A stretch of DNA of 64,000 nt from an uncultured Rhodospirillales bacterium (GTDB lineage Bacteria > Pseudomonadota > Alphaproteobacteria > RF32 > CAG-239), in NCBI GenBank assembly GCA_902778645.1, contig CACYYO010000001.1:2951-66950 (forward strand), read 5' to 3'. The position numbers and the translations under genes were made by a program. Shown here piece by piece: positions 1 to 64,000 of this stretch. Under the pieces are notes generated by a model, which was given only the letters and a program-made list of their open reading frames with translations, did no database searches and was not told where the DNA came from. The number at the start of each line of letters is the position of its first letter. The first letter of the stretch is position 1.

Positions 1-1254
1 CTTGAACGCCTGACTGAGAATGTAAAGGTTGAGAAGGGATATCTCTTCCTTATTTAAGGCTCTGTTTAAGGCATTGTTCAGCAAATAATCCGCGATATTC
101 TCGGATTTTGTGTCAATCCACTCACTCTTAAGCAGAAGGTCCATCATTGTAGTGAGCTTTTCCTGAATGTAGGGAGCCAGATTATGCTCCTTTAAGTTAT
201 TACAGGACAGAGCTAAAATCACCGTGCTTGCATTTGAAAAATGGCGACCATCAAAAATGAAGTCGATGATTTCACTACTCAAGAAACCATAGCGGAAACT
301 TGTAGCAATAAAGCGGTAGGTGATCTCTTTCAGCTCGGTAAAATCAGCAATTCCGCCCTTTAGCAGATATTTGCTGATAAGTGTCACTTGCTTATCCCAT
401 ATCTCACGTACTTCCGTGAGGGTGAGCGCATTTTGCCATTTTGAGAGATCTTCGTATCCATTCTTGTTGCAGTATGCAATGGCGCTTTCAATCTCGGCGA
501 TGTCTTTCGTATGAGAGGACGGAATTGCATAGGGCTTTTTCTTGGTATCAATCATGTCCCATGAGTAAATTTGCATGAGGGCATAGATGATAAGCATAGA
601 TGCCTCCTCTTTGTATAGAGGACGCTTAAGGGCAAGATGGAAGATGTGCATGGCAATGTCTTCAGCACTTTCTGCTATAATTTGCTCTTTTTGAGCTAAT
701 ATCATGAGCATGGTGTTGAGTTTCATGCGGCAGTAGCTGCTGATTGGGTACAGCACATCATTGTACTTTGCCAGCAAAACGCCTGTTTCTGCGGAAAAGA
801 AATCTCCGGCAAAGAGGTAGGTCAGCATATTTCCGGTGAACAGGCCTGCTTTTTCAGCCAATTCATCTATGAAATGGTAACTGATGCGCTTGAACTCTTT
901 TTCATAGTTTTCCGGTTTCCTTTCATAAAAAAGAGGAACAATTAGATTTATTTGTCGCTCGTACACATCTCTTTCGGCAAGAGGGGATACTTGAAGTGCT
1001 TGCCTGAGCATTGATGTTTCCGGCAACTTGCTGCGTTCGCAAACGATGAGAGCTTCAAGAATTTCTTCATAAAGGTCAACTTCGTGTTCTTGTTCTGTCA
1101 TTTTTTGCTTTGCCCAAGCGATAACTTCTTCGCTATTCTCACCGGCCATGAGGCGGGCATAAAACTTTTTGCGTGCGTACGGATAGAGCTTCTTACTGAT
1201 CGCGCACTCCTCTTTTGTCAGGGGTCTTGTTTTTTTGATTTTTTCTTTTTTCAT
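1..1254 (-). CDS. hypothetical protein; 3' end runs off the window (at least 418 codons open)
   Basis: Hand translation of the minus strand from the ATG (revcomp of cat at 1252-1254) gives MKKEKIKKTRPLTKEECAISKKLYPYARKKF... There is no stop codon down to position 1. It is absent from the ORF track because it has no in-window stop. No family recognised. Confidence 0.6.
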   Translation of the reverse strand, partial: MKKEKIKKTRPLTKEECAISKKLYPYARKKFYARLMAGENSEEVIAWAKQKMTEQEHEVDLYEEILEALIVCERSKLPETSMLRQALQVSPLAERDVYERQINLIVPLFYERKPENYEKEFKRISYHFIDELAEKAGLFTGNMLTYLFAGDFFSAETGVLLAKYNDVLYPISSYCRMKLNTMLMILAQKEQIIAESAEDIAMHIFHLALKRPLYKEEASMLIIYALMQIYSWDMIDTKKKPYAIPSSHTKDIAEIESAIAYCNKNGYEDLSKWQNALTLTEVREIWDKQVTLISKYLLKGGIADFTELKEITYRFIATSFRYGFLSSEIIDFIFDGRHFSNASTVILALSCNNLKEHNLAPYIQEKLTTMMDLLLKSEWIDTKSENIADYLLNNALNRALNKEEISLLNLYILSQAFK

Positions 1255-1321
1255 AATTATATTTTTAATTAATAATTCTGTTTAACTCGCCTAAGATAGC
1301 CGAAAAACGATTTTTTGTCAA

Positions 1322-1352
1322 ACAAAAAATCCCTTCCTTGAGGGAAGGGATT
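1322..1352 (-). terminator. Rho-independent terminator downstream of the fadL-like gene
   Basis: Stem atcccttcc (1329-1337) pairs with ggaagggat (1343-1351), loop ttgag. The A-tract at 1323-1329 becomes a U-tract on the minus strand. Confidence 0.7.
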
Positions 1353-1372
1353 TAACAAATTAATCAGTATGG

Positions 1373-2677
1373 TTAGAAATTATAGACAGCGCCTAAGCCA
1401 AAGAGGTGAATATTGCCTTTGTATTTTGCATATAATCCACCGCGTTCAGCATCGTTGCCTGTTCCGAGTAAATTAACCGTACTGTTTTCGGCATGAATAA
1501 ATGAATAACCGGCATTGATGGTCAGCTTGTCATTGTATTTGTATTCAAAACCTGTCGAGAACCAATATCTGTCAGAGTCCGGAATACGCGGGGTACGATT
1601 AAAGTCGCTGACCGGGGTTTGGTCAAAGGCAAGACCAAAACGCAATTTCCATTGTTCATTGACTTGGTAGTTAGCACCGATAGAATAGAACCATGCATTT
1701 TGCCAATTTTCGTTGGTAACGCTCAGAGGCTTTTCCGGTTTCAGGTGACCTTTAATGGTTAAGTCATCAAAGGTTGACCAGTAGGTTTTTTGGGCCTCAG
1801 CCATGACCGACCATTTGGAATTGATATCGTGATAAACACCCATCGTCCATAAAGCCGGCGTGGTTAATTTGGCCGTAATGTCTTGGTTAATGGCTTTCAT
1901 CATTGTCATGACGCTGGTGTTGGTGGCAAATGAGATTTTGCCATCAAGTTTTTGATTGATTTTACTGCGGTATGCCATACCGAATCTGGTATCAGCCGAA
2001 TATTCGTACAAACCACCGATGATGTAACCTAAATCAGCTGCCGTTCCATGCATGGTTGAGTTTGATGTCAGCATATTGAGAGGGGCTTGAGGACTCAAAT
2101 ATTGTCCTCCATGAAATACGCCATTTTTTAAGGTTGCGTCGGCATATTGAGCAACAAGACCGGCACCGATTGTTAAATCGCAAGTCAGACGGTGTGCGTA
2201 CATTGCGGTTAAGTTATAAATAGACAATTCGGAAAGAGTACCGTGATTTGCACCTGCCCACAAAGGTGAGTAGTCTGTTACTAAGCCGAATGGGGCACTT
2301 AAAGAGATACCTATAGAATTTCGGGAATCAAGAGCCTTGGCTGCAGCAACTGAGGGAAGGATGATTTTATTAACCGGGTGGTTCATCTTAGGATTGTAGG
2401 CATAAGGCTGACCTGTCAGAGGTCTTGTGCTTAATGCGCCTTCTCCTTTGACGTGTCCGACAATGGCGGTCGCATTAAAAGAAACTTGATCTTGCTGGCG
2501 GATAATTGCAGCAGGGTTATAAAATGCATAAGAAGCATCTTCAGCACCGGCAGTGGCGCCGGCAAAAGCATTTCCCATACCGGCAATTGACTGTTCACGC
2601 AGTAAGAAACCGGCAGCGTTAGCATGAGAGGCGATTAATATTGTCCCTAATGCCGTTAAAGTGATAAGTTTTTTCAT
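1373..2677 (-). CDS. fadL: FadL/TodX-family outer-membrane long-chain fatty acid/hydrophobic compound transporter
   Basis: Signal peptide MKKLITLTALGTILIASHANA followed by the typical N-terminal hatch AGFLLREQSIAGMGNAFAGATAGAEDASYAFYNPAAI, and a C-terminal aromatic residue (..GAVYNF). The start is moved to the internal ATG at 2677 (track start 2716). Confidence 0.85.
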   Translation of the reverse strand: MKKLITLTALGTILIASHANAAGFLLREQSIAGMGNAFAGATAGAEDASYAFYNPAAIIRQQDQVSFNATAIVGHVKGEGALSTRPLTGQPYAYNPKMNHPVNKIILPSVAAAKALDSRNSIGISLSAPFGLVTDYSPLWAGANHGTLSELSIYNLTAMYAHRLTCDLTIGAGLVAQYADATLKNGVFHGGQYLSPQAPLNMLTSNSTMHGTAADLGYIIGGLYEYSADTRFGMAYRSKINQKLDGKISFATNTSVMTMMKAINQDITAKLTTPALWTMGVYHDINSKWSVMAEAQKTYWSTFDDLTIKGHLKPEKPLSVTNENWQNAWFYSIGANYQVNEQWKLRFGLAFDQTPVSDFNRTPRIPDSDRYWFSTGFEYKYNDKLTINAGYSFIHAENSTVNLLGTGNDAERGGLYAKYKGNIHLFGLGAVYNF

Positions 2678-2893
2678 ATTTAATAGTCTTTTGTAGTTAA
2701 TCCAAAAACATTCCATTTATAAAAGAATTCTTCTCAAAAATCAATAAACAATGCAAGACGTTGCATAGATGTATTTTTTTATTGTAAAAACAAAAGGATA
2801 ATGTGCTTTTTAACTTCTCTCTTTTTAGGGGCTTTACAAAAGGCTTTCTTTTGATTTAAAGTAGGTGCAAGTTTAACTCTCGGGAGACTATAT

Positions 2894-5071
2894 TTGCAAA
2901 ATTTCGTTCGTTTTTGCCTGCGTTGTATTTTCAGGCTGTTTAAAGTTCGTTTTCGTCTTCAATTTAAGGAAAGTAAAATACCGGGGCGAGGTGTGTATGT
3001 TTCTAACCATGTTTCTTATTTGGATCCGATCCTCTTGTTTGCCTTTTTGCCCGGTAATCCGATTTTTGCGCTGAATGGTCATTTGTACCGCAGTCGTCTC
3101 ATCCGGTTGTTGATGAAAACGGCTGATATTATGTATTTTAATCCGATTGAACCGGGGGATATTAAAACTTTAATTAATAAGGTGAGCGAAGGTCGGTTGT
3201 GTGTTATTTTTGCTGAAGGAAGAATTACGGAAAACGGCAGCTTGATGAAAATATACGAAGCACCGGGGTTGGTCGCCGATAAATCCAAGTCGCCGTTAAT
3301 TCCAATTTGGATTACCGGTCCGCAATATGGTTATTTTTCTAAAACCAAGGGGAAGTTACCGCATCGTCCGTTGCCGAAGGTTTTGATTACGGTCGGTAAG
3401 CCGCGTAGTTTTAAGTTAAAAGATGAATTAAGACGTCAGCGTGATCACATCAGTAATGAAGTTTATCAAATTCTTCGAGAAATGTGTTTTGAGGTTAATT
3501 ATAATCCGAATATTTCTTTGTTTGCGCAATTGATGAAAACAGCCAAGGTTCATTCAAAGAAGCATGTGATTATGCGTCCGGCATTTGTTGAGGATATACA
3601 ACGTGTACCGAACTCTTATAAAGATATCATTATCAAATCTTTTGTTTTAGGTAAATATTTTAAGAAAAGGACTCGTCGTGGAGAGCACGTTGCTTTGATG
3701 TTACCGAATTCTGTTGCTGCAGTTTGTACATTTTTCGGGCTGTCGGCTTATGAGAGGATTCCGGTTATGCTTAACTTCTCTGTCGGGGCTAAGAATATTG
3801 CTTCTATGTGTAATACAGCACAAGTTAAGATGATTATTACGTCGCTGACTTTTATTAAAACAGCTAAGTTAGAGGCGGCTGTTGAGGTATTGAAGGCGGC
3901 AGGCTATAATGTTGTTTATTTGGAGTCTTTGCGTAAACATGTTGGTCTTATTACTAAAATAAATGCCTTTTTACGTTATAAGATCAAGCGTGTTCCACAC
4001 CGTTCGGGTGGAAATAAAAAAGCATGTATTTTATTTACGTCAGGTTCAGAAGGAGCCCCAAAAGCAGTTGTTTTGAGCCATGCTAATATCATGTCTAACA
4101 TTAAGCAAATTGCTTCTATTGAGACAATTAATATTACCGATACAGTGTTTAATGCTTTACCGATGTTTCATAGTTTTGGATTGACAGTCGGGACACTCTT
4201 TCCGATTTTAGAGGGGGCAAAGCTGTTTTTATATCCTTCTCCTCTTCATTATCGTGTCGTTGCCGAGATTGTTTATGAAATCGGTGCGACAGTTATGTTT
4301 GGAACAGATACTTTCTTTCGCGGTTATGCAAAGATTGCGCATCCGTTTGATTTCCACAACGTTCGGTTTATGTTTGGCGGAGCGGAAGCCATTAAACCGG
4401 ATACAAGAGATATTTGGATGGAACGTTTGGGTATACGTGTTTTGGAAGGGTATGGTGCAACAGAGTGTTCTCCGGTTATTACCGCGAATAACCTTATTTT
4501 TAATCGCTTTGGTTCTATCGGAAAATTGTTACCTGCCATACAGTACAAGATTGAACCGGTTGATGGTATTGCAAAAGGCGGTGAATTAGTTATTAAAGGT
4601 CCGAATATCATGCTCGGCTATATTATGCCTGATAATCCCGGTGTGCTTGTTCCTTTAGAAGATGGGTGGTATCATACCGGTGATGTGGTAGAAATTGATG
4701 AAATCGGATTCTTGTACATTAAAGACCGTATTAAACGTTTTGCAAAAATCGGCGGAGAAATGGTTTCTCTTAATGCGGTTGATGAAATGGTTCACAAGGC
4801 TTATGAATGGATGGGACCGAGTTTTGAGTATGGCGTTGTTGCAATTCCTCATGAAAGCAAAGGTGAACAAATTGTTTTGGTTACCAATAACAGAAGTGTT
4901 CAGCAAGATGCTTTGCAAAATTATATTAAAAATAACGGGATGTCAGAGTTATTTTTGCCTCGCATTATTTTGTATAAAGACCACTTACCTGTTTTCGCAA
5001 CCGGCAAGGCAGACAATGTTACATTGAAAAAAGAAGTTTTGGAAGAACTAAATAAGAAACAAGCTGCATAG
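2894..5071 (+). CDS. aas: bifunctional PlsC-type acyltransferase / acyl-ACP (AMP-forming) synthetase, Aas-like
   Basis: N-terminal HxxxxD acyltransferase motif (SNHVSYLDP). C-terminal adenylate-forming domain (ILFTSGSEGAPKAVVLSH, GYGATECSP, YHTGD..DRIKRFAKIGGEMVS). At 725 aa it has the same two-domain layout as E. coli Aas. TTG start. Confidence 0.8.
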   Translation: MQNFVRFCLRCIFRLFKVRFRLQFKESKIPGRGVYVSNHVSYLDPILLFAFLPGNPIFALNGHLYRSRLIRLLMKTADIMYFNPIEPGDIKTLINKVSEGRLCVIFAEGRITENGSLMKIYEAPGLVADKSKSPLIPIWITGPQYGYFSKTKGKLPHRPLPKVLITVGKPRSFKLKDELRRQRDHISNEVYQILREMCFEVNYNPNISLFAQLMKTAKVHSKKHVIMRPAFVEDIQRVPNSYKDIIIKSFVLGKYFKKRTRRGEHVALMLPNSVAAVCTFFGLSAYERIPVMLNFSVGAKNIASMCNTAQVKMIITSLTFIKTAKLEAAVEVLKAAGYNVVYLESLRKHVGLITKINAFLRYKIKRVPHRSGGNKKACILFTSGSEGAPKAVVLSHANIMSNIKQIASIETINITDTVFNALPMFHSFGLTVGTLFPILEGAKLFLYPSPLHYRVVAEIVYEIGATVMFGTDTFFRGYAKIAHPFDFHNVRFMFGGAEAIKPDTRDIWMERLGIRVLEGYGATECSPVITANNLIFNRFGSIGKLLPAIQYKIEPVDGIAKGGELVIKGPNIMLGYIMPDNPGVLVPLEDGWYHTGDVVEIDEIGFLYIKDRIKRFAKIGGEMVSLNAVDEMVHKAYEWMGPSFEYGVVAIPHESKGEQIVLVTNNRSVQQDALQNYIKNNGMSELFLPRIILYKDHLPVFATGKADNVTLKKEVLEELNKKQAA

Positions 5072-5072
5072 T

Positions 5073-5101
5073 AAAAAATCCCTCTGAGAAGAGGGATTTT
5101 T
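5073..5101. terminator. bidirectional Rho-independent terminator between convergent genes
   Basis: Stem atccctct (5078-5085) pairs with agagggat (5090-5097), loop gaga, flanked by an A-tract and a T-tract. Confidence 0.75.
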
Positions 5102-5102
5102 G

Positions 5103-6407
5103 CTATCGGTGTTTGCGGTTTAATTCTTTTTGAACGTATCGTCCTTGATAGAGATTTATACCAAGGGAGTTGCCTATTTCAATAGCTTTAGGGTCGTCGA
5201 CACGACAGAGAATCATCTTAGCTCGTTCAGCTTTATTAACATAATCACGAAAATGGCTGTCTTCATTGATAATATCTAAAAAAGACGGGTGCCAAATAAT
5301 TTTCATTAAATCTGAATTGAGATTCGCTCGGTTAATGTATTGCAATTTGTCAACCGTGATGCCGTCGATGCAAATTTTGTAACCACGATATTGAGCAAAG
5401 GCCTTTGCGAGGAGGTAAGCTTTTACATCGTTAAAAATATCAACAAGCTGCAGTTCTAAGATAATACTTGAGCGTAATGGCGGCGGAATACTTTCATCAA
5501 AGGCCAGAAATTCATCAGACAGAATGGTTGATACATTTAGGTTTAGACTGAAATTACTTACAAGAGAGCCGTCATCATGTTGACTGACGTGTGCCAAAAC
5601 CCGCTTGTCTAAAGTTTCTGTCAGGTGTAAAAACAGCCAAGGATCAGATGTTAAATCAATCTCAGGCATTAATGTGTCGCGTAAATCAGGAATAGAAACA
5701 AATACTTCTTCAAAAATCATTTGCGGGGCAGACTTTCCTATAATTGCGCAGACAGCCTGTCGTCGAATTAGGTTTGAGAAATCAACCTGTTGAAGGCTTT
5801 TTTGTACTTTATCAAGAATGAGCGGTGTCAGTTTGCGTAAAGGCTTTTTGTTTCCTCCCAGAACACTGACAAACTTTGTTGTTATATTTACTTTTGGTTC
5901 TGAGGGGGCTTGCGTTGTAAAAGGTGCCATATGTGTGATTTTATCACACAAATTAAGTAATGATGCAGGGGTTTCATATAATTTAAAAAACGGGGTTTCC
6001 AAAATGTTACTTTTTTGAGCTAAAGACATTTCCTCGTCAAAGGTAAAAGATAAGCGAATTAAAAGCGCTTGTAATTCATCATCCTTTTGTGCAGGAAAGG
6101 CTACTAAGACACTACTGTTGGCAAGTTCAAATATTTTGCCGCCGATTTGTTGCGCAAAATCTCGTAAAAAGGAGGTCGCAGCATTATTAAGTATGGAGAT
6201 GCTTTTGCTGTTTTTGAAAGCCGTCGTATCAATGAGCATTGCTTTAAGCGGTGTTTGAGCATCTATAGACTGTTGCAAATATTCGACAGGACCAAGTTCC
6301 TTGAAGGAAGGCGGAAGAGTTTCTTCTATTGTTTCTTCCGGATGGGTCTCAATTTTTTCTTGAGGTAAAGGCGTATTTTTTTTTGATTTAAAGAAAAACA
6401 TGGTCAC
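5103..6407 (-). CDS. degenerate EAL-like domain protein (paralog 1)
   Basis: The C-terminal half aligns by eye to the EAL motif series: FEEVFV (EAL), SLNLNVS (N), IILELQL (E), ICIDGITV (DDFG-like), MKIIW (KxD-like), LYQGRYV (QG). It shares the block DPWLFLHLTETLDKRVL with the upstream paralog. The track start is GTG at 6407, with an alternative ATG at 6401. Confidence 0.55.
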   Translation of the reverse strand: MTMFFFKSKKNTPLPQEKIETHPEETIEETLPPSFKELGPVEYLQQSIDAQTPLKAMLIDTTAFKNSKSISILNNAATSFLRDFAQQIGGKIFELANSSVLVAFPAQKDDELQALLIRLSFTFDEEMSLAQKSNILETPFFKLYETPASLLNLCDKITHMAPFTTQAPSEPKVNITTKFVSVLGGNKKPLRKLTPLILDKVQKSLQQVDFSNLIRRQAVCAIIGKSAPQMIFEEVFVSIPDLRDTLMPEIDLTSDPWLFLHLTETLDKRVLAHVSQHDDGSLVSNFSLNLNVSTILSDEFLAFDESIPPPLRSSIILELQLVDIFNDVKAYLLAKAFAQYRGYKICIDGITVDKLQYINRANLNSDLMKIIWHPSFLDIINEDSHFRDYVNKAERAKMILCRVDDPKAIEIGNSLGINLYQGRYVQKELNRKHR

Positions 6408-6408
6408 C

Positions 6409-7692
6409 TCACAGTAATTTTTCTAAAACTTGGTGTTGTGTACAAAACTGACGTTCACGACCAGATAATAATCTCTTGCGCTTGAGACAGTCCTTAGCGG
6501 TACATTTGTCAGCATCGGGGCATTGACGCCGTATCATCGCTACTTCTAAGTCGTCCATAAACGGACCTTGAAATGAGTTGATTCCGTGCCGGAGCCCCCA
6601 GGATAGGGCTTGAGTAGAATCGCACTTTGCTAAGATAACGTTATCTACACCCAGTTGATTAACAGTTGTTTTGACATCTTCGTTATCAGGGCCAAATTCA
6701 AGTAAAGGTTCCCAGAAAAGTTTAATCATATCAGGTTCAAATGTGGTGAGATTAAGCATTTTTAAGGCAGCCGTGTTGACACCGTCAAGTAAAATTTTAT
6801 GTCCGCCTTTATGCAAAAGTTCCTTAACTTCAAAGTATAAAGGTAGATTGTTGAATACGTCAATCATCTGTACTTCGACAACAATTTTATGTCCTTGTTG
6901 TAAAAATTCTTTGGCAAATGTAACAAACTCGTGAGAGTAAACGGATTGCATATTTAAGTTTATACCAATCGATTCCGGCCATTGGCTTAAGTTTGCCGCA
7001 AAAAAAGCCTGAAGAACACGCTTGTCAAGATGCTGTAAAATATAAAAATATAACCAGTGGTTTTCCTGCAAATCAAGGTTGTCAAAAAGCATATTTAAAT
7101 CTTTAACGGCTACGAAAAATTCTTGGAAATTTACGCCAAATTGGTTGGCTCCTTTTATTTTAACAATGCTTTGGCGTTTAACCAGTTCGGAGATATCTAC
7201 TTGCTCCAATATTTCAAGAATTTGGTCAACTTCCCCTGCGTTCAGAGGTCGTTTTTCCGGCTCTGAAAGGGCTTGTTTTTGTGCGGTAGCTCCGTTTTCT
7301 AAAAGTTGTAATACGTAGTTGTAAAACAGTGCATAGGTCTCAGGAAAAACAAAGACGGTTGCAAAATCTTTACTGTTTTTTCCGTGCAATATGGGGTCGT
7401 TTGATATTCCTTCTTTGAGTTTATTGACTGCTTCATCGACGGCCGATTGTGAAAAATCTCTTCCTAAAATGGCAAAATCGCCATTGCTAAGCGGAAAAGA
7501 GACACCCGTTGACAAGCCGACAACCCCATCAAAAAATTTTTCGAGTATTTTTAAGAATTTCGGGTGGCGGTGTTTGGGTTTTAATTTTGAGGCGCTAATG
7601 TACAAAACAGCATAGCCGCTCGGATTTTTGCCAATCCTGTCCAGTGCGCTCAATAAATATTTTTCAGAAAGAACAAGTTGCTGTTTTGCCAT
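6409..7692 (-). CDS. degenerate EAL-like domain protein (paralog 2) with C-terminal Cys cluster
   Basis: EAL-like series: FQEFFV, GINLNMQS, VVEVQMID, ILLDGVNT, MIKLFW, SFQGPFM. The N-terminal part resembles a decayed GGDEF domain (AVLYISASKLKP...FPLSNGDFAILG). The C-terminal tail is RRQCPDADKCTAKDCLKRK...FCTQH. Confidence 0.55.
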   Translation of the reverse strand: MAKQQLVLSEKYLLSALDRIGKNPSGYAVLYISASKLKPKHRHPKFLKILEKFFDGVVGLSTGVSFPLSNGDFAILGRDFSQSAVDEAVNKLKEGISNDPILHGKNSKDFATVFVFPETYALFYNYVLQLLENGATAQKQALSEPEKRPLNAGEVDQILEILEQVDISELVKRQSIVKIKGANQFGVNFQEFFVAVKDLNMLFDNLDLQENHWLYFYILQHLDKRVLQAFFAANLSQWPESIGINLNMQSVYSHEFVTFAKEFLQQGHKIVVEVQMIDVFNNLPLYFEVKELLHKGGHKILLDGVNTAALKMLNLTTFEPDMIKLFWEPLLEFGPDNEDVKTTVNQLGVDNVILAKCDSTQALSWGLRHGINSFQGPFMDDLEVAMIRRQCPDADKCTAKDCLKRKRLLSGRERQFCTQHQVLEKLL

Positions 7693-7783
7693 CTATTTTA
7701 GTGTTTCCATGTCTGTATAATTTTCTTTGAGAAGAGTTTATCGCAAATATCTTACATATTTGCTAACAAAATTAAAATAAGTC

Positions 7784-7817
7784 AAAAAAAATCCTACCCT
7801 GATAGGGTAGGATTTTT
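7784..7817 (-). terminator. Rho-independent terminator after recA
   Basis: Stem tcctaccct (7792-7800) pairs with agggtagga (7804-7812), loop gat. The A-tract at 7784-7791 gives a U-tract on the minus strand. Confidence 0.8.
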
Positions 7818-7831
7818 GGGAGTGAAAAGGA

Positions 7832-8860
7832 CTAGTCTTCCTCTGCCGGGGGTTCATCGTCGCCAAGCATTTCGCTGGTCAAATGACCGGCATCAGCGCG
7901 AATCTTCTTTTCAATTTCATCGGCAATATCTTGATGTTCTTTCAGGTAGGTTTTGGCATTTTCACGACCTTGACCGATTTTATCGCCTTTATAAGAGAAC
8001 CAAGCGCCGGCTTTCTCAATAATACCGGATTTAACGCCTAAATCAATCAGCTCACCGGTTTTAGAAATACCTTCACCGTACATAATGTCGAAGTCAACAA
8101 CTTTGAACGGTGGCGCAACTTTGTTTTTAACAATCTTAACGCGGGTTTGGCTGCCAATGACATCATCTTTGTCTTTAATGGCGCCGATGCGGCGAATATC
8201 GATACGAACGGAAGCATAAAACTTGAGGGCATTACCGCCGGTTGTAGTCTCCGGATTACCAAACATAACACCGATTTTCATACGAATTTGGTTGATGAAA
8301 ATAATCAGTGTGTTGGAGCGGGCGACGGTAGCAGTCAGTTTGCGCAAAGCTTGAGACATCAGGCGAGCCTGTAACCCCATGTGGGAATCGCCCATTTCAC
8401 CTTCTAATTCGGCCTTGGGAACAAGGGCAGCAACCGAATCGACAACCAACACGTCAATAGCGCCGGAGCGTACTAATGTATCGGCAATTTCAAGAGCTTG
8501 TTCGCCGGCATCAGGTTGAGAAATCAAAAGGTTTTCAATATCAACGCCGATCTTTTTGGCGTAAGAAGGGTCAAGGGCGTGTTCGGCATCGATGAATGCA
8601 CAAGTTCCGCCTTTTTTCTGAGCTTGAGCAATCACACTCAGGGCAAGGGTCGTTTTACCTGAACTCTCAGGACCATAAATCTCAATAATACGGCCTTTGG
8701 GCATACCACCGATACCTAAGGCGATATCAATGCCTAGCGAACCGGTTGAGATTGCCTCAATATCAACGTTGGCGCTTTGTCCCATTCGCATAATCGAGCC
8801 TTTACCAAAGGAGCGCTCAATTTGCGATATGGCAGCATCAAGGGCTTTATCTTTTTCCAT
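7832..8860 (-). CDS. recA: recombinase RecA
   Basis: Canonical RecA sequence, including Walker A ([12 protein letters not shown]) and the [32 protein letters not shown] block. Confidence 0.98.
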
Positions 8861-8961
8861 CTGATTCTCTCTTTCGAAGTTAGTTATTATTATGGCGTAT
8901 TTTCTAACTTATTGCGGTAAATTACAATTTACCGAGCAAAGTTATCCAATGAATTTAATTT

Positions 8962-8989
8962 GTACTACTTTTGTTCTTTTTGCAAGAAC
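8962..8989. promoter_or_regulatory. candidate operator upstream of recA (near-match to the alphaproteobacterial SOS box, plus an overlapping palindrome)
   Basis: GTACtacttttGTTC (8962-8976) is one mismatch from GTTC-N7-GTTC. The overlapping palindrome is gttctt-tttgc-aagaac (8973-8989). It lies about 100 nt upstream of the recA start. Confidence 0.3.
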
Positions 8990-9037
8990 TTTTTTCAGTG
9001 TTTTTCAAGAAAAATTTTAATGCCTTGAAAATAATGA

Positions 9038-9967
9038 TTATTTTTTTTGTAAGTGGCGATTGTCCGGGCGTCCGTTGATGAGAATTTTTTTGAGTTGAAC
9101 TTTATTCAGGGTGCGAAATTCATCAAGAGCGGCGGTGATAACGGCTCCTAAAATAACGACGGCCCAAGCCAAATACATCCAAACCAAAAGAATCGGCAAC
9201 ATCGCTAAAGCCCCATAGAGAATGCGATAGGTTGCACTTTTGAGAATGATGAATGTGAAAGTTTTCCTTAGGAAACTGAAAATAATGACAGAGACAAGAG
9301 CGCCGACACAGGCACTGGAAATGTTGACTTTTTTGTTCGGAACCAACACGTATACCAAAACCAGCATGAACATTGTCATTATGGATGGCATGAGGATTAA
9401 AATGGTCGGGTTGTCAACTAAACTTTCAGGCATGAGCTGTTGCAGGGTGTAGAAATAGCCACGCATGGAAAAGGCTGTTCCTAAAAGGAGCGGGCCGAGG
9501 GTGATGACTGTCCAGTACAATGTTAATTTTGTGGTAAAACGGCGTGGACGTGTGACCTTAAAAATGAAGTTTAGGCTGTTTTCTATGGTTGAGAGCATCA
9601 GAATCGAGGTTATTGCCAAACCGATAATACCGACAGTTGTGAATTCACCGGAGGCGATGGTCAGTTCTGTAAAATATTTGTTAAACTCAGCCTCTGCCGT
9701 CGGGGCAAAAGTTTGAGCCAAGAAGTTTTGTATCGGTTCTTTCAAATTTTCAAATACGGGAAAAAAGGAAAAAACAGAAATCATAATCACAAACATCGGT
9801 ACTAATGCCAGCAGAGAGGTGTAACTCAGTGATGAAGCAACACGTAAAATCGTGTCATTTTGCGCACGTTTCGTCAGGAAAATCAAAAATTCATGAACTT
9901 TGGTCATAATTTGTCGTAAATGACTTATTACACGAGAATAAATTTTGGCAGCATTATACATACGCAC
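9038..9967 (-). CDS. YihY/BrkB-family inner-membrane protein
   Basis: Typical family N-terminus (RVASSLSYTSLLALVPMFVIMISVFSFFP) and multiple predicted TM segments. The start may be an internal Met. Confidence 0.75.
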   Translation of the reverse strand: MRMYNAAKIYSRVISHLRQIMTKVHEFLIFLTKRAQNDTILRVASSLSYTSLLALVPMFVIMISVFSFFPVFENLKEPIQNFLAQTFAPTAEAEFNKYFTELTIASGEFTTVGIIGLAITSILMLSTIENSLNFIFKVTRPRRFTTKLTLYWTVITLGPLLLGTAFSMRGYFYTLQQLMPESLVDNPTILILMPSIMTMFMLVLVYVLVPNKKVNISSACVGALVSVIIFSFLRKTFTFIILKSATYRILYGALAMLPILLVWMYLAWAVVILGAVITAALDEFRTLNKVQLKKILINGRPDNRHLQKK

Positions 9968-10067
9968 CTCTTAAAAAAAATAGTTTACATCAGATATAAA
10001 ATTTTATAAAAGTTCAATGTAATTTATTACTTACAATATTTTATTTAAGAATGCAAAGGAAAATATA

Positions 10068-10898
10068 ATGACTTCTACTACTCCGTTAATGGCAGGCAAA
10101 AAAGGTTTAATTATGGGGTTGGCTAATGACCATTCAATTGCGTGGGGAATTGCGCAAGCTCTCAATTCTCAGGGTGCGCAGATTGCTTTCTCTTATCAAA
10201 ATGAGGCGTTGGAAAAAAGGGTTCGTCCTTTAGCTGAGCAACTTGATTTTGAGCCGACATTGATTCAGTGTGATGTTTCTAATTCCGAGAGTGTTGAAAA
10301 TTGTTTTAAAACATTGGGTGAAAAATGGGGTAAGATTGATTTTGTCGTTCATGCTATTGCTTTTTCCGATAAAAATGAGTTGAAGGGACGCACAATTGAT
10401 ACGACGTTGGCAAATTTTACCAATACGATGCATATCTCTTGTTATTCGTTTTTGGAGACTTGTCGCTGTGCTTCTCCTTATATGAGTGAGGGTGGGGCTT
10501 TGTTGACTTTGACTTATTTAGGGGGAGAAAGAACTTTGCCTAACTATAATATTATGGGTGTTGCAAAAGCAGCATTAGATGCAGCCGTTCGGTATGCCGC
10601 CGTTGATTTGGGGGCGCAAGGTGTGCGGGTTAATGCTATTTCTGCCGGACCGATTAAGACATTGGCAGCGTCCGGTGTCGGTGATTTCAGAAAAATTTTG
10701 CGTTGGAATGAACTGAATGCGCCTTTACAGCATAATGTCACACAAGAAGAAGTCGGTAATATGGCTTTAGCTTTGTTGTCGCCTTTAGGTTCGGCTGTGA
10801 CCGGGGAAGTTGTGCATGTCGATGCCGGTTATAATGTCATCGGTATGGTTTCTTTGCATAATGCCCACGAATCCGGCACGGTTTTGCAAGAATTTTAG
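10068..10898 (+). CDS. fabI: enoyl-[acyl-carrier-protein] reductase (NADH) FabI
   Basis: MAGKKGLIMGLANDHSIAWGIAQAL at the N-terminus, the Y..MGVAKAALDA catalytic block, and NAISAGPIKTLAASG. Confidence 0.95.
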   Translation: MTSTTPLMAGKKGLIMGLANDHSIAWGIAQALNSQGAQIAFSYQNEALEKRVRPLAEQLDFEPTLIQCDVSNSESVENCFKTLGEKWGKIDFVVHAIAFSDKNELKGRTIDTTLANFTNTMHISCYSFLETCRCASPYMSEGGALLTLTYLGGERTLPNYNIMGVAKAALDAAVRYAAVDLGAQGVRVNAISAGPIKTLAASGVGDFRKILRWNELNAPLQHNVTQEEVGNMALALLSPLGSAVTGEVVHVDAGYNVIGMVSLHNAHESGTVLQEF

Positions 10899-10912
10899 TC
10901 TTTATAGACAGC

Positions 10913-10946
10913 AAAAAACAGGAAGCATAAAGCTTCCTGTTTTTTG
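10913..10946. terminator. bidirectional Rho-independent terminator (fabI / small acidic ORF)
   Basis: Stem acaggaagc (10918-10926) pairs with gcttcctgt (10932-10940). A-tract upstream, T-tract downstream. Confidence 0.75.
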
Positions 10947-10968
10947 TTGTCTAATGGATTACTTGATC

Positions 10969-11286
10969 CTAAAAATCAATATCTGCTTCATAGGCTCTGA
11001 TAATTGCGTTGTCGCCATCTTTATCGGTTTCACGGCTCAGCTCACAGATGAGCAATTTATCAGCATCTTGAATACTGTCGAAAATATTCGGCTCGATATC
11101 GTTTAATTCCAAAATGTCGTCTTCATTTCGGTACAGCAGAGCTGATTTTTCTTCTAAATTAAATTCAATGCGTGGTGTGCTGACAGGATCATTTTCTCTT
11201 TCATACAGCAAGAGCATAACTTCATCTTCATCATTAACCAGAAAATCAAAGGTATCGAAATTTTCTTCCATGGGTTTATTCCTCAA
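10969..11286 (-). CDS. small acidic hypothetical protein
   Basis: 105-codon ORF (or a start at MEENFD) at the end of the ldcA operon. It is strongly acidic (runs of D/E). No family recognised. Confidence 0.45.
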   Translation of the reverse strand: MRNKPMEENFDTFDFLVNDEDEVMLLLYERENDPVSTPRIEFNLEEKSALLYRNEDDILELNDIEPNIFDSIQDADKLLICELSRETDKDGDNAIIRAYEADIDF

Positions 11287-11331
11287 AAGATTAATTTGAG
11301 ATGAGTGTAGCGAAGTTTGTTTAATTATCCG

Positions 11332-12213
11332 TTAAAATGAAACCGTACACTTATCGGCGTCAAGGTTGATCTTTTGACCGATGGGGAGAATATGCCGTTC
11401 TTTGATATGTCCGTAAGCAAAATTTTTGATGACGGGAATCTTGAGGTCTGCACAAAAATAATTAATATTATCGTCAATTGTGCCGTCGCATTCATCAACA
11501 ATTCGGATATCAGAAAATTGTCCGAAAATAATACCTCTGATTTTATCAAAGCCTTTTTGCATTTTAAGTTGTTGGAGCATAATATCTAATTGGTAACTTT
11601 TGATGCCGATATCTTCCAAGAGTAAAATTTTGTTTTTCAGATCCGGAAAATAAGGTGTGCCGCACAGACTGTTGAGCGCGTAAATATTTCCACCGATGAG
11701 AATTCCGCTTGTTTGCCCGCTAATGACGCAATTACCGCTTTGATAAAATTGTTTCTGTCCGGTAAAAATTCTTTTTAAGTCATTGTCTTGCATAGGGGCA
11801 ATCGGGCCATTACGGAAATCATAAAGGAGGAGGAAGCCGCTGTAAGAAACATTTTTGCTCCGGCTGTAAATACCGTTTTGCAAGGCAGTTGAGTCGCTCA
11901 AACCGAAAATCGGTTTCGGGTTATTTTTTATTAATTCATAATCCAAATAAGGTAAAACTCTTAAGCTCCCGGCGCCGCCGCGCGTGCAAAACAGTGCTTT
12001 AATTTTTTTATCACGAAAAAAATTTATGATGTCTTCCGCGCGTTGCTGATCTGTTCCTCCCATGTAACGGTACTGATTATGAACGTGTTTCCCGAGAATT
12101 GGGGTTAATCCGCACTGACGCAGGTATGCAAGCGCTGGTGAGATGTCATTGTCTTCTAAGCATGATGAGGGAGAAATAATTCCGACTTTATCGCCTTTTG
12201 AGAGTTTAAACAT
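11332..12213 (-). CDS. ldcA: LD-carboxypeptidase (muramoyltetrapeptide carboxypeptidase, peptidase S66)
   Basis: KGDKVGIISPSS, GGTDQQRAEDIINFF, and KALFCTRGGAGSLRVLPYLDY, the S66 signature region. Confidence 0.85.
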   Translation of the reverse strand: MFKLSKGDKVGIISPSSCLEDNDISPALAYLRQCGLTPILGKHVHNQYRYMGGTDQQRAEDIINFFRDKKIKALFCTRGGAGSLRVLPYLDYELIKNNPKPIFGLSDSTALQNGIYSRSKNVSYSGFLLLYDFRNGPIAPMQDNDLKRIFTGQKQFYQSGNCVISGQTSGILIGGNIYALNSLCGTPYFPDLKNKILLLEDIGIKSYQLDIMLQQLKMQKGFDKIRGIIFGQFSDIRIVDECDGTIDDNINYFCADLKIPVIKNFAYGHIKERHILPIGQKINLDADKCTVSF

Positions 12214-12216
12214 GGA

Positions 12217-13584
12217 TTATAGTCCTTTTAGGATTTCTCGGCAAAAATCAGGAAGGGTATTGTCTCTGGCGCCCATGATGATAATGCGGTCACCGGGTTG
12301 GGCGTGTTTGCAGATAAAGTCTTTGATTTCTGCGCGTGTCGGAAAGAAAAACGCCTGTTTTCCCTGTTCTTTAGCTTGATTAACAAAATCTGCCGAAGAA
12401 ATGTCTTTGGTTACTGTTCCGCCGGCAAAATAAATTTCCGGCATTAGCAAGATATCAGTGTTATCCATGGTTTGGCAAAACGAATCAATGATTTCTTTTC
12501 CCATAAAGCGCATCGGAGAAAAGCCGTGCGGTTGAAACATAACCAATAATCGTCCGGGGTAATTTTTGAGTGCTTGCATAGAAGCTGAGATTTTGTCAGG
12601 ATTATGAGCAAAATCATCTATTACGGTTACACCGTTTTGGCGTCCGATAACTTCCAATCGTCGGTGAGTACCCATGAAATTTTGTAATACGGTTGCGGCT
12701 TCCTCTTTATCAATTCCAAGCAAAGAACAAGCGGCGATGGCTGCCAACGCATTGGCAACGTTGAAAGCGCCGATTAGTTTCAGGGTGAAAGTTTTATCCC
12801 CTAATTTATAACTTATGCCATCAGGAAGATTGGTTAAGTCTGATGCATAAAAATCAGCCTGAGTGTCTTTGAGTGAAAAAGTAACTTTTTGGCATGGTGC
12901 GGTTATGCTCTTACAGGCTTCACAGTCGAGATTAACCACGACACCATGAGATGTGCGATGCGCAAAATTTTGAAATAATTCTTGTAATTCTGCGAGTGAT
13001 TTATGGTCTAAGCCAATGTTGTTAATGACAGAAATATACGGGTGATAGCTCTCAATAGACCCGTTACTTTCATCGGCTTCAATGACGCAAATATCCCCTT
13101 TGTTATAAATATAGTTAGGGATTCCTTTTTGTTTATCATAGTTGAGCAGTAAGCCACCATTAATGACACAAGGCTTTTTTTGAAGTTGATCTAAAATATA
13201 ACCGATCATGGCGGTGGTTGTGGTTTTACCACTTGTTCCGCCGACGGCAATACCTTTTTTGTAACTATGGAAAAGTTCTGCCAAAAGGTCAAAACGTTGC
13301 TTGATCGGAATATTATGTTCATGGGCGGCCTTAACATCAGGGATTGTGTCTTCAACGGCGGTTGAGGTATATAAACAGGTGACGTCAGAGTTAATTGCCG
13401 AGCCGTCTTGTGGAAAAATTTTAATTCCTAAGCTTTGCAGAGCCTCTTTTTGAAAGATGTCATGTCCTTGATCAAAACTACGGTCACTGCCGCGAACCTC
13501 ATATCCTGAGAGTTTCATGATTTGAGCTAAAGCGCTCATGCCGCTACCGGAAATGCCGCAGAAACTGACGGTTTTTTTAGTCAT
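12217..13584 (-). CDS. Mur ligase family protein (MurC/Mpl-like; context suggests a murein-peptide recycling ligase)
   Basis: FCGISGSGMSALAQIMKLSGYEVRGSD (N-terminal Rossmann), GGTSGKTTTTAMIGY (P-loop), EADESNGS, DDFAHNPDKI, FQPHG. It ends 3 nt upstream of ldcA and is not in a dcw-type context. Confidence 0.65.
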   Translation of the reverse strand: MTKKTVSFCGISGSGMSALAQIMKLSGYEVRGSDRSFDQGHDIFQKEALQSLGIKIFPQDGSAINSDVTCLYTSTAVEDTIPDVKAAHEHNIPIKQRFDLLAELFHSYKKGIAVGGTSGKTTTTAMIGYILDQLQKKPCVINGGLLLNYDKQKGIPNYIYNKGDICVIEADESNGSIESYHPYISVINNIGLDHKSLAELQELFQNFAHRTSHGVVVNLDCEACKSITAPCQKVTFSLKDTQADFYASDLTNLPDGISYKLGDKTFTLKLIGAFNVANALAAIAACSLLGIDKEEAATVLQNFMGTHRRLEVIGRQNGVTVIDDFAHNPDKISASMQALKNYPGRLLVMFQPHGFSPMRFMGKEIIDSFCQTMDNTDILLMPEIYFAGGTVTKDISSADFVNQAKEQGKQAFFFPTRAEIKDFICKHAQPGDRIIIMGARDNTLPDFCREILKGL

Positions 13585-13599
13585 TGTTTTTTATCCTTT

Positions 13600-14469
13600 C
13601 TATAGTGCGTCCAGGGTTTTATCTTGTTGCCCTTGGAATAGTTTAAGGTTTTTGTATTCTAGAATTAAATAGCTGTTACCGTTACCATCGACATTAACGC
13701 TTAAAGCAGCACCGACTTCGTTGTTATAAAAGGTTGCATACAAATCTGCCTCTCCGCTTTGCAGTTGTGATAAGAAATTGTCGTTACCAATCGGTTCTTC
13801 GACGGTTTCGGTTTCTTCTTTGGTTTGATGGTTTTCCAGCTCAACTGTTTTGGTTATTTGCGTCAGTTTCGGGGTATATGTTTCTTCCGCATGACCGTAT
13901 TTTTTGTTGAGCAAGTCGTAGAAACGGTGGTATTCCTTCAGAATAAGAGAGGCGGAAGGCGTGTCCTTGATGAATTTACCATAAGATATAATCCGCCACA
14001 AAGTGTTTTCTTCTCCGAAAGTTACGACAACATAGCGCATATCACTGAGCGGTTTAGGAAGTTGGGTGGCAATAAAGCTGTTGACGTAGTCTTTTTCTTC
14101 CGTTCTGGTGAGTAAAACACCACTGCTTAAGGTTTCTTCATAAGTTGCTCCCCACAATAAGCCAAACGGTGCAGAGGCAAGCTTACTGACTCGTTCCATA
14201 TTTTGACGCGTTTGGGCTTGATTTTTGTTTTCTTTTTGTTGTTTTTGGATAATTTGCTTCAGTTTAGCATCTTCTCCGATATCAATTTTCTTTTTTTGCT
14301 GTTGCAATTTGGCACGTGCATCGAGGGAGGCTTCTTTTCCCTCATCCTTGGCTGCATACTCTTCAGATATCAGCAAAGTATCGAAAAATTCATTTTGTTG
14401 TTGAGCGTGAACTGCCAAGCTGATGCCGACAATGGTTATGATAAGCAAAAAATTTTTTAATATGCGCAT
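13600..14469 (-). CDS. secreted hypothetical protein
   Basis: Signal peptide MRILKNFLLIITIVGISLAVHA, followed by a Q/K-rich region. It is the first gene of the apparent operon with the Mur ligase and ldcA. Confidence 0.6.
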   Translation of the reverse strand: MRILKNFLLIITIVGISLAVHAQQQNEFFDTLLISEEYAAKDEGKEASLDARAKLQQQKKKIDIGEDAKLKQIIQKQQKENKNQAQTRQNMERVSKLASAPFGLLWGATYEETLSSGVLLTRTEEKDYVNSFIATQLPKPLSDMRYVVVTFGEENTLWRIISYGKFIKDTPSASLILKEYHRFYDLLNKKYGHAEETYTPKLTQITKTVELENHQTKEETETVEEPIGNDNFLSQLQSGEADLYATFYNNEVGAALSVNVDGNGNSYLILEYKNLKLFQGQQDKTLDAL

Positions 14470-14496
14470 TTTATCCTCTGATGGTAAGAAAAAAAT

Positions 14497-14509
14497 TGAA
14501 CACTGTTCA
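14497..14509. promoter_or_regulatory. perfect 13-bp palindrome; candidate TetR operator in a divergent promoter region
   Basis: TGAACAcTGTTCA lies 48 nt upstream of the TetR start and 28 nt from the divergent gene start. Confidence 0.45.
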
Positions 14510-14557
14510 GATTTATTTTATGATAATCCTAAATTACAAATATTAAGTTAATATAAG

Positions 14558-15160
14558 ATGATTGGTACAAAAGACAATATTCGTAAATTACTCCTCAAAA
14601 CAGGGCGCCGGTTGGTTAAAGAAAAAGGTGCAGAATTTTTGACTGCACGCAAATTGTCAGATGCTTCGGGGTATTCTATCGGTACAATTTATAATCAATT
14701 CGGGACGATGGATAATTTTGTGATGGAGCAGAATCGGCAGACGATGGATGAATTGCTCCATTATATGCGTGATATTTTTGCCGAAGATGATGCTTATATG
14801 ATGCTCAATCGTTATTTGGATACGTTTGTTGCTTTTGTGTTGGCTAACCCGAATCTGTGGTTTTTGCTATATAATTTTCATCTTAATGCGGTTTATAAAA
14901 AATTACCGAAAGATTATCTGCGCAAAATGGTCGAGGTTACATCAATTTGGCAGCCCTATTTTGATAAGGTATATCCTAATCTGCGTCCCAGAGAGAGGCA
15001 ATTGTCTCTGCATGTGTTGTGGTTGGCTATCTTTTCAGTCAGTTCGTTTTTGACAACGCAGGTACTCGATAATTTCAGTCGTGTTAATAAAAAGAATCTG
15101 TGTAAGTTGCTTTTAAATACCTATTTGGCCGGTTTGACGGTGCTGAATGAGAAACATTAA
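14558..15160 (+). CDS. TetR/AcrR-family transcriptional regulator
   Basis: N-terminal HTH: LLKTGRRLVKEKGAEFLTARKLSDASGYSIGTIYNQFGTMDNF. Confidence 0.85.
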   Translation: MIGTKDNIRKLLLKTGRRLVKEKGAEFLTARKLSDASGYSIGTIYNQFGTMDNFVMEQNRQTMDELLHYMRDIFAEDDAYMMLNRYLDTFVAFVLANPNLWFLLYNFHLNAVYKKLPKDYLRKMVEVTSIWQPYFDKVYPNLRPRERQLSLHVLWLAIFSVSSFLTTQVLDNFSRVNKKNLCKLLLNTYLAGLTVLNEKH

Positions 15161-15717
15161 TGGAAGTTATTGCGGAAATATATGCAAAAGTATCGGCATT
15201 TTTGAGTTCACAAGAGTTTATCCAATCTTTTGTTCATAATCGGTTTTATCTTATTTTATTGGTGGTCTTTCTGACACGGCTTAAATATGCGACTTATCAG
15301 AGTATGTGGATGAGTGCGTTGGTCAATATTCCGGGAACGTTGTTGCATGAGCTGATGCATTTTTTGGTCGGTGCTTTCCTGAATGCCAGACCTTGTAATT
15401 TTACGCTTTTACCACGGCGCAATTTGGAAGGTGATTATGTGATGGGGAGTGTCGGCTTCCAGAATATTACGTTTTATAATGCGGTGCCGGCGGCTTTGGC
15501 TCCGTTGCTGTTGTTACCTATCGGTTTTTATTTGAATCGTTATTTTTTGCCACATATGCCGGTCACGTTAGTGAACTATGTCTTATATGTTTTTTTACAA
15601 ACCATTATTGTTGAAAATGCTATTCCGTCACGGACAGATTTTAATGTTGCCGGAAAATATTTTTCGGGGGTTGTCTTGTATCTGATTCTGTTCGGAGCGT
15701 TGTTGTTAATGCTCTAG
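15160..15717 (+). CDS. polytopic membrane protein with HExxH motif (putative zincin-like metallopeptidase)
   Basis: LLHELMHFLVG lies between predicted TM helices. Its start overlaps the TetR stop by 1 nt (TAATG). Confidence 0.55.
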   Translation: MEVIAEIYAKVSAFLSSQEFIQSFVHNRFYLILLVVFLTRLKYATYQSMWMSALVNIPGTLLHELMHFLVGAFLNARPCNFTLLPRRNLEGDYVMGSVGFQNITFYNAVPAALAPLLLLPIGFYLNRYFLPHMPVTLVNYVLYVFLQTIIVENAIPSRTDFNVAGKYFSGVVLYLILFGALLLML

Positions 15718-17049
15718 TGCTTTAACAATTTCGGCAGTTACTTTTTGGGCATCTCCGAACAGCATAATTGTGTTGTCGGCATAAAAGAGAGGGTTATCAA
15801 TGCCGGAGTAGCCTGTTGCCAGCGAGCGTTTAACAACCAAAACCGTTTTAGCCAATGCGACATCGAGAATCGGCATTCCATATAATGGAGAAGTGTTGTC
15901 CGTTTTGGCCAGAGGGTTGGTAATGTCATTTGCGCCAATAACGTAAGCGACATCGGCGCTTGGGAATTCGTTGTTAATATCGTTGAGGCTGAAAATATTT
16001 TCAAAAGGGACATCAGCTTCTGCCAGTAAAACATTCATGTGTCCGGGCATGCGTCCGGCAACGGGATGAATGGCAAATTTGACGTCAACATGATATTTTT
16101 CCTGCAAGATTTTTGCCATTTGTTTGAGGGCATGTTGTGCCTGAGAAACGGCCATGCCATAGCCGGGAACAATGATTGCTTTGCGTGCGTTTTCAAGCAA
16201 AAAGGCAGCTTCAGGCGGGGTGCCGGTTTTGATAGGTTGAGAGATATCAGTTGAAATAGTGATTGAAGGTGAAGTAACAGGTGAAAATAAAACATTGATT
16301 AAGGAGCGATTCATTGCTCGACACATAATAAAAGACAGAATCGCACCACTCATACCTATTAGAGCGCCGGTAATAATCAGAAGTTGGTTGCTCAGGACAA
16401 AGCCAATAACGGCGGAATCAATGCCGGAAGCGGCGTTTAACAACGAAATAACTATCGGCATATCGGCACCACCGATTTTGAGTGTCATGCTGAGGCTAAG
16501 TACTCCGGCTAATACTGATAAAGTGATGAACTCGGTAGTGTTCGGATGCAAAGCATAATCAATAAGCGAAAGTATCATAATTACGCATAGCAAGGCGTTG
16601 AGACGGTTGCTGAAACATTTGAACGTTCCGTTTATTCTGCCTTGAAGCTTGGCAAAGGCAACAAAAGATCCTATAAATGTGAAAATCCCGAGGGCAGAAC
16701 CGATAGGGGTATCAAAAGGGTCTATTTTGTCTTCCAAAACCGCACAACAGGCTACCAGAAAAGCGGCTAATCCGCCCAGGCCGTTAAAGGCCGCCACCGT
16801 TTGCGGCAGACCGGTCATTTGCAAGTGTTGGGCAATGAAAATGCCAATCGCGGTGCCGATGACAATTCCAAGCAAGATGAGGAATCGGTGTTTTCCTAAA
16901 ATAAGAGCCAAGGTTAATGCCAAACATATCCCTAAAATTCCCAGTAAATTGCTTCGGTAAGCTGTGCGCGGAAAAGCTAATCCTCTTAAAGATAAAATGA
17001 ATAAAAGAGAAATGCCGAGATTAATTAAGGTCAAAAAGCTATTACTCAT
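15706..17049 (-). CDS. pntB: NAD(P) transhydrogenase subunit beta
   Basis: C-terminal dIII domain: PGYGMAVSQAQHAL...HPVAGRMPGHMNVLLAEADVP...GANDITNP. Confidence 0.95.
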   Translation of the reverse strand: MSNSFLTLINLGISLLFILSLRGLAFPRTAYRSNLLGILGICLALTLALILGKHRFLILLGIVIGTAIGIFIAQHLQMTGLPQTVAAFNGLGGLAAFLVACCAVLEDKIDPFDTPIGSALGIFTFIGSFVAFAKLQGRINGTFKCFSNRLNALLCVIMILSLIDYALHPNTTEFITLSVLAGVLSLSMTLKIGGADMPIVISLLNAASGIDSAVIGFVLSNQLLIITGALIGMSGAILSFIMCRAMNRSLINVLFSPVTSPSITISTDISQPIKTGTPPEAAFLLENARKAIIVPGYGMAVSQAQHALKQMAKILQEKYHVDVKFAIHPVAGRMPGHMNVLLAEADVPFENIFSLNDINNEFPSADVAYVIGANDITNPLAKTDNTSPLYGMPILDVALAKTVLVVKRSLATGYSGIDNPLFYADNTIMLFGDAQKVTAEIVKALEH

Positions 17050-17345
17050 TGTTGTTTATCCTTGGGTGTTTCTTTGGGTTTGAACATTTGTAACATTTTT
17101 TGCGAAATTGCGAATCCTCCGAAAATGTTAATTGAAGCAATGACAACGGCAATAAACCCAATGGTGTTGATACAAGCATCTGTCGAATCGTTTAGGACTT
17201 CAATCGCTCCTAAAATAATAATGCCGGAAATAGCATTGGAGACACTCATCAAGGGGGCATGCAGAGATGGTGTTATTCCCCAAACAATGAAATATCCGAT
17301 GAAGCCTGAAAGTGTAAAAATTAGAAGTTCGGTACTGAAATCCAT
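17046..17345 (-). CDS. pntAB: NAD(P) transhydrogenase subunit alpha part 2
   Basis: 99-aa membrane protein (SGFIGYFIVWGITPSLHAPLMSVSNAISGIIILGA) with a 4-nt overlap with pntB. Confidence 0.9.
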   Translation of the reverse strand: MDFSTELLIFTLSGFIGYFIVWGITPSLHAPLMSVSNAISGIIILGAIEVLNDSTDACINTIGFIAVVIASINIFGGFAISQKMLQMFKPKETPKDKQQ

Positions 17346-17357
17346 TTTTTTCTCTTT

Positions 17358-18377
17358 CTATAAATAGGGGTGATGTGATTGTGTGTGGCAACAAATCATT
17401 GTTTGAATGATGATTTCGTCGCTAAAATCGATATTGAGCTGGTTATCTTTGATAAGCAGTTGGCAAAAATTATAGATATTTCCGGAATACATGGTGCTCG
17501 CAGCAAAAGGAATACGACGTGCCATGTGGCTGTCACGAATGAGGGTTGTGCCTTGCGGCAGGTGTTCTTGTATAATATTACCGCCACTGTCGGCGGCCAA
17601 ATCAATAATGACACATAAGGGTGAAAGAGCGTGTAATTGCTGTTTGGAAAGAAGCTTAGGGGCCGGTTTTCCTTTGATTTGAGCACTGGTGATGATGAGT
17701 TGTACAGAACTCAGTAAATCGGTTGTCAGTTCTTTAATAAAAGTTGCTCCAAGTGATTGGGCTTGTTCTTGTGTTTCCGGACGCGTGTCGTAGCCGTAAA
17801 CTTGAGCACCAAGCCGACGAGCCGTGGCAATTGCCTGCAGACCGGCAACACCAAGTCCCATGACTAACGTTTTGAGAGGCGGCAGAGAACCGGCAGAAGT
17901 TATGAGAAGCGGTATGGTGTTTTTGAGGTTGGCAGCACCGATAATTACGGCTTCATAGCCATCCAGATTGTTTTGTGAAGATAAAATATCAAGGCTTTGT
18001 GTACGGGAAAGGCGAGGAATGAGATCAAGCGCAAATAGGTTGATACAGGCCTGCGAAAATTTTTTGATTGTTTTTCCTGAGCTGATATTACGTGTGTTGC
18101 ATAGTATGGTTTGTCCTAAGGATAAATGCTCAATTTCCTTTTCTTGCGGTGCCCAGATCTTGGTAATAATATCGGCAGATGCATATGTGTCTGCTGCCGT
18201 TGCACAAATTTTAGCACCGGCTTGTTGGTATTCTTTATCGCTAAAACCGGCATTTATTCCGGCGTGGTGCTCGATTTGGACATTGATGCCTTGAGACGTG
18301 AGTTCGGCAATGTGTTTGGGAACAAGCGCGACTCTGGTCTCAAGGGGGATTGATTCTTTAGGAACAGCGATTAACAT
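17358..18377 (-). CDS. pntAA: NAD(P) transhydrogenase subunit alpha part 1
   Basis: MLIAVPKESIPLETRVALVP and GLGVAGLQAIATARRLGAQVYGYDTR (NAD-binding fold). Confidence 0.9.
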   Translation of the reverse strand: MLIAVPKESIPLETRVALVPKHIAELTSQGINVQIEHHAGINAGFSDKEYQQAGAKICATAADTYASADIITKIWAPQEKEIEHLSLGQTILCNTRNISSGKTIKKFSQACINLFALDLIPRLSRTQSLDILSSQNNLDGYEAVIIGAANLKNTIPLLITSAGSLPPLKTLVMGLGVAGLQAIATARRLGAQVYGYDTRPETQEQAQSLGATFIKELTTDLLSSVQLIITSAQIKGKPAPKLLSKQQLHALSPLCVIIDLAADSGGNIIQEHLPQGTTLIRDSHMARRIPFAASTMYSGNIYNFCQLLIKDNQLNIDFSDEIIIQTMICCHTQSHHPYL

Positions 18378-18451
18378 TATAAAAAAACTCCTTGCCTTAT
18401 GTGCGTGCTATTGATTTAATAAACAGGTCTGGTTTTTCAATGTGAGGAAAT

Positions 18452-18988
18452 ATGAAAAGTTTGTGGGAGCTGGCGATTATTTTTTTTCGGATAGGGTGTT
18501 TTATGTTCGGCGGTGGTTCGGCAATGCTTCCTTTGTTGGAGGAAGAGTTGGTCGTGCGTCGTCAGTGGCTGAACCGAGAGCAATTAATGGATTATTATAC
18601 GATAGGACAATCAACTCCGGGAATTATTGCCGTTAATGTGGCTACTTTTACAGGGTATACAAAAGCCGGTATTAAAGGGGCGCTGGTTGCAACGTTAGCG
18701 TTAGTCTTGGCTCCGATGTGTGTTATTTTATGTTTAGCGAATGTTTTGACTTATTATATGGAGAATCCTTATGTCATGCGGGCATTTACCGGTATTCGCA
18801 TTGTTGTGATTGCACTGATTGCCGAGGCAGTATGCCGGTTATGGAATGCTGCGGTTAAAAATAAAACAGATATTTTGTTTTTTTTAATCGCTTTCGGATT
18901 GGCGGTCGGCGGGGTATCGGTGATTATGATTATGTTGCTTTTTGTGGCAGGGAATGTCCTTTATTTTTGGCGAAGAGGCTGGAAATGA
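18452..18988 (+). CDS. chromate-transporter (CHR) family short protein, half 1
   Basis: FFRIGCFMFGGGSAMLPLLEEELV..WL...QLMDYYTIGQSTPGIIAVNVATFTGY. Confidence 0.8.
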   Translation: MKSLWELAIIFFRIGCFMFGGGSAMLPLLEEELVVRRQWLNREQLMDYYTIGQSTPGIIAVNVATFTGYTKAGIKGALVATLALVLAPMCVILCLANVLTYYMENPYVMRAFTGIRIVVIALIAEAVCRLWNAAVKNKTDILFFLIAFGLAVGGVSVIMIMLLFVAGNVLYFWRRGWK

Positions 18989-19500
18989 TTTATATAACGC
19001 TGTTTTGGGAATTTTTTAAGATTGGGGCTCTGGCTGTCGGCGGCGGGTTGGTGACGGTTCCTTTTTTGTATGATTTGTCAGCACTGCATGGTTGGTTTAG
19101 CCCGCAAGAGTTGACGGATATGATTGCCGTTTCCGAATCGACACCGGGACCGATCGGGGTTAATATGGCCACCTTTGCCGGTTTCCGAGCTGCCGGTATC
19201 AGTGGTGGAATTATAGCAACGCTCGGTTTACTGACCCCGTCATTTCTTATTATTTTGTTTTTGGCGCGCTATTTGAAGACTCATGCTCATGATTTTAAGT
19301 TTGCTTTAGTCCTTAAGAATATCCGTCCTGTCTCTATGGCCTTAATTGCCTTCGGGGGCTTTTTTATCGCTAAGGCCTTGGTGCATACTTGGGAAACGGG
19401 AGCTGTGGCGGGAATCGTTTTCCTTTTTATTCACTTTGTCAAAATACATCCGATACTCTACATTTGTTTAGGGGTTATCGGAGGATTGTTATTGGCATAA
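18985..19500 (+). CDS. chromate-transporter (CHR) family short protein, half 2
   Basis: FFKIGALAVGGGLVTVPFL....GWFSPQELTDMIAVSESTPGPIGVNMATFAGF. I prefer the ATG at 18985, which forms an ATGA overlap with the upstream stop (the track TTG start is at 18967). Confidence 0.8.
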   Translation: MIYITLFWEFFKIGALAVGGGLVTVPFLYDLSALHGWFSPQELTDMIAVSESTPGPIGVNMATFAGFRAAGISGGIIATLGLLTPSFLIILFLARYLKTHAHDFKFALVLKNIRPVSMALIAFGGFFIAKALVHTWETGAVAGIVFLFIHFVKIHPILYICLGVIGGLLLA

Positions 19501-19524
19501 AAAAACCGCCCGAAGGCGGTTTTT
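19501..19524. terminator. bidirectional Rho-independent terminator
   Basis: Stem accgcc (19505-19510) pairs with ggcggt (19515-19520), loop cgaa, flanked by A- and T-tracts, between convergent genes. Confidence 0.75.
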
Positions 19525-19526
19525 AT

Positions 19527-19778
19527 TTATTTCATATCCAGCGCTTCTTTATAAGTATTAAGTAGTGCCTCTTGTTCATCACGGTCAGCATCATTCATTT
19601 TACGGAGTTTGAGAATCGTCCGCATAATTTTAACATCGAATCCGGCGCCTTTGGCTTCAGTAAAGATATCGCGGATATCCGATGCAATTCCTGATTTCTC
19701 TTCTTCTAAACGTTCGATACGTTCAATCAATGAGCGTAATCTGTCTGCGGCAATACCGCCAACTTCTGTTTCTGCCAT
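19527..19778 (-). CDS. gapR: GapR / UPF0335 (DUF2312) nucleoid-associated protein
   Basis: LRSLIERIERLEEEKSGIASDIRDIFTEAKGAGFDVKIMRTILKLRKM matches the GapR family core. Confidence 0.85.
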   Translation of the reverse strand: MAETEVGGIAADRLRSLIERIERLEEEKSGIASDIRDIFTEAKGAGFDVKIMRTILKLRKMNDADRDEQEALLNTYKEALDMK

Positions 19779-19916
19779 TTTTTATCTCCTCTTAACAGTT
19801 AATTTGATGGTCTCGGTTATAGCAAAGCTTGATTATTTTTACAAGAAATAAATAGCTTGTTAATCTATTTTGATTATATATAAGACAGTTATTTACATTT
19901 AGAAGGATCTTTTGTT

Positions 19917-21344
19917 ATGCCGCAGAATACTCGAACAAAAATTATCGCAACTATCGGACCGGCCACTGCCAGTAAAGAAAAATTGGAGCAGTTGATTGAT
20001 GCCGGTGTTGATGCTTTTCGTTTTAATTTCAGTCATGGGACGCATGCCGAACATAAAGCCCGCTTTAAGTTGGTACGGCAGTTATGCAAAGAAAAAAATG
20101 TTCGTATCTCTATTCTTGCCGATATGCAAGGGCCAAAGTTGAGAGTAGGGGAGTTTAAGGAAAAACAAGTTCTACTCGTTAAAGGGGCAAAGTTTGTATT
20201 AGATATGAAAAATGAGTTAGGCAGTGTGGACCGTGTTACGTTGCCTCATCCTGAAATTTTTAAGGCTCTGAAGAAAAATGATGTTTTGTTGCTCAATGAC
20301 GGTAATATTCGTTTGAGAGTCGATGAGTGTGATAAAAAGCATGCTGTGACAACCGTTTTGGTCGGTGGTTATTTATCAAGCCACAAGGGTGTTAACTTGC
20401 CGAACATTCATTTACCGATTTCAGCACTGACAGAGAAAGATAAAGATGATTTGGCGTTTGCTTTGAAACTCGGGGTAGATTGGGTTTGTTTGTCTTTTGT
20501 GCAAAAAGCCGAAGATGTGCGGTTGGCAAAGAAGTTGATTAACGGCAAAGCGTGGATTATTTCGAAGTTAGAAAAACCGAGTGCCGTTAAAGAATTGGAG
20601 GAAATTGTCAGCGAATCCGATGCCGTTATGGTAGCTCGCGGTGATTTGGGCGTTGAGTGTCCGTTGCCGACAGTTCCGGTCTTGCAAAAGAAAATTGTTT
20701 CGGTTTGTCGTCGCTATGCCAAGCCGGTGATTGTCGCAACACAAATGCTGGAATCAATGATAAATGCCCCGACACCAACGCGTGCGGAAGTTTCTGATGT
20801 CGCAGCAGCGGTTTATGATGGGGCGGATACGGTTATGTTGTCGGCAGAAACAGCTGTCGGGCAATATCCGATTGAGGCGGTCAAAATGATGCACCAAACC
20901 ATACAAGAGGTTGAGAAAGATCCGTTATTTTATCATTTTATGAGAAGTTCGCGCATTCGTGCCGAATTTATCAGTTCTGATGAGGCAGATGCGATTTCTT
21001 GTGCGGCCGGAGATATGACCTCTGAGTTAAAAAATGTTGCTGCGGTTATTACGTTTACAACTTCGGGTGCCACAACTTTGTTAACCGCCAGAGAACGTCC
21101 AGATTTACCGATTTTAGCCGTAACGCCTGATGAAGAGGTTGCTAATCGTATGGGTATTGTTTGGGGCGTACGCGGTTGTGTGAACAAAGGTGTCTTCAAA
21201 AATTTCAATAATGTTGAGACAATATCCCGTAAAATTGCTTTGGAGACCGGTATTGCAAAAGTAGGGCAATATATTGTCGTCACAGCTGGTTTTCCGCTTT
21301 TGAAAGGCGGTAAAACGAACCTGTTGCATATCATCAAATTATAG
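19917..21344 (+). CDS. pyk: pyruvate kinase
   Basis: TKIIATIGPA, FRFNFSHG, ADMQGPKLR, MVARGDLGVE and ATQMLESM motifs. Confidence 0.97.
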   Translation: MPQNTRTKIIATIGPATASKEKLEQLIDAGVDAFRFNFSHGTHAEHKARFKLVRQLCKEKNVRISILADMQGPKLRVGEFKEKQVLLVKGAKFVLDMKNELGSVDRVTLPHPEIFKALKKNDVLLLNDGNIRLRVDECDKKHAVTTVLVGGYLSSHKGVNLPNIHLPISALTEKDKDDLAFALKLGVDWVCLSFVQKAEDVRLAKKLINGKAWIISKLEKPSAVKELEEIVSESDAVMVARGDLGVECPLPTVPVLQKKIVSVCRRYAKPVIVATQMLESMINAPTPTRAEVSDVAAAVYDGADTVMLSAETAVGQYPIEAVKMMHQTIQEVEKDPLFYHFMRSSRIRAEFISSDEADAISCAAGDMTSELKNVAAVITFTTSGATTLLTARERPDLPILAVTPDEEVANRMGIVWGVRGCVNKGVFKNFNNVETISRKIALETGIAKVGQYIVVTAGFPLLKGGKTNLLHIIKL

Positions 21345-21365
21345 AAACAGAATTTTCTTTGATGC

Positions 21366-21396
21366 AAAAAAAACTCCCTAGAGAAGGGAGTTTTTT
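21366..21396 (+). terminator. Rho-independent terminator after pyk
   Basis: Stem actccct (21373-21379) pairs with agggagt (21385-21391), followed by tttttt. Confidence 0.75.
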
Positions 21397-21398
21397 GA

Positions 21399-21484
21399 TG
21401 GTGCGACCGAGAAGACTTGAACTTCCATGAACTTAGTTCATAACGACCTCAACGTTACGCGTCTACCAATTTCGCCACGGTCGC
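21399..21484 (-). tRNA. tRNA-Leu (anticodon GAG), class II with long variable arm, CCA encoded
   Basis: Hand-folded cloverleaf: acceptor GCGACCG/CGGTCGC; D-stem GCG/CGC; anticodon stem TAACG/CGTTA with loop TTGAGGT; variable arm GAAC-TAA-GTTC; T-arm GGAAG-TTCAAGT-CTTCT; then A-CCA. Confidence 0.9.
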
Positions 21485-21545
21485 ACTGACGTCTATTTAT
21501 GTAGCCTAAAAGTTTTAGAAAATCAAGCCTTTTTTTATACAAACA

Positions 21546-21569
21546 AACCGCTCTTAATAAAGAGCGGTT
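21546..21569 (-). terminator. Rho-independent terminator after the DUF2934 gene
   Basis: Stem aaccgctctt (21546-21555) pairs with aagagcggtt (21560-21569). A T-rich tract follows on the minus strand. Confidence 0.65.
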
Positions 21570-21590
21570 GTCATCTAACAAAAATCGCTA

Positions 21591-21860
21591 TTATTTAGAT
21601 TTTTTAGTTGATTTTTTTGCAGGGCTTTTCTTAGAAGCTGAAGCTGTTTTGCAAGCAGATGTTTTTTTGCTTGTTAAAGAAGATAATAAGCCTTTAGAGC
21701 TTAAAGATGTCTTCTTTGAGTTATACAAACTGTTCAACTGATTGATGGCTGCATACCAATCTTGAGTACTGGTGTTCATCGGGCAACCATTGTTCTTCCA
21801 GATGAAGTAAGCAGCTTCTGCGATAGCTTGTTCACTTAAATTGCAATTTAATTTGTTCAT
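21591..21860 (-). CDS. DUF2934-like small protein with Lys/Ser-rich basic tail
   Basis: The N-terminus (IAEAAYFIWKNNGCPMNTSTQDWYAAINQL) resembles DUF2934. The C-terminus is KKTSACKTASASKKSPAKKSTKKSK. Confidence 0.6.
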   Translation of the reverse strand: MNKLNCNLSEQAIAEAAYFIWKNNGCPMNTSTQDWYAAINQLNSLYNSKKTSLSSKGLLSSLTSKKTSACKTASASKKSPAKKSTKKSK

Positions 21861-21967
21861 TTTAGTTCTCCTTAGTCAATAAAATCAGTTTTTGTTATAA
21901 AGAGAAAGTATTAATAAAAGATTTATAAAATATATTAATTTGCAATTTTTATGGAATAGAGCGTTTT

Positions 21968-23044
21968 TTAATCTAACTCGGCTAATCTTTGAGCTTGATC
22001 TTCCATGATCAAGGCATCGATAATTTCACCCAAGGCATCGCCGGAGACGACCTCATCTAATTTGTATAAGGTCAAATTAATACGATGGTCGGTGACACGG
22101 CCTTGCGGATAGTTGTACGTACGAATTCGTTCACTACGATCACCGGAGCCGACTTGCAGTTTGCGGCGTTCTGAGTATTCGCTGTCAATCTGTGATTTTT
22201 GTAAATCGTACAATTTGGAGCGCAAGTGGTTCATTGCCTTTTCTTTGTTTTTAAATTGAGAACGATCATCTTGGCATTGCACTACTGTTCCTGTCGGAAT
22301 GTGGGTAATGCGGACGGCAGATTCTGTTCTGTTAACGTGTTGTCCACCGGCACCGGAGGCACGATAAACATCGATTTTCAGGTCAGCCGGATTAATATAC
22401 ATATCAACTTCTTCAATTTCGGGTAATACAGCAACTGTTGCCGCAGAAGTGTGAACACGTCCCTGAGATTCCGTAATCGGCACACGTTGTACACGATGTG
22501 CGCCGGATTCAAATTTGAGGCGTGCAAATACATCTTTTCCGGTGATTTTTGCACTGGCTTGTTTATAGCCCCCTAAACCGTTTTCATCGACATCAAGAAC
22601 CTCAAATTTCCAGCCCATATTGGCGGAATATCTTTGATACATTTCGAACAAAACGGCACCAAACAGAGCGGCTTCATCGCCACCGGTCCCGGCGCGTACT
22701 TCAAGAATCGCGTTTTTCTCATCTTCCTCATCTTTAGGGAGAAGTAAGATTTTGATTTGTTTTTCCATTTCCGGAAGTTTTTCTTTGGTCTCAAAATATT
22801 CTGTTTCAGCCAGTTCCCGCATTTCCTTATCTAAGGAAGTATCCTCCATCATGGCTTTGGCGTCATTCATATTTTGTTCGGCAGCTTTATATTCTTTGAC
22901 AGCCTCAACAACGGGGGTTAGGGTTGAGAGTTCTTTGTTCATTTTTACCAAATCATCTGCACTGACGTTCGGGGAAGAAATCAAGGCTTGGATTTCTTCA
23001 AAACGGTTGACGACGTTGGCCAGTTTTTCTGCAAAAGCAACCAT
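21968..23044 (-). CDS. prfA: peptide chain release factor 1
   Basis: [20 protein letters not shown] (GGQ) and an RF1-type PxT tripeptide ([13 protein letters not shown]). Confidence 0.97.
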
Positions 23045-24279
23045 TAATTCAGCTCCTTTAATAAATCTGCAAGAGCAACCGTTTTTTGTTCCCCTTTATC
23101 TAAATCTTTGAGGGTGATTTTTTGCGCCGATAACTCGTCGCTTCCTATGATTACGGCTGTACAAGCATTAACTTTATTGGCCTTTATCATCCGCTTTTTC
23201 ATGTTCCCGGTGTAACTGTGCTCAACACGATAGCCGGCACGTCTTAATTTATAAGCAATTTTGATGGCTTCATCTTGTGTGTCTTCCCCAACAGGGATAA
23301 CAGCAATCGGACGAGGAAGAGTTGGCGCCGCATCTAAGAGCATGCTCAATCTTTCTACTCCACAAGCCCAGCCGATACCGGCTACGTGACCACCACCCAT
23401 TTGTTCGACCAAACCATCGTAGCGTCCGCCGGCAAGCACGGTTCCTTGAGCGCCTAATTTATCGGTTACTAATTCAAATACAGTATGAGAGTAGTAATCA
23501 AGACCACGTACCAGACGATTGTTAACACGATATTTAATGCCTAAATTATCTAACCCGCGCAAAACATCAGCAAAGAATTTTGCAGATGCCTCATTAAGGC
23601 TGTCAGCATAAAGAGGGGCATTCGCAACGACTTGCTTGTCGCATTCTTCTTTTGAATCCAAAACACGTAAAGGATTTTTTTCTAATCTGTTTTTAGAATC
23701 TTCTGACAGTTCATCAATGTGCTCTTTCAGGTATGTGACTAATTTGCTCCGATAAGCGTTGCGGCTTTCGGCATCGCCAAGGGAATTAATTTCGACTGTA
23801 ACCGTACCGGCTAAGCCCAAATTTTCGACAAACTCATAGGCCATGGAAATAACTTCAATATCTGCTTGAGGGGCTTCAACACCCAAGAGTTCACAGCCGA
23901 ATTGTGTGAATTGGCGTTGGCGGCCTTTTTGCGGGCGCTCATAGCGGAACATTGGTCCGGCATAATATAGCTTTACCGGAAGATTTTGTTGCATCCCTTC
24001 GGAAATAAAGGCCCTGACAACACCGGCGGTTCCTTCCGGTCTTAGCGTGAGGCTTTCGCCGCCGCGGTCCTCAAAGCAATACATTTCTTTCGTAACAATA
24101 TCAGAAGTGTCGCCTAAGTTGCGTGAAAAGACTTCCGTAAATTCAAAAATCGGTGTTTCAATTTCCTCAAAGCCATATTTTTCGACAATGCGGCTGCCGG
24201 TTGCGATGACTTGTTTTGCTTTTCTTTTAGCTTCACCGTATAAATCGTAAGTTCCGCGAACGCTTTGTAATTTTGCCAT
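23044..24279 (-). CDS. hisS: histidine--tRNA ligase
   Basis: Class II motifs: [40 protein letters not shown]. Its stop overlaps the prfA start by 1 nt. Confidence 0.95.
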
Positions 24280-24326
24280 AGTTGTTCCTTTTTATCAGTT
24301 TAATAGTTCTGTTATATACAAACAAA

Positions 24327-24358
24327 AAGAAATAGCAAGAGTTAACTTGCTATTTCTT
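24327..24358 (-). terminator. Rho-independent terminator after rodZ
   Basis: 13-bp stem aagaaatagcaag (24327-24339) pairs with cttgctatttctt (24346-24358). A T-rich tract follows on the minus strand. Confidence 0.8.
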
Positions 24359-24372
24359 TGAAATTCAATTAG

Positions 24373-25461
24373 TTAATGGTTTCCTAAAAAAGCATCCATT
24401 TTGATGTTGGTCTTTTTGTTGTTGGAAATAATGGTGACAATTTTACCATCAATCACGACATCAACACCATCGGTATTCCCAAAGGATACTGTTTTGCCGA
24501 CACCATTTTCGGGAAGAACGTATTCATCGCCGGCGTTGAGAACTTTACTAATCCACAACTTGTCTTTGTCTTTAACTTCTACCCAAGTTTCTTTTTTGAT
24601 TTTTAGAACAACGCGACCTTTTTTCTTGGTTTCAACAGGTGTTTCAGAAAGCTGCGGTTCCGGTTCAGTTGCTGATGTCTGTTCTGTTGTTTCTTTTACT
24701 TCTTTTGTTTCTTTTGCTTCTTTTACTTCTTCTTCAGAGACCTCCGTTGCCGGCTCTGTTTCAGAAGAGATTGGATTTTCGCTATCAACGAAAGAATCTT
24801 CACTGATGTTGATTTGAGAATCGCTAGTCAGTTCTTCGACAGGTGTCTCTGTCATTTCTGTGTAGGTCTCAATTTGCATCGGGTATTCTTCATTATCTGA
24901 AGCAGATACAATTTCTTGAGATGAAGAGGCTTCATCAACGGATGATTCCGGAGCCAATCTATCCCATAGTCCATAGCAGAGGATGAGTAAAATCAGACTG
25001 ATTACAATATACTTTCGATTTGAAGTCGGTGCTTCTTCTTCCTCGGAGATAGGTTGTTCCGTGGGAAGTGTTGTCACAGGTATGGATGGTTCCCCCATTT
25101 CTTCCTTGAAAATTTGAACAATACGAGCACTGTTTAAACCGAGGAAATTGGCATAGCTCTGAACGAATCCTATTCCATATGGCGGTTGAGGAATACTGTC
25201 GTAGTCGCTGTTTTCAATGGCTGTCAGATATGCTGTTTTGATACGCAATTTGTCGGCGACATCTTCAATAGTCAGCTTTTTTTTGGTGCGAACGTCACGA
25301 AGCATTGTCCCGACTTTTCCTTCTTGCAGGATGCTTTCTTCTCTTACTTCTTTCTTTTCAATTTTTTCTTCTTTTTCGGTTTTCGCGATTTTGGTTTTCT
25401 CTTTATTCACTGTTTTGCCCTCTGTTTGTTCATAAGAATCGTCCGACGTGTATTGAAACAT
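24373..25461 (-). CDS. rodZ: RodZ-like cytoskeleton protein (HTH + TM + DUF4115)
   Basis: HTH region GTMLRDVRTKKKLTIEDVADKLRIKTAYLTAIENSDYD, one TM segment (YIVISLILLILCYGLW), an acidic linker, and a C-terminal VVLKIKKETWVEVKDKD...DGVDVVIDG. Confidence 0.8.
   Translation of the reverse strand: MFQYTSDDSYEQTEGKTVNKEKTKIAKTEKEEKIEKKEVREESILQEGKVGTMLRDVRTKKKLTIEDVADKLRIKTAYLTAIENSDYDSIPQPPYGIGFVQSYANFLGLNSARIVQIFKEEMGEPSIPVTTLPTEQPISEEEEAPTSNRKYIVISLILLILCYGLWDRLAPESSVDEASSSQEIVSASDNEEYPMQIETYTEMTETPVEELTSDSQINISEDSFVDSENPISSETEPATEVSEEEVKEAKETKEVKETTEQTSATEPEPQLSETPVETKKKGRVVLKIKKETWVEVKDKDKLWISKVLNAGDEYVLPENGVGKTVSFGNTDGVDVVIDGKIVTIISNNKKTNIKMDAFLGNH
24691..24735. repeat. 9-bp tandem repeat (5 units) inside the rodZ linker
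   Basis: ttcttttac ttcttttgt ttcttttgc ttcttttac ttcttcttc, encoding the KE-rich EEEVKEAKETKEVKE segment. Confidence 0.8.
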
Positions 25462-25466
25462 ATTTT

Positions 25467-27731
25467 TTAATAGATTTCAATACCATGATCATGTGCATAT
25501 GCCACAAGTTGTGGACGAAGGTTTTTTTGTTGTGTATTCAATAGATTATTGATGTAGTCACTCACTTTCTGTATGTCTGTACTGCGCAGCATTGTCTTTA
25601 TGCGGCCGTATGATGCGCCACTGGTGGATAAATTTCGGTAACCAAGCCCCAGTAACACCATGGCCTCTAAAGGATTACTTGCCATTTCACCGCAAACCGA
25701 GCAATAAGTATGATATTTGTCGGCTTTGTCAATGATTTTCTTCATTACTCTTAAAAAAGGAGAAGAAAGAACATCGTAACGATCGCTTAAGCGTGGATTG
25801 CCACGATCGCTGGCAAAAATAAACTGAGCCAAATCATTAGTTCCGACGGATATAAAATCTGTTTTAGGCAACAAATCATCCAGTTGAAACAAAAGCGACG
25901 GAACTTCAATCATCAATCCGATGTTAACTTTTGGGGGAATTTCCAGGCCATTACGTTTTTCTTTTTCCATTTCAAGAAGAAGTGTTTCTTTGGCATCTTC
26001 AAACTCATTAATATCAGAAATCATAGGGAACATAATATTGAGTTCTTTTCCTTCTGCAGCACGTAAAAACGCTTGCAGTTGCTTTCTCAATATGGCACGG
26101 CGATCAAGAGTAATACGAATTGAGCGCCAACCGATAGCCGGATTGTCTTCTCCCATTTTACCCCAGTAAGGGAGTAACTTGTCAGAACCAACGTCAAGTG
26201 TTCTAAATGTGACGCGACGTTTTCCGGCTCTCTCAAACGTATCTCTGTAATAATTTATCTGTTGCTCAACACCGGGCATCATCTCTGATGACATAAACGG
26301 AATCTCGGTTCTGTATAGGCCGACACCGTCGCACCCGGTTGTTTCCAGATAATCTAAATCGAAAGATAATCCGACATTGATATACAATCCGACCTTTTGC
26401 TTATCTAAGGATTGATTGGGCAGGTTTTTGAGCTTTGCCAGCTTGATTGCCAGTTGTGCTTTCTCAGCAATTTTAGCTTGAATTCTGGCCAGAATAATTT
26501 GTCCGGGATTGATATATATGTATCCTTCTTCGCCGTCCAGGGCAATTATTTGACCGTTTTTGACGCTATCAAATAATCCTTTTACTTTTGAAATAACCGG
26601 AATCCCCAGAGCCTTGGCTACGATGGCAACGTGCATCGTCGGGGTGCCGTCCTCGATGATCAGCCCGCGAATCTTGGTGTAATCATAGTCCATTAGGTCG
26701 GCAGGTCCCATCGTTTGGGAAATGATAATAAGATTTTGCTCTTTAAGAGCATTTTTTTCGTTGCCGGAATCTCCGTACAGGTAGTTTTGCAGTCTGTCAG
26801 AAATATCTCGTAAATCGTGCAAACGTTCTCTTAAATACTGGTCAGATGTTGCAGAAAGACGGTTCCACATATCTTCATATGTTCTTTCAATAGCCGTTTC
26901 TGCAGTTAGCCCGCCGTTAACATAATCGGCAATTTTTTTGTACCACCCTTTATCTTTGGCCAACATTCGGTAGGCGTCTAAGATTTCGATGTGTTCACCG
27001 ACTCCGAGTTTTGTGTTGGTGAATTTGACATCCAAATCTTTGTTCATTTTTTTATAGGCTTTTTCTAAGCGCTTTAGTTCAGCATCTTTGTCTTCGGCAA
27101 AAATTTTGTTAGCAGCTTGCCGACGCCGGTGTACAACGGCTTGTCCTATTCCGTAACCTTTACTCAAGCTGACACCTTTAATTCGATCGGTTGCTAATTC
27201 TCCTTTTTGACGCAACAGGGACTCTTTGTATTCTGACATATCATCTGAGTACAAAATGTCGCTGACAATCATCGCATAGGTTTCAAAGCAATTAATTTCA
27301 GCGGGAGTATATTCTTCTGCGGTACTTTTTTGTAGAACAAGTACGCCGAGCAGTCTTTTGTTGCGAATAACAGGTATGGCAGCAAAGGCAAGAAAATTGT
27401 TTTCAAGTTCCGGATAATTGAAAGAATGGGGGTGTTTATTGATATCTGCCAGGTTTATAATCCGGCGATTTTGCGCGGCCTCGCCGATTAACCCTTCTCC
27501 GATACGAATATTAGCCTGATGGATAGCTTCCTCGTAATGACCATCAGCAGCAAAAAGTTCCAAATTCTTTTTATCGACCAAAACAAAACAACTGACGGCA
27601 TCACTTTGACTGGATTGACGGATAACCTGAATAACTTGTCTCAATTTGCTTTGCGGTTCATCCGTACTTTCGTTAATTTGTCGCAATGTATTGAGGGTTT
27701 TTGCTGTATTTTTGTCGGTTTGTGCAACCAT
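25467..27731 (-). CDS. ptsP: phosphoenolpyruvate--protein phosphotransferase PtsP (EI-Ntr, GAF + EI)
   Basis: N-terminal GAF-like region, and an EI core with GGLTAETAI..., the phosphohistidine region EDGTPTMHVAIVAKALGIP, and GLYRTEIPF. Confidence 0.93.
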   Translation of the reverse strand: MVAQTDKNTAKTLNTLRQINESTDEPQSKLRQVIQVIRQSSQSDAVSCFVLVDKKNLELFAADGHYEEAIHQANIRIGEGLIGEAAQNRRIINLADINKHPHSFNYPELENNFLAFAAIPVIRNKRLLGVLVLQKSTAEEYTPAEINCFETYAMIVSDILYSDDMSEYKESLLRQKGELATDRIKGVSLSKGYGIGQAVVHRRRQAANKIFAEDKDAELKRLEKAYKKMNKDLDVKFTNTKLGVGEHIEILDAYRMLAKDKGWYKKIADYVNGGLTAETAIERTYEDMWNRLSATSDQYLRERLHDLRDISDRLQNYLYGDSGNEKNALKEQNLIIISQTMGPADLMDYDYTKIRGLIIEDGTPTMHVAIVAKALGIPVISKVKGLFDSVKNGQIIALDGEEGYIYINPGQIILARIQAKIAEKAQLAIKLAKLKNLPNQSLDKQKVGLYINVGLSFDLDYLETTGCDGVGLYRTEIPFMSSEMMPGVEQQINYYRDTFERAGKRRVTFRTLDVGSDKLLPYWGKMGEDNPAIGWRSIRITLDRRAILRKQLQAFLRAAEGKELNIMFPMISDINEFEDAKETLLLEMEKEKRNGLEIPPKVNIGLMIEVPSLLFQLDDLLPKTDFISVGTNDLAQFIFASDRGNPRLSDRYDVLSSPFLRVMKKIIDKADKYHTYCSVCGEMASNPLEAMVLLGLGYRNLSTSGASYGRIKTMLRSTDIQKVSDYINNLLNTQQKNLRPQLVAYAHDHGIEIY

Positions 27732-27829
27732 CTTTGTTCCCAGTTCGTAAAATTATTCTTGCGCTTTAAGTTATATTATCTATATTCTTTTTCATCAAGT
27801 ATTATGTTTAACTTATGGAGGATAATTTT

Positions 27830-28192
27830 ATGGCAAATACATACCAAAAAGGGGATCACGATACTCGCCCGTGGGGAACATGGGAGGTTTTAGATGCCGG
27901 TGAAGGTTTTTGCGTTAAACGAATTAAAGTTTTGCCTCATAGCATGCTTTCTTTACAATCTCATAATTTTCGTTCAGAGCACTGGATTATCATTAAAGGA
28001 AAAGCCGTTGTTACTCTGGGAGATGAAAAGTTAAATAAAAAAATTAATGATGCTATTTATATTCCGGTGAAAACAAAGCATCGTATTCAGAATGATACGG
28101 AAACTGATATGGAATTTATTGAAATCCAGGCCGGAGAGAATCTGGACGAGGGGGATATTGTCCGCTATGAGGACATCTACGGCAGAGCATAA
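27830..28192 (+). CDS. cupin-domain protein (type II phosphomannose isomerase C-terminal-like)
   Basis: RPWGTWEVL..G..F.VKRI.V.P...LSLQSHNFRSEHWIII.G. I prefer the second ATG (27830), preceded by GGAGGA (the track start is at 27815). Confidence 0.75.
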   Translation: MANTYQKGDHDTRPWGTWEVLDAGEGFCVKRIKVLPHSMLSLQSHNFRSEHWIIIKGKAVVTLGDEKLNKKINDAIYIPVKTKHRIQNDTETDMEFIEIQAGENLDEGDIVRYEDIYGRA

Positions 28193-28194
28193 AA

Positions 28195-28412
28195 AAATGC
28201 GCAAGGTGAGTTTCTAGTGCAGATATTTCATAAATTATTCGGTCATGTACCTTCAAGTACACTCCCTTCATAATTTATTCAATATCTTACTATAAACATC
28301 ATCTATCGCATTTTTTGTGAGTTGCGGTAATTTTTTTCTCGACGCCTACTATTAGCCTCATTCTCCGAATTTTTTTAGATTGAATTGAAAACCAGGGCAG
28401 GTTTTGCACAGT
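28195..28412. repeat. long palindromic intergenic repeat, copy A (GTAC-N6-GTAC apex)
   Basis: Collinear with 33667-33893. In a gap-free hand alignment, 69 of 89 positions are identical between 28210-28298 and 33684-33772. The internal arms agatatttcataaattat / ataatttattcaatatct are near-complementary. Confidence 0.8.
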
Positions 28413-28442
28413 AAAAAAAGCACGGTTTCCCGCGCTTTTTTT
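28413..28442 (-). terminator. Rho-independent terminator after lepA
   Basis: The minus-strand RNA folds as AGCGCGG-GAAA-CCGUGCU (one G-U pair) followed by a U-tract. Confidence 0.7.
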
Positions 28443-30246
28443 AATTATCACCAATTCTTAAGGCTTCAATGAAGGCAGATTGCGGAACTTCAACTTTACC
28501 AAATTGACGCATTCTTTGTTTGCCCTTCTTTTGTTTATCGAGAAGTTTACGTTTACGAGTAACGTCACCGCCATAGCATTTGGCAGTTACATCTTTACGC
28601 AAAGCTGAGATTGTCTCTCTGGCGACAATACGTCCGCCGATGGCGGCTTGAATCGGAATTTTAAACAAGTGCCTCGGGATTAAATCTTTTAAGCGTTCGC
28701 AGATTTGGCGTCCTCTGGCTTCTGCCTCTAAACGGTGGCAGAGAAAAGCAAGTGCATCGACAGGCTCTTCATTAATCAGAATTTGCACTTTGACTAAATC
28801 GGAGGCGGCGTAACCGGTAATCTCATAGTCAAAACTGGCATAACCGCTGGTGATAGATTTCAGACGGTCATAGAAGTCAAACACAATTTCATTGAGCGGA
28901 ATTTTATAAACGACCATGGCGCGATTGCCGACATAGGTTAATTCTTCCTGCTCGCCTCGGCGTTCATTGCATAATTTCAAAACAGCGCCGAGATAAGTGT
29001 CCGGTACCATAATGGTTGCTTTAACCCAAGGTTCTTCAATAGATTGAATAGTGGTGATTTCCGGCATATCGGCAGGATTATGCAACATTATCTGTGAACC
29101 GTTCGTCAGATTGATTTTATAGGCGACAGACGGGGCGGTCGTGATTAAATCCAAATCAAACTCGCGGTTCAATCTCTCCTGAATAATTTCCATGTGCAAG
29201 AGTCCTAGAAATCCGCAACGGAATCCTAACCCTAAAGCCGCAGAATTTTCATTTTGATAATCAATACTGGCATCGTTTAATTTCAGTTTAGCCAAGGCAT
29301 CTTTGAGGCTATCGTACTGACTGCTGTCGACAGGAAAGATAGAACAGAAGACAACCGGAACAGAGGGCTTAAAACCTTTTAGCGGTTCAGCACATGGTGC
29401 TTTGTTATCAGTTAATGTATCACCGATGTGGCAGTCACTGACGCTTTTAATGCTGGCGGTGATAAAACCGACTTCACCGGGATAAAGGGCGTCAACATCT
29501 TGCATTTTAGGTGTGAAAATGCCGACTTTATCAATTTGATAAGTCATATTGTTCGACATCATGCGGATTTGTTGTTTTTTCTTCAAAACCCCGTCATGAA
29601 TGCGCACTAAAATAATAACTCCTAAATACGAATCGTACCAACTGTCAATTAACAAGGCTTTGAGCGGGGCGTTTTGTTCTCCTTTAGGAGCCGGTAAATA
29701 TTTGACAATACCCTCTAATAAATCATCGATACCAAGACCGCTTTTGCCGGAGGTTTCAACAGCATTTGACGTATCTAAGCCGATAACATCTTCTATTTGT
29801 TGTTTGACTTTTTCCGGTTCGGCAGAAGGCAGGTCAATTTTATTTAAGACGGGTAAAATTTCGTGGTCGTTGTCAAGAGCCAGGTAAACATTAGCTAACG
29901 TTTGCGCTTCAACCCCTTGAGTGGCATCGACCACCAGAACAGAGCCTTCGCATGAAGCCAGTGAACGTGAAACCTCATAAGAAAAGTCAACGTGTCCGGG
30001 GGTGTCAATCAGGTTTAATTGGTATGTTTTGCCGTCTTTTGCCGTATAATTCAAGCGGACGGTTTGGGCTTTGATGGTTATGCCACGCTCGCGTTCAATA
30101 TCCATCGAATCGAGAACTTGTTCTTGCATTTCTCGTTGTTGTAAGCCGCCGCAGCGTTCGATAATGCGGTCAGCAAGCGTCGATTTGCCGTGGTCAATAT
30201 GGGCAATAATGGCGAAATTGCGGATTAAACTTAATTCTGTTGACAT
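28441..30246 (-). CDS. lepA: translation elongation factor 4 (LepA)
   Basis: [33 protein letters not shown], and the LepA-specific C-terminal region. Confidence 0.97.
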
Positions 30247-30377
30247 TGTTTACCTGTTTTAGTTTTTTGTTTGTCTCATAGATACAAGATAATTTAGGAT
30301 TTCGCAATATTTTATTGCTTATCTGATGAAAATTGATTATAATCAGCTTATTGATTTTATTATTGGGGAGTAGACAG

Positions 30378-30815
30378 ATGAAAAAATTTATTGATATTGA
30401 CTTCGGTTCAACTCGCTATGATGAACTTGTACAACTCCGTTATAAAATTCTGCTAGAACCTTTGGGATTGAAATTCTTGGATTCTTTTCGGGATAAAGAA
30501 TCGTCTTATTTACATTTGGGGTGTGTTGAAGGTTTGGATGATAAATTGGTGGGAGGATTAGTCTTGGCACCGGTTAATGATGAGGAAGTCAGAATGATGC
30601 AGGTTGCCGTTGATACACGCTATCAAGGAGAAGGAATCGGGCGAGATTTGGTTCGTTATGCAGAAAAGAGAGCTAAAGATTCCGGCTTTTCTAAAATTGT
30701 AATGCACGCGATGTTGTCTGTTGTAAATTTCTATGAAAAAATCGGCTATACTCAAGAGGGCGATATTTTCGAGGAAAACGGGATTACATTTGTCAAGATG
30801 GTGAAAAATATTTAA
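30378..30815 (+). CDS. GNAT-family N-acetyltransferase
   Basis: The acetyl-CoA site is QVAVDTRYQGEGIGRDLVRYAEKRA. The ATG at 30378 is preceded by ggggag, and the track TTG extension was rejected. Confidence 0.8.
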   Translation: MKKFIDIDFGSTRYDELVQLRYKILLEPLGLKFLDSFRDKESSYLHLGCVEGLDDKLVGGLVLAPVNDEEVRMMQVAVDTRYQGEGIGRDLVRYAEKRAKDSGFSKIVMHAMLSVVNFYEKIGYTQEGDIFEENGITFVKMVKNI

Positions 30816-30825
30816 GGGGGGGAAG

Positions 30826-31776
30826 ATGGCGATTTTCGACAACAAACAAGAGTTACAACAGTTGTGTCATTTGTATTTATGCGGGCGAGTTAGTGATGCA
30901 CGCCGGTTAATAGAGCAAAAGGCGCAAATTACGCCGGAAGAACGGGCTGGGATTCCTCAGGGAAAAACGGGAGATTTTATTTTACGGAACAGAGCTGATT
31001 CTGACTTACATAAAATGGTGGCGGTTGAGCGTACTTTTTACTATTCGGGACAGGTCTTGAATGCAAATGTTGAAACAGATTCTGATGATGCATTATTTGC
31101 AGCAGAGCGTTTAGGTGAAATTGTTTCTTATGCTTATCCACAGGAGCAGATTTATCTAAAATGTCGACAAGCTGAGTGCTATCGATATTCCGATATAACG
31201 GATGATGAACAAGATAATCAAGTTCGCTATCGGTTATATAGAGATGTCATGGAGAATTATCCGGTGTCTGAAGGGAAACGAGATGAATTTTTAATGAAGT
31301 GGGCAAAAGAAATAAAAGATTTGAAAATTTCTTCCATTGATAAGTATGAGGCATTAAAGTCAGCACAACTCCGAAGTTCTGATTATGGGCGCTATGCTTA
31401 TAAGCAAGATTTGAAAAAGTTGTCTGAATTTTATTTTTCATTTAATTTAGATAAGGTAAAAGAAAAAGGGGTTCCTGCTGAGGATAAAATCCTTGCGGCT
31501 CAAAAAGCCAAGAAAGCCATAGATGATATAGATGTTGCTGATGATGTTGTCTGTAAGTATCAAAACGATCCCCTAAAACTCCAAGAATTACGGGATTATA
31601 AAAAGCATAAGTATATGTTGGCGGCTCTCAATGGCTTGAAAAATGCTTATAAAGAATGCGGGCGTGTGTCTGATGTTAAGGCTGTCAATTTGCAAATAGG
31701 AAAAGCACAAAATACTTTTTATAAAAAATATCCGCAGTATCGCCGTCGAGGACCAGGAGACGGATTTTCTCGTTAA
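30826..31776 (+). CDS. hypothetical protein (316 aa)
   Basis: Long ORF with an SD-like gggggg/gaag upstream. No family recognised. Its 3' end overlaps the convergent ruvX by 4 nt. Confidence 0.55.
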   Translation: MAIFDNKQELQQLCHLYLCGRVSDARRLIEQKAQITPEERAGIPQGKTGDFILRNRADSDLHKMVAVERTFYYSGQVLNANVETDSDDALFAAERLGEIVSYAYPQEQIYLKCRQAECYRYSDITDDEQDNQVRYRLYRDVMENYPVSEGKRDEFLMKWAKEIKDLKISSIDKYEALKSAQLRSSDYGRYAYKQDLKKLSEFYFSFNLDKVKEKGVPAEDKILAAQKAKKAIDDIDVADDVVCKYQNDPLKLQELRDYKKHKYMLAALNGLKNAYKECGRVSDVKAVNLQIGKAQNTFYKKYPQYRRRGPGDGFSR

Positions 31777-32249
31777 AGGTATTTGAGCCTGTCGAGAGCT
31801 CCTTGCAGAATGTAGGCGGCCGCAGAGGCGTCAAGCTTTTGTTTGCGTTTGGTGCGCGACATGTCAACTTCTTGAATTAAAAATTTTTCCATTGCAGATG
31901 AAGATAATCTTTCGTCCCAAAATGTATAAGGTAAGGGAATTTCTTTGAATAATTTTTCAGCAAAAGCTCGTACTTCCTTGGCCGTTTCCCCTTCTTCTCC
32001 GTTCATTTGCAGAGGTAAACCATAGATGATGGCTTTAACTTCTTTTTCCGTGATTATTTTTTTGATGATGGCAACATCTTTTTTCCAACTCTCGCGAAAA
32101 ATAATGCTGTGTGCTGTGGCAATATTTTGCAGTAAGTCCGAGACGGCAATGCCCAAACGTTTGGAACCATAGTCAAAACCCAGAATTGCCGTATAAGGTT
32201 TGAGTTGTTGTTTGAATTCTTGTATGTCCATTTTTTCCTCTTTACCCAA
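31773..32249 (-). CDS. ruvX: Holliday junction resolvase-like RuvX (YqgF)
   Basis: ILGFDYGSKRLGIAVSD and GLPLQMNGEEGETA. The start could be the internal Met at 32231. Confidence 0.88.
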   Translation of the reverse strand: MGKEEKMDIQEFKQQLKPYTAILGFDYGSKRLGIAVSDLLQNIATAHSIIFRESWKKDVAIIKKIITEKEVKAIIYGLPLQMNGEEGETAKEVRAFAEKLFKEIPLPYTFWDERLSSSAMEKFLIQEVDMSRTKRKQKLDASAAAYILQGALDRLKYL

Positions 32250-32351
32250 AAGAGTAATCTAAAAAAAATATCTGTCAATTCTTATTTACTAAGTGATTTT
32301 TAATAAAATTTGATTATGATGTCGGCAAAGAGTTTTTTTTGTGAGGTTAAA

Positions 32352-33668
32352 ATGAAGAAATTTACCTATTTAATTGCTTTGGTTTTAGGTTTGTTTGTAA
32401 CACCTGCCCGAGCAGAATTACAAATTGATGTTAATGGTGCAATGCGTGATCCGATGCCGATTGCTTTTCCGGAAATTATCCATGACGGGTTTTGGATCGG
32501 ACAGCAGGCCTCTAAAATCAGGGATGTGGTTATTGCTGATTTGGAGCGTTCTGGTTTGTTCTCCATTTTGCCTGAAAACAGCTATATTCAAACCCTAAAA
32601 GATATTAATGAACAGCCGGCGTTTGTTGATTGGAAGGCAATTAATGCTCAGGCTTTGGTCCAAAGTGCCATTTCTGAGCCGGATGAAAATCATTTGAAAG
32701 TTGAGTTCCGCTTGTGGGACGTGTTTGCCGAAAATCAATTAGATGGTCGCTCTTTTACAACAACTAAGGCAAATTGGCGTCGGATTGCTCATATTATTGC
32801 CGATGCTATTTATGAGCGTTTAACCGGTGAAAAAGGGTATTTTGATACACGTGTTGTCTATGTTTCCGAAACAGGCTCGGCAACGAATCGTATTAAACGT
32901 TTGGCCATTATGGATCAAGATGGTGAGAATCACAGATATTTGACTTCGTCATCATCTATGGCTTTGACACCTCGTTTCTCGCCTAATATGCAAAAAGTTG
33001 TTTATATGTCTTATGCCGGGGAGACGCCGCGGGTTTATATCTTGGATATTGAATCCGGTCGTCAGGAATTGTTGGGTAATTTCCCGGGGATGACATTTGC
33101 ACCGCGTTTCTCTCCGGATGGTCGAAAGGTTGTTTTGAGTTATGAATCCGGTGGTAAGAGTAATATCTATGAAATGGATTTGGCAACACGGACGAAAAAG
33201 CAACTGACCTTTGGCAGTGCGATTGATACGTCACCGAGCTATTCTCCAGACGGATCGCAGATTGTCTTTAACTCTGACAGAGCCGGTTCTCAGCAGTTGT
33301 ATGTTATGAACCGTGACGGGTCGGATGTTAAACGTATTACTTATGGCGGTGGACGTTATGCAACACCGGTTTGGTCGCCGCGTGGTGATTATATTGCCTT
33401 TACAAAAATGGCAGGTGGTCAATTCTATATCGGTGTGATGTTCCCTGATGGCAGCGGTGAACGTTTGCTTGCCAGCGGTTGGCTGGTTGAAGGTCCGACA
33501 TGGTCGCCGAATGGTCGTGTCTTGATGTACTTCCGTCAAGAACCAGGAACTTCTCGCAGTAATGCTCCGGTAAAACTTTACTCTATTGATCTGACCGGGT
33601 ACAATGAGAGAATGATGGTGACACCGGGGGAGGGGTCGGATCCAGCATGGTCCCCACTACTCCCTTAA
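32352..33668 (+). CDS. tolB: Tol-Pal system beta-propeller protein TolB
   Basis: Signal peptide [21 protein letters not shown], a TolB N-terminal domain, and repeated P.FSPDG/..WSP propeller blades. The start is moved to 32352. Confidence 0.93.
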
Positions 33669-33893
33669 AGATGTGCAAGATGTGTTTCTAGTGCAGATAC
33701 TTGAAAAATTGCTAAGTCATGTACCTCTATGTACACTCCTGTCGCAATTTCTCAAGTATCCTGCTATAAACAACATCTATCCCATCTTTGTGAGAAGGGG
33801 TATTTTCTTGAGTTGTTTTTTTAGATTTATTTTCCGAATTTTTTATGAAAAAAATGCGCAAAATTGGAGATTAGGCAGATTTTTGCCAGTCTT
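33667..33893. repeat. long palindromic intergenic repeat, copy B (GTAC-N6-GTAC apex)
   Basis: It shares exact blocks with copy A: gtttctagtgcagata, gtcatgtacct, gtacactcc, ctataaaca, tttgtgag, tccgaatttttt. The arms agatacttgaaaaattgc / gcaatttctcaagtatc are near-complementary. Confidence 0.8.
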
Positions 33894-33897
33894 GTTT

Positions 33898-33934
33898 AAT
33901 AAAAAATCCTTGCTTTGTGAGCAAGGATTTTTTT
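33898..33934. terminator. bidirectional Rho-independent terminator (tolB / helicase-like gene)
   Basis: Stem atccttgct (33906-33914) pairs with agcaaggat (33920-33928), with flanking A- and T-tracts. Confidence 0.8.
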
Positions 33935-33935
33935 G

Positions 33936-34736
33936 TTATTCGTTGGCGATGATGCCGGCGTTTAATAAAAATCTCGGTGTTTTGCCATTGAATGAATTAT
34001 ATTTTTTCATCAAGGCAACAGCCTCTTTGTCTTCGACCTCAATGTGTTTGGCAGGGCGCGGACGTTTTTCTTTTTTCGTTTGGGATACCGGTTTGCTTTC
34101 GGTTGAGGCTTGTAACGCTTCCTGTTCTTTGTCTTTATTAACCTTGATTTCCTGCGGGGCTTTGAGAATCTTATCCAGGATATCCTGGGTTTCCTTGGAG
34201 CGACGATTGGTGTAAACAATATTTTGTTTATCAGATGGCAGCAATTCAAGAATCTTTTCGAGATTTTCAAGCTGCTTGTTCTTTTTAATCAGGTTAATGT
34301 CATCAACAACCAAGATGTTAATTTTAGATAAGTCAACACGTTCTTCCTTCACTAAGTCTACCAGCAGTTCGGGAGAACCGATGATGACGTTGGCCTCATT
34401 GTCAACATCTTCATCTTTGTCTTTGATCGTAGCCTCGTTGATTTCGTGATATTTGTTGAATATTGCCAACCGGTCCGAGACCACAACGGATTGATTGGAA
34501 TCCGGTGTGATAATAAGAATATTTTTTTTGTTGCTTTCCGGCGTTGAAATAATATCGATTAACGGAAAGACATAAGATGTTGTTTTTCCGCAACGTTGCG
34601 GGGCAATTGTGAAAACATCTTTTCCCTGTAAAATGGAAGGAATAACATCCGTTTGTACGGTGGTCGGCTCTTTAATACCGAACTCATCAATGGCTTGAAT
34701 GGTTTTAGCACTTAACCCTAATTCAGTAAAATTCAT
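33936..34736 (-). CDS. DEAD-box helicase-like protein, domain 1 only, with degenerate motifs
   Basis: A Q-motif region is present (FTELGL...PTTVQ). Motif I is APQRCGKTT, motif II is VVDD instead of DEAD, and motif III SAT is replaced. There is no domain 2 (no HRIGRTGR). The C-terminus is a basic tail. Confidence 0.6.
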   Translation of the reverse strand: MNFTELGLSAKTIQAIDEFGIKEPTTVQTDVIPSILQGKDVFTIAPQRCGKTTSYVFPLIDIISTPESNKKNILIITPDSNQSVVVSDRLAIFNKYHEINEATIKDKDEDVDNEANVIIGSPELLVDLVKEERVDLSKINILVVDDINLIKKNKQLENLEKILELLPSDKQNIVYTNRRSKETQDILDKILKAPQEIKVNKDKEQEALQASTESKPVSQTKKEKRPRPAKHIEVEDKEAVALMKKYNSFNGKTPRFLLNAGIIANE

Positions 34737-34797
34737 ATCTATTCTCTTAGTTTTGTTTATTAAATTTTTATAAATAATAGGGAATTTATTTGATTAG

Positions 34798-35517
34798 TCA
34801 AGGGTTAAAACGTACAAAGACAGCTTGAGCGGTTTTGATAAATTTTTTGTTTCGGCGGAAGTCGATATCAGGCGGATATACGTTCTCGACGAGGTGGTGA
34901 ATATCTTTGTCTTCGGGGATTAAGTCCGGTAAAAATCGGCGCGCGAACGCATATTGAGAGGCGGCAAAACTTTGCGGCGTGCGGGTGTCATAACCGATGC
35001 CTTTAAGAAGTTTTTTCAGGTCGTCGGTCGGTGCGAGCGGAGCTTCTTTTAAGTTGTACCACAAGCCGATATGGTTGCGTGCGAGCCTTTTCCAGGGGAA
35101 GGCTTTTCCGGGGTCAGGTTTGCGTGTCGGTGCAGAATCCGAGTGCCCGATGATATTTTGCGGCTTGATATGGTAGCGGTGAATAATTTCTTTGCTTAGT
35201 TTAATCAGGCTATCTATTTGTGGTTTCGGATATGTTTCCTGACCAAGGGATAAGGAACTCAATTCAATACCGATGGAATGGGAGTTGATGTCTGTTTTAA
35301 TGTGTCGCCAATAGCCAATTCCTCCGTGCCAAGCCCGTTTGTCTTCAGGGACAATCTTGGTGATTGTTCCGTCTGTATCGACGATGTAGTGGCAACTCAA
35401 TTCAAGGCGCTTTAAGGCGGCAATCATGTCGTGCGTGTGGTGAGCAGAGCAATGATACATTAAGGTATCGATTTTGGTGCGTCGATCGTTGTAAAACGGA
35501 AGAGGTCTTTCTTTCAT
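34798..35517 (-). CDS. N-acetylmuramoyl-L-alanine amidase, AmpD/AmiD family (amidase_2)
   Basis: HYIVDTDG....RAWHGG.G.W.......NSHSIGIEL and IGHSDSAPTRKPDPGKAFPW. Confidence 0.85.
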   Translation of the reverse strand: MKERPLPFYNDRRTKIDTLMYHCSAHHTHDMIAALKRLELSCHYIVDTDGTITKIVPEDKRAWHGGIGYWRHIKTDINSHSIGIELSSLSLGQETYPKPQIDSLIKLSKEIIHRYHIKPQNIIGHSDSAPTRKPDPGKAFPWKRLARNHIGLWYNLKEAPLAPTDDLKKLLKGIGYDTRTPQSFAASQYAFARRFLPDLIPEDKDIHHLVENVYPPDIDFRRNKKFIKTAQAVFVRFNP

Positions 35518-36671
35518 CAGCCGGCTTTCCTTTGCTTCATAATCCGCTCATAGGCGCTGTTAATAGCAGCCATTTTTTGCGTCGCGATTTCTATTTCTTT
35601 AGCATCACCGCCGGCAGCCTGGATACGATCGGGGTGATAAGTATTAATGAGCTCTACCCAATGGCGTTTGATTTCTTTTTCTGACGCGGTGAACGGAACG
35701 CCTAAGGTTTCATAATCTTGATTTATTTCGTGATCTTTGGGTTTGAGGATAAAACGATTTTTTATAAGCGTGTAATTGCCTTGCGGAATTTCAATGATAT
35801 CGGCAATATTGTCGAACATCATTAATTCTGTCTCGCCGAGTTCTCCGTCGGCAACGGCAATTTTGAAAAGATTTTCAATGATTGTCTCTTTCATATCGAG
35901 ATTATTTCGGGAGACCATTTTGAGTTGCTTGGCATAGTACTCATAGCCGTCGGTTGTTTTTTTGGCCTCATTAAAAGTGCGGGCAATTTGCGGATTTTTA
36001 TCGGCATTGAAGATTTTTTTGAAGATTTTAATTTCATTTTCACTGACAATACCGTCGGCTTTTGCTATTTTAGCTGATAAGCCGGCCATTGATTGGATAA
36101 AAGAAACATCTTTAGCCGTGTGTGAGCGCAGAGCTAATTTGATGACATTCATCTTAGACCAGAATTTTGTTTGGAAAACTTTGCGGAAACCGCCCTCTAA
36201 GCGGTATTCATCAATAAAAAAACCAATGATGACACCAATGAAAATAAAAATTTGATTTTTAAGACTGTAGCCGATAATGCCGCCGGCTAATTTTGCCAGA
36301 TGGCAGTTCCAGAAATCTTCCAATCCGTAACGGAGATCTTTGCCGGTGCGGTTCGTATGACTGTCAAACAGGTAGTGACCGAAGACGACAAATACAATCA
36401 GACCGCTCCAGCCGTATGTTAATCCCCCAAGAATTGCGCCCCAAATTTTGCCTAGACCATTATCATGAATTTGATTATATATGCGATAAATTTTGTATGG
36501 TAACAGAAGGCGAATATTGTCATCAAGTTCATTAAGACGCTTTTTGATGATGGCTTTAACCAGGCTGCGATCAATGATGATGTGCCCTAAAAGCATTCCC
36601 CATAGGAAGCCGGTTGCTCCGAACAGCCGCAGTCCAATAATTGCAAAAGTTAATTTTCCGATGGGTGTCAT
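35517..36671 (-). CDS. djlA: DjlA-like membrane co-chaperone (TM region + TerB-like domain + C-terminal J domain)
   Basis: The J domain is DYETLGVPFTASEKEIKRHWVELINTYHPDR. The TerB-like repeats are AKADGIVSENEIKIF / AVADGELGETELMMF. Its stop overlaps the amidase start by 1 nt. Confidence 0.75.
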   Translation of the reverse strand: MTPIGKLTFAIIGLRLFGATGFLWGMLLGHIIIDRSLVKAIIKKRLNELDDNIRLLLPYKIYRIYNQIHDNGLGKIWGAILGGLTYGWSGLIVFVVFGHYLFDSHTNRTGKDLRYGLEDFWNCHLAKLAGGIIGYSLKNQIFIFIGVIIGFFIDEYRLEGGFRKVFQTKFWSKMNVIKLALRSHTAKDVSFIQSMAGLSAKIAKADGIVSENEIKIFKKIFNADKNPQIARTFNEAKKTTDGYEYYAKQLKMVSRNNLDMKETIIENLFKIAVADGELGETELMMFDNIADIIEIPQGNYTLIKNRFILKPKDHEINQDYETLGVPFTASEKEIKRHWVELINTYHPDRIQAAGGDAKEIEIATQKMAAINSAYERIMKQRKAG

Positions 36672-36733
36672 TTGTTTAATTCTGTTTGTTACTCATTCTT
36701 TCAGTATAGAAGATATTTCAGAAAAATAAAGTC

Positions 36734-37489
36734 TTATAGTATGATGGTTGATAAATGTGTTGGATAGTCTCGAGGGGCAGAGATAAGATTTTGATGACAG
36801 TTACGACGGTAGCTGAAGTAGTCGCGGTTTGTGTAGGTATCAATATTGGAGGCGAAAATATCAGTAATGCCGCAGTTTTGCAGTCGATGAATACAAAATT
36901 CTTGCATATCAAACAGCCAATGCTGATTGTCTTGAGGTGTGAAAAAAAGCTCATAAGCCGGGTCTTGAGATAAAAATTCCTGCCGCATATCTTGTTGGCA
37001 AATGAAGGACTTTTTTTGTAAGCAAGGACCAATGGCGGCGGCAATAAATTTTTTTTGTGCTCCGAGCCGAAGCATTTGGGTTACCGTATTTTCTATAATT
37101 CCGCGCAAAGCCCCGCGCCAACCGGCATGAGCAGCCCCGATAACCTGATTTTGGGAATCATAAAACAGAATCGGCGCGCAGTCAGCAGTGCGGATGGCAA
37201 GAATGGTGTTTGCTTTATTGGTAGCCATACCATCGGCGGTTATTTGGTATTGCGATGGTTCATTGATGCAAACGGCATGGTTGCTGACACCTTGGGTTAA
37301 AATACAAAGATTTGTCAGCGGTTGGTTAAAGTGTCGGGCGGCGATGTTTAAGTTTTGACGAATGTTTTCAGGATTATCCAGACTGCGTTGACTGGCGTTA
37401 AGACTGGCATATTTTCCGCCAGAGATGCCCCCGTGACGATCAAAAAACAGGTGTTTTTCTGCGGGAAGATTAGAGGCTAAGCAGCTCAT
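36734..37489 (-). CDS. pgeF: YfiH/PgeF-family (DUF152, laccase-domain) protein
   Basis: GGISGGKYASLN and RTADCAPILFYD...GAAHAGWRGALRGIIE. It has a 4-nt overlap with deoB. Confidence 0.85.
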   Translation of the reverse strand: MSCLASNLPAEKHLFFDRHGGISGGKYASLNASQRSLDNPENIRQNLNIAARHFNQPLTNLCILTQGVSNHAVCINEPSQYQITADGMATNKANTILAIRTADCAPILFYDSQNQVIGAAHAGWRGALRGIIENTVTQMLRLGAQKKFIAAAIGPCLQKKSFICQQDMRQEFLSQDPAYELFFTPQDNQHWLFDMQEFCIHRLQNCGITDIFASNIDTYTNRDYFSYRRNCHQNLISAPRDYPTHLSTIIL

Positions 37490-38676
37490 AGAAAACTTTC
37501 TCCGTATTTAAGCGGGGGAATTCCTAAATGTGAAGCGACACTTTGTCCCAAGTCAGCGTAAGTCTTGCGATGTCCGAGAGGTGCTGTCGGGGCGTGCTTG
37601 CCAAAAACCAGCACGGGGACTTGCTCACGGGTATGGTCTGTTCCCTTATAGGTCGGATCGTTACCGTGGTCGGCTGTTATAAAAACAAGATCGTCATCTT
37701 TTAACAAAGGCAATAACTCAGGTAAACGGCTGTCAAAATATTCCAGAGCCTGAGCATAACCTTTGACATTGCGACGATGTCCGTAAAGCATGTCAAAGTC
37801 TTCAAAATTGGTGAAGATTAAAGAAAAATCTGGGGCAGATTTGACGGCCTCTACAGTTGCCCGCCAAAGGTTGGGGAGTTCGGCGGTGTGGATTTCTTTT
37901 GTTATGCCGCGGTGAGCATAAATGTCGTTGATAGCGCCGATTGCCCAAACATTACCGCCTGAGGCTTTGATCTCATCAAGCAAAGTCGGACCAAACGGTT
38001 GGGCTGTGTAATCGCGGCGGTTAGTGGTGCGGGTAAAGTCTCCGGCTTTTTCCCCAATAAAAGGTCGTGCAATAATTCGTCCGATGTTGTAGGGTTGAAC
38101 GTGTTTGTAGGCTATTTCGCACAGTTGATATAAATTTTGCAGGCCAAAATGTTGTTCGTGGGCGGCAATTTGCAAGTTGCTGTCGGCGGACGTATAAAAA
38201 ATCGGTAATTCTGATTGGATATGCTGTTCGCCGAGTTCTTGGATGATGATGGTTCCAGAAGCGGCTTTGTTGCCCAGGATGCCTTTAATACCGCTTTCTT
38301 GGCAGATTTTATCGATTAATTCTTGAGGGAAAGAGGGGTAGTCCGGTTTGAAGTGCCCCCAGCCTTTCAGATTTGGGAGCCCGGCCATTTCCCAATGTCC
38401 GGAGACAGTGTCTTTATCTCGGCTGATTTCTTGCATGTGACCGAAGGTATGCGGTACGGACATGAGGCTTGGTGGTGAGGGAAGAGAAATTTTGACTTGT
38501 GATGCTTCCGTGCAGGCTTGTGCCAGCCCCAAATACAACAAATTCGGGATTCGCAGAGAGGGATAATTTTCGGCAATGTGGGCAAAGGTATTAGCGCCAT
38601 CGTTGTCAAATTCTTTGGCATCCGGTGCTCCGCCGATACCGAAAGAATCCATCATGAGAATAATAGCTCTACTCAT
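37486..38676 (-). CDS. deoB: phosphopentomutase
   Basis: ILMMDSFGIGGAPDA at the N-terminus and ITADHGNDPTYKGTDHTRE near the C-terminus. Confidence 0.95.
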   Translation of the reverse strand: MSRAIILMMDSFGIGGAPDAKEFDNDGANTFAHIAENYPSLRIPNLLYLGLAQACTEASQVKISLPSPPSLMSVPHTFGHMQEISRDKDTVSGHWEMAGLPNLKGWGHFKPDYPSFPQELIDKICQESGIKGILGNKAASGTIIIQELGEQHIQSELPIFYTSADSNLQIAAHEQHFGLQNLYQLCEIAYKHVQPYNIGRIIARPFIGEKAGDFTRTTNRRDYTAQPFGPTLLDEIKASGGNVWAIGAINDIYAHRGITKEIHTAELPNLWRATVEAVKSAPDFSLIFTNFEDFDMLYGHRRNVKGYAQALEYFDSRLPELLPLLKDDDLVFITADHGNDPTYKGTDHTREQVPVLVFGKHAPTAPLGHRKTYADLGQSVASHLGIPPLKYGESFL

Positions 38677-38677
38677 G

Positions 38678-39991
38678 TCATGCTCCTATTTTTTCAATAA
38701 TTTCCGCAGATAAGGTCGGGACAGTTTCCGAAATAGTGATGTTATTCAATATATTTTCAGAAGCGCGGGCAAAATCAGCCTCTGATTGTGCATGGATAAA
38801 GCATAAAGGTGTTTTTTGATCAACCTTATCGCCGATTTGGCAAAACCGGCTGAAGCCGGTAGCAAGGTCTAATTTTTGGTCAGATCGTGTTCTGCCGCCT
38901 TTGAGTTCAATCAGGGCCAAGCCGATATTTCGGGTTTGCATGGCTGAGATGTAACCTGTTTTTTGAGCATATACGGGGCGAATGATTTTTGTTTGGGGCA
39001 AGTATTTTTCGGGCTTGTCGCAAAAATCAGTCGGACCACCTAAAGTTTTGGTCATGCGGGCAAATATTTCGAGAGCTTTACCGGAATCTAAAGCTTGTTG
39101 CAATTTTTGCAGAGCATTTTGCTTATCTGTTGCCAGGTGGGCGTTTATCAGAAGCTCGGCGCACAGTTCCATGGTTATTTTGTGTAATCGTGTATTTCTG
39201 TGATTGCCTTTCAGGTAATCAATTGATTCTTGTACTTCAAGGGCGTTACCGACAGTATGTCCCAGAACTTGGTTCATGTCTGTCAGCAAAGCTGTGGTTT
39301 TTGTGCCGGCGAGATTGGCAACACGGACAATAGATTGGGCAAGTGCGCGGGCATCTGCCAAATTATCCATAAAAGCGCCGTTTCCGCATTTGAGGTCCAT
39401 AACCAGATATTGCAAGCCGGCAGCCAGTTTTTTGGAAAGGATAGAAGCTGTAATAAGCTCAATTGATTCTACGGTTGCGCAGACGTCTCTGATGGCATAT
39501 ATTTTTTTGTCGGCAGGGGCAAGATTTCCGGTTTGACCGATAATGGCACATCCCACATCTTTGACGGTTTGATGAAAAAGGTGATTGTCCGGGGTTGTTT
39601 GGTAACCGGGGATAGAATCGAGTTTGTCAAGCGTGCCGCCGGTGTGTCCCAATCCGCGGCCGGAAATCATTGGAACGAAGGCGCCACATGCGGCCAGCAT
39701 CGGGGCTAACATCAGGCTTACTTTGTCGCCGACACCGCCGGAAGAATGCTTATCAACAACCGGTGCCTCAAGGTCACTCCAATTCATAATGTCACCGGAA
39801 TCGCGCATGGCTAACGTTAGGGCAGTTGTTTCTTCTGCGGTCATGCCGTTGAGTAAAATGGCCATAGTCATGGCTGCAGTTTGACTGTCCATGATGGTGC
39901 CGTCCGTTACACCGGCGATGAATTCTTTTATTTCTTCAGAACTGAGGATTTGTTTGTTGCGTTTTTTACGAATTATTTCTTGAGGAAGCAT
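38678..39991 (-). CDS. deoA: thymidine phosphorylase
   Basis: MLPQEIIRKKRN...L...EI..FI.G, DKHSSGGVGDKVSL, and SGRGLGHTGGTLDKL. Confidence 0.95.
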   Translation of the reverse strand: MLPQEIIRKKRNKQILSSEEIKEFIAGVTDGTIMDSQTAAMTMAILLNGMTAEETTALTLAMRDSGDIMNWSDLEAPVVDKHSSGGVGDKVSLMLAPMLAACGAFVPMISGRGLGHTGGTLDKLDSIPGYQTTPDNHLFHQTVKDVGCAIIGQTGNLAPADKKIYAIRDVCATVESIELITASILSKKLAAGLQYLVMDLKCGNGAFMDNLADARALAQSIVRVANLAGTKTTALLTDMNQVLGHTVGNALEVQESIDYLKGNHRNTRLHKITMELCAELLINAHLATDKQNALQKLQQALDSGKALEIFARMTKTLGGPTDFCDKPEKYLPQTKIIRPVYAQKTGYISAMQTRNIGLALIELKGGRTRSDQKLDLATGFSRFCQIGDKVDQKTPLCFIHAQSEADFARASENILNNITISETVPTLSAEIIEKIGA

Positions 39992-39992
39992 T

Positions 39993-40727
39993 TTAATATC
40001 CTTGTTTTATGGTTTGTAATAAGTCATCAAGCAGTGAACTGGCGCCAATGCGAAAATTTTGGGGAGTTAGCCAGTCGTTGCCCATAATTGATTTGGCCAG
40101 CAGGAGGTATTGTTTTGCATCCATGGTGGTTTTGATGCCGCCGCTGGCTTTGAATCCGCTTTGGTATTTTCCGTCGTGAATCGTCTCTAGCATTATATTG
40201 GCGGCTTCGTATGTGGCAGAAATTTTGGTTTTTCCGGTTGATGTTTTGATAAAATTAGCGCCGCTCATAAGCGCCATCAGAGAGGCTTCTCGTATGCGTG
40301 AGGCGAGTTTCAGTTCTCCGGTTTCTAAGATGATTTTGGTGGTTTTATTGAGGCAAGTTCGGCCGACTAACTGTAAAAAATCCGCACACAGGTTGAGGTT
40401 TCCCGCTAAAAAATCTTGGTATGGAAATACGGCATCAATTTCGTCTGCTCCGGCGGTTAATGCGTTTTCTATTTCTTTTTCGACTTTGGATAGGTCGGCA
40501 TTCCCGTGCGGAAAATTAACGACAGTTGCTATTTTAATACCACTATCGGCAAGTTCGTGTTTGGCCGTTGATATGAAGCGGCTGAGAATGCAAACGGCGG
40601 CCGTGTTGCCGTAGGGGGTTTGGGCGCGATGACATAACTCAGCAACGCTGTAACTGGTATCTTTATTGCTGAGCGAGGTTAGATCAAGAAGTCCTATGAG
40701 TTTTTTGGCGGCAGTGACGTTATCCAT
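39993..40727 (-). CDS. deoC: deoxyribose-phosphate aldolase
   Basis: IDLTSL, VCI....., VVNFPHG, FIKTSTGK (Schiff-base Lys) and KASGGI. Confidence 0.92.
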   Translation of the reverse strand: MDNVTAAKKLIGLLDLTSLSNKDTSYSVAELCHRAQTPYGNTAAVCILSRFISTAKHELADSGIKIATVVNFPHGNADLSKVEKEIENALTAGADEIDAVFPYQDFLAGNLNLCADFLQLVGRTCLNKTTKIILETGELKLASRIREASLMALMSGANFIKTSTGKTKISATYEAANIMLETIHDGKYQSGFKASGGIKTTMDAKQYLLLAKSIMGNDWLTPQNFRIGASSLLDDLLQTIKQGY

Positions 40728-40729
40728 AA

Positions 40730-41533
40730 TTACTCCTTCAGGTAAGACGTGATGAGTTTTGCTAAATCGGCACAGGCTCGTTGACCTTGTTCAAGTGTTT
40801 CGTGGTGGGAGGTTGTGCTTTGGGACATTCCGGTTCCGTAATTGGTGATGACGGATAATCCGAGGACTTTGATATTACAGCGTGCCGCACAAATAACCTC
40901 AGGAACGGTTGACATACCGACGGCATCGGCACCGAGAATCCGAAAGGCTTTAATTTCTGCGGCTGTTTCAAAATTTGGTCCGAGCACCATCAGATAAATA
41001 CCCTGACGCAGTTTGATGTTTATCTTATCGGCAATATTTTGCATTTTTTTTCGTAAATCAGCAGGGTACGCATTCGCTAGAGAAGGAAAGCGAGGACCAT
41101 ATTTTTCGTCATCTTTGCCGACGAGGGGATTGAGACCGCTGAAGTTAATGTGGTCGGTAATCATCATAATGCTACCGGGGGTTATATCCGGATTGAGTGA
41201 TCCGGCAGCGTTTGTAATGATAAGTTGTTTAATACCAAGGGTTTTGAAAACCTGGATAATGGTATTAATTATTTGTGGGTTGTGTCCTTCGTAGAGGTGG
41301 AATCGTCCCTGCATGCACAGTACTTGATGATTGTGGAGCTGGCCGACAATCAATTGTCCTTTGTGACCGGCAACTGTTGTTTGCGGGAAACCGGGAATAT
41401 CAGTATAGGGAAGAACAATCGGATTGTTGATTGTATCGGCAATGCTTCCTAATCCCGATCCCAAAATAATGGCTGTATCGGGATGATAGTCTCCAATGTG
41501 TTGTCGGATAAAGTCGGCAATTTTTTCTATCAT
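40730..41533 (-). CDS. punA: purine nucleoside phosphorylase (trimeric PNP/PunA type)
   Basis: AIILGSGLG, IPGFPQTTVAGHKGQL, MQGRFHLYEGH, TNAAGS and VGMSTVPE. Confidence 0.92.
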   Translation of the reverse strand: MIEKIADFIRQHIGDYHPDTAIILGSGLGSIADTINNPIVLPYTDIPGFPQTTVAGHKGQLIVGQLHNHQVLCMQGRFHLYEGHNPQIINTIIQVFKTLGIKQLIITNAAGSLNPDITPGSIMMITDHINFSGLNPLVGKDDEKYGPRFPSLANAYPADLRKKMQNIADKINIKLRQGIYLMVLGPNFETAAEIKAFRILGADAVGMSTVPEVICAARCNIKVLGLSVITNYGTGMSQSTTSHHETLEQGQRACADLAKLITSYLKE

Positions 41534-41931
41534 TTTTTCAGTTCCTCGGGGTTAAAAGAATAAGGGAGCAATTCGCTTATTGAAAGTGTTTTTTTGATTC
41601 CCTGAAAGTTTGCTAAATGAACTAAGGTTTCAGGTGTTGAAAATTCGGCTATTCTTTGTCTGCAGGCGCCACAAGGGGTGATGAGTTCTTGAGAATCGGC
41701 AATAACTAAAATTTCGCGAATTTGTGTTGCCCCGTTAGCAATCATAGAGGCAATAGCACCTGCTTCGGCGCATGTTCCGCAAGGGTAGGAGGCGTTTTCA
41801 ACATTGCAACCTGTGTATATTTTATTATCATCGGCTAAAATTGCAGCTCCAACCCTAAAGTGAGAGTAGGGGGCGTGGGCGTGAGAACAAGTTTCTTTCG
41901 CTCTCGAAAATAAATTCTTTACAATATCCAT
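41530..41931 (-). CDS. cdd: cytidine deaminase
   Basis: NVENASYPCGTCAEAGAI and PCGACRQ zinc-ligand motifs. Confidence 0.93.
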   Translation of the reverse strand: MDIVKNLFSRAKETCSHAHAPYSHFRVGAAILADDNKIYTGCNVENASYPCGTCAEAGAIASMIANGATQIREILVIADSQELITPCGACRQRIAEFSTPETLVHLANFQGIKKTLSISELLPYSFNPEELKK

Positions 41932-42041
41932 TTTTTGTGCTTTCCATTATTAAGAGTATGATTATGTATTAATTAATATTATATATAATAATTAATTTTC
42001 CGCAAATATTTTATTCCGTTTATCGGAACAGGAGAAAAGCT

Positions 42042-45000
42042 GTGAAAAAATTTATAATTATGGTTATCGGATTGGTTACTGTTGCCATTATTGCCGCTTC
42101 TATTTATGTGTCAACGATTGATTGGAACAAGCATAAAGGGGCGTTGTCTGCGCAGTTGGCAGAGATTACCGGTAAAAAAATATCCTTCAACGGACCGGTC
42201 AGTATGTCGGTATTTCCGATGCCGTATATCACAGCTAAAAATGTGGTTGTTTACAGCTCAACCAATCAGAATCCTGATAAACCTCTCATGAAAATAGATA
42301 ATTTAGTGGCCAGACTTTCTTTCTCGGCTTTGCTGGGGGGGAGTTTTGATGTCAAAATGATGTCGCTGGTTAAGCCTAAGGTTTTTATCGAGTATACAGA
42401 AAATGGTCTTAACTGGTTAGATGACGCTCAGACAAAAGACGATGTCGAGATGAAAGATGTTCATATTGCCTTGGATAGTGTTTTGCTTTCGGACGCCACA
42501 GTGCAAATTGTTGATGAACAACACAATATCAATACAACATTGGAAAATTTAAAAGCTGAGATTGTGGCAGATTCTTTGCACGGTCCATATCGTATTGATG
42601 GCAGCTATATGAAAGACAATAGTCCGCAGGGTTTTGCTATTTCGACCGGTAATTTATCTGATAGCTTTGCTTCGAATCTTAATTTTGTTTTGAGCCAGCC
42701 TTCTTCAGATACTTATATTCGTTTTGACGGAACCTTTTTGCTTAGTAATGAGGCCTTAAACGGTAATTTGATGATTGAGTCTAAGAAATTTAAGGAATTT
42801 TATGCCACAATGATTCCTTCGGCTCCTTTAGGGGATTACTGGGATGATAATTTAGAGGCTTCAATGGAACTCAAGGTTAATCAAACTCAGATGGAATTGG
42901 CTAACATTATCCTGAAGTATGGTAAAACGGCCGGTGCCGGCAATATCATTGTTCCGTTAAAGAGTAAAAGTTATGTTATCGGTGAAGATGATGACGCAAA
43001 AAGAGATATTACTCTTAAATTTGATATGACAGAGTGGGATTTGGAGCCTTTTGTTGCACTTATGAAAGAATATGTCAGAGAACAAATGGCAGAGGGGGCA
43101 ATCTATGATCCCCATATTCCGTTTGATATGAATGTTAATCTTACGGCATTAAAGGCTGAATATAATGATCAAATTATCAAAGATTTCAATCTCAAGATGA
43201 GCTTGCTTGATAATGTTTGGAATGTTACGGAGCTGAGCGGGCAATTCCCGGGAAATACACAAGTCAGCGGTGTCGGTAAAATATTTTCGGTAGAAGACGT
43301 CTTATCTTATACCGCAACTGTTGAAGCTGAAGCAGAAAACTTAAAAAAAGTGCTGGATTGGCTTGAAATTCCGGTAACGACAGTTGCTAATTCAACTTAT
43401 CAAAAATCGACATTAAATGCGTCAATTGTCGGTGATATGCGGGCTATTCAGGTTTCTCCGTTTACATTGTCTGTTGATAATACTGTTTTAAACGGACATT
43501 TTGGGGCTAAAAGAGGTCAGCCGAATCATTACGGTTTAGAGATTACAACGGATAATATCATTTTGGATAATTATCTGCCCAGAGTTTTGGTAGGGCATGA
43601 AGAGGATGCCTTGCAGATTATCTCTGATTTATGGGCAGCTACAGGATGGGCAAATGATGTTGATGTTGATTTTAAGCTGACAGCGGGGTTGTTGATTTAT
43701 GAAAAAATATCTTTTGAGAAATTGCAGCTGAGTGCGTCTTTGCAAAAAGGAATTTTGAATATTCAAAATTTAAATATAGAAGATGTTCTTAAGGCAAATG
43801 TGGCTGTTAATGGGGAAATCGGAGGCTTCGGTGATAAATTGAAGCTAAGCAACTTAAATTATAAAATAACAGTTGCGGATTTTGCACCTTGGATGGAAAA
43901 GTTTAAAATTGAGAATCCTGATATAAATCTTAATTTTTTCCAGCCATTTACATCAGAAGGTGTCGTCTCTATGAATACCGGAAGAATTTGGATTAAGGCA
44001 GATAATAGAAACGGAAATGTGGTGTCTTCTTATAATGGTCGTGTCAGTGAAGCCGATGCAACGTATAATCTGGAGGGCGATTTGCAGCTTAGGGCGCCGC
44101 AGATTTCTGATTTACTCAAAAACTTAAAAACGAAATATATCCCGCAAGATGATAAGCTTGGACGTTTGGCCTTAAAGGCGCATATTCTTGGCAGTTTAGA
44201 TAATTTTAAGCTTTCAGATATGGTTATGAGTATCGGTTCTAATATATTTCAGGGAACAATCGGAATTGATAAAATGAGGTCGGTTCCTTATATGGCGGCA
44301 AACTTAAAAATTAATCGATTTGAAGCAGATCGCTTTTTACCTAAAAATGAAAATAACGGAGTGTTGTTTGAAAAAGAGCAAACTGCCCAAAATGTTACTT
44401 TTTGGAGTAAGCCTTATTTAAGTGATAAGCCCTTTAATCTCTCTCAATTTGATAAGTTGCAATTTGCGTCTGATCTAGAAATTAATGAGTTATTGTTTAA
44501 AAATAAGTTGTTTAAAAATGTCAAAACAAAGTTTGAGAATCGGAATGGGGCGCTTTCTCTAATCGGTTTTAAGGCCGGCTATAATGATGGTGATGTTATG
44601 GCTAATTTAAAACTTAATCTTTCGGATGCGCCGCGCTTGAGTGGTGATGTCAGTATAACGAATCAAAAAATTTATGATATGGGATTAGTGGGTAGTGTAT
44701 ATGGGCTCAAATCCGGTGTCGTTGAAGTAAATGCTTCGCTAGACAGTTCGGCACATTCTCCTCGTGATATTATTGACCACTTTACAGGAACGGTCAATTT
44801 GAATATTAATAATCCTGTTGTGGTTGGTTGGGATTTTGACCCGATAGCAGATGATTTGCAGCTTAGAAAAATCAGTGATGGTCTGGTCTCTGTTTTGAAT
44901 GAGAATTTAAGAAAAGGAGAGACTACATTTAATAAGTTTAGCGGCAAAATCAGTTTTAAGGATGGTGAGTGGGCTATAGACAGAGCATCTTTCTTGTCTG

Positions 45001-46196
45001 ATGATGCGTATGTCGATATTTCCGGTCAAGGTGCTTTGGCTCCCTGGCAGATGAATAGTACGTTTTCTGTTCAGTTAACAGATATTAAGACGTTGCCCCC
45101 GTTTGCATTTGTTCTTAAAGGTGATATGGCTCGTCCGGAATTGGAAGTTGATCCCTCTCAAATTACGAAGGTTTATGATGAACAACAAGCAGCAGTAGCT
45201 GCGGAAAAGAAACGCAAGCAGGAAGAATATGAACGTGACTTGCGAGATCAGGTTGAATCGCAAAGAGTTTTGTTGGAAGAAGTTAAGGGACTGTTTAAGG
45301 AGTTTGTTGAAAATACATATCGTCCTTTGTCCAGCAAGTTTTCGGATGAAAAATATAAAGAAGCATTGTCTAAAATAGAAGATAAATTAAAGGGTCAAGA
45401 GAGGCAATTTGCTGAAGCGGATAGCATCTTATCTCAAACGGATATAAAGCCACAATATCCCGAGCAATTGGCACAGATTAATAAACAGGCAAAGGAATTG
45501 ATTGGTGCTGTCGATGAAGAGATCCATGCGTTGTATATGCAAAATTTAAAAGATCAAATTTCACGTCATTATCAGAGTATTGATAAACTTGTAGCAGAGA
45601 AAACGCAACTTATGCAGGATAGTTTGGCCGAAAAAGGACAGCAGTTGGCGAAGTTGGATGATATTCAAACAAGCTATAAATTCCAGTATGATTCTCAGTA
45701 TGAAACTTTGGCAAATGCTATTGCAGAGCAAATGAAAGCTTTTGATAATATTGTTCAAAATGCTGATGTTTATTATATTGATGTGGCAACAGAGGACGAT
45801 GTTACAGTACTTGAGAAATATGTTGTGGAAAGCTCTGAAATGCTTGTAAAAGCTCAAAAACAAAGTGAGCAATTGAAAGAGAAGGTAAATGAATATCTAA
45901 AATATATGAGGGACAAGGTTGCAAGAGAAGATGAAGCTTATAAAAAACGGCTGCAATCTGATGCAGCACTGAAGGCGCAAAAAGAGGCTTCTTCTGTTTC
46001 TTTGCCGCAAAATAAAAAAACAATTATTTTAGTACCCTCTTCTGTTGACGAGGGGGGAGACGGACAAGTCGTTGAAATACAGCCGCAAGCCGTACCTGTA
46101 ACAGAAGATGAAGTTTTATCGGAAGATTGGGAGGTTAATTTGTTTAATCCTAATGAATCTGCCGGGACAGCCAGCGGCGTTGTTCGCCGTAAATAA
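42042..46196 (+). CDS. AsmA-family envelope protein with long C-terminal coiled-coil/acidic extension
   Basis: N-terminal TM plus AsmA start (MKKFIIMVIGLVTVAIIAASIYVSTIDWNKHKGALSAQLAEITGKKISFNG), a beta-rich body, and a last ~340 aa that is E/K/Q-rich (EKKRKQEEYERDLRDQVESQR...). GTG start. Confidence 0.8.
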   Translation: MKKFIIMVIGLVTVAIIAASIYVSTIDWNKHKGALSAQLAEITGKKISFNGPVSMSVFPMPYITAKNVVVYSSTNQNPDKPLMKIDNLVARLSFSALLGGSFDVKMMSLVKPKVFIEYTENGLNWLDDAQTKDDVEMKDVHIALDSVLLSDATVQIVDEQHNINTTLENLKAEIVADSLHGPYRIDGSYMKDNSPQGFAISTGNLSDSFASNLNFVLSQPSSDTYIRFDGTFLLSNEALNGNLMIESKKFKEFYATMIPSAPLGDYWDDNLEASMELKVNQTQMELANIILKYGKTAGAGNIIVPLKSKSYVIGEDDDAKRDITLKFDMTEWDLEPFVALMKEYVREQMAEGAIYDPHIPFDMNVNLTALKAEYNDQIIKDFNLKMSLLDNVWNVTELSGQFPGNTQVSGVGKIFSVEDVLSYTATVEAEAENLKKVLDWLEIPVTTVANSTYQKSTLNASIVGDMRAIQVSPFTLSVDNTVLNGHFGAKRGQPNHYGLEITTDNIILDNYLPRVLVGHEEDALQIISDLWAATGWANDVDVDFKLTAGLLIYEKISFEKLQLSASLQKGILNIQNLNIEDVLKANVAVNGEIGGFGDKLKLSNLNYKITVADFAPWMEKFKIENPDINLNFFQPFTSEGVVSMNTGRIWIKADNRNGNVVSSYNGRVSEADATYNLEGDLQLRAPQISDLLKNLKTKYIPQDDKLGRLALKAHILGSLDNFKLSDMVMSIGSNIFQGTIGIDKMRSVPYMAANLKINRFEADRFLPKNENNGVLFEKEQTAQNVTFWSKPYLSDKPFNLSQFDKLQFASDLEINELLFKNKLFKNVKTKFENRNGALSLIGFKAGYNDGDVMANLKLNLSDAPRLSGDVSITNQKIYDMGLVGSVYGLKSGVVEVNASLDSSAHSPRDIIDHFTGTVNLNINNPVVVGWDFDPIADDLQLRKISDGLVSVLNENLRKGETTFNKFSGKISFKDGEWAIDRASFLSDDAYVDISGQGALAPWQMNSTFSVQLTDIKTLPPFAFVLKGDMARPELEVDPSQITKVYDEQQAAVAAEKKRKQEEYERDLRDQVESQRVLLEEVKGLFKEFVENTYRPLSSKFSDEKYKEALSKIEDKLKGQERQFAEADSILSQTDIKPQYPEQLAQINKQAKELIGAVDEEIHALYMQNLKDQISRHYQSIDKLVAEKTQLMQDSLAEKGQQLAKLDDIQTSYKFQYDSQYETLANAIAEQMKAFDNIVQNADVYYIDVATEDDVTVLEKYVVESSEMLVKAQKQSEQLKEKVNEYLKYMRDKVAREDEAYKKRLQSDAALKAQKEASSVSLPQNKKTIILVPSSVDEGGDGQVVEIQPQAVPVTEDEVLSEDWEVNLFNPNESAGTASGVVRRK

Positions 46197-46292
46197 TTAA
46201 GTTGTTTATGCTTTGTCTCAGGACTTGAGAACACGTTTTTTTGTGATATATTAAGCTCATTGAGTAATTATTTTATTTTTAGGAGTTTTAGT

Positions 46293-47183
46293 ATGTTCAA
46301 AAAGCCAGAAGTTTGTATACTTCCCGTTGCCGGTTTGTCGACCAGAAATCTTCCTTCTACAAAAGTTTTGCATAAAGGTTTTTTAACTTTGCACAGCCGT
46401 CCGATTATTCAATATGCGGTTGATGCTTGTGCCGAGATTGGCATTAAGGAAATTATTTTTATTTACAGCGATCAATCTTGCAAGCACCTGTATGAAAATT
46501 ATTTTGCGCCGTATCCTTGGTTGGAGAACCATTTGCGGGAAAAGAATAAATTAGATTTATTAAAAGTTGTGCAGGATATTATTCCTCATGGAATGAAGTT
46601 TTCTTTTGCTGCTCAGAATGAACCAAGAGGTAATGGGCATGCTGTTTTAATGGCAAAAGAATTGGTCGGTGACAGAGATTTTATCGTTATGTGGCCGGAT
46701 GATGTTTATGTTAATATCCGTGGAGAGGGTGTTTTGAAACAGCTGCTGGATGTTTATGAGCAGGAAGGCGGTATGGTGATTAACATCATGGAGTTTCCTC
46801 GAGAACAAATGGTTCGTTACGGAGCTTTGGTCAGTTGTGTACGCGATGGGCGTAAGGTGTTGGCTAAAGGTTTGGTAGAAAAGCCGTCACTGGAGAATGT
46901 TCCCTCAACTTATGCCAGTATGGGACCCTACATTATCCCGAATGAAGTGATGGATATTTTACCCGAAGTTCAAAAAGGAACTAATGGTGAGATTAATTTG
47001 ACAGATGCGCTTTCTTTAGCAGCACAGCGAGGGACGAAAATCACGGGCGTTTTGTGCGATACCATGCGTTTCGATTGCGGAACAAATAAAGATTTGGAAA
47101 AAGCAAACTTGAAGTTATCCCTGATGGAAGATCCGGAGTTGAGAAGGTATTGTCGCGATTTGCTCAACAATATGCTTGTTTAA
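46293..47183 (+). CDS. galU: UTP--glucose-1-phosphate uridylyltransferase-like nucleotidyltransferase
   Basis: ILPVAGLSTRNLPSTKV....L.....PIIQYAVDACAEIGIKEIIFI and EPRGNGHAVL. The start is moved to the ATG at 46293 (the track TTG is at 46260). Confidence 0.8.
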   Translation: MFKKPEVCILPVAGLSTRNLPSTKVLHKGFLTLHSRPIIQYAVDACAEIGIKEIIFIYSDQSCKHLYENYFAPYPWLENHLREKNKLDLLKVVQDIIPHGMKFSFAAQNEPRGNGHAVLMAKELVGDRDFIVMWPDDVYVNIRGEGVLKQLLDVYEQEGGMVINIMEFPREQMVRYGALVSCVRDGRKVLAKGLVEKPSLENVPSTYASMGPYIIPNEVMDILPEVQKGTNGEINLTDALSLAAQRGTKITGVLCDTMRFDCGTNKDLEKANLKLSLMEDPELRRYCRDLLNNMLV

Positions 47184-47187
47184 AAGA

Positions 47188-47278
47188 CGCTAAAGTCCCG
47201 TCATACTTGTAACTTTTCTCCTAATGTAGCTGGTTGTACATGTCGTCGAAAAGTTGCGGCGTAGCACGGGGCTTTACT
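47188..47278. repeat. long imperfect inverted repeat in the galU/ygjP convergent gap
   Basis: The left arm taaagtcccgtcatacttgtaacttttc (47191-47218) is set against the right arm gaaaagttgcggcgtagcacggggcttta (47248-47276). The outer blocks taaag/cccgt/aacttttc are complementary. The right arm covers the ygjP stop codon. Confidence 0.65.
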
Positions 47279-47984
47279 CAAATATATACAGTTCTTTGCC
47301 GTGTTGTTTGAGCCAAGTTTGCCCCTCTTCATAATTCGGGCAGAGAAAGGCAACGCATTGCCAAAAGTTGGCAGAGTGGTCTTGATGAGCTAGGTGACTG
47401 ACCTCGTGTGCAATAATGTAATCAATAACCTCTTTCGGGGCGAGGGCTAAGCGCCAGCTGTAATTGATGTTGTTAAGTGACGAACAACTTCCCCAGCGAG
47501 ATTTAGTGTCTTTGATGGTTACGTCGTGAACTTGGCAATTAATTTTAGCTGCCAATTTTTGTGACAGTTTGAGAAATTTTGTTTGAGCTTCTTTTTTGAT
47601 GAAATCTTTAACCCGTCGGTGTGTGAATTCGCTCCCGCCGGAAACATAGAGAATACCTTTTTCTATGCGCGCTCCCCAGCGTTTTTCCGGCGCATGCTGA
47701 ATTAGGATTTCTTTACCAAACAAGCAGATGTTTTGTCCTGAAGTAAAACGTTGTGTTTTAGGAAGATTACGCAAGCTCTCAATAATCCAGTCTTCATGCA
47801 CTTTTACGAAGCTAACGGCCTGTTTTTGGGTGCAACGAGGCGGAATAGAAAGAACGGGTTGGTGGTCTTTCGTATCTATTCTCAGGGTTAGGCGTTTGGC
47901 ACGAGGCGATTTGATAACCTTCAGCGGAAAATCAAATGCCTCCTGAATATTATAAATCTTGCCAGTCAACAATGTAATTTTCAT
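47274..47984 (-). CDS. YgjP-like (DUF45) metal-dependent hydrolase
   Basis: SPRAKRLTLRI near the N-terminus and the zincin motif IIAHEVSHLAHQDHSANFW. Confidence 0.8.
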   Translation of the reverse strand: MKITLLTGKIYNIQEAFDFPLKVIKSPRAKRLTLRIDTKDHQPVLSIPPRCTQKQAVSFVKVHEDWIIESLRNLPKTQRFTSGQNICLFGKEILIQHAPEKRWGARIEKGILYVSGGSEFTHRRVKDFIKKEAQTKFLKLSQKLAAKINCQVHDVTIKDTKSRWGSCSSLNNINYSWRLALAPKEVIDYIIAHEVSHLAHQDHSANFWQCVAFLCPNYEEGQTWLKQHGKELYIFE

Positions 47985-48450
47985 AATCTTCTATTCCTGT
48001 CTCGCATACTAAAGGTCGACCTTGCAGAGATTGTTTGGCTTGGTGGACACTTTCGGCAATCCCTGTTTTTAAGGGATGCCACTCCGGCAGATCGTATCCG
48101 TTATCCAGTAACCAGTAGGCACATGTTTTCGGAAGCCAACGCGGTTTTTCCCGAATAGCTTTGAGGTCAATATCTCGGCAATCCGGAACTTTTTCAAAAC
48201 GGTGCTCGTAAATTCGGCATAAACAATTATCGCAGTTTAAGAAACGGCAGTAAGTATTGGTGAATTTGATTTTTCCTTTTATCTCAAGTTTATTGAGACA
48301 ACATTTGCCGCAGCCGTCGCACAAAAGCTCCCACTCATGCTTGCTCATCTGCTCAAGTGTTTTATGTTTCCAAAATTCCGGCTCAAGGTTTTGCATATTG
48401 TCAAAACGGCTTTGCGGATTATAGTCTTTTTCCAGTTTATAATCTGTCAT
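47950..48450 (-). CDS. ycgN: UPF0260 (YcgN-like) cysteine-cluster protein, paralog 1
   Basis: FWKHKTLEQMSKHEWELLCDGCGKCCLNKLE, C.C..YE.RF..VPDC and WLPKTCAYWLL...DLPEWHPL all parallel E. coli YcgN. Confidence 0.8.
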   Translation of the reverse strand: MTDYKLEKDYNPQSRFDNMQNLEPEFWKHKTLEQMSKHEWELLCDGCGKCCLNKLEIKGKIKFTNTYCRFLNCDNCLCRIYEHRFEKVPDCRDIDLKAIREKPRWLPKTCAYWLLDNGYDLPEWHPLKTGIAESVHQAKQSLQGRPLVCETGIEDYENYIVDWQDL

Positions 48451-48534
48451 TTTATTTTAGCGAATCGTTGTTGTGTTTTTCTGTTTTATGATTATAATTT
48501 GTAAATATCAAGGAATATTTAAGGAAAAAAAGAA

Positions 48535-48798
48535 ATGTTTGGCTGGTTAGCTGATTTGTTGGTTAAATCTGCAGTTGTGGGTTCGAGTTGTCCTTGTTGC
48601 AACGGGCAAAAAGAACAACTCAAAAAAATGCAAAAAGCTGTTTTGAACGGACAACTTGAAGAAGAGGAAGAATCGGCGTGTCATTGTAGCGATGGCTGTC
48701 ATTGTTCGGGGCACGGGTGTTGTCAGGAAGGGGAAAGTTGCTCCTGTACTTCTCAGAATCGTTCAGATATGAGCATGAGTTATCATTATCAGTTATAA
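48535..48798 (+). CDS. small Cys/His-rich (metallothionein-like) protein
   Basis: 87 codons with 11 Cys and 4 His (SSCPCC, ACHCSDGCHCSGHGCCQEGESCSC). An aagga SD-like sequence lies upstream. No family assigned. Confidence 0.45.
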   Translation: MFGWLADLLVKSAVVGSSCPCCNGQKEQLKKMQKAVLNGQLEEEEESACHCSDGCHCSGHGCCQEGESCSCTSQNRSDMSMSYHYQL

Positions 48799-49188
48799 AT
48801 CCGGCCAGTTGATAATATGGTCCTCGAGCTCATCTTCTTTGACTTTTGTCTCTGAAATACAGCGACCGGAAACAGCCTTTCTGGGCGGTCGAGGGCGATT
48901 TTCAACCAAAGCACGATAGGCGCAGGACGGGGGCATCCATTCAATTTTATCAACATTTTGAGGTGTTAGTTTCAGGCATGTCGGTACAAGCTGACAACGG
49001 TCTTGGTAATGGGTGCAACGGCAGGTTTCGGGGTCCATGTATTGACAGACAACATCTGTATAATAAATATCGTCAGTGTCTTCATCTTGCAGTTTGATGA
49101 GGCAACATTTGCCGCATTGGTTGCACACTGCCTCCCATTCTTCCGCTGTGTAGTCAGAGAGTCTCTTTTTCATCTTTTTTTCTTTCAA
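48793..49188 (-). CDS. UPF0260 (YcgN-like) cysteine-cluster protein, paralog 2
   Basis: YTAEEWEAVCNQCGKCCLIKLQDEDTDDIYYTDVVCQYMDPETCRCTHYQDR and WMPPSCAYRAL. Confidence 0.75.
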   Translation of the reverse strand: MKEKKMKKRLSDYTAEEWEAVCNQCGKCCLIKLQDEDTDDIYYTDVVCQYMDPETCRCTHYQDRCQLVPTCLKLTPQNVDKIEWMPPSCAYRALVENRPRPPRKAVSGRCISETKVKEDELEDHIINWPDL

Positions 49189-49283
49189 AAAGATTGCAAA
49201 CAGATGATGCCGTGAGCATGAGAAGGGAGAAAATGCTTAGGGCGCAAAAACTCACACACATCATTGTATAGCGAATCGCTTTT

Positions 49284-50756
49284 TTAGCCAATTTGTTCAG
49301 GAATATATTCATCTTTCGCTAAGTTTCCGAATTGCGCATAATCACCGTTCCAAAAGAGTTTGGCTGTTCCGGTCGGACCATGACGTTGTTTACCGATAAT
49401 GACTTCTGCAATATTGGCGGTTGCACGGCAACGAGCCTGCCATTCTTCGATACGTGATTGCAAGTGTTCAGGTGTTTCGTTTGCTTTTTGTTTGGGCTCT
49501 TCGTTTTGGATATAATAGTTTTCTCGATAGACAAACATCACAATATCTGCGTCTTGTTCGATAGAGCCTGACTCACGCAAGTCTGACATGACCGGGCGTT
49601 TATCATCACGTTGTTCAACACCACGATTTAATTGTGACAGGGCAATTACCGGAACATTGAGTTCTTTGGCGAGAATTTTCAAGCCACGTGAAATTTCTGA
49701 TAATTCTTGAACACGGTTGCCTTCGTTCTTTTTGCTTCCGGATCCCATAATCAGTTGAATATAATCGATAACGATTAATCCTAATCCTTTATTGCGTTGA
49801 AGACGGCGGGCACGGGAACGAATCGTGTTAATGGTCAGTCCCGGGGTGTCGTCAATATACAAGGGAATTTTTTCTAACTCATGTGCGGCGGTAATAATGC
49901 GGTTGAATTCTGCCGGTTCTAATTTACCGGTACGCATATCTTTGCCGTTGGTTTGGGTAATAGTTGCTAAAATACGGCTTGCCAGTTGGTCTGCGGACAT
50001 TTCCAGCGAGAAAAAGGCAACGCCTTTGTTTTGCGGGTTTAAATTATTATCGTGTGACATATAGTCGGCAACATTGTAGGCAATATTGGTGGCAAGTGCG
50101 GTTTTTCCCATAGCCGGACGACCGGCAATAATAATCAGGTCTGAATTGTTCAGCCCGCCAATCTTGTTATCTAAATCGTCCAGTGCTGTCGGAAGACCGG
50201 AAATTTTACCGTCTTTTTGATAGGCGGCCTCAATGTATTTGACGGAGGAAGTCAATGCTTCTGCAAAGTTCACAAATCCGCCGCGGGAATCGCCTTGATT
50301 CGCAAGGTCATAAAGTTTTTTCTCGGCGCTTTCAATTTGTAGAGTTGCATCATTATCGATATCTTCTTTGATTGCATCATTAACAATTTCATAGCCGGTG
50401 TTGATGAGTTCACGGCGTAAAAATTTGTCGTAGATAAACTGTGCGTAGTATTCAACATTGGTTAACGGGGAAGACGAATCGGCAAGTTTGAGTAAATAAG
50501 GAAAACCGCCAACTTCCTGCAAAGTTCCTTCTTGTTCGAAGTAGTTTTTGAGGGTAATGACATCAGCAACGTGGCCTCGTTGTAAAAGTTTGCTGATAAC
50601 CTCAAAGATTTTGACATGAATTTTATCTGCAAAGTGCTGCGGTTTAAGAAATTCAGAAACTTTTTCGTATGCTTTGTTGTTGGCGAGCAACGCACCAATG
50701 AGAGCTTGCTCGGCTTCAAGATTTTGCGGTAAAACGGCGGGATCAATTTTTTCCAT
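49284..50756 (-). CDS. dnaB: replicative DNA helicase DnaB
   Basis: LPQNLEAEQALIGALL, GRPAMGKTALATNIA (Walker A), FSLEMS and IDYIQLI. Confidence 0.97.
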   Translation of the reverse strand: MEKIDPAVLPQNLEAEQALIGALLANNKAYEKVSEFLKPQHFADKIHVKIFEVISKLLQRGHVADVITLKNYFEQEGTLQEVGGFPYLLKLADSSSPLTNVEYYAQFIYDKFLRRELINTGYEIVNDAIKEDIDNDATLQIESAEKKLYDLANQGDSRGGFVNFAEALTSSVKYIEAAYQKDGKISGLPTALDDLDNKIGGLNNSDLIIIAGRPAMGKTALATNIAYNVADYMSHDNNLNPQNKGVAFFSLEMSADQLASRILATITQTNGKDMRTGKLEPAEFNRIITAAHELEKIPLYIDDTPGLTINTIRSRARRLQRNKGLGLIVIDYIQLIMGSGSKKNEGNRVQELSEISRGLKILAKELNVPVIALSQLNRGVEQRDDKRPVMSDLRESGSIEQDADIVMFVYRENYYIQNEEPKQKANETPEHLQSRIEEWQARCRATANIAEVIIGKQRHGPTGTAKLFWNGDYAQFGNLAKDEYIPEQIG

Positions 50757-50880
50757 AACGGCGACTCTGAGATGTTAAAATAAAGTTTGAGTTCTTATAG
50801 CCGATAGGGGAGGAGATGACAATTATATAAATCTTATTCACAAAGATATAAACAGAGCTATCAACAGGTTTATAAACATA

Positions 50881-50909
50881 AAAAAGCCCTCATCCTTGAG
50901 GGCTTTTTT
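50881..50909 (-). terminator. Rho-independent terminator after rpmB
   Basis: Stem agccctca (50885-50892) pairs with tgagggct (50897-50904). An A-tract lies upstream on the plus strand. Confidence 0.8.
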
Positions 50910-50932
50910 ATACCATGTCATATTCTTTAATC

Positions 50933-51217
50933 TTAAGCTTTTTTGTTTTTCAAAATAGCTTTTTTAATTTTCAGAGCTTCTAAAGATAATTTGTTGTTAG
51001 ATGTTTTTTCCAAATAAGCATCTAAGCCACCATTGTGCTCAATAGAACGTAAAGTTTTTGTACATACTCTGAGGTTGAAACTCTGGTTCAGAGATTCACT
51101 TAACAAAGAAACTACTTGTAAGTTAGGCAAAAAACGGCGACGTGTTTTATTATGAGCGTGGCTGACATTGTTGCCGCTCATAGCGCCGGTGCCTGTGATA
51201 TCGCATTTTTTAGACAT
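50933..51217 (-). CDS. rpmB: 50S ribosomal protein L28
   Basis: MSKKCDITGTGAMSGNNVSHAHNKTRRRFLPNLQ. The start is moved to the internal ATG (the track start is at 51280). Confidence 0.93.
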   Translation of the reverse strand: MSKKCDITGTGAMSGNNVSHAHNKTRRRFLPNLQVVSLLSESLNQSFNLRVCTKTLRSIEHNGGLDAYLEKTSNNKLSLEALKIKKAILKNKKA

Positions 51218-51436
51218 TGTTTGATTCCTTATAAATAAAATGTTTGTTGTGTTATTATACGCAAATTGAAGAGAAGTCAAGAAAAAACATTGATAATTTG
51301 TTATTTTCTAAAACTTGTGAGTCTTTTGAGTTATTTAATACATTCTTTAGAAAAAATGAAATATAGTGAGGGCATTATAATTTAGGCTTTGCTTAAATGT
51401 AATATATTTTTGTATTAACAGTAAAAGGGAAAAATT

Positions 51437-53863
51437 ATGTCAGCACTAAAATTAATGAGTAAAATGGCCGGTGCCGTTTTATTGGTTATGCTTGCAAGTT
51501 TGCAAGGTGCGGCAGCCTCTGAAATTGATTTGAATGTTCCTATGTTGAATGTTCCTTACAATATCTTTGGTATTGCCACCAATGGTGCGCAAATTCTGAC
51601 CTATGGTTTGGGTATTTGCGTGCTGGGTTTGATTTTTGGTCTTTATGAATTTATCAAAATCAAAAAAATGCCGGCTCATGAATCAATGTTGAAAATTTCT
51701 AATTTGATTTATGAGACCTGCAAAACATATATGAAACAACAAGCAAAATTATTGCTCGTTTTGGAATTGTTTATTGCTGTTTGCATCTTTTATTATTTCT
51801 TCTATTTGAACGGCACGCCGTTGCCAAAAGTTCTGACCGTTCTCGGTTGGTCTGTTTTGGGTATTCTGGGGTCATATCTCGTTGCCTGGTTCGGTATGAG
51901 AATTAATACTTATGCTAACTCTCGTACGGCTTTCTTGTCACTAAAAGCAAATCCGTATAGTGTTCAGAGTCTGCCTTTACGTTCAGGTATGTCAATCGGC
52001 GTTTTACTCATTTGCGTCGAATTGATTATGATGATTACTATTCTGTTGTTTGTTGACAGAGATAGTGCCGGTGCATGTTTTATCGGTTTTGCCATCGGTG
52101 AATCTTTAGGTGCTTCCGCCCTTCGTATTTGCGGTGGTATTTTTACCAAAATTGCCGATATCGGTGCTGACTTGATGAAGATTATCTTCAAAATCGATGA
52201 AGATGATGCGCGTAACCCGGGCGTGATTGCCGACTGTACCGGTGATAATGCCGGTGACTCTGTCGGGCCGACTGCTGATGGTTTTGAAACTTATGGCGTG
52301 ACCGGTGTGGCTTTGATTTCTTTCATCGTCTTGGCAGCGGGGATGCAATATGACTATAACGGTCATTTGTTCTTGGTAGCCGGTGGTATTGATATTCAGG
52401 CTCGTTTAATTGTTTGGATTTTCACTATGCGCGTTTTGATGATTTTAACATCAATGGTTGCTTATTGGTTGAACAATGCCGGTTGTAAAGCCGTTTTCGG
52501 CAAAGCCAAATCTTTTAATTTTGAAACCCCGTTGACAACTTTAGTTTGGGCGTCTTCAATTATTTCTATTTTGATGACCTTCGGTGTTTCTTATATTATG
52601 ATTGGTAATATGAGCCCTGATTTATGGTGGAAATTGTCGGTTATTATCAGCTGCGGTACATTTGCAGCAGCAATTATTCCTGAATTTACAAAGATTTTCA
52701 CATCTTCTAAATCTCAGCATGTTCAGGAAATTGTTAATGCCAGCCGTGAAGCCGGTGCGTCTCTGAATATTATTTCAGGTATCATTGCCGGTAACTTCTC
52801 TGCCTTTTGGAAAGGGTTGGTTATGGTCGGTTTGATGGCCGTTGCTTTCTTTACCTCTCGTGAAGGTTTGGACAGCTTTATGGTTTATCCGACAGTGTTT
52901 GCCTTCGGTTTGGTTGCTTTCGGTATGCTCGGTATGGGACCTGTTACCATTGCGGTTGACAGCTATGGTCCGGTAACCGATAATGCGCAATCTGTTTTTG
53001 AGTTGTCTCAGATTGAACAAATTAAGGGTATCGATAAAGAAATCAAAAAAGATTATGGTTTCAAACCTGACTTTGAGACCGGTAAACAGTTGTTGGAAGA
53101 GAACGACTCAGCCGGAAATACCTTTAAGGCGACAGCTAAGCCTGTTTTAATCGGGACAGCGGTTATCGGTGCAACGACAATGATTTTCTCGATTATCTTG
53201 TTGTTGAACTTGCAGTTGAATTTGCTTGATCCGTATGTTTTGTTCGGATTGATGCTCGGTGGTGCGGTTATTTACTGGTTCTCCGGTGCATCTATGCAAG
53301 CAGTTTCTACCGGTGCTTATCGTGCAGTTAACTATATTAAGAAGCATATTAAATTGGACGGCAAAAAAGCTGCTTCAATCGAAGATTCTAAGAATGTGGT
53401 TCGTATTTGCACGGTTTATGCGCAAAAAGGTATGTTCAATATCTTTATCGTTATTTTCTCGTTTACAATTGCGTTTGCTTGCTTCAATGCTAATTTGTTT
53501 GCAAGCTATTTGATTTCAATCGCAGTCTTTGGTTTGTACCAAGCTTTGTATATGGCTAATGCCGGCGGCGCTTGGGATAATGCCAAGAAAGTTGTTGAAG
53601 TTGATTTGCACGAGAAAGGGTCTGACTTGCACGCTGCCGCTGTGGTGGGCGATACGGTCGGTGACCCGTATAAAGATACTTCTTCAGTTGCGTTAAACCC
53701 GATTATTAAGTTTACGACATTGTTCGGATTACTCGCTGTTGAAATGGCAGCTTCTGCGCCGAGATGTGTTGCTTTATCATTGGGTGTTGCGTTCTTTGTT
53801 TTAGGTTTGTATTTCGTATGGCGGTCTTTCTATCGTATGCGAATCGAATCGACAAAGGACTAA
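51437..53863 (+). CDS. hppA: membrane-integral (V-type) pyrophosphatase, long divergent form
   Basis: Recognisable M-PPase blocks: ADIGADL, EDDARNPGVIADCTGDNAGDSVGPTADGFETY, GGAWDNAKK, GDTVGDPYKDTSSVALNPIIKF. At 808 aa it has an N-terminal signal-like extension. Confidence 0.85.
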   Translation: MSALKLMSKMAGAVLLVMLASLQGAAASEIDLNVPMLNVPYNIFGIATNGAQILTYGLGICVLGLIFGLYEFIKIKKMPAHESMLKISNLIYETCKTYMKQQAKLLLVLELFIAVCIFYYFFYLNGTPLPKVLTVLGWSVLGILGSYLVAWFGMRINTYANSRTAFLSLKANPYSVQSLPLRSGMSIGVLLICVELIMMITILLFVDRDSAGACFIGFAIGESLGASALRICGGIFTKIADIGADLMKIIFKIDEDDARNPGVIADCTGDNAGDSVGPTADGFETYGVTGVALISFIVLAAGMQYDYNGHLFLVAGGIDIQARLIVWIFTMRVLMILTSMVAYWLNNAGCKAVFGKAKSFNFETPLTTLVWASSIISILMTFGVSYIMIGNMSPDLWWKLSVIISCGTFAAAIIPEFTKIFTSSKSQHVQEIVNASREAGASLNIISGIIAGNFSAFWKGLVMVGLMAVAFFTSREGLDSFMVYPTVFAFGLVAFGMLGMGPVTIAVDSYGPVTDNAQSVFELSQIEQIKGIDKEIKKDYGFKPDFETGKQLLEENDSAGNTFKATAKPVLIGTAVIGATTMIFSIILLLNLQLNLLDPYVLFGLMLGGAVIYWFSGASMQAVSTGAYRAVNYIKKHIKLDGKKAASIEDSKNVVRICTVYAQKGMFNIFIVIFSFTIAFACFNANLFASYLISIAVFGLYQALYMANAGGAWDNAKKVVEVDLHEKGSDLHAAAVVGDTVGDPYKDTSSVALNPIIKFTTLFGLLAVEMAASAPRCVALSLGVAFFVLGLYFVWRSFYRMRIESTKD

Positions 53864-53880
53864 ACTGATTATCTCAAGTT

Positions 53881-53911
53881 AAAAGCGGAGGAATTTTCCT
53901 CCGCTTTTTTT
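53881..53911 (+). terminator. Rho-independent terminator after hppA
   Basis: Stem gcggagga (53885-53892) pairs with tcctccgc (53897-53904), followed by ttttttt. Confidence 0.85.
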
Positions 53912-53949
53912 GATTGATTATTCTGAAAATGTTGCTTATTATAAAAATG

Positions 53950-54160
53950 GTTTTGATACCGTATTATTATGAGTAAGTGTAGGGAATCCTGAACCTAACA
54001 GAATAACATTATCAAGTGGTTATGCACTTAAAAGACTTGATATTCCTCCGACGGAGGAGTGTCAGGTAATAGGGCTGTAGACTTTGTTTACAGCGGAATA
54101 ATGACTGTATTCTGTTATACAAGGAGCTCCTCCACACCTTAAAAAAGTGTGGATTTTTTT
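53950..54160 (+). ncRNA. candidate structured small RNA or 5' leader (unclassified)
   Basis: Promoter-like TTGATT-17nt-TATTAT (53914-53942). A closing helix pairs 53996-54005 with 54108-54117. Internal hairpins are atcaag/cttgat (54011-16/54036-41), tcctc/gagga (54044-48/54054-58) and gctgta/tacagc. It ends in a terminator hairpin tccacac/gtgtgga followed by T7 (54131-54160). Confidence 0.3.
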
Positions 54161-54178
54161 ATATTTTAGGAGTTCGGT

Positions 54179-54658
54179 ATGATTGAAGAAAAAGTACATA
54201 AGAGCCGTCAAAGATCAAGAGGAAAAAGAGATGACGGTACACCCAATCCGGTTGATATCTACGTTGGTGAACGCGTCAGGCTGCGTCGGCATTTACTGGG
54301 ATTGTCTCAGCAAGAACTTTCTCGGCACTTAGGAATTACTTTTCAACAAATTCAGAAATATGAAAAAGGATGTAATCGGTTGGGGGCCAGTCGACTTTGG
54401 GATATCAGTCGTGTGTTGAAAGTGGGCGTCGAATATTTTTTTCAAGATATGCCCGAAGATATTTTTCGCGAAAGCCCCCGAGCATTGTTTGGTCTGGATG
54501 ATGGTAAAGATGAACAACAAGGTGATTTTCCGCTCGAATACAGAACGGATGCTCAGCAACTTTTGCTTTATTATAACCGTATTCAAGATAAAGAGCATAA
54601 AAAGTTAGTTATTGATGTTGCTAAGGGATTATCTCACAGATTTTTTTCTTCTGAGTAA
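54179..54658 (+). CDS. XRE-family helix-turn-helix transcriptional regulator
   Basis: VGERVRLRRHLLGLSQQELSRHLGITFQQIQKYEKGCNRLGASRLWDISRVLKV. Confidence 0.85.
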   Translation: MIEEKVHKSRQRSRGKRDDGTPNPVDIYVGERVRLRRHLLGLSQQELSRHLGITFQQIQKYEKGCNRLGASRLWDISRVLKVGVEYFFQDMPEDIFRESPRALFGLDDGKDEQQGDFPLEYRTDAQQLLLYYNRIQDKEHKKLVIDVAKGLSHRFFSSE

Positions 54659-55180
54659 AATATACAAAGCGCCGGTGCCGCCCAAGTTTGGGGTAGGGTG
54701 AATGAAGCCCAGAATCAATGGACGAAGTTGCTCGGAATTGAGCCAGACAGGTGTACGTTCTTTCAGCTTTCCTTTCTCTGTAAAAATATCATCATCGGGG
54801 TTATGGTTCTGCCCTTTGCCGGTGATAATCAAAACACATCGTTTGTTGTGTAAATAAGATTGTTTGATAAATTTAAAAACAGATTCATAGGCAAGATTTT
54901 CTGTTTTGCCATGCAGGTCAAGGGTTGCCTCGATTTTGTATTCACAGCGTTTCATGCGGCGCGCCGTTTGTCCGTCCATGTTGCTCAAATCGCCGACATG
55001 CAAGTATGAGAGCTGATAAATATTCGGGATGTTTTTGTAGCTGATGGTCGGGGTTACTTCTTCTATATAAATTGGAGCAGAGGGCGGTTCTTCCGGTTGC
55101 GGGAGACGGTGAACTTTGGAGAGTTCTGCCGCCCATGTTTCAGAATCTTCCGGGGTTATCTCAGGCAACTGATTTTTCAT
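54629..55180 (-). CDS. Smr-domain protein
   Basis: LDLHGKTENLAYESVFKFI......NKRCVLIITGKG. Its 3' end overlaps the convergent XRE gene by 30 nt. Confidence 0.8.
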   Translation of the reverse strand: MKNQLPEITPEDSETWAAELSKVHRLPQPEEPPSAPIYIEEVTPTISYKNIPNIYQLSYLHVGDLSNMDGQTARRMKRCEYKIEATLDLHGKTENLAYESVFKFIKQSYLHNKRCVLIITGKGQNHNPDDDIFTEKGKLKERTPVWLNSEQLRPLILGFIHPTPNLGGTGALYILLRRKKSVR

Positions 55181-55655
55181 GAGAGAGGTCTTCTTCAGAA
55201 GTTTTTTTGTCTGTCATTAAATCAGCAAAGTTTTGAACAATAAACTCTTTCCAGTCTCCTTCGGGGGAGATACAGCCAAGTTTTTTGTTGGCGGCGGTTG
55301 CTATGATTAGCCCACCGAAATTCCACAGTTCCTGACAATGCTGAAAGTCGCGTGTGATGTATTTTTTTGTGCGTTCCAGCAGGCGTTTATCTATAAGGCG
55401 TTTTACGTAAAAATTATAAATCAAAACCATGCCTAAAATGAAGGCGACCCCAAATAAAATCCCGACAACAAAAATTAAAATGACACCGACAATCATCGGA
55501 ATCAACAAGGGCAGCAAATTCTCCCACGGGTTGTAGACAGGGGAATTAGGGCGGTTGATTTTGGTGGTGTCCAGATAAAGGCGCAACAAGTCTTGCTCAA
55601 GAGCCTTGTTGAAAGCCTTATATATCAAGAGTTCTGCTTTATTGGGCTTGACCAT
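55161..55655 (-). CDS. hypothetical membrane protein
   Basis: Two adjacent hydrophobic segments (LLPLLIPMIVGVILIFVVGILFGVAFILGMVLIY). It overlaps the mltA stop by 17 nt and the Smr start by 20 nt. Confidence 0.5.
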   Translation of the reverse strand: MVKPNKAELLIYKAFNKALEQDLLRLYLDTTKINRPNSPVYNPWENLLPLLIPMIVGVILIFVVGILFGVAFILGMVLIYNFYVKRLIDKRLLERTKKYITRDFQHCQELWNFGGLIIATAANKKLGCISPEGDWKEFIVQNFADLMTDKKTSEEDLSHEKSVA

Positions 55656-56871
55656 CTTTTACCTCTAGGGTTTTGGGGAGGAAAATGTAATATTGTCCTA
55701 CAGCATTCATTTTACCTGCTTGCTCCAAGACGTCATCCTTACCGGATCCCCAGTAGAAATCGCCGCGAACAATACCTTTGATGGCGCCGCCGACATCTTG
55801 TGCTACGACCAGTCTTTGGATTGGTGTCGAATCGGGCGCGGTCGTTTCAAGCCACAGGAGAGCTCCCAACGGAATATAACGGCGATCAACAGCTAAACTA
55901 CGCTGCGCTGTTAAAGGAACATTTTGGGCACCCACCGGGGCAAGCGAATCGGCAATGCGATGGAAAACGTAGCGGTCGTTTTTGCTCATTTCACGTGCAG
56001 CAATATCCGGATGTTTTTTCAGCCACTGGCGAATCGCCCCCATCGATGCTTGACTTTTATCAATCAGACCTTGTGATAAAAGGATACTGCCAATTCCGGT
56101 GAACGGGCGACCGTTGTGCGCTGCAAAGCCAAGTCTGACCTGTTCTCCACTCTCAAGGTAGGCGACGGCGGATCCTTGGATTTGCATAATATTCAAATCG
56201 ACCAAATCATTTGCCCAGAGAATAACCGGTGCCGGTAAATCCATTTTTTCTATTTCCGAGCGGGTATAGTAGGGGACAAGTTTTTGTTTTTCCTCATCAA
56301 TGCGGCCGAAAATCTTTTGATTAGGGTAACGGTCATCAAAATCACCAATGTTAACCTCAATTAAATCACGCGGCTTGCCGTATATCGGGTAGGGATAGCG
56401 GTCGCTTTGCGTGCGAGAGGCTTCGAGACTTGATTCATAATAAGCCGTGAATTTTCCCTCCGGATTGTTTTTATCCAAGACAAGGTAGGGGGTGAAATAC
56501 TTATCAATAAAGAATCGTAATTCGGCAGAAGTGTCAATTTCGGTGTTTAAAAACTTTTCACACACATCACGGTAGGCGGCGGTTGGAATTTTCATTTCGG
56601 TATTAGATAAGTAAGCGGTTTTTTCCTTGAGAATTTGCTCGCATGAATATTTTATTGCCGGATAGGCCTCCATCAGTTCGTCACGATACCAGTTTTTGAG
56701 TTCTTTGTATTCAACCGGCAACAAAGTCAGCTCAGATTGAGCTTGAGGTTCATTTTCCTGGTGCTCAACGGAAAGTTTAGGCTGTTGTTGGTCTTGTTGA
56801 TCATCTTTTTGTCCGCAGCCGCCAAACAAAAAAGCTAAGAGAGTTAAATATACTAAAGTTGTGTGACGCAT
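55639..56871 (-). CDS. mltA: membrane-bound lytic murein transglycosylase A (lipoprotein)
   Basis: MltA and 3D-domain blocks are present (VAQDVGGAIKGIVRGDFYWGSG). The likely start is MRHTTLVYLTLLAFLFGGC with a lipobox-like Cys, giving a 1-nt overlap with the upstream stop (the track start is at 56898). Confidence 0.85.
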   Translation of the reverse strand: MRHTTLVYLTLLAFLFGGCGQKDDQQDQQQPKLSVEHQENEPQAQSELTLLPVEYKELKNWYRDELMEAYPAIKYSCEQILKEKTAYLSNTEMKIPTAAYRDVCEKFLNTEIDTSAELRFFIDKYFTPYLVLDKNNPEGKFTAYYESSLEASRTQSDRYPYPIYGKPRDLIEVNIGDFDDRYPNQKIFGRIDEEKQKLVPYYTRSEIEKMDLPAPVILWANDLVDLNIMQIQGSAVAYLESGEQVRLGFAAHNGRPFTGIGSILLSQGLIDKSQASMGAIRQWLKKHPDIAAREMSKNDRYVFHRIADSLAPVGAQNVPLTAQRSLAVDRRYIPLGALLWLETTAPDSTPIQRLVVAQDVGGAIKGIVRGDFYWGSGKDDVLEQAGKMNAVGQYYIFLPKTLEVKDGQAQ

Positions 56872-57521
56872 TATTTTTTCGTTGAAGTTAGAAGCCAATT
56901 GGGGTTAGTTGAGGTGATACAACGCTCAAATGTCCAGATATCCGTGATGGTTTGAACGAAGTTTTCATCACCTTCGATGACGTTATCATCTTTGTCTTTG
57001 AGTAAATTTACCTGTTCGGTTACAAATTTAACAGAAATTTTAGCGGTGTCATTTTTGTTGAGCTTAACATCGGTAATTTCTGTCTCGTTAAAACCAATCA
57101 AATCTGTCTCGGCCGTGATGTTATCTTGTTGACGTTGAGAGATTATTTTTTTGAATTTTTTAATTAATTCAGGTGCAACTAAGCTTTCTAATGTTTCTAT
57201 ATCCTGCTTGGCAAAAGCGGTCAGAATAATCTCAAAGGCTCTTTTTGCTCCGGAGATAAAAGCCTCTTTGTTAAAGGAAGGAATTTTTTGTAATTCTAAA
57301 TCCAGCGGGGATAAATCTTCTTTTGGGGTAATATCAGTCGGTTGTTTTGGGGCGTTGCGCTCGTTTTCCTTCATGATGATATCAAAAATTTTGGCGGCGC
57401 TTTCTTCGCTTAAGGGTGTTGCTTTTGGTTCTTCGGGGCGTGTGCCTAAGATACTTTTCAGTTTGCTGAAGAGAAGCATCACCACCACTAAAAGAATAAC
57501 AATATCTAAAAATTGTGCCAT
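56871..57521 (-). CDS. Tim44-like domain protein
   Basis: N-terminal TM segment. The C-terminal Tim44-like fold region is FISGAKRAFEIILTAFAKQDIETLESLVAPEL...WTFER...NPNWLL. Confidence 0.8.
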   Translation of the reverse strand: MAQFLDIVILLVVVMLLFSKLKSILGTRPEEPKATPLSEESAAKIFDIIMKENERNAPKQPTDITPKEDLSPLDLELQKIPSFNKEAFISGAKRAFEIILTAFAKQDIETLESLVAPELIKKFKKIISQRQQDNITAETDLIGFNETEITDVKLNKNDTAKISVKFVTEQVNLLKDKDDNVIEGDENFVQTITDIWTFERCITSTNPNWLLTSTKK

Positions 57522-57678
57522 CGTAATAAAAATTCCTCGTTAGATTTAATTTGTTCTCTCCTTAATATAGCGGAAATAATGGGATTATCAACCAGAAATA
57601 TTTGACGTTGAATATAAAATATGATATGCGCATATTATATTATCAATGTCTGTTAATTTTAGATTTGAAAGGTGAATT

Positions 57679-58140
57679 ATGAGTAATCAAAAAAACAATC
57701 AAGAACAACAAAATAATATGCCGCCGGTTGTTATTCATGCACAGTACATTAAGGATTTTTCTTTGGAAGTTCCTCATGCTCCGGAAATTTTTACGGAATT
57801 GACTGTCGCGCCGAAGATTGATGTGCAGGTTCAGGTAAATGCTCGCCATCTGCATGATAATTTTCATAATGTCAGTTTGAGCTATACACTTAACGGTGAT
57901 TTAAATGGCAAGAAATTATTTATTTTGGAATTGGAGTATGATGCGGTCGTATCCTTGAATGTGCCGGAAGAGCATGTTAAGCCGGTTTTGATGGTGGAGA
58001 TTCCACGGATGTTGTTCCCGTTTGTTCGTGCGATTGTCGCCAATGCTATGATTGATGGCGGCTTACCTCCGGTTATGCTGAATCCGATTGATTTTGCGTC
58101 TGTTTTGCAAAAAAATGAACAGAATCAGAAAAAACAGTAG
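57679..58140 (+). CDS. secB: protein-export chaperone SecB
   Basis: VVIHAQYIKDFSLEVPHAPEIF and PRMLFPFVRAIVANAMIDGGLPPVMLNPIDF. Confidence 0.92.
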   Translation: MSNQKNNQEQQNNMPPVVIHAQYIKDFSLEVPHAPEIFTELTVAPKIDVQVQVNARHLHDNFHNVSLSYTLNGDLNGKKLFILELEYDAVVSLNVPEEHVKPVLMVEIPRMLFPFVRAIVANAMIDGGLPPVMLNPIDFASVLQKNEQNQKKQ

Positions 58141-58193
58141 ATTTTTTGGATTTTGTGTGTTATAGCATAGCTATTCTTTCATAAAATCAGTTG

Positions 58194-58222
58194 AAAGTGA
58201 GGTAAAAGCCTCACTTTTTTTT
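58194..58222 (+). terminator. Rho-independent terminator after secB
   Basis: Stem gtgagg (58197-58202) pairs with cctcac (58209-58214), followed by tttttttt. Confidence 0.75.
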
Positions 58223-58241
58223 ATAAAAGGAATCGTAAACA

Positions 58242-58754
58242 ATGCAAGTTAAACATTATTTGTCAGATATGTTGGAGCCGGCTATCGAAAAGCTCGGTTA
58301 TGAGTGTGTTCGAATCATGACTATCGGTCAGGCGAATCCGACATTGCAGATTATGATTGATAAGACAGATGATACGGAAATTACGGTTGATGACTGTGCA
58401 AAAGTCAGCAGAGCGTTGTCGGAGATCTTGGATGAAAAAGATCCGATCGCCGATAAGTATAATCTGGAGGTTAGTTCACCGGGGCTTGACAGACCTTTGA
58501 CTAAACCGATGCACTTTAAGAAGTTTGCCGGGAATGAGGTCAAAATCGAAACAGATGAGTTGGTTGACGGTCGTAAACGTTTTAAGGGCGAACTCAAAGG
58601 AATCGAAGGCAGTGATGTTTTGCTGGTGATGGATGAAAATGTTTATCAGATTCCGTTTGATGCCATTGCAAAAGCAAAAATTGTTTTGACTGATGAGTTG
58701 CTTGCCAAGTGGGCGGCAGATCATCCGGAAACAGAAGCATTTATTGAAGATTAG
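58242..58754 (+). CDS. rimP: ribosome maturation factor RimP
   Basis: LGYECVRI, LEVSSPGLDRPL and RFKGELKG, located immediately upstream of nusA. Confidence 0.9.
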   Translation: MQVKHYLSDMLEPAIEKLGYECVRIMTIGQANPTLQIMIDKTDDTEITVDDCAKVSRALSEILDEKDPIADKYNLEVSSPGLDRPLTKPMHFKKFAGNEVKIETDELVDGRKRFKGELKGIEGSDVLLVMDENVYQIPFDAIAKAKIVLTDELLAKWAADHPETEAFIED

Positions 58755-58785
58755 TTTTAACAAAATCAAACTTTAAGAGGATAAT

Positions 58786-60309
58786 ATGGAAAATATTGAA
58801 AATATGCCGAGACCTGAAATTGTGTTAGTTGCTGATACAGTTGCTCGTGAGAAAAATATTGATAAGGAAGATGTTTTTGTAGCAATGGAAGTTGCTATTC
58901 AGAAAGCTGCTCGCTCTAAATACGGCTTTGAGCATGATATCAGAGCCGTGATTGATCGTAAAACGGGGGCGATTAATTTGTCTCGGTATCGTGAGATTGT
59001 TGATGAAATTATTGAGGAAGATGATGAATCTCAGGCCTCTAAGATTTTGTTGGAAGATGCAAAAGCATATCGTAAAGATGCTAAAGTCGGTGAATATATT
59101 ATCGATACTCTTCCGCCGATTGATTTCGGACGTATTGCCGCTCAGACAGCTAAGCAGGTTATTATGCAAAAAGTTCGTGATGCAGAGCGTAATAAACAGT
59201 TTGAAGAATACCAAGAAAAAGTCGGCACCATCGTTAACGGAACGGTTAAAAGAATTGAGTTCGGTAATGTGGTTTTAGATATCGGCAAAGCCGAGGCTAT
59301 TTTGCGCCGTGATGAAATAATTCCGAGAGAGAAATTTAAGAATGGTGATCGTGTCCGTGCTTATGTTTTGGAAGTTCGTCGCGAAAACAAAGGTCCGCAA
59401 ATTTTCTTGTCTCGTACTTGTCCTGAATTTATGGCTAAGTTATTTACGCAAGAAGTTCCTGAGATTTATGATGGTATTGTTCAGATTATGGGTGTCGCTC
59501 GTGATCCGGGATCTAAGGCTAAGTTGGCCGTTAAGGCCAATGATATGACGGTTGATGCCGTCGGGGCTTGTGTCGGTTTGCGCGGTATTCGTGTTCAGGC
59601 CGTTGTTACCGAGTTGCAAGGTGAAAAAATTGATATCGTTCCTTATTCTGAAGATAAAGCTCAATATATCGTCAGTGCTTTGGCTCCCGCAGAGGTAACA
59701 AAAGTTGTTCTTGATGAAGAAAACAATCGTATTGAGGCGGTTGTTCCTCAGGAGCAATTTTCTATTGCAATCGGTCGTCGCGGTCAGAATGTTAAGTTGG
59801 CTTCTCAGTTGTTGGGGTGCGATATTGATGTTTTGACAGAAGAACAAGAGCAAGAACGTCGATCTAATGAAAATAAAGTTCGTTCACAGCGTTTCATCGA
59901 AGCATTAGACGTTGATGAAATGATTGCACATCTCCTGATTGCCGAAGGCTTTACGACTGTTGACGAAGTTGCCATGGTTGAGTTGTCTGAATTGGCAAGT
60001 ATTGAAGGTTTTGATGAAGATGTTGCAACGGAGTTACAGGCTCGTGCTAAGGCTTATGTTGAAAATCGCAACGCCGAGTTTGTTAAACAAAGTGAAACTT
60101 TGGGAATTGATGAACAGCTGAAAACAGTTGAGGGGTTGGATCAGGATATGATTTTAACTCTGGCTAATAAAGGTGTGAAAACTTTAGAAGATTTAGCTGA
60201 TTTGGCAGCTGATGAGTTAATGGAAATGTTAGGAGAGAATGTTCTTTCCGAAACAGAGGCGAATGCGGTTGTGATGAATGCGCGTCGTCAAGCCGGTTGG
60301 TTTGAGTAA
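58786..60309 (+). CDS. nusA: transcription termination/antitermination factor NusA
   Basis: S1 domain (GTIVNGTVKRIEFGNVVLDIG), KH domains (ACVGLRGIRVQAVVTELQGEKIDIV; IGRRGQNVKLASQL) and C-terminal HhH repeats. Confidence 0.97.
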   Translation: MENIENMPRPEIVLVADTVAREKNIDKEDVFVAMEVAIQKAARSKYGFEHDIRAVIDRKTGAINLSRYREIVDEIIEEDDESQASKILLEDAKAYRKDAKVGEYIIDTLPPIDFGRIAAQTAKQVIMQKVRDAERNKQFEEYQEKVGTIVNGTVKRIEFGNVVLDIGKAEAILRRDEIIPREKFKNGDRVRAYVLEVRRENKGPQIFLSRTCPEFMAKLFTQEVPEIYDGIVQIMGVARDPGSKAKLAVKANDMTVDAVGACVGLRGIRVQAVVTELQGEKIDIVPYSEDKAQYIVSALAPAEVTKVVLDEENNRIEAVVPQEQFSIAIGRRGQNVKLASQLLGCDIDVLTEEQEQERRSNENKVRSQRFIEALDVDEMIAHLLIAEGFTTVDEVAMVELSELASIEGFDEDVATELQARAKAYVENRNAEFVKQSETLGIDEQLKTVEGLDQDMILTLANKGVKTLEDLADLAADELMEMLGENVLSETEANAVVMNARRQAGWFE

Positions 60310-60332
60310 AATTTGCAAAAGAGACTTTATGT

Positions 60333-60438
60333 TGGCGCTTTTTTCGCTTAGGTACTTTTTTGTACACCGCGCTCAAAAAGCGCTCAACAGCAAGCCTCTT
60401 TATCAAATTTTATGAGGATATCTTTATCAAATTTTATG
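60333..60438. repeat. short palindromic repeat copy (GTAC-N6-GTAC apex) plus an 18-bp direct repeat in the nusA-ylxR spacer
   Basis: The sequence ttggcgcttttttcgcttagGTACttttttGTACaccgcgctcaaaaagcgctcaa has complementary outer arms. It is followed by tctttatcaaattttatg at 60397-60414 and again at 60421-60438. Confidence 0.7.
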
Positions 60439-60458
60439 GTGAGATAAGGTATTAGAGA

Positions 60459-61055
60459 TTGAAAAAGAATGAGGACATAACGCGGAAGTGCATTGTAACA
60501 GGCGAGATTAAGGATAAATCTCAGCTGTTGCGTTTTGTGCGGACGCCGGATAATCAGATTGTTCCGGATTTGAATAAAAAACTTCCGGGCAAGGGGATTT
60601 ATGTTTCAAATTCGTATGCACTTCTCAAACAAGCAATTGAGAAAAGTTTGTTTGCTAAGGTTTTGAAAAAAAATGTGAAAGCAAATAAGGATTTGTTGCA
60701 AACGGTTGAAAATGTCTTGCATAAAAATGCGGTGAGTGCTATTTCTTTAGCAAAGAAAGCCGGTGGGGTTGTGATTGGTTTGGATAAAGTGTTGGAGGCA
60801 CTGAAAGCTGATCAGGTTTCCTTTTTGTTGGAGGCTGCAGATGCCGGTCAGGATGGTATGAAAAAGTTGCAAAAATATACGGAAAGCATGCTGACATATC
60901 GTCTGTTTAGTATTGAGGAGTTGGATAAGGCATTAGATAAAGTTAATACGGTTTATTTGGCATTTTTGAAGAAAGAGATGTCAAAGATGGTTCAAGATAA
61001 TTTTGAAAAGCTATCGGTATTTTTAAAAGATAAAAAAGATGGAGATGAATTTTAA
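60459..61055 (+). CDS. YlxR (DUF448) RNA-binding protein fused to an L7Ae-like domain
   Basis: [41 protein letters not shown], with a C-terminal [25 protein letters not shown] start; located between nusA and infB. Confidence 0.85.
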
Positions 61056-63538
61056 TGACAGATGAAAAAGCAGGTAAAAAATTAACATTATCTACTAAGT
61101 CTACTCTGACACTCAAAAATTTGGGAGATCGGGCTGCTAAGTCTGACGGTAAAAAAGTTGTGCAGGTGGAAGTCCGCAAAAAAAGAGTTATTGCTCCGGT
61201 TGCCTCGGCAGAACCAAAGGTTCAAATAGATGAAGCAACAGCGCAAAAATTGAAATTGCTCGAAAAAGCTAAGGAGCACGAGGCTAAACGTCAAAAAGAA
61301 GAAGAAGAGAAAGAGCGTCTTCGTCAACAAGAAAGAGAACAAGAGGCTCTTGAGGCTAAAGAGAAAGCCGAGCGTGAGGAAGAAGTTCGGAGACAACAAG
61401 AGGCAAAGTCGCAAAAAGAATCTGCTCAAGTAGCTCAAAAGAGTCAAAAAACAGAAAAAGAAACCTCTTTCAGACAAGAAGAAAAAGTTTTTGTTAAGCC
61501 CAAAAAGTCAAAAGATTATGATGATGACGACGATGAAGATGAGGAGCGCTTCGATAAATCATCTAAAAAAGTTTTGAGTAAAGAAGAGACTTTTGAGCAA
61601 GAGCGCAAGAAAATTATGAAACGCAGCTTTGAGCCTCAGCGTCGCGGTGGTAAGCTCAACATGAACAGCCTGATGGGGAGCAGTGATGAAGATGATGATT
61701 ACGGGTTCGGTGCGCCTCGTCGTCGGTTTAAGAAAAAGCAACCTAAACCGGTTCAGGAGCAAGCGCCGCAAGAAAAAGTTATTAAAGAGGTTGTTATTCC
61801 TGAAATCATTACCGTTCAAGAGCTGGCAAATCGTATGGCAGAAAAGAGCGCCGTTGTTATCAAAAAATTAATGGCTCTCGGGGTTATGGCAACGATTAAT
61901 CAACCGATTGACGCGGATACCGCACAGATTGTCGTTGAGGAGTTAGGTCATAAGTTTAAGAGAATTGCCGATAGTGATGTTGAATTAACCTTAAAAGGTG
62001 ATGAGGATACAGAGAAAGATTTGTTGCCCCGCCCGCCGGTTGTTACGGTTATGGGACACGTTGACCATGGTAAAACCTCTTTGCTTGATGCTCTGCGTGA
62101 GACAAATGTTGCTGCACGTGAGGCCGGTGGTATTACCCAACATATCGGTGCTTATCAAATTGAAACTAAAGACGGGCAAAAGATTACCTTTATTGATACG
62201 CCGGGACACGAAGCGTTTTCAGAAATGCGTGCTCGTGGTGCAAAAGTAACAGATATTGTTGTTTTGGTCGTGGCCGCTAACGATGGTATTATGCCGCAAA
62301 CAGTTGAGGCTATTCGTCACGCACAAGCAGCTGAAGTTCCTATTGTGGTGGCTATTAACAAGATTGATTTGCCCGGTGCCGACCCGATGCGCGTCAAGAC
62401 AGAACTCCTTAATCATGGGATTGCCGTTGAGGAAATGGGTGGAGAATCCCTGTGTGCGGAAGTTTCTGCCAAGAAGCGTATCAATATTGATAAATTGCTT
62501 GAAGCTATTTTGTTGCAGGCAGAAATTTTGGATCTGAAAGCAAATCCGAATCGTATGGCAGAGGGTGCCGTTGTTGAGGCTAAGATGGAAAAAGGTCGCG
62601 GTTCGGTTGCAACAGTGTTGGTTCAGAAAGGAACATTACATGTCGGTGATATTATTATTGCCGGTAAAGAATGGGGGCATGTTCGTGCGCTTTTGAATGA
62701 GAATGGGCATAAAGTTCATGAAGCCGGTCCGGCAACACCTGTGGAAGTCTTGGGGTTGCAGGGAACGCCGGCGGCCGGTGATAATTTTGCGGTGGCCGTT
62801 GATGAAAACCAAGCGCGTGAAATTACAAGCTATCGTATTCGTAAAGAACGTGATGCTAAGTTGGTAAAAAGTGCTAAATCGGCGATGGAACAAATGCTCG
62901 ATAAAATTAAATCCGGTGAGATTAAACATTTGCCGATTATTATCAAAGCAGATGTTCAAGGTTCTATTGAGGCAATTGAGGGGACGCTGAATAAATTCTC
63001 GAATAATGAGGTCAGTGTGCAAATTTTGCACTCGGCGGTCGGTCCGATTTCCGAATCTGATGTGACGCTGGCTAAGGCATCTAATGCGTTTATTATCGGT
63101 TTTAATGTTCGCGCTATCCCGCAGGCTCGTGATATGGCACGTCGAGATGGTATAGACATTCGCTATTATTCAATTATCTATGATGTTGCTGATGATGTGA
63201 AGAAAGCTTTGGAAGGTATGCTGTCTCCGGAACTGAAAGAAAAGATTTTAGGTTATGCAGAAATTCGTTCTGTCTTTAATATCACCGGTGTCGGTCGTGT
63301 GGCCGGCTGTATGGTGACAGAGGGTCTGGTTAAGCGCGGTTGTAAAGTTCGGTTGCTTCGTGACAACGTTGTTATTCATGACGGAAGTCTTGGACAACTA
63401 AAACGCTTTAAGGATGATGTTAAGGAAGTTAAAGACGGTTATGAGTGCGGTATGAGTTTTGAGAATTATAATGACATTCAGGTCGGAGATTCGATAGAGT
63501 GTTATGAGATTGAAACTATCGCCGCTAAGCTTGATTAA
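61055..63538 (+). CDS. infB: translation initiation factor IF-2
   Basis: E/K-rich N-terminal region, a G domain ([32 protein letters not shown]) and the C-terminal domains. Its start overlaps the upstream stop by 1 nt. Confidence 0.97.
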
Positions 63539-63661
63539 TGGATTATTAGGGCGTTGTCTGCAGGTCGAAAGTGTCCTCACGTACTTTTTTGTACGCTCCG
63601 GTACTTTCGCCTTTGACGCCTACTACTAATCTCATTAATCAAGATTAATGGATTATTAGGG
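63533..63661. repeat. short palindromic repeat copy (GTAC-N6-GTAC apex) bracketed by a 19-bp direct duplication in the infB-rbfA spacer
   Basis: gattaatggattattaggg occurs at 63533-63551 and at 63643-63661. Between the two copies lies ...gtcgaaagtgtcctcacGTACttttttGTACgctccggtactttcgcctttgacgcctactactaatctcatt... The gacgcctacta..ctcatt module recurs at 28341-28362. Confidence 0.8.
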
Positions 63662-63698
63662 TGTTTCGTATTTTCTTATTACAAAGAAAGATAAAAAA

Positions 63699-64000
63699 AT
63701 GGCTATTAAGGAACAATCGCAAAGACAACTTCGGGTCGGGCAAGAGATTAAGAAGATTATTGCCGCGGAGATTGATCATGAGGAAGTGCGTAATTTGGAA
63801 GGAATTAACACGATGGTGACGATCACTGAAGTGCAGATTTCTCCGGATTTGAAGTATGCTAATGTCTATTTTATTACTTCTCACAGCGACAAAAATGAGC
63901 AAGTACGCGAAGCTTTGCAATTGGCCGCAAGCCATTTTCGCAAAGTCGTCGGACGCCGGACAACCTTGCGCTATGTGCCGGAATTTGTGTTTAGAATAGA
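63699..64000 (+). CDS. rbfA: ribosome-binding factor A (3' end beyond the window)
   Basis: Hand translation gives MAIKEQSQRQLRVGQEIKKIIAAEIDHEEVRNLEGINTMVTITEVQISPDLKYANVYF..., which is typical RbfA, downstream of infB. It is not in the track because it has no in-window stop. Confidence 0.85.
   Translation, partial: MAIKEQSQRQLRVGQEIKKIIAAEIDHEEVRNLEGINTMVTITEVQISPDLKYANVYFITSHSDKNEQVREALQLAASHFRKVVGRRTTLRYVPEFVFRI

Follow-up and report, generated by a model that had tools for sequence, protein, structure and literature searches.

The 19-bp direct repeat that brackets a palindrome in the infB-rbfA spacer of an uncultured gut alphaproteobacterium belongs to the palindrome itself: the 19-mer, which extends to 23 positions, is the left arm of the element, and its second copy, which follows the right arm directly on the 3' side, is another left arm. 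An earlier note on this DNA had seen in the arrangement an insertion footprint, i.e., an element with its duplicated target; the 110-bp indel at its heart is real, but the repeat is the element's left arm and not duplicated target, and an unusually long staggered cut is not needed. The account toward which we lean, with some reserve, is that of a resident ERIC-type, MITE-like palindrome whose copy 2 is a second left arm and whose 110-bp unit is lost, or possibly regained, when the two arms recombine. A 19-bp "target duplication" in a core operon would then have an ordinary explanation in two copies of the repeat's own arm, and a 110-bp hairpin would come and go, through arm-arm recombination, in the strains of a single gut species.

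Within the window (the whole 64,000-nucleotide stretch that was analysed), GATTAATGGATTATTAGGG is present exactly twice, at 63533-63551 and 63643-63661, 110 bp apart, just as the earlier note had reported; it was also right that the match runs on to 22 of 23 positions (63533-63555 against 63643-63665, GGGCGTT versus GGGTGTT) and that the first copy holds the infB stop codon (TAA, 63536-63538). No further match was found in the window at three or fewer mismatches, and two matches arose in none of 100 shuffles. The hairpin's left arm takes in both the last infB codon, GAT, and the stop.

Table 1. Features of the window discussed in the text.
Feature	Coordinates	Strand	Basis or comparison
D1-type palindrome (apex GTACCTTCAAGTAC), then half-copy of P-type right arm (28311-28362)	28193..28375	+	
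Second D1-type palindrome (apex GTACCTCTATGTAC)	33667..33844	+	
Second palindrome with the GTACTTTTTTGTAC apex, 3' of the nusA stop	60318..60402	+	
TCTTTATCAAATTTTATG twice, 24-bp period, duplicating the right-arm end of the nusA palindrome	60397..60438	+	
infB (IF-2, 827 aa)	61055..63538	+	ORF list; Pfam IF-2 domains; rimP-nusA-ylxR-infB-rbfA context
ERIC-like imperfect palindrome P, CTTGATTAATGG to CATTAATCAAG, one long hairpin	63530..63643	+	RNA fold; covariance model
Direct-repeat copy 1, outer left arm of the hairpin (GATTAATGGATTATTAGGGCGTT)	63533..63555	+	Single copy kept in L002, L003
Apex core CCTCACGTAC-TTTTTT-GTACGCTCCGG	63575..63601	+	Exact core elsewhere; consensus structure; covariation of adjoining stem
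Outer right arm (the "module" plus AATCAA)	63615..63642	+	Pairs with copy 1, alternatively copy 2
Direct-repeat copy 2 (GATTAATGGATTATTAGGGTGTT), solo second left arm	63643..63665	+	Absent from L002, L003, L011, L108
GTGTTTC + GTATTTTC	63661..63675	+	Compared with the D1-type element of L002 and window 33667-33789
rbfA, truncated by the window end	63700..64000	+	rimP-nusA-ylxR-infB-rbfA context

The arrangement of the repeats is not an assembly artefact. A second assembler, in an independent Logan assembly of ERR3224597 (L151), recovered the same 7,042 nt without a difference, the whole spacer included, and the junction between right arm and copy 2 and the T variant of copy 2 occur in no other allele, and could therefore not have been built by an assembler from other strains. 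Some irregularities at the locus would suit a de Bruijn assembler error at the repeat, e.g., two contigs (L009 and L010) break shortly 3' of infB, and a third, L011, in which the hairpin is followed by an L003-like leader and rbfA, resembles a chimera or recombinant joined inside the element. L011 was left out as evidence, its identical stretches exceeding the assembler k of 87 and so permitting a chimeric join; for the window we put the chance of such an error close to nil.

The palindrome, termed P, is about 114 nt long with 41% G+C and folds into a single hairpin (predicted RNA fold -52.5 to -54.2 kcal/mol, z = -5.6) in which copy 1 is predicted to pair with the arm at 63615-63642, most of which the earlier note had singled out as a "module". 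The likeness of that module to 28341-28362 was confirmed (GACGCCTACTACTAATCTCATT, 63615-63636, 19 of 22 positions), as was the sharing of the GTAC-tttttt-GTAC apex of P with other repeats, GTACTTTTTTGTAC being found at 63581-63594 and again at 60352-60365; GTAC-N6-GTAC occurs five times in the window against 0.13 expected. The conserved part of P is the apex, with a 5-bp CGTAC/GTACG stem on a 4x4 internal loop CUCA/CUCC. The conserved arms of the element start with TAATGG and end with CATTA. A covariance model built from 109 element copies from other phyla matches 63525-63648 with 66 bits (E = 7e-12). P has the generic traits of a MITE, i.e., terminal inverted repeats, small size, no coding capacity and presence/absence polymorphism; an insertion sequence that could be its parent, sharing its ends and encoding a transposase, was not seen within the 64-kb window. 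At the gathering threshold Rfam returned only tRNA, and a permissive search of 63480-63720 gave only chance-level matches (E up to 10).

In three contigs with InfB nearly identical to that of the window (listed as 100%; L007, L012 and L013), a single copy of the 19/23-mer is present and exactly 110 bp are missing, an indel seen among strains 97.5-99% identical. The single-copy "empty" site that the earlier note had proposed to look for in close relatives thus exists, and the repeat-bounded unit is therefore a real insertion/deletion polymorphism, but the "empty" allele is a solo arm remaining after loss and no virgin site; a clean pair of filled and virgin sites was not found for the element, and a TA duplication could not be demonstrated. 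The repeat is not target DNA, because copy 1 makes up the hairpin's left arm, with the module as its pairing partner, because the same hairpin stands in the same place with one copy of the arm in L002 (InfB 93%), L003 (90%) and the more distant L108, where it likewise lies 3' of the InfB gene, and because homologous arms (TAATRGRTTATTAGGGYGTTGTCT) flank related hairpins in the nusA-ylxR spacer of L003, L005 and L008, their presence at another locus also assigning the 19-mer to the element. The same follows from the InfB C-terminus, which in element-free lineages is AKL-stop, as opposed to AKLD-stop with the element; it is therefore probable that the element brought in, or created, the GAT-TAA of the 19-mer, and with element-free sites ending in AKL-stop and lacking the 19-mer, a classical target-site duplication was rejected. 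Paired changes on both arms are present in L003, where GGA/TCT has become GGG/CCT and the Lys codon change AAG to AAA is matched by CTT to TTT in the right arm.

Genuine transposition that left a long target-site duplication, the view of the earlier note, is improbable as judged from these comparisons and appears largely refuted by the single-arm relatives. Single-copy "empty" alleles do exist, the repeated stretch of another lineage (L061) holds about 27 nt of non-element gene end, and there is a precedent in YPAL (RU-2) of Yersinia, reported with variable direct duplications of 3-26 bp at or beside dyad symmetries, at sites that are filled in one close relative and empty in another (PMC2229807). 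Against this, the duplicated 19-mer is the element's own arm, sister lineages carry the element without a second copy, the element at the infB-rbfA site predates the species, and, were the repeat target, the insert at 63556-63642 would be without terminal inverted repeats. Three other routes were rejected: simple insertion of a symmetric element with TA duplication, as no cyclic permutation of the 110-bp unit gives TA-flanked inverted ends; fold-back copying of the right arm, as copy 2 reads like copy 1 (22/23), not like the right arm's complement; and unequal exchange at the AAGCTT palindrome, which would leave GCTT at the junction, where it is absent.

In the account that we favour, the spacer would house a resident ERIC-type palindromic repeat, MITE-like and about 114 nt long, and copy 2 would most likely be left over from a second element in tandem, or from the arm having been re-copied by slippage, with the body deleted. 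At the same locus P is followed by a second element in L002 and L108, and full tandem arrays of the element were found at seven loci. The layout of a full element plus a solo left arm was met in four other lineages (L143, ~38 nt; L148, ~35 nt; L039, 42 nt; L061, 41 nt, the last arm taking in the upstream gene's last codons and TGA stop); no case of the mirror layout, a solo right arm upstream, was found. A point against this account is that the repeat starts with GAT, which the conserved arm of the family does not include; this argues for a local duplication over an independent second insertion. An intermediate allele showing the origin of copy 2 was not found among the relatives compared, and a JGI metagenome scan with the infB end and the 19-mer gave no match and hence no further alleles. 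Just 3' of copy 2, the stretch at 63661-63675 may possibly be the junction at which a second D1-type palindrome, since deleted, has left its two ends side by side, for L002 has at this position a full D1-type element reading GCAAGAT, GTGTTTC and TAGAG, through to CATCTATC and GTATTTTC.

Arms that are identical at 22 of 23 positions around a strong hairpin would make a classic substrate for slipped-strand or homologous exchange, and one such arm-arm exchange would remove exactly 110 bp and leave a solo arm, as in the three conspecific contigs. The reverse event, in which a solo arm is re-filled by way of arm homology, would end in these two alleles as well, and since the three solo-arm strains have the window strain as their outgroup, the indel cannot be rooted on the strain tree. 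All three solo-arm alleles have C (GGGCGTT) where copy 2 of the window has T, so that under simple deletion either the exchange fell within the final 3 bases or C changed to T afterwards.

That reverse event is the core of a second reading, which we regard as unlikely but with a chance worth keeping in sight: after loss had left a solo left arm of the L007 type, P from another locus or lineage recombined back in through the 23-bp arm, giving the product arm-loop-arm'-arm, the length of the repeat then reflecting the homology used and not a staggered cut. The P elements of the window and of the L002 lineage are identical at 108 of 108 positions, the identity stopping a few bases from the palindrome ends; in the infB codons next to them, about 5 of 30 positions differ, and the whole locus is only ~81% identical, and at such a locus the identity of P fits better with recent arrival than with long residence. 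By comparison, the nusA-type palindrome differs by ~8% between the two lineages; the C variant of copy 1 in the solo-arm alleles and the recurrence of the full-plus-solo-left-arm layout also speak for re-insertion. It requires, however, an intermediate of only ~110 nt, either circular or one-ended, of a kind not known to have been demonstrated, there is no donor copy within the 64-kb window, and loss and regain make two steps where deletion makes one.

At the RNA level, a ribosome terminating on the infB stop would have to open the left arm, and in the window strain the freed right arm could re-pair with copy 2; alternative pairing is predicted at -42.6 kcal/mol with copy 2 available versus -27.0 without it. 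That this is a selected RNA switch, in which copy 2 recaptures the AU-rich right arm once the ribosome has opened the left one and so modulates RNase access or read-through into rbfA, is very unlikely. With copy 1 blocked, copy 2 does offer the right arm a predicted alternative hairpin of -15.6 kcal/mol, at least three of the five cases of a full element plus solo arm sit at a stop codon, and in Yersinia the ribosome is reported to unmask an RNase E site in the ERIC 3' arm (De Gregorio 2005, as summarised in PMC2229807). Yet no sister lineage has copy 2, and conspecific strains lack the whole unit, which marks copy 2 as dispensable and recent, and no terminator-like site was called in the spacer; P itself was rejected as an intrinsic terminator (a short GC-rich hairpin with a T run), none being called in 63500-63700. 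For the family as a whole a one-strand RNA function is unsupported, its orientation relative to neighbouring genes being about even (24 versus 21).

P is one of several palindromes in the window (Table 1); the duplicated TCTTTATCAAATTTTATG at the nusA palindrome is a single copy in the conspecific strains and L002. Beyond the window, the core CCTCACGTAC-N6/7-GTACGCTCCGG was found in at least 120 genome stretches from many phyla, with several per MAG, and is near-invariant in Alphaproteobacteria, Gammaproteobacteria, Nitrospirota, Rokubacteria, Myxococcota, Bacillota and other groups; copies from gut and rumen are placed 3-10 nt downstream of stop codons. A literature search with the core sequence produced only unrelated primer matches. 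As a long shot, the ERIC centre, a 5-bp CGUAC hairpin on a pyrimidine-rich CUCA/CUCC loop, might be the recognition module of one cross-phylum element class, the one-sided full-plus-solo-left-arm layout then reflecting directional copying that begins in the left arm and overruns, or homing guided by the arm, or else a stop-codon, ribosome-sensing RNA switch; if so, the 19-23-bp repeat would be a by-product of the mechanism and no accident. Should the cross-phylum core hold up, it would indicate a shared partner, a protein or cellular machinery.

Among known systems, slipped-strand deletion between direct repeats around a strong inverted repeat leaves one copy, as in Tn10 precise excision and solo-LTRs. 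The likeness lies in the two direct repeats flanking a strong inverted repeat and the one left after loss; unlike in Tn10-type excision, the repeats at infB-rbfA are the element's own arms and not target duplications, and the event is inferred from alleles. REP, BIME and REPIN sequences are also extragenic palindromes that form tandem arrays at gene 3' ends, but REPs are 20-40-nt GC-rich stems conserved at the foot and associated with a RAYT gene, whereas the core family is conserved at the apex, and P was ruled out as a REP/BIME by its 114 nt, 41% G+C and apex conservation. The Correia elements of Neisseria have GTAC-N5-GTAC and CAGGACAAGGCG. YPAL/RU-2, by description only, is similar in being a palindromic intergenic repeat with unusually long, variable direct duplications and filled and empty sites, and differs in that at infB-rbfA the element itself includes the repeated stretch.

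Strain typing has relied on ERIC repeats for decades; how they move and what they do is an old question, which the cross-phylum core, if it holds up, would open to comparative genomics of the gene families co-occurring with it. ERIC repeats have been described only in Enterobacteriaceae and Vibrionaceae (PMC10969869), and beside a stop codon ERIC has been reported to alter mRNA stability via ribosome-driven refolding (PMC2229807). The window copy, by contrast, lies in an uncultured gut alphaproteobacterium and the core in many phyla, and the outer arms have no sequence in common with ERIC. A covariance model finds ERIC in exact register but as a weak match (7.4 bits, E = 0.097 in 644 nt), and an nhmmer profile of the cross-phylum copies matched the window copy and missed ERIC. 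Aligned with ERIC, the window element agrees at 20 of 21 bases in the apex only (23 columns, with a 2-base loop gap); across 114 copies of the family the best score was 36, above every shuffle (maximum 23.3 +/- 2.1, top 29), with the arms alone at z ~3-4.5 and cross-arm controls at z < 2. ERIC (the IRU or RU-1 repeat) and P are alike in size (~114-127 nt), as imperfect palindromes forming a single long hairpin, in being multi-copy and intergenic, often right after stop codons and in both orientations, and apparently in TA at the termini. ERIC and the core family appear to have common arm motifs, CATsTGCnGCGTT in the left arm and CGCCTT in the right, and the centre of the E. coli ERIC repeats, ...CAG TCA CTTAC TTAT GTAAG CTC CTG..., resembles in its build that of the core family, ...TC CTCA CGTAC N6-7 GTACG CTCC GG....

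The infB-rbfA spacer carries the 19-mer GATTAATGGATTATTAGGG twice in direct repeat, as the earlier note had reported; the match runs on to 22 of 23 bases and the first copy takes in the TAA stop of infB (61055-63538), its bases 1-6 being the last infB codon, GAT, and the stop. There was no further site for the 19-mer in the window, even with three mismatches allowed, and no shuffle reached two matches. A different assembler recovered an identical 7,042 nt, spacer included, from run ERR3224597, so the arrangement is real. The same note's likenesses to other repeats in the window also held: the apex GTACTTTTTTGTAC lies at 63581-63594 and again 3' of nusA at 60352-60365, GTAC-N6-GTAC occurs 5 times against 0.13 expected, and a 22-nt module of the spacer agrees with 28341-28362 in 19 of its 22 bases.

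The region 63530-63643 was predicted to fold as RNA into a single long imperfect hairpin (-52.5 to -54.2 kcal/mol, z = -5.6 against shuffles), referred to here as P. The first base of copy 2 lies immediately 3' of the right arm, which gives the order arm, loop, arm', arm. Copy 2 as a complement of the right arm was rejected, several bulges separating the two; it is copy 1 that it matches, at 22/23. When the relative L003 (5464-5475 and 5575-5586) was compared with the window, a synonymous infB lysine change, AAG->AAA, was found paired with CTT->TTT in the right arm, and the stem reaches ~12 nt into the infB coding sequence with pairing kept. Elsewhere in the window are two ~180-bp composite repeats (28193-28375 and 33667-33844), each made up of a flank and a palindrome of another type (D1-type) whose tip is GTAC-N6-GTAC; the flank of the first holds a P-type right-arm half-copy, the source of the 28341-28362 match.

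Spacers between infB and rbfA were compared among relatives at graded InfB distance, whose labels read Alphaproteobacteria bacterium or "Azospirillum sp. 47_25". The contig of the window (ENA ERZ1029112) comes from an uncultured alphaproteobacterium of the gut. An empty site with a single copy of the 19-mer, which the note had proposed to seek, was found in L007, L012 and L013. In L002 the right arm runs on into CAGGCTTAGC, the complement of infB codons. An AKLD* end of InfB occurs with the element (window 63530-63538) and AKL* without it (L005:5475-5484, L009:3960-3966); the extra Asp codon and InfB stop of the window lineage lie in element sequence. In L011 (3979-4120) infB and the left hairpin half are those of the window species, and the right arm, leader and rbfA joined to them are L003-like; the contig stems either from a recombinant strain or from chimeric assembly across a shared stretch of >87 nt. 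In the 82% lineage, the independent Logan contigs L009 and L010 both end 47 nt after infB, consistent with an assembly-breaking repeat in the spacer.

Parts of the P hairpin, and layouts at the infB-rbfA spacer of relatives and at other collected loci
Feature or locus	Position	InfB identity	Content
Copy 1, outer left arm by fold	63533-63551		first 19-mer
Hairpin tip			GTAC-T6-GTAC motif
Outer right arm	63615-63642		module + AATCAA
Copy 2	63643-63661		second 19-mer
L007, L012, L013		nearly identical (listed 100%; 97.5-99% nucleotide)	infB...GATTAATGGATTATTAGGGCGTT then TCGTATTTTC...rbfA; one repeat copy, exactly 110 bp absent
L002		93%	same hairpin, 108/108 bases identical, without copy 2; D1-type palindrome next
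L003		90%	hairpin, no copy 2; paired changes on both arms
L008		89%	nested elements and right-arm remnant
L005, L009		83%, 82%	InfB C-terminus AKL*, not AKLD*
L108		more distant	related hairpin immediately after InfB, then second element
L143			full element + solo left arm ~38 nt
L148			full element + solo left arm ~35 nt
L039, Eubacteriales MAG			full element + solo left arm 42 nt
L061, Rokubacteria MAG			full element + solo left arm 41 nt (~27 nt upstream gene end with TGA + 15 nt arm); third partial copy beyond

The arm sequence TAATRGRTTATTAGGGYGTTGTCT... is also the left arm of related hairpins in the nusA-ylxR spacer of L003, L005 (two tandem copies) and L008, and copies of the element from gut and rumen metagenomes have the termini ACTCGTATAATGG...CATTCTCCGAGT. 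Given the recurrence at the nusA-ylxR locus and these termini of the family, the arm is part of the element, and by the same evidence the element at the infB-rbfA site predates the species. The "empty" alleles are therefore solo arms, single left arms remaining after loss of the hairpin body, and not never-occupied sites. Of the insertion footprint first proposed, an element with duplicated target, the 110-bp presence/absence stands, but the repeat is the element's own arm and not duplicated target DNA; nor was an unusually long target duplication borne out, the two copies being copies of that arm. In the gut and rumen copies (L135-L149) the element usually starts 3-10 nt past a TAA (TAA-AACTCG-TATAATGG...), which suggests that it prefers the 3' ends of genes.

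Slipped-strand or homologous deletion is well known between near-identical direct repeats that enclose a strong hairpin, and those of the window are 22/23 identical around a hairpin of -54 kcal/mol. A single deletion of either kind would suffice to derive the solo-arm allele from that of the window, most likely the direction of the event. Exactly the window layout would also result if the element re-integrated by way of the 23-bp solo arm, and three facts make this reverse direction a less likely but plausible alternative: with respect to the solo-arm strains the window strain is an outgroup, all solo arms have the C of copy 1, and P is 100% identical between the window (63527-63643) and L002 (5464-5580), against ~81% for the surrounding locus, with the identity tract stopping within a few bases of the palindrome ends and the nusA palindrome differing by ~8% between the two lineages. 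Such identity suggests that the element itself was recently exchanged between the window and L002 lineages, or is under very strong constraint. Whether the event was a deletion from the window allele or the reverse, arm homology and not a staggered cut accounts for the repeat length.

Three observations bear on the origin of copy 2, which we infer to be left over from a second palindromic element or from a slippage duplication. At this locus in L002 and L108 a second palindrome lies downstream of the first; the window retains GTGTTTC and GTATTTTC, matching the left and right ends of the second (D1-type) element of L002; and at 60397-60438 a 24-bp-period duplication repeats the last 18 nt of the right arm of the nusA palindrome, with TCTTTATCAAATTTTATG twice. 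This last duplication is peculiar to the window strain, with a single copy in each of L007, L011, L013 and L002, so slippage-type duplications beside hairpins have occurred in the lineage of that strain. A search across all collected loci for arms repeated outside the element gave full tandem arrays at 7 loci and a full element followed by its left arm only at 4 besides the window; the mirror layout, in which a lone right arm would precede a full element, did not turn up in these loci outside full arrays. Five one-sided cases against 0 are suggestive of a directional process, though not proof of one. On the minus strand of L061 (~1300-1800) the gene end with TGA (GGTCAAGAAGCGCTGACGGCCGG) occurs three times in direct orientation: ahead of the full element, ahead of a degenerate left arm and ahead of the downstream flank.

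At the RNA level, a ribosome terminating at the infB stop may hold the left arm open, and the right arm would then be predicted to re-pair with copy 2; folds with the left arm open gave -42.6 kcal/mol, versus -27.0 with copy 2 blocked too. In Yersinia, ribosome-induced refolding of ERIC is reported to expose an RNase E site (reviewed in PMC2229807). Copy 2 is missing in all sister lineages, which makes a selected role for it unlikely, and no terminator-like site was called in the infB-rbfA spacer.

The element belongs to a wider family. With one genome per species, the exact apex pattern CCTCACGTAC-N6/7-GTACGCTCCGG (window 63575-63601), with 21 specified bases, was found in at least 120 genome stretches (L014-L133), the taxa listed being Gammaproteobacteria, Burkholderiales, Nitrospirota, Rokubacteria, Binatia, Myxococcota, Bdellovibrionales, Acidobacteriota, Chlorobi, Bacteroidota, Bacillota (isolate genomes of Bacillus relatives included) and gut Alphaproteobacteria. 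Each match listed forms the tip of an imperfect palindrome of 100-150 nt, the arms of which have the base composition of the host and are taxon-specific, but with GCGTTG (left) and CGCCTTG (right) in common. The consensus fold combines a stem of 5 bp (CGTAC/GTACG) with a 4x4 internal loop (CUCA/CUCC), and compensatory changes are abundant in the stem that adjoins them (GC 36, CG 24, AU 19). The two orientations relative to flanking genes are about equally frequent (24 vs 21), which favours a mobile or DNA-level element over an RNA acting from one strand. With a covariance model made from 109 copies in other phyla, the element of the window scored 66 bits (E = 7e-12).

We found no published description of this cross-phylum core in the literature; a survey of 183,232 genomes had no bacterial MITE cluster across phyla at 95% identity (PMC11602168), and reviews place ERIC in Enterobacteriaceae and Vibrionaceae only (PMC10969869). 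An E. coli ERIC copy has the same centre as the family, TCA-CTTAC-TTAT-GTAAG-CTC-CTGG, and shares with it the arm motifs CATGTGCTGCGTT and CGCCTT. Aligned to the family, this copy scored 36 at best, whereas for shuffles the maximum was 23.3 +/- 2.1 and at most 29; scores above shuffles were also obtained with the arms by themselves, but not in cross-arm controls. The covariance model placed ERIC in exact register, as a weak match (E ~0.1), and we call the window element ERIC-like, not ERIC proper.
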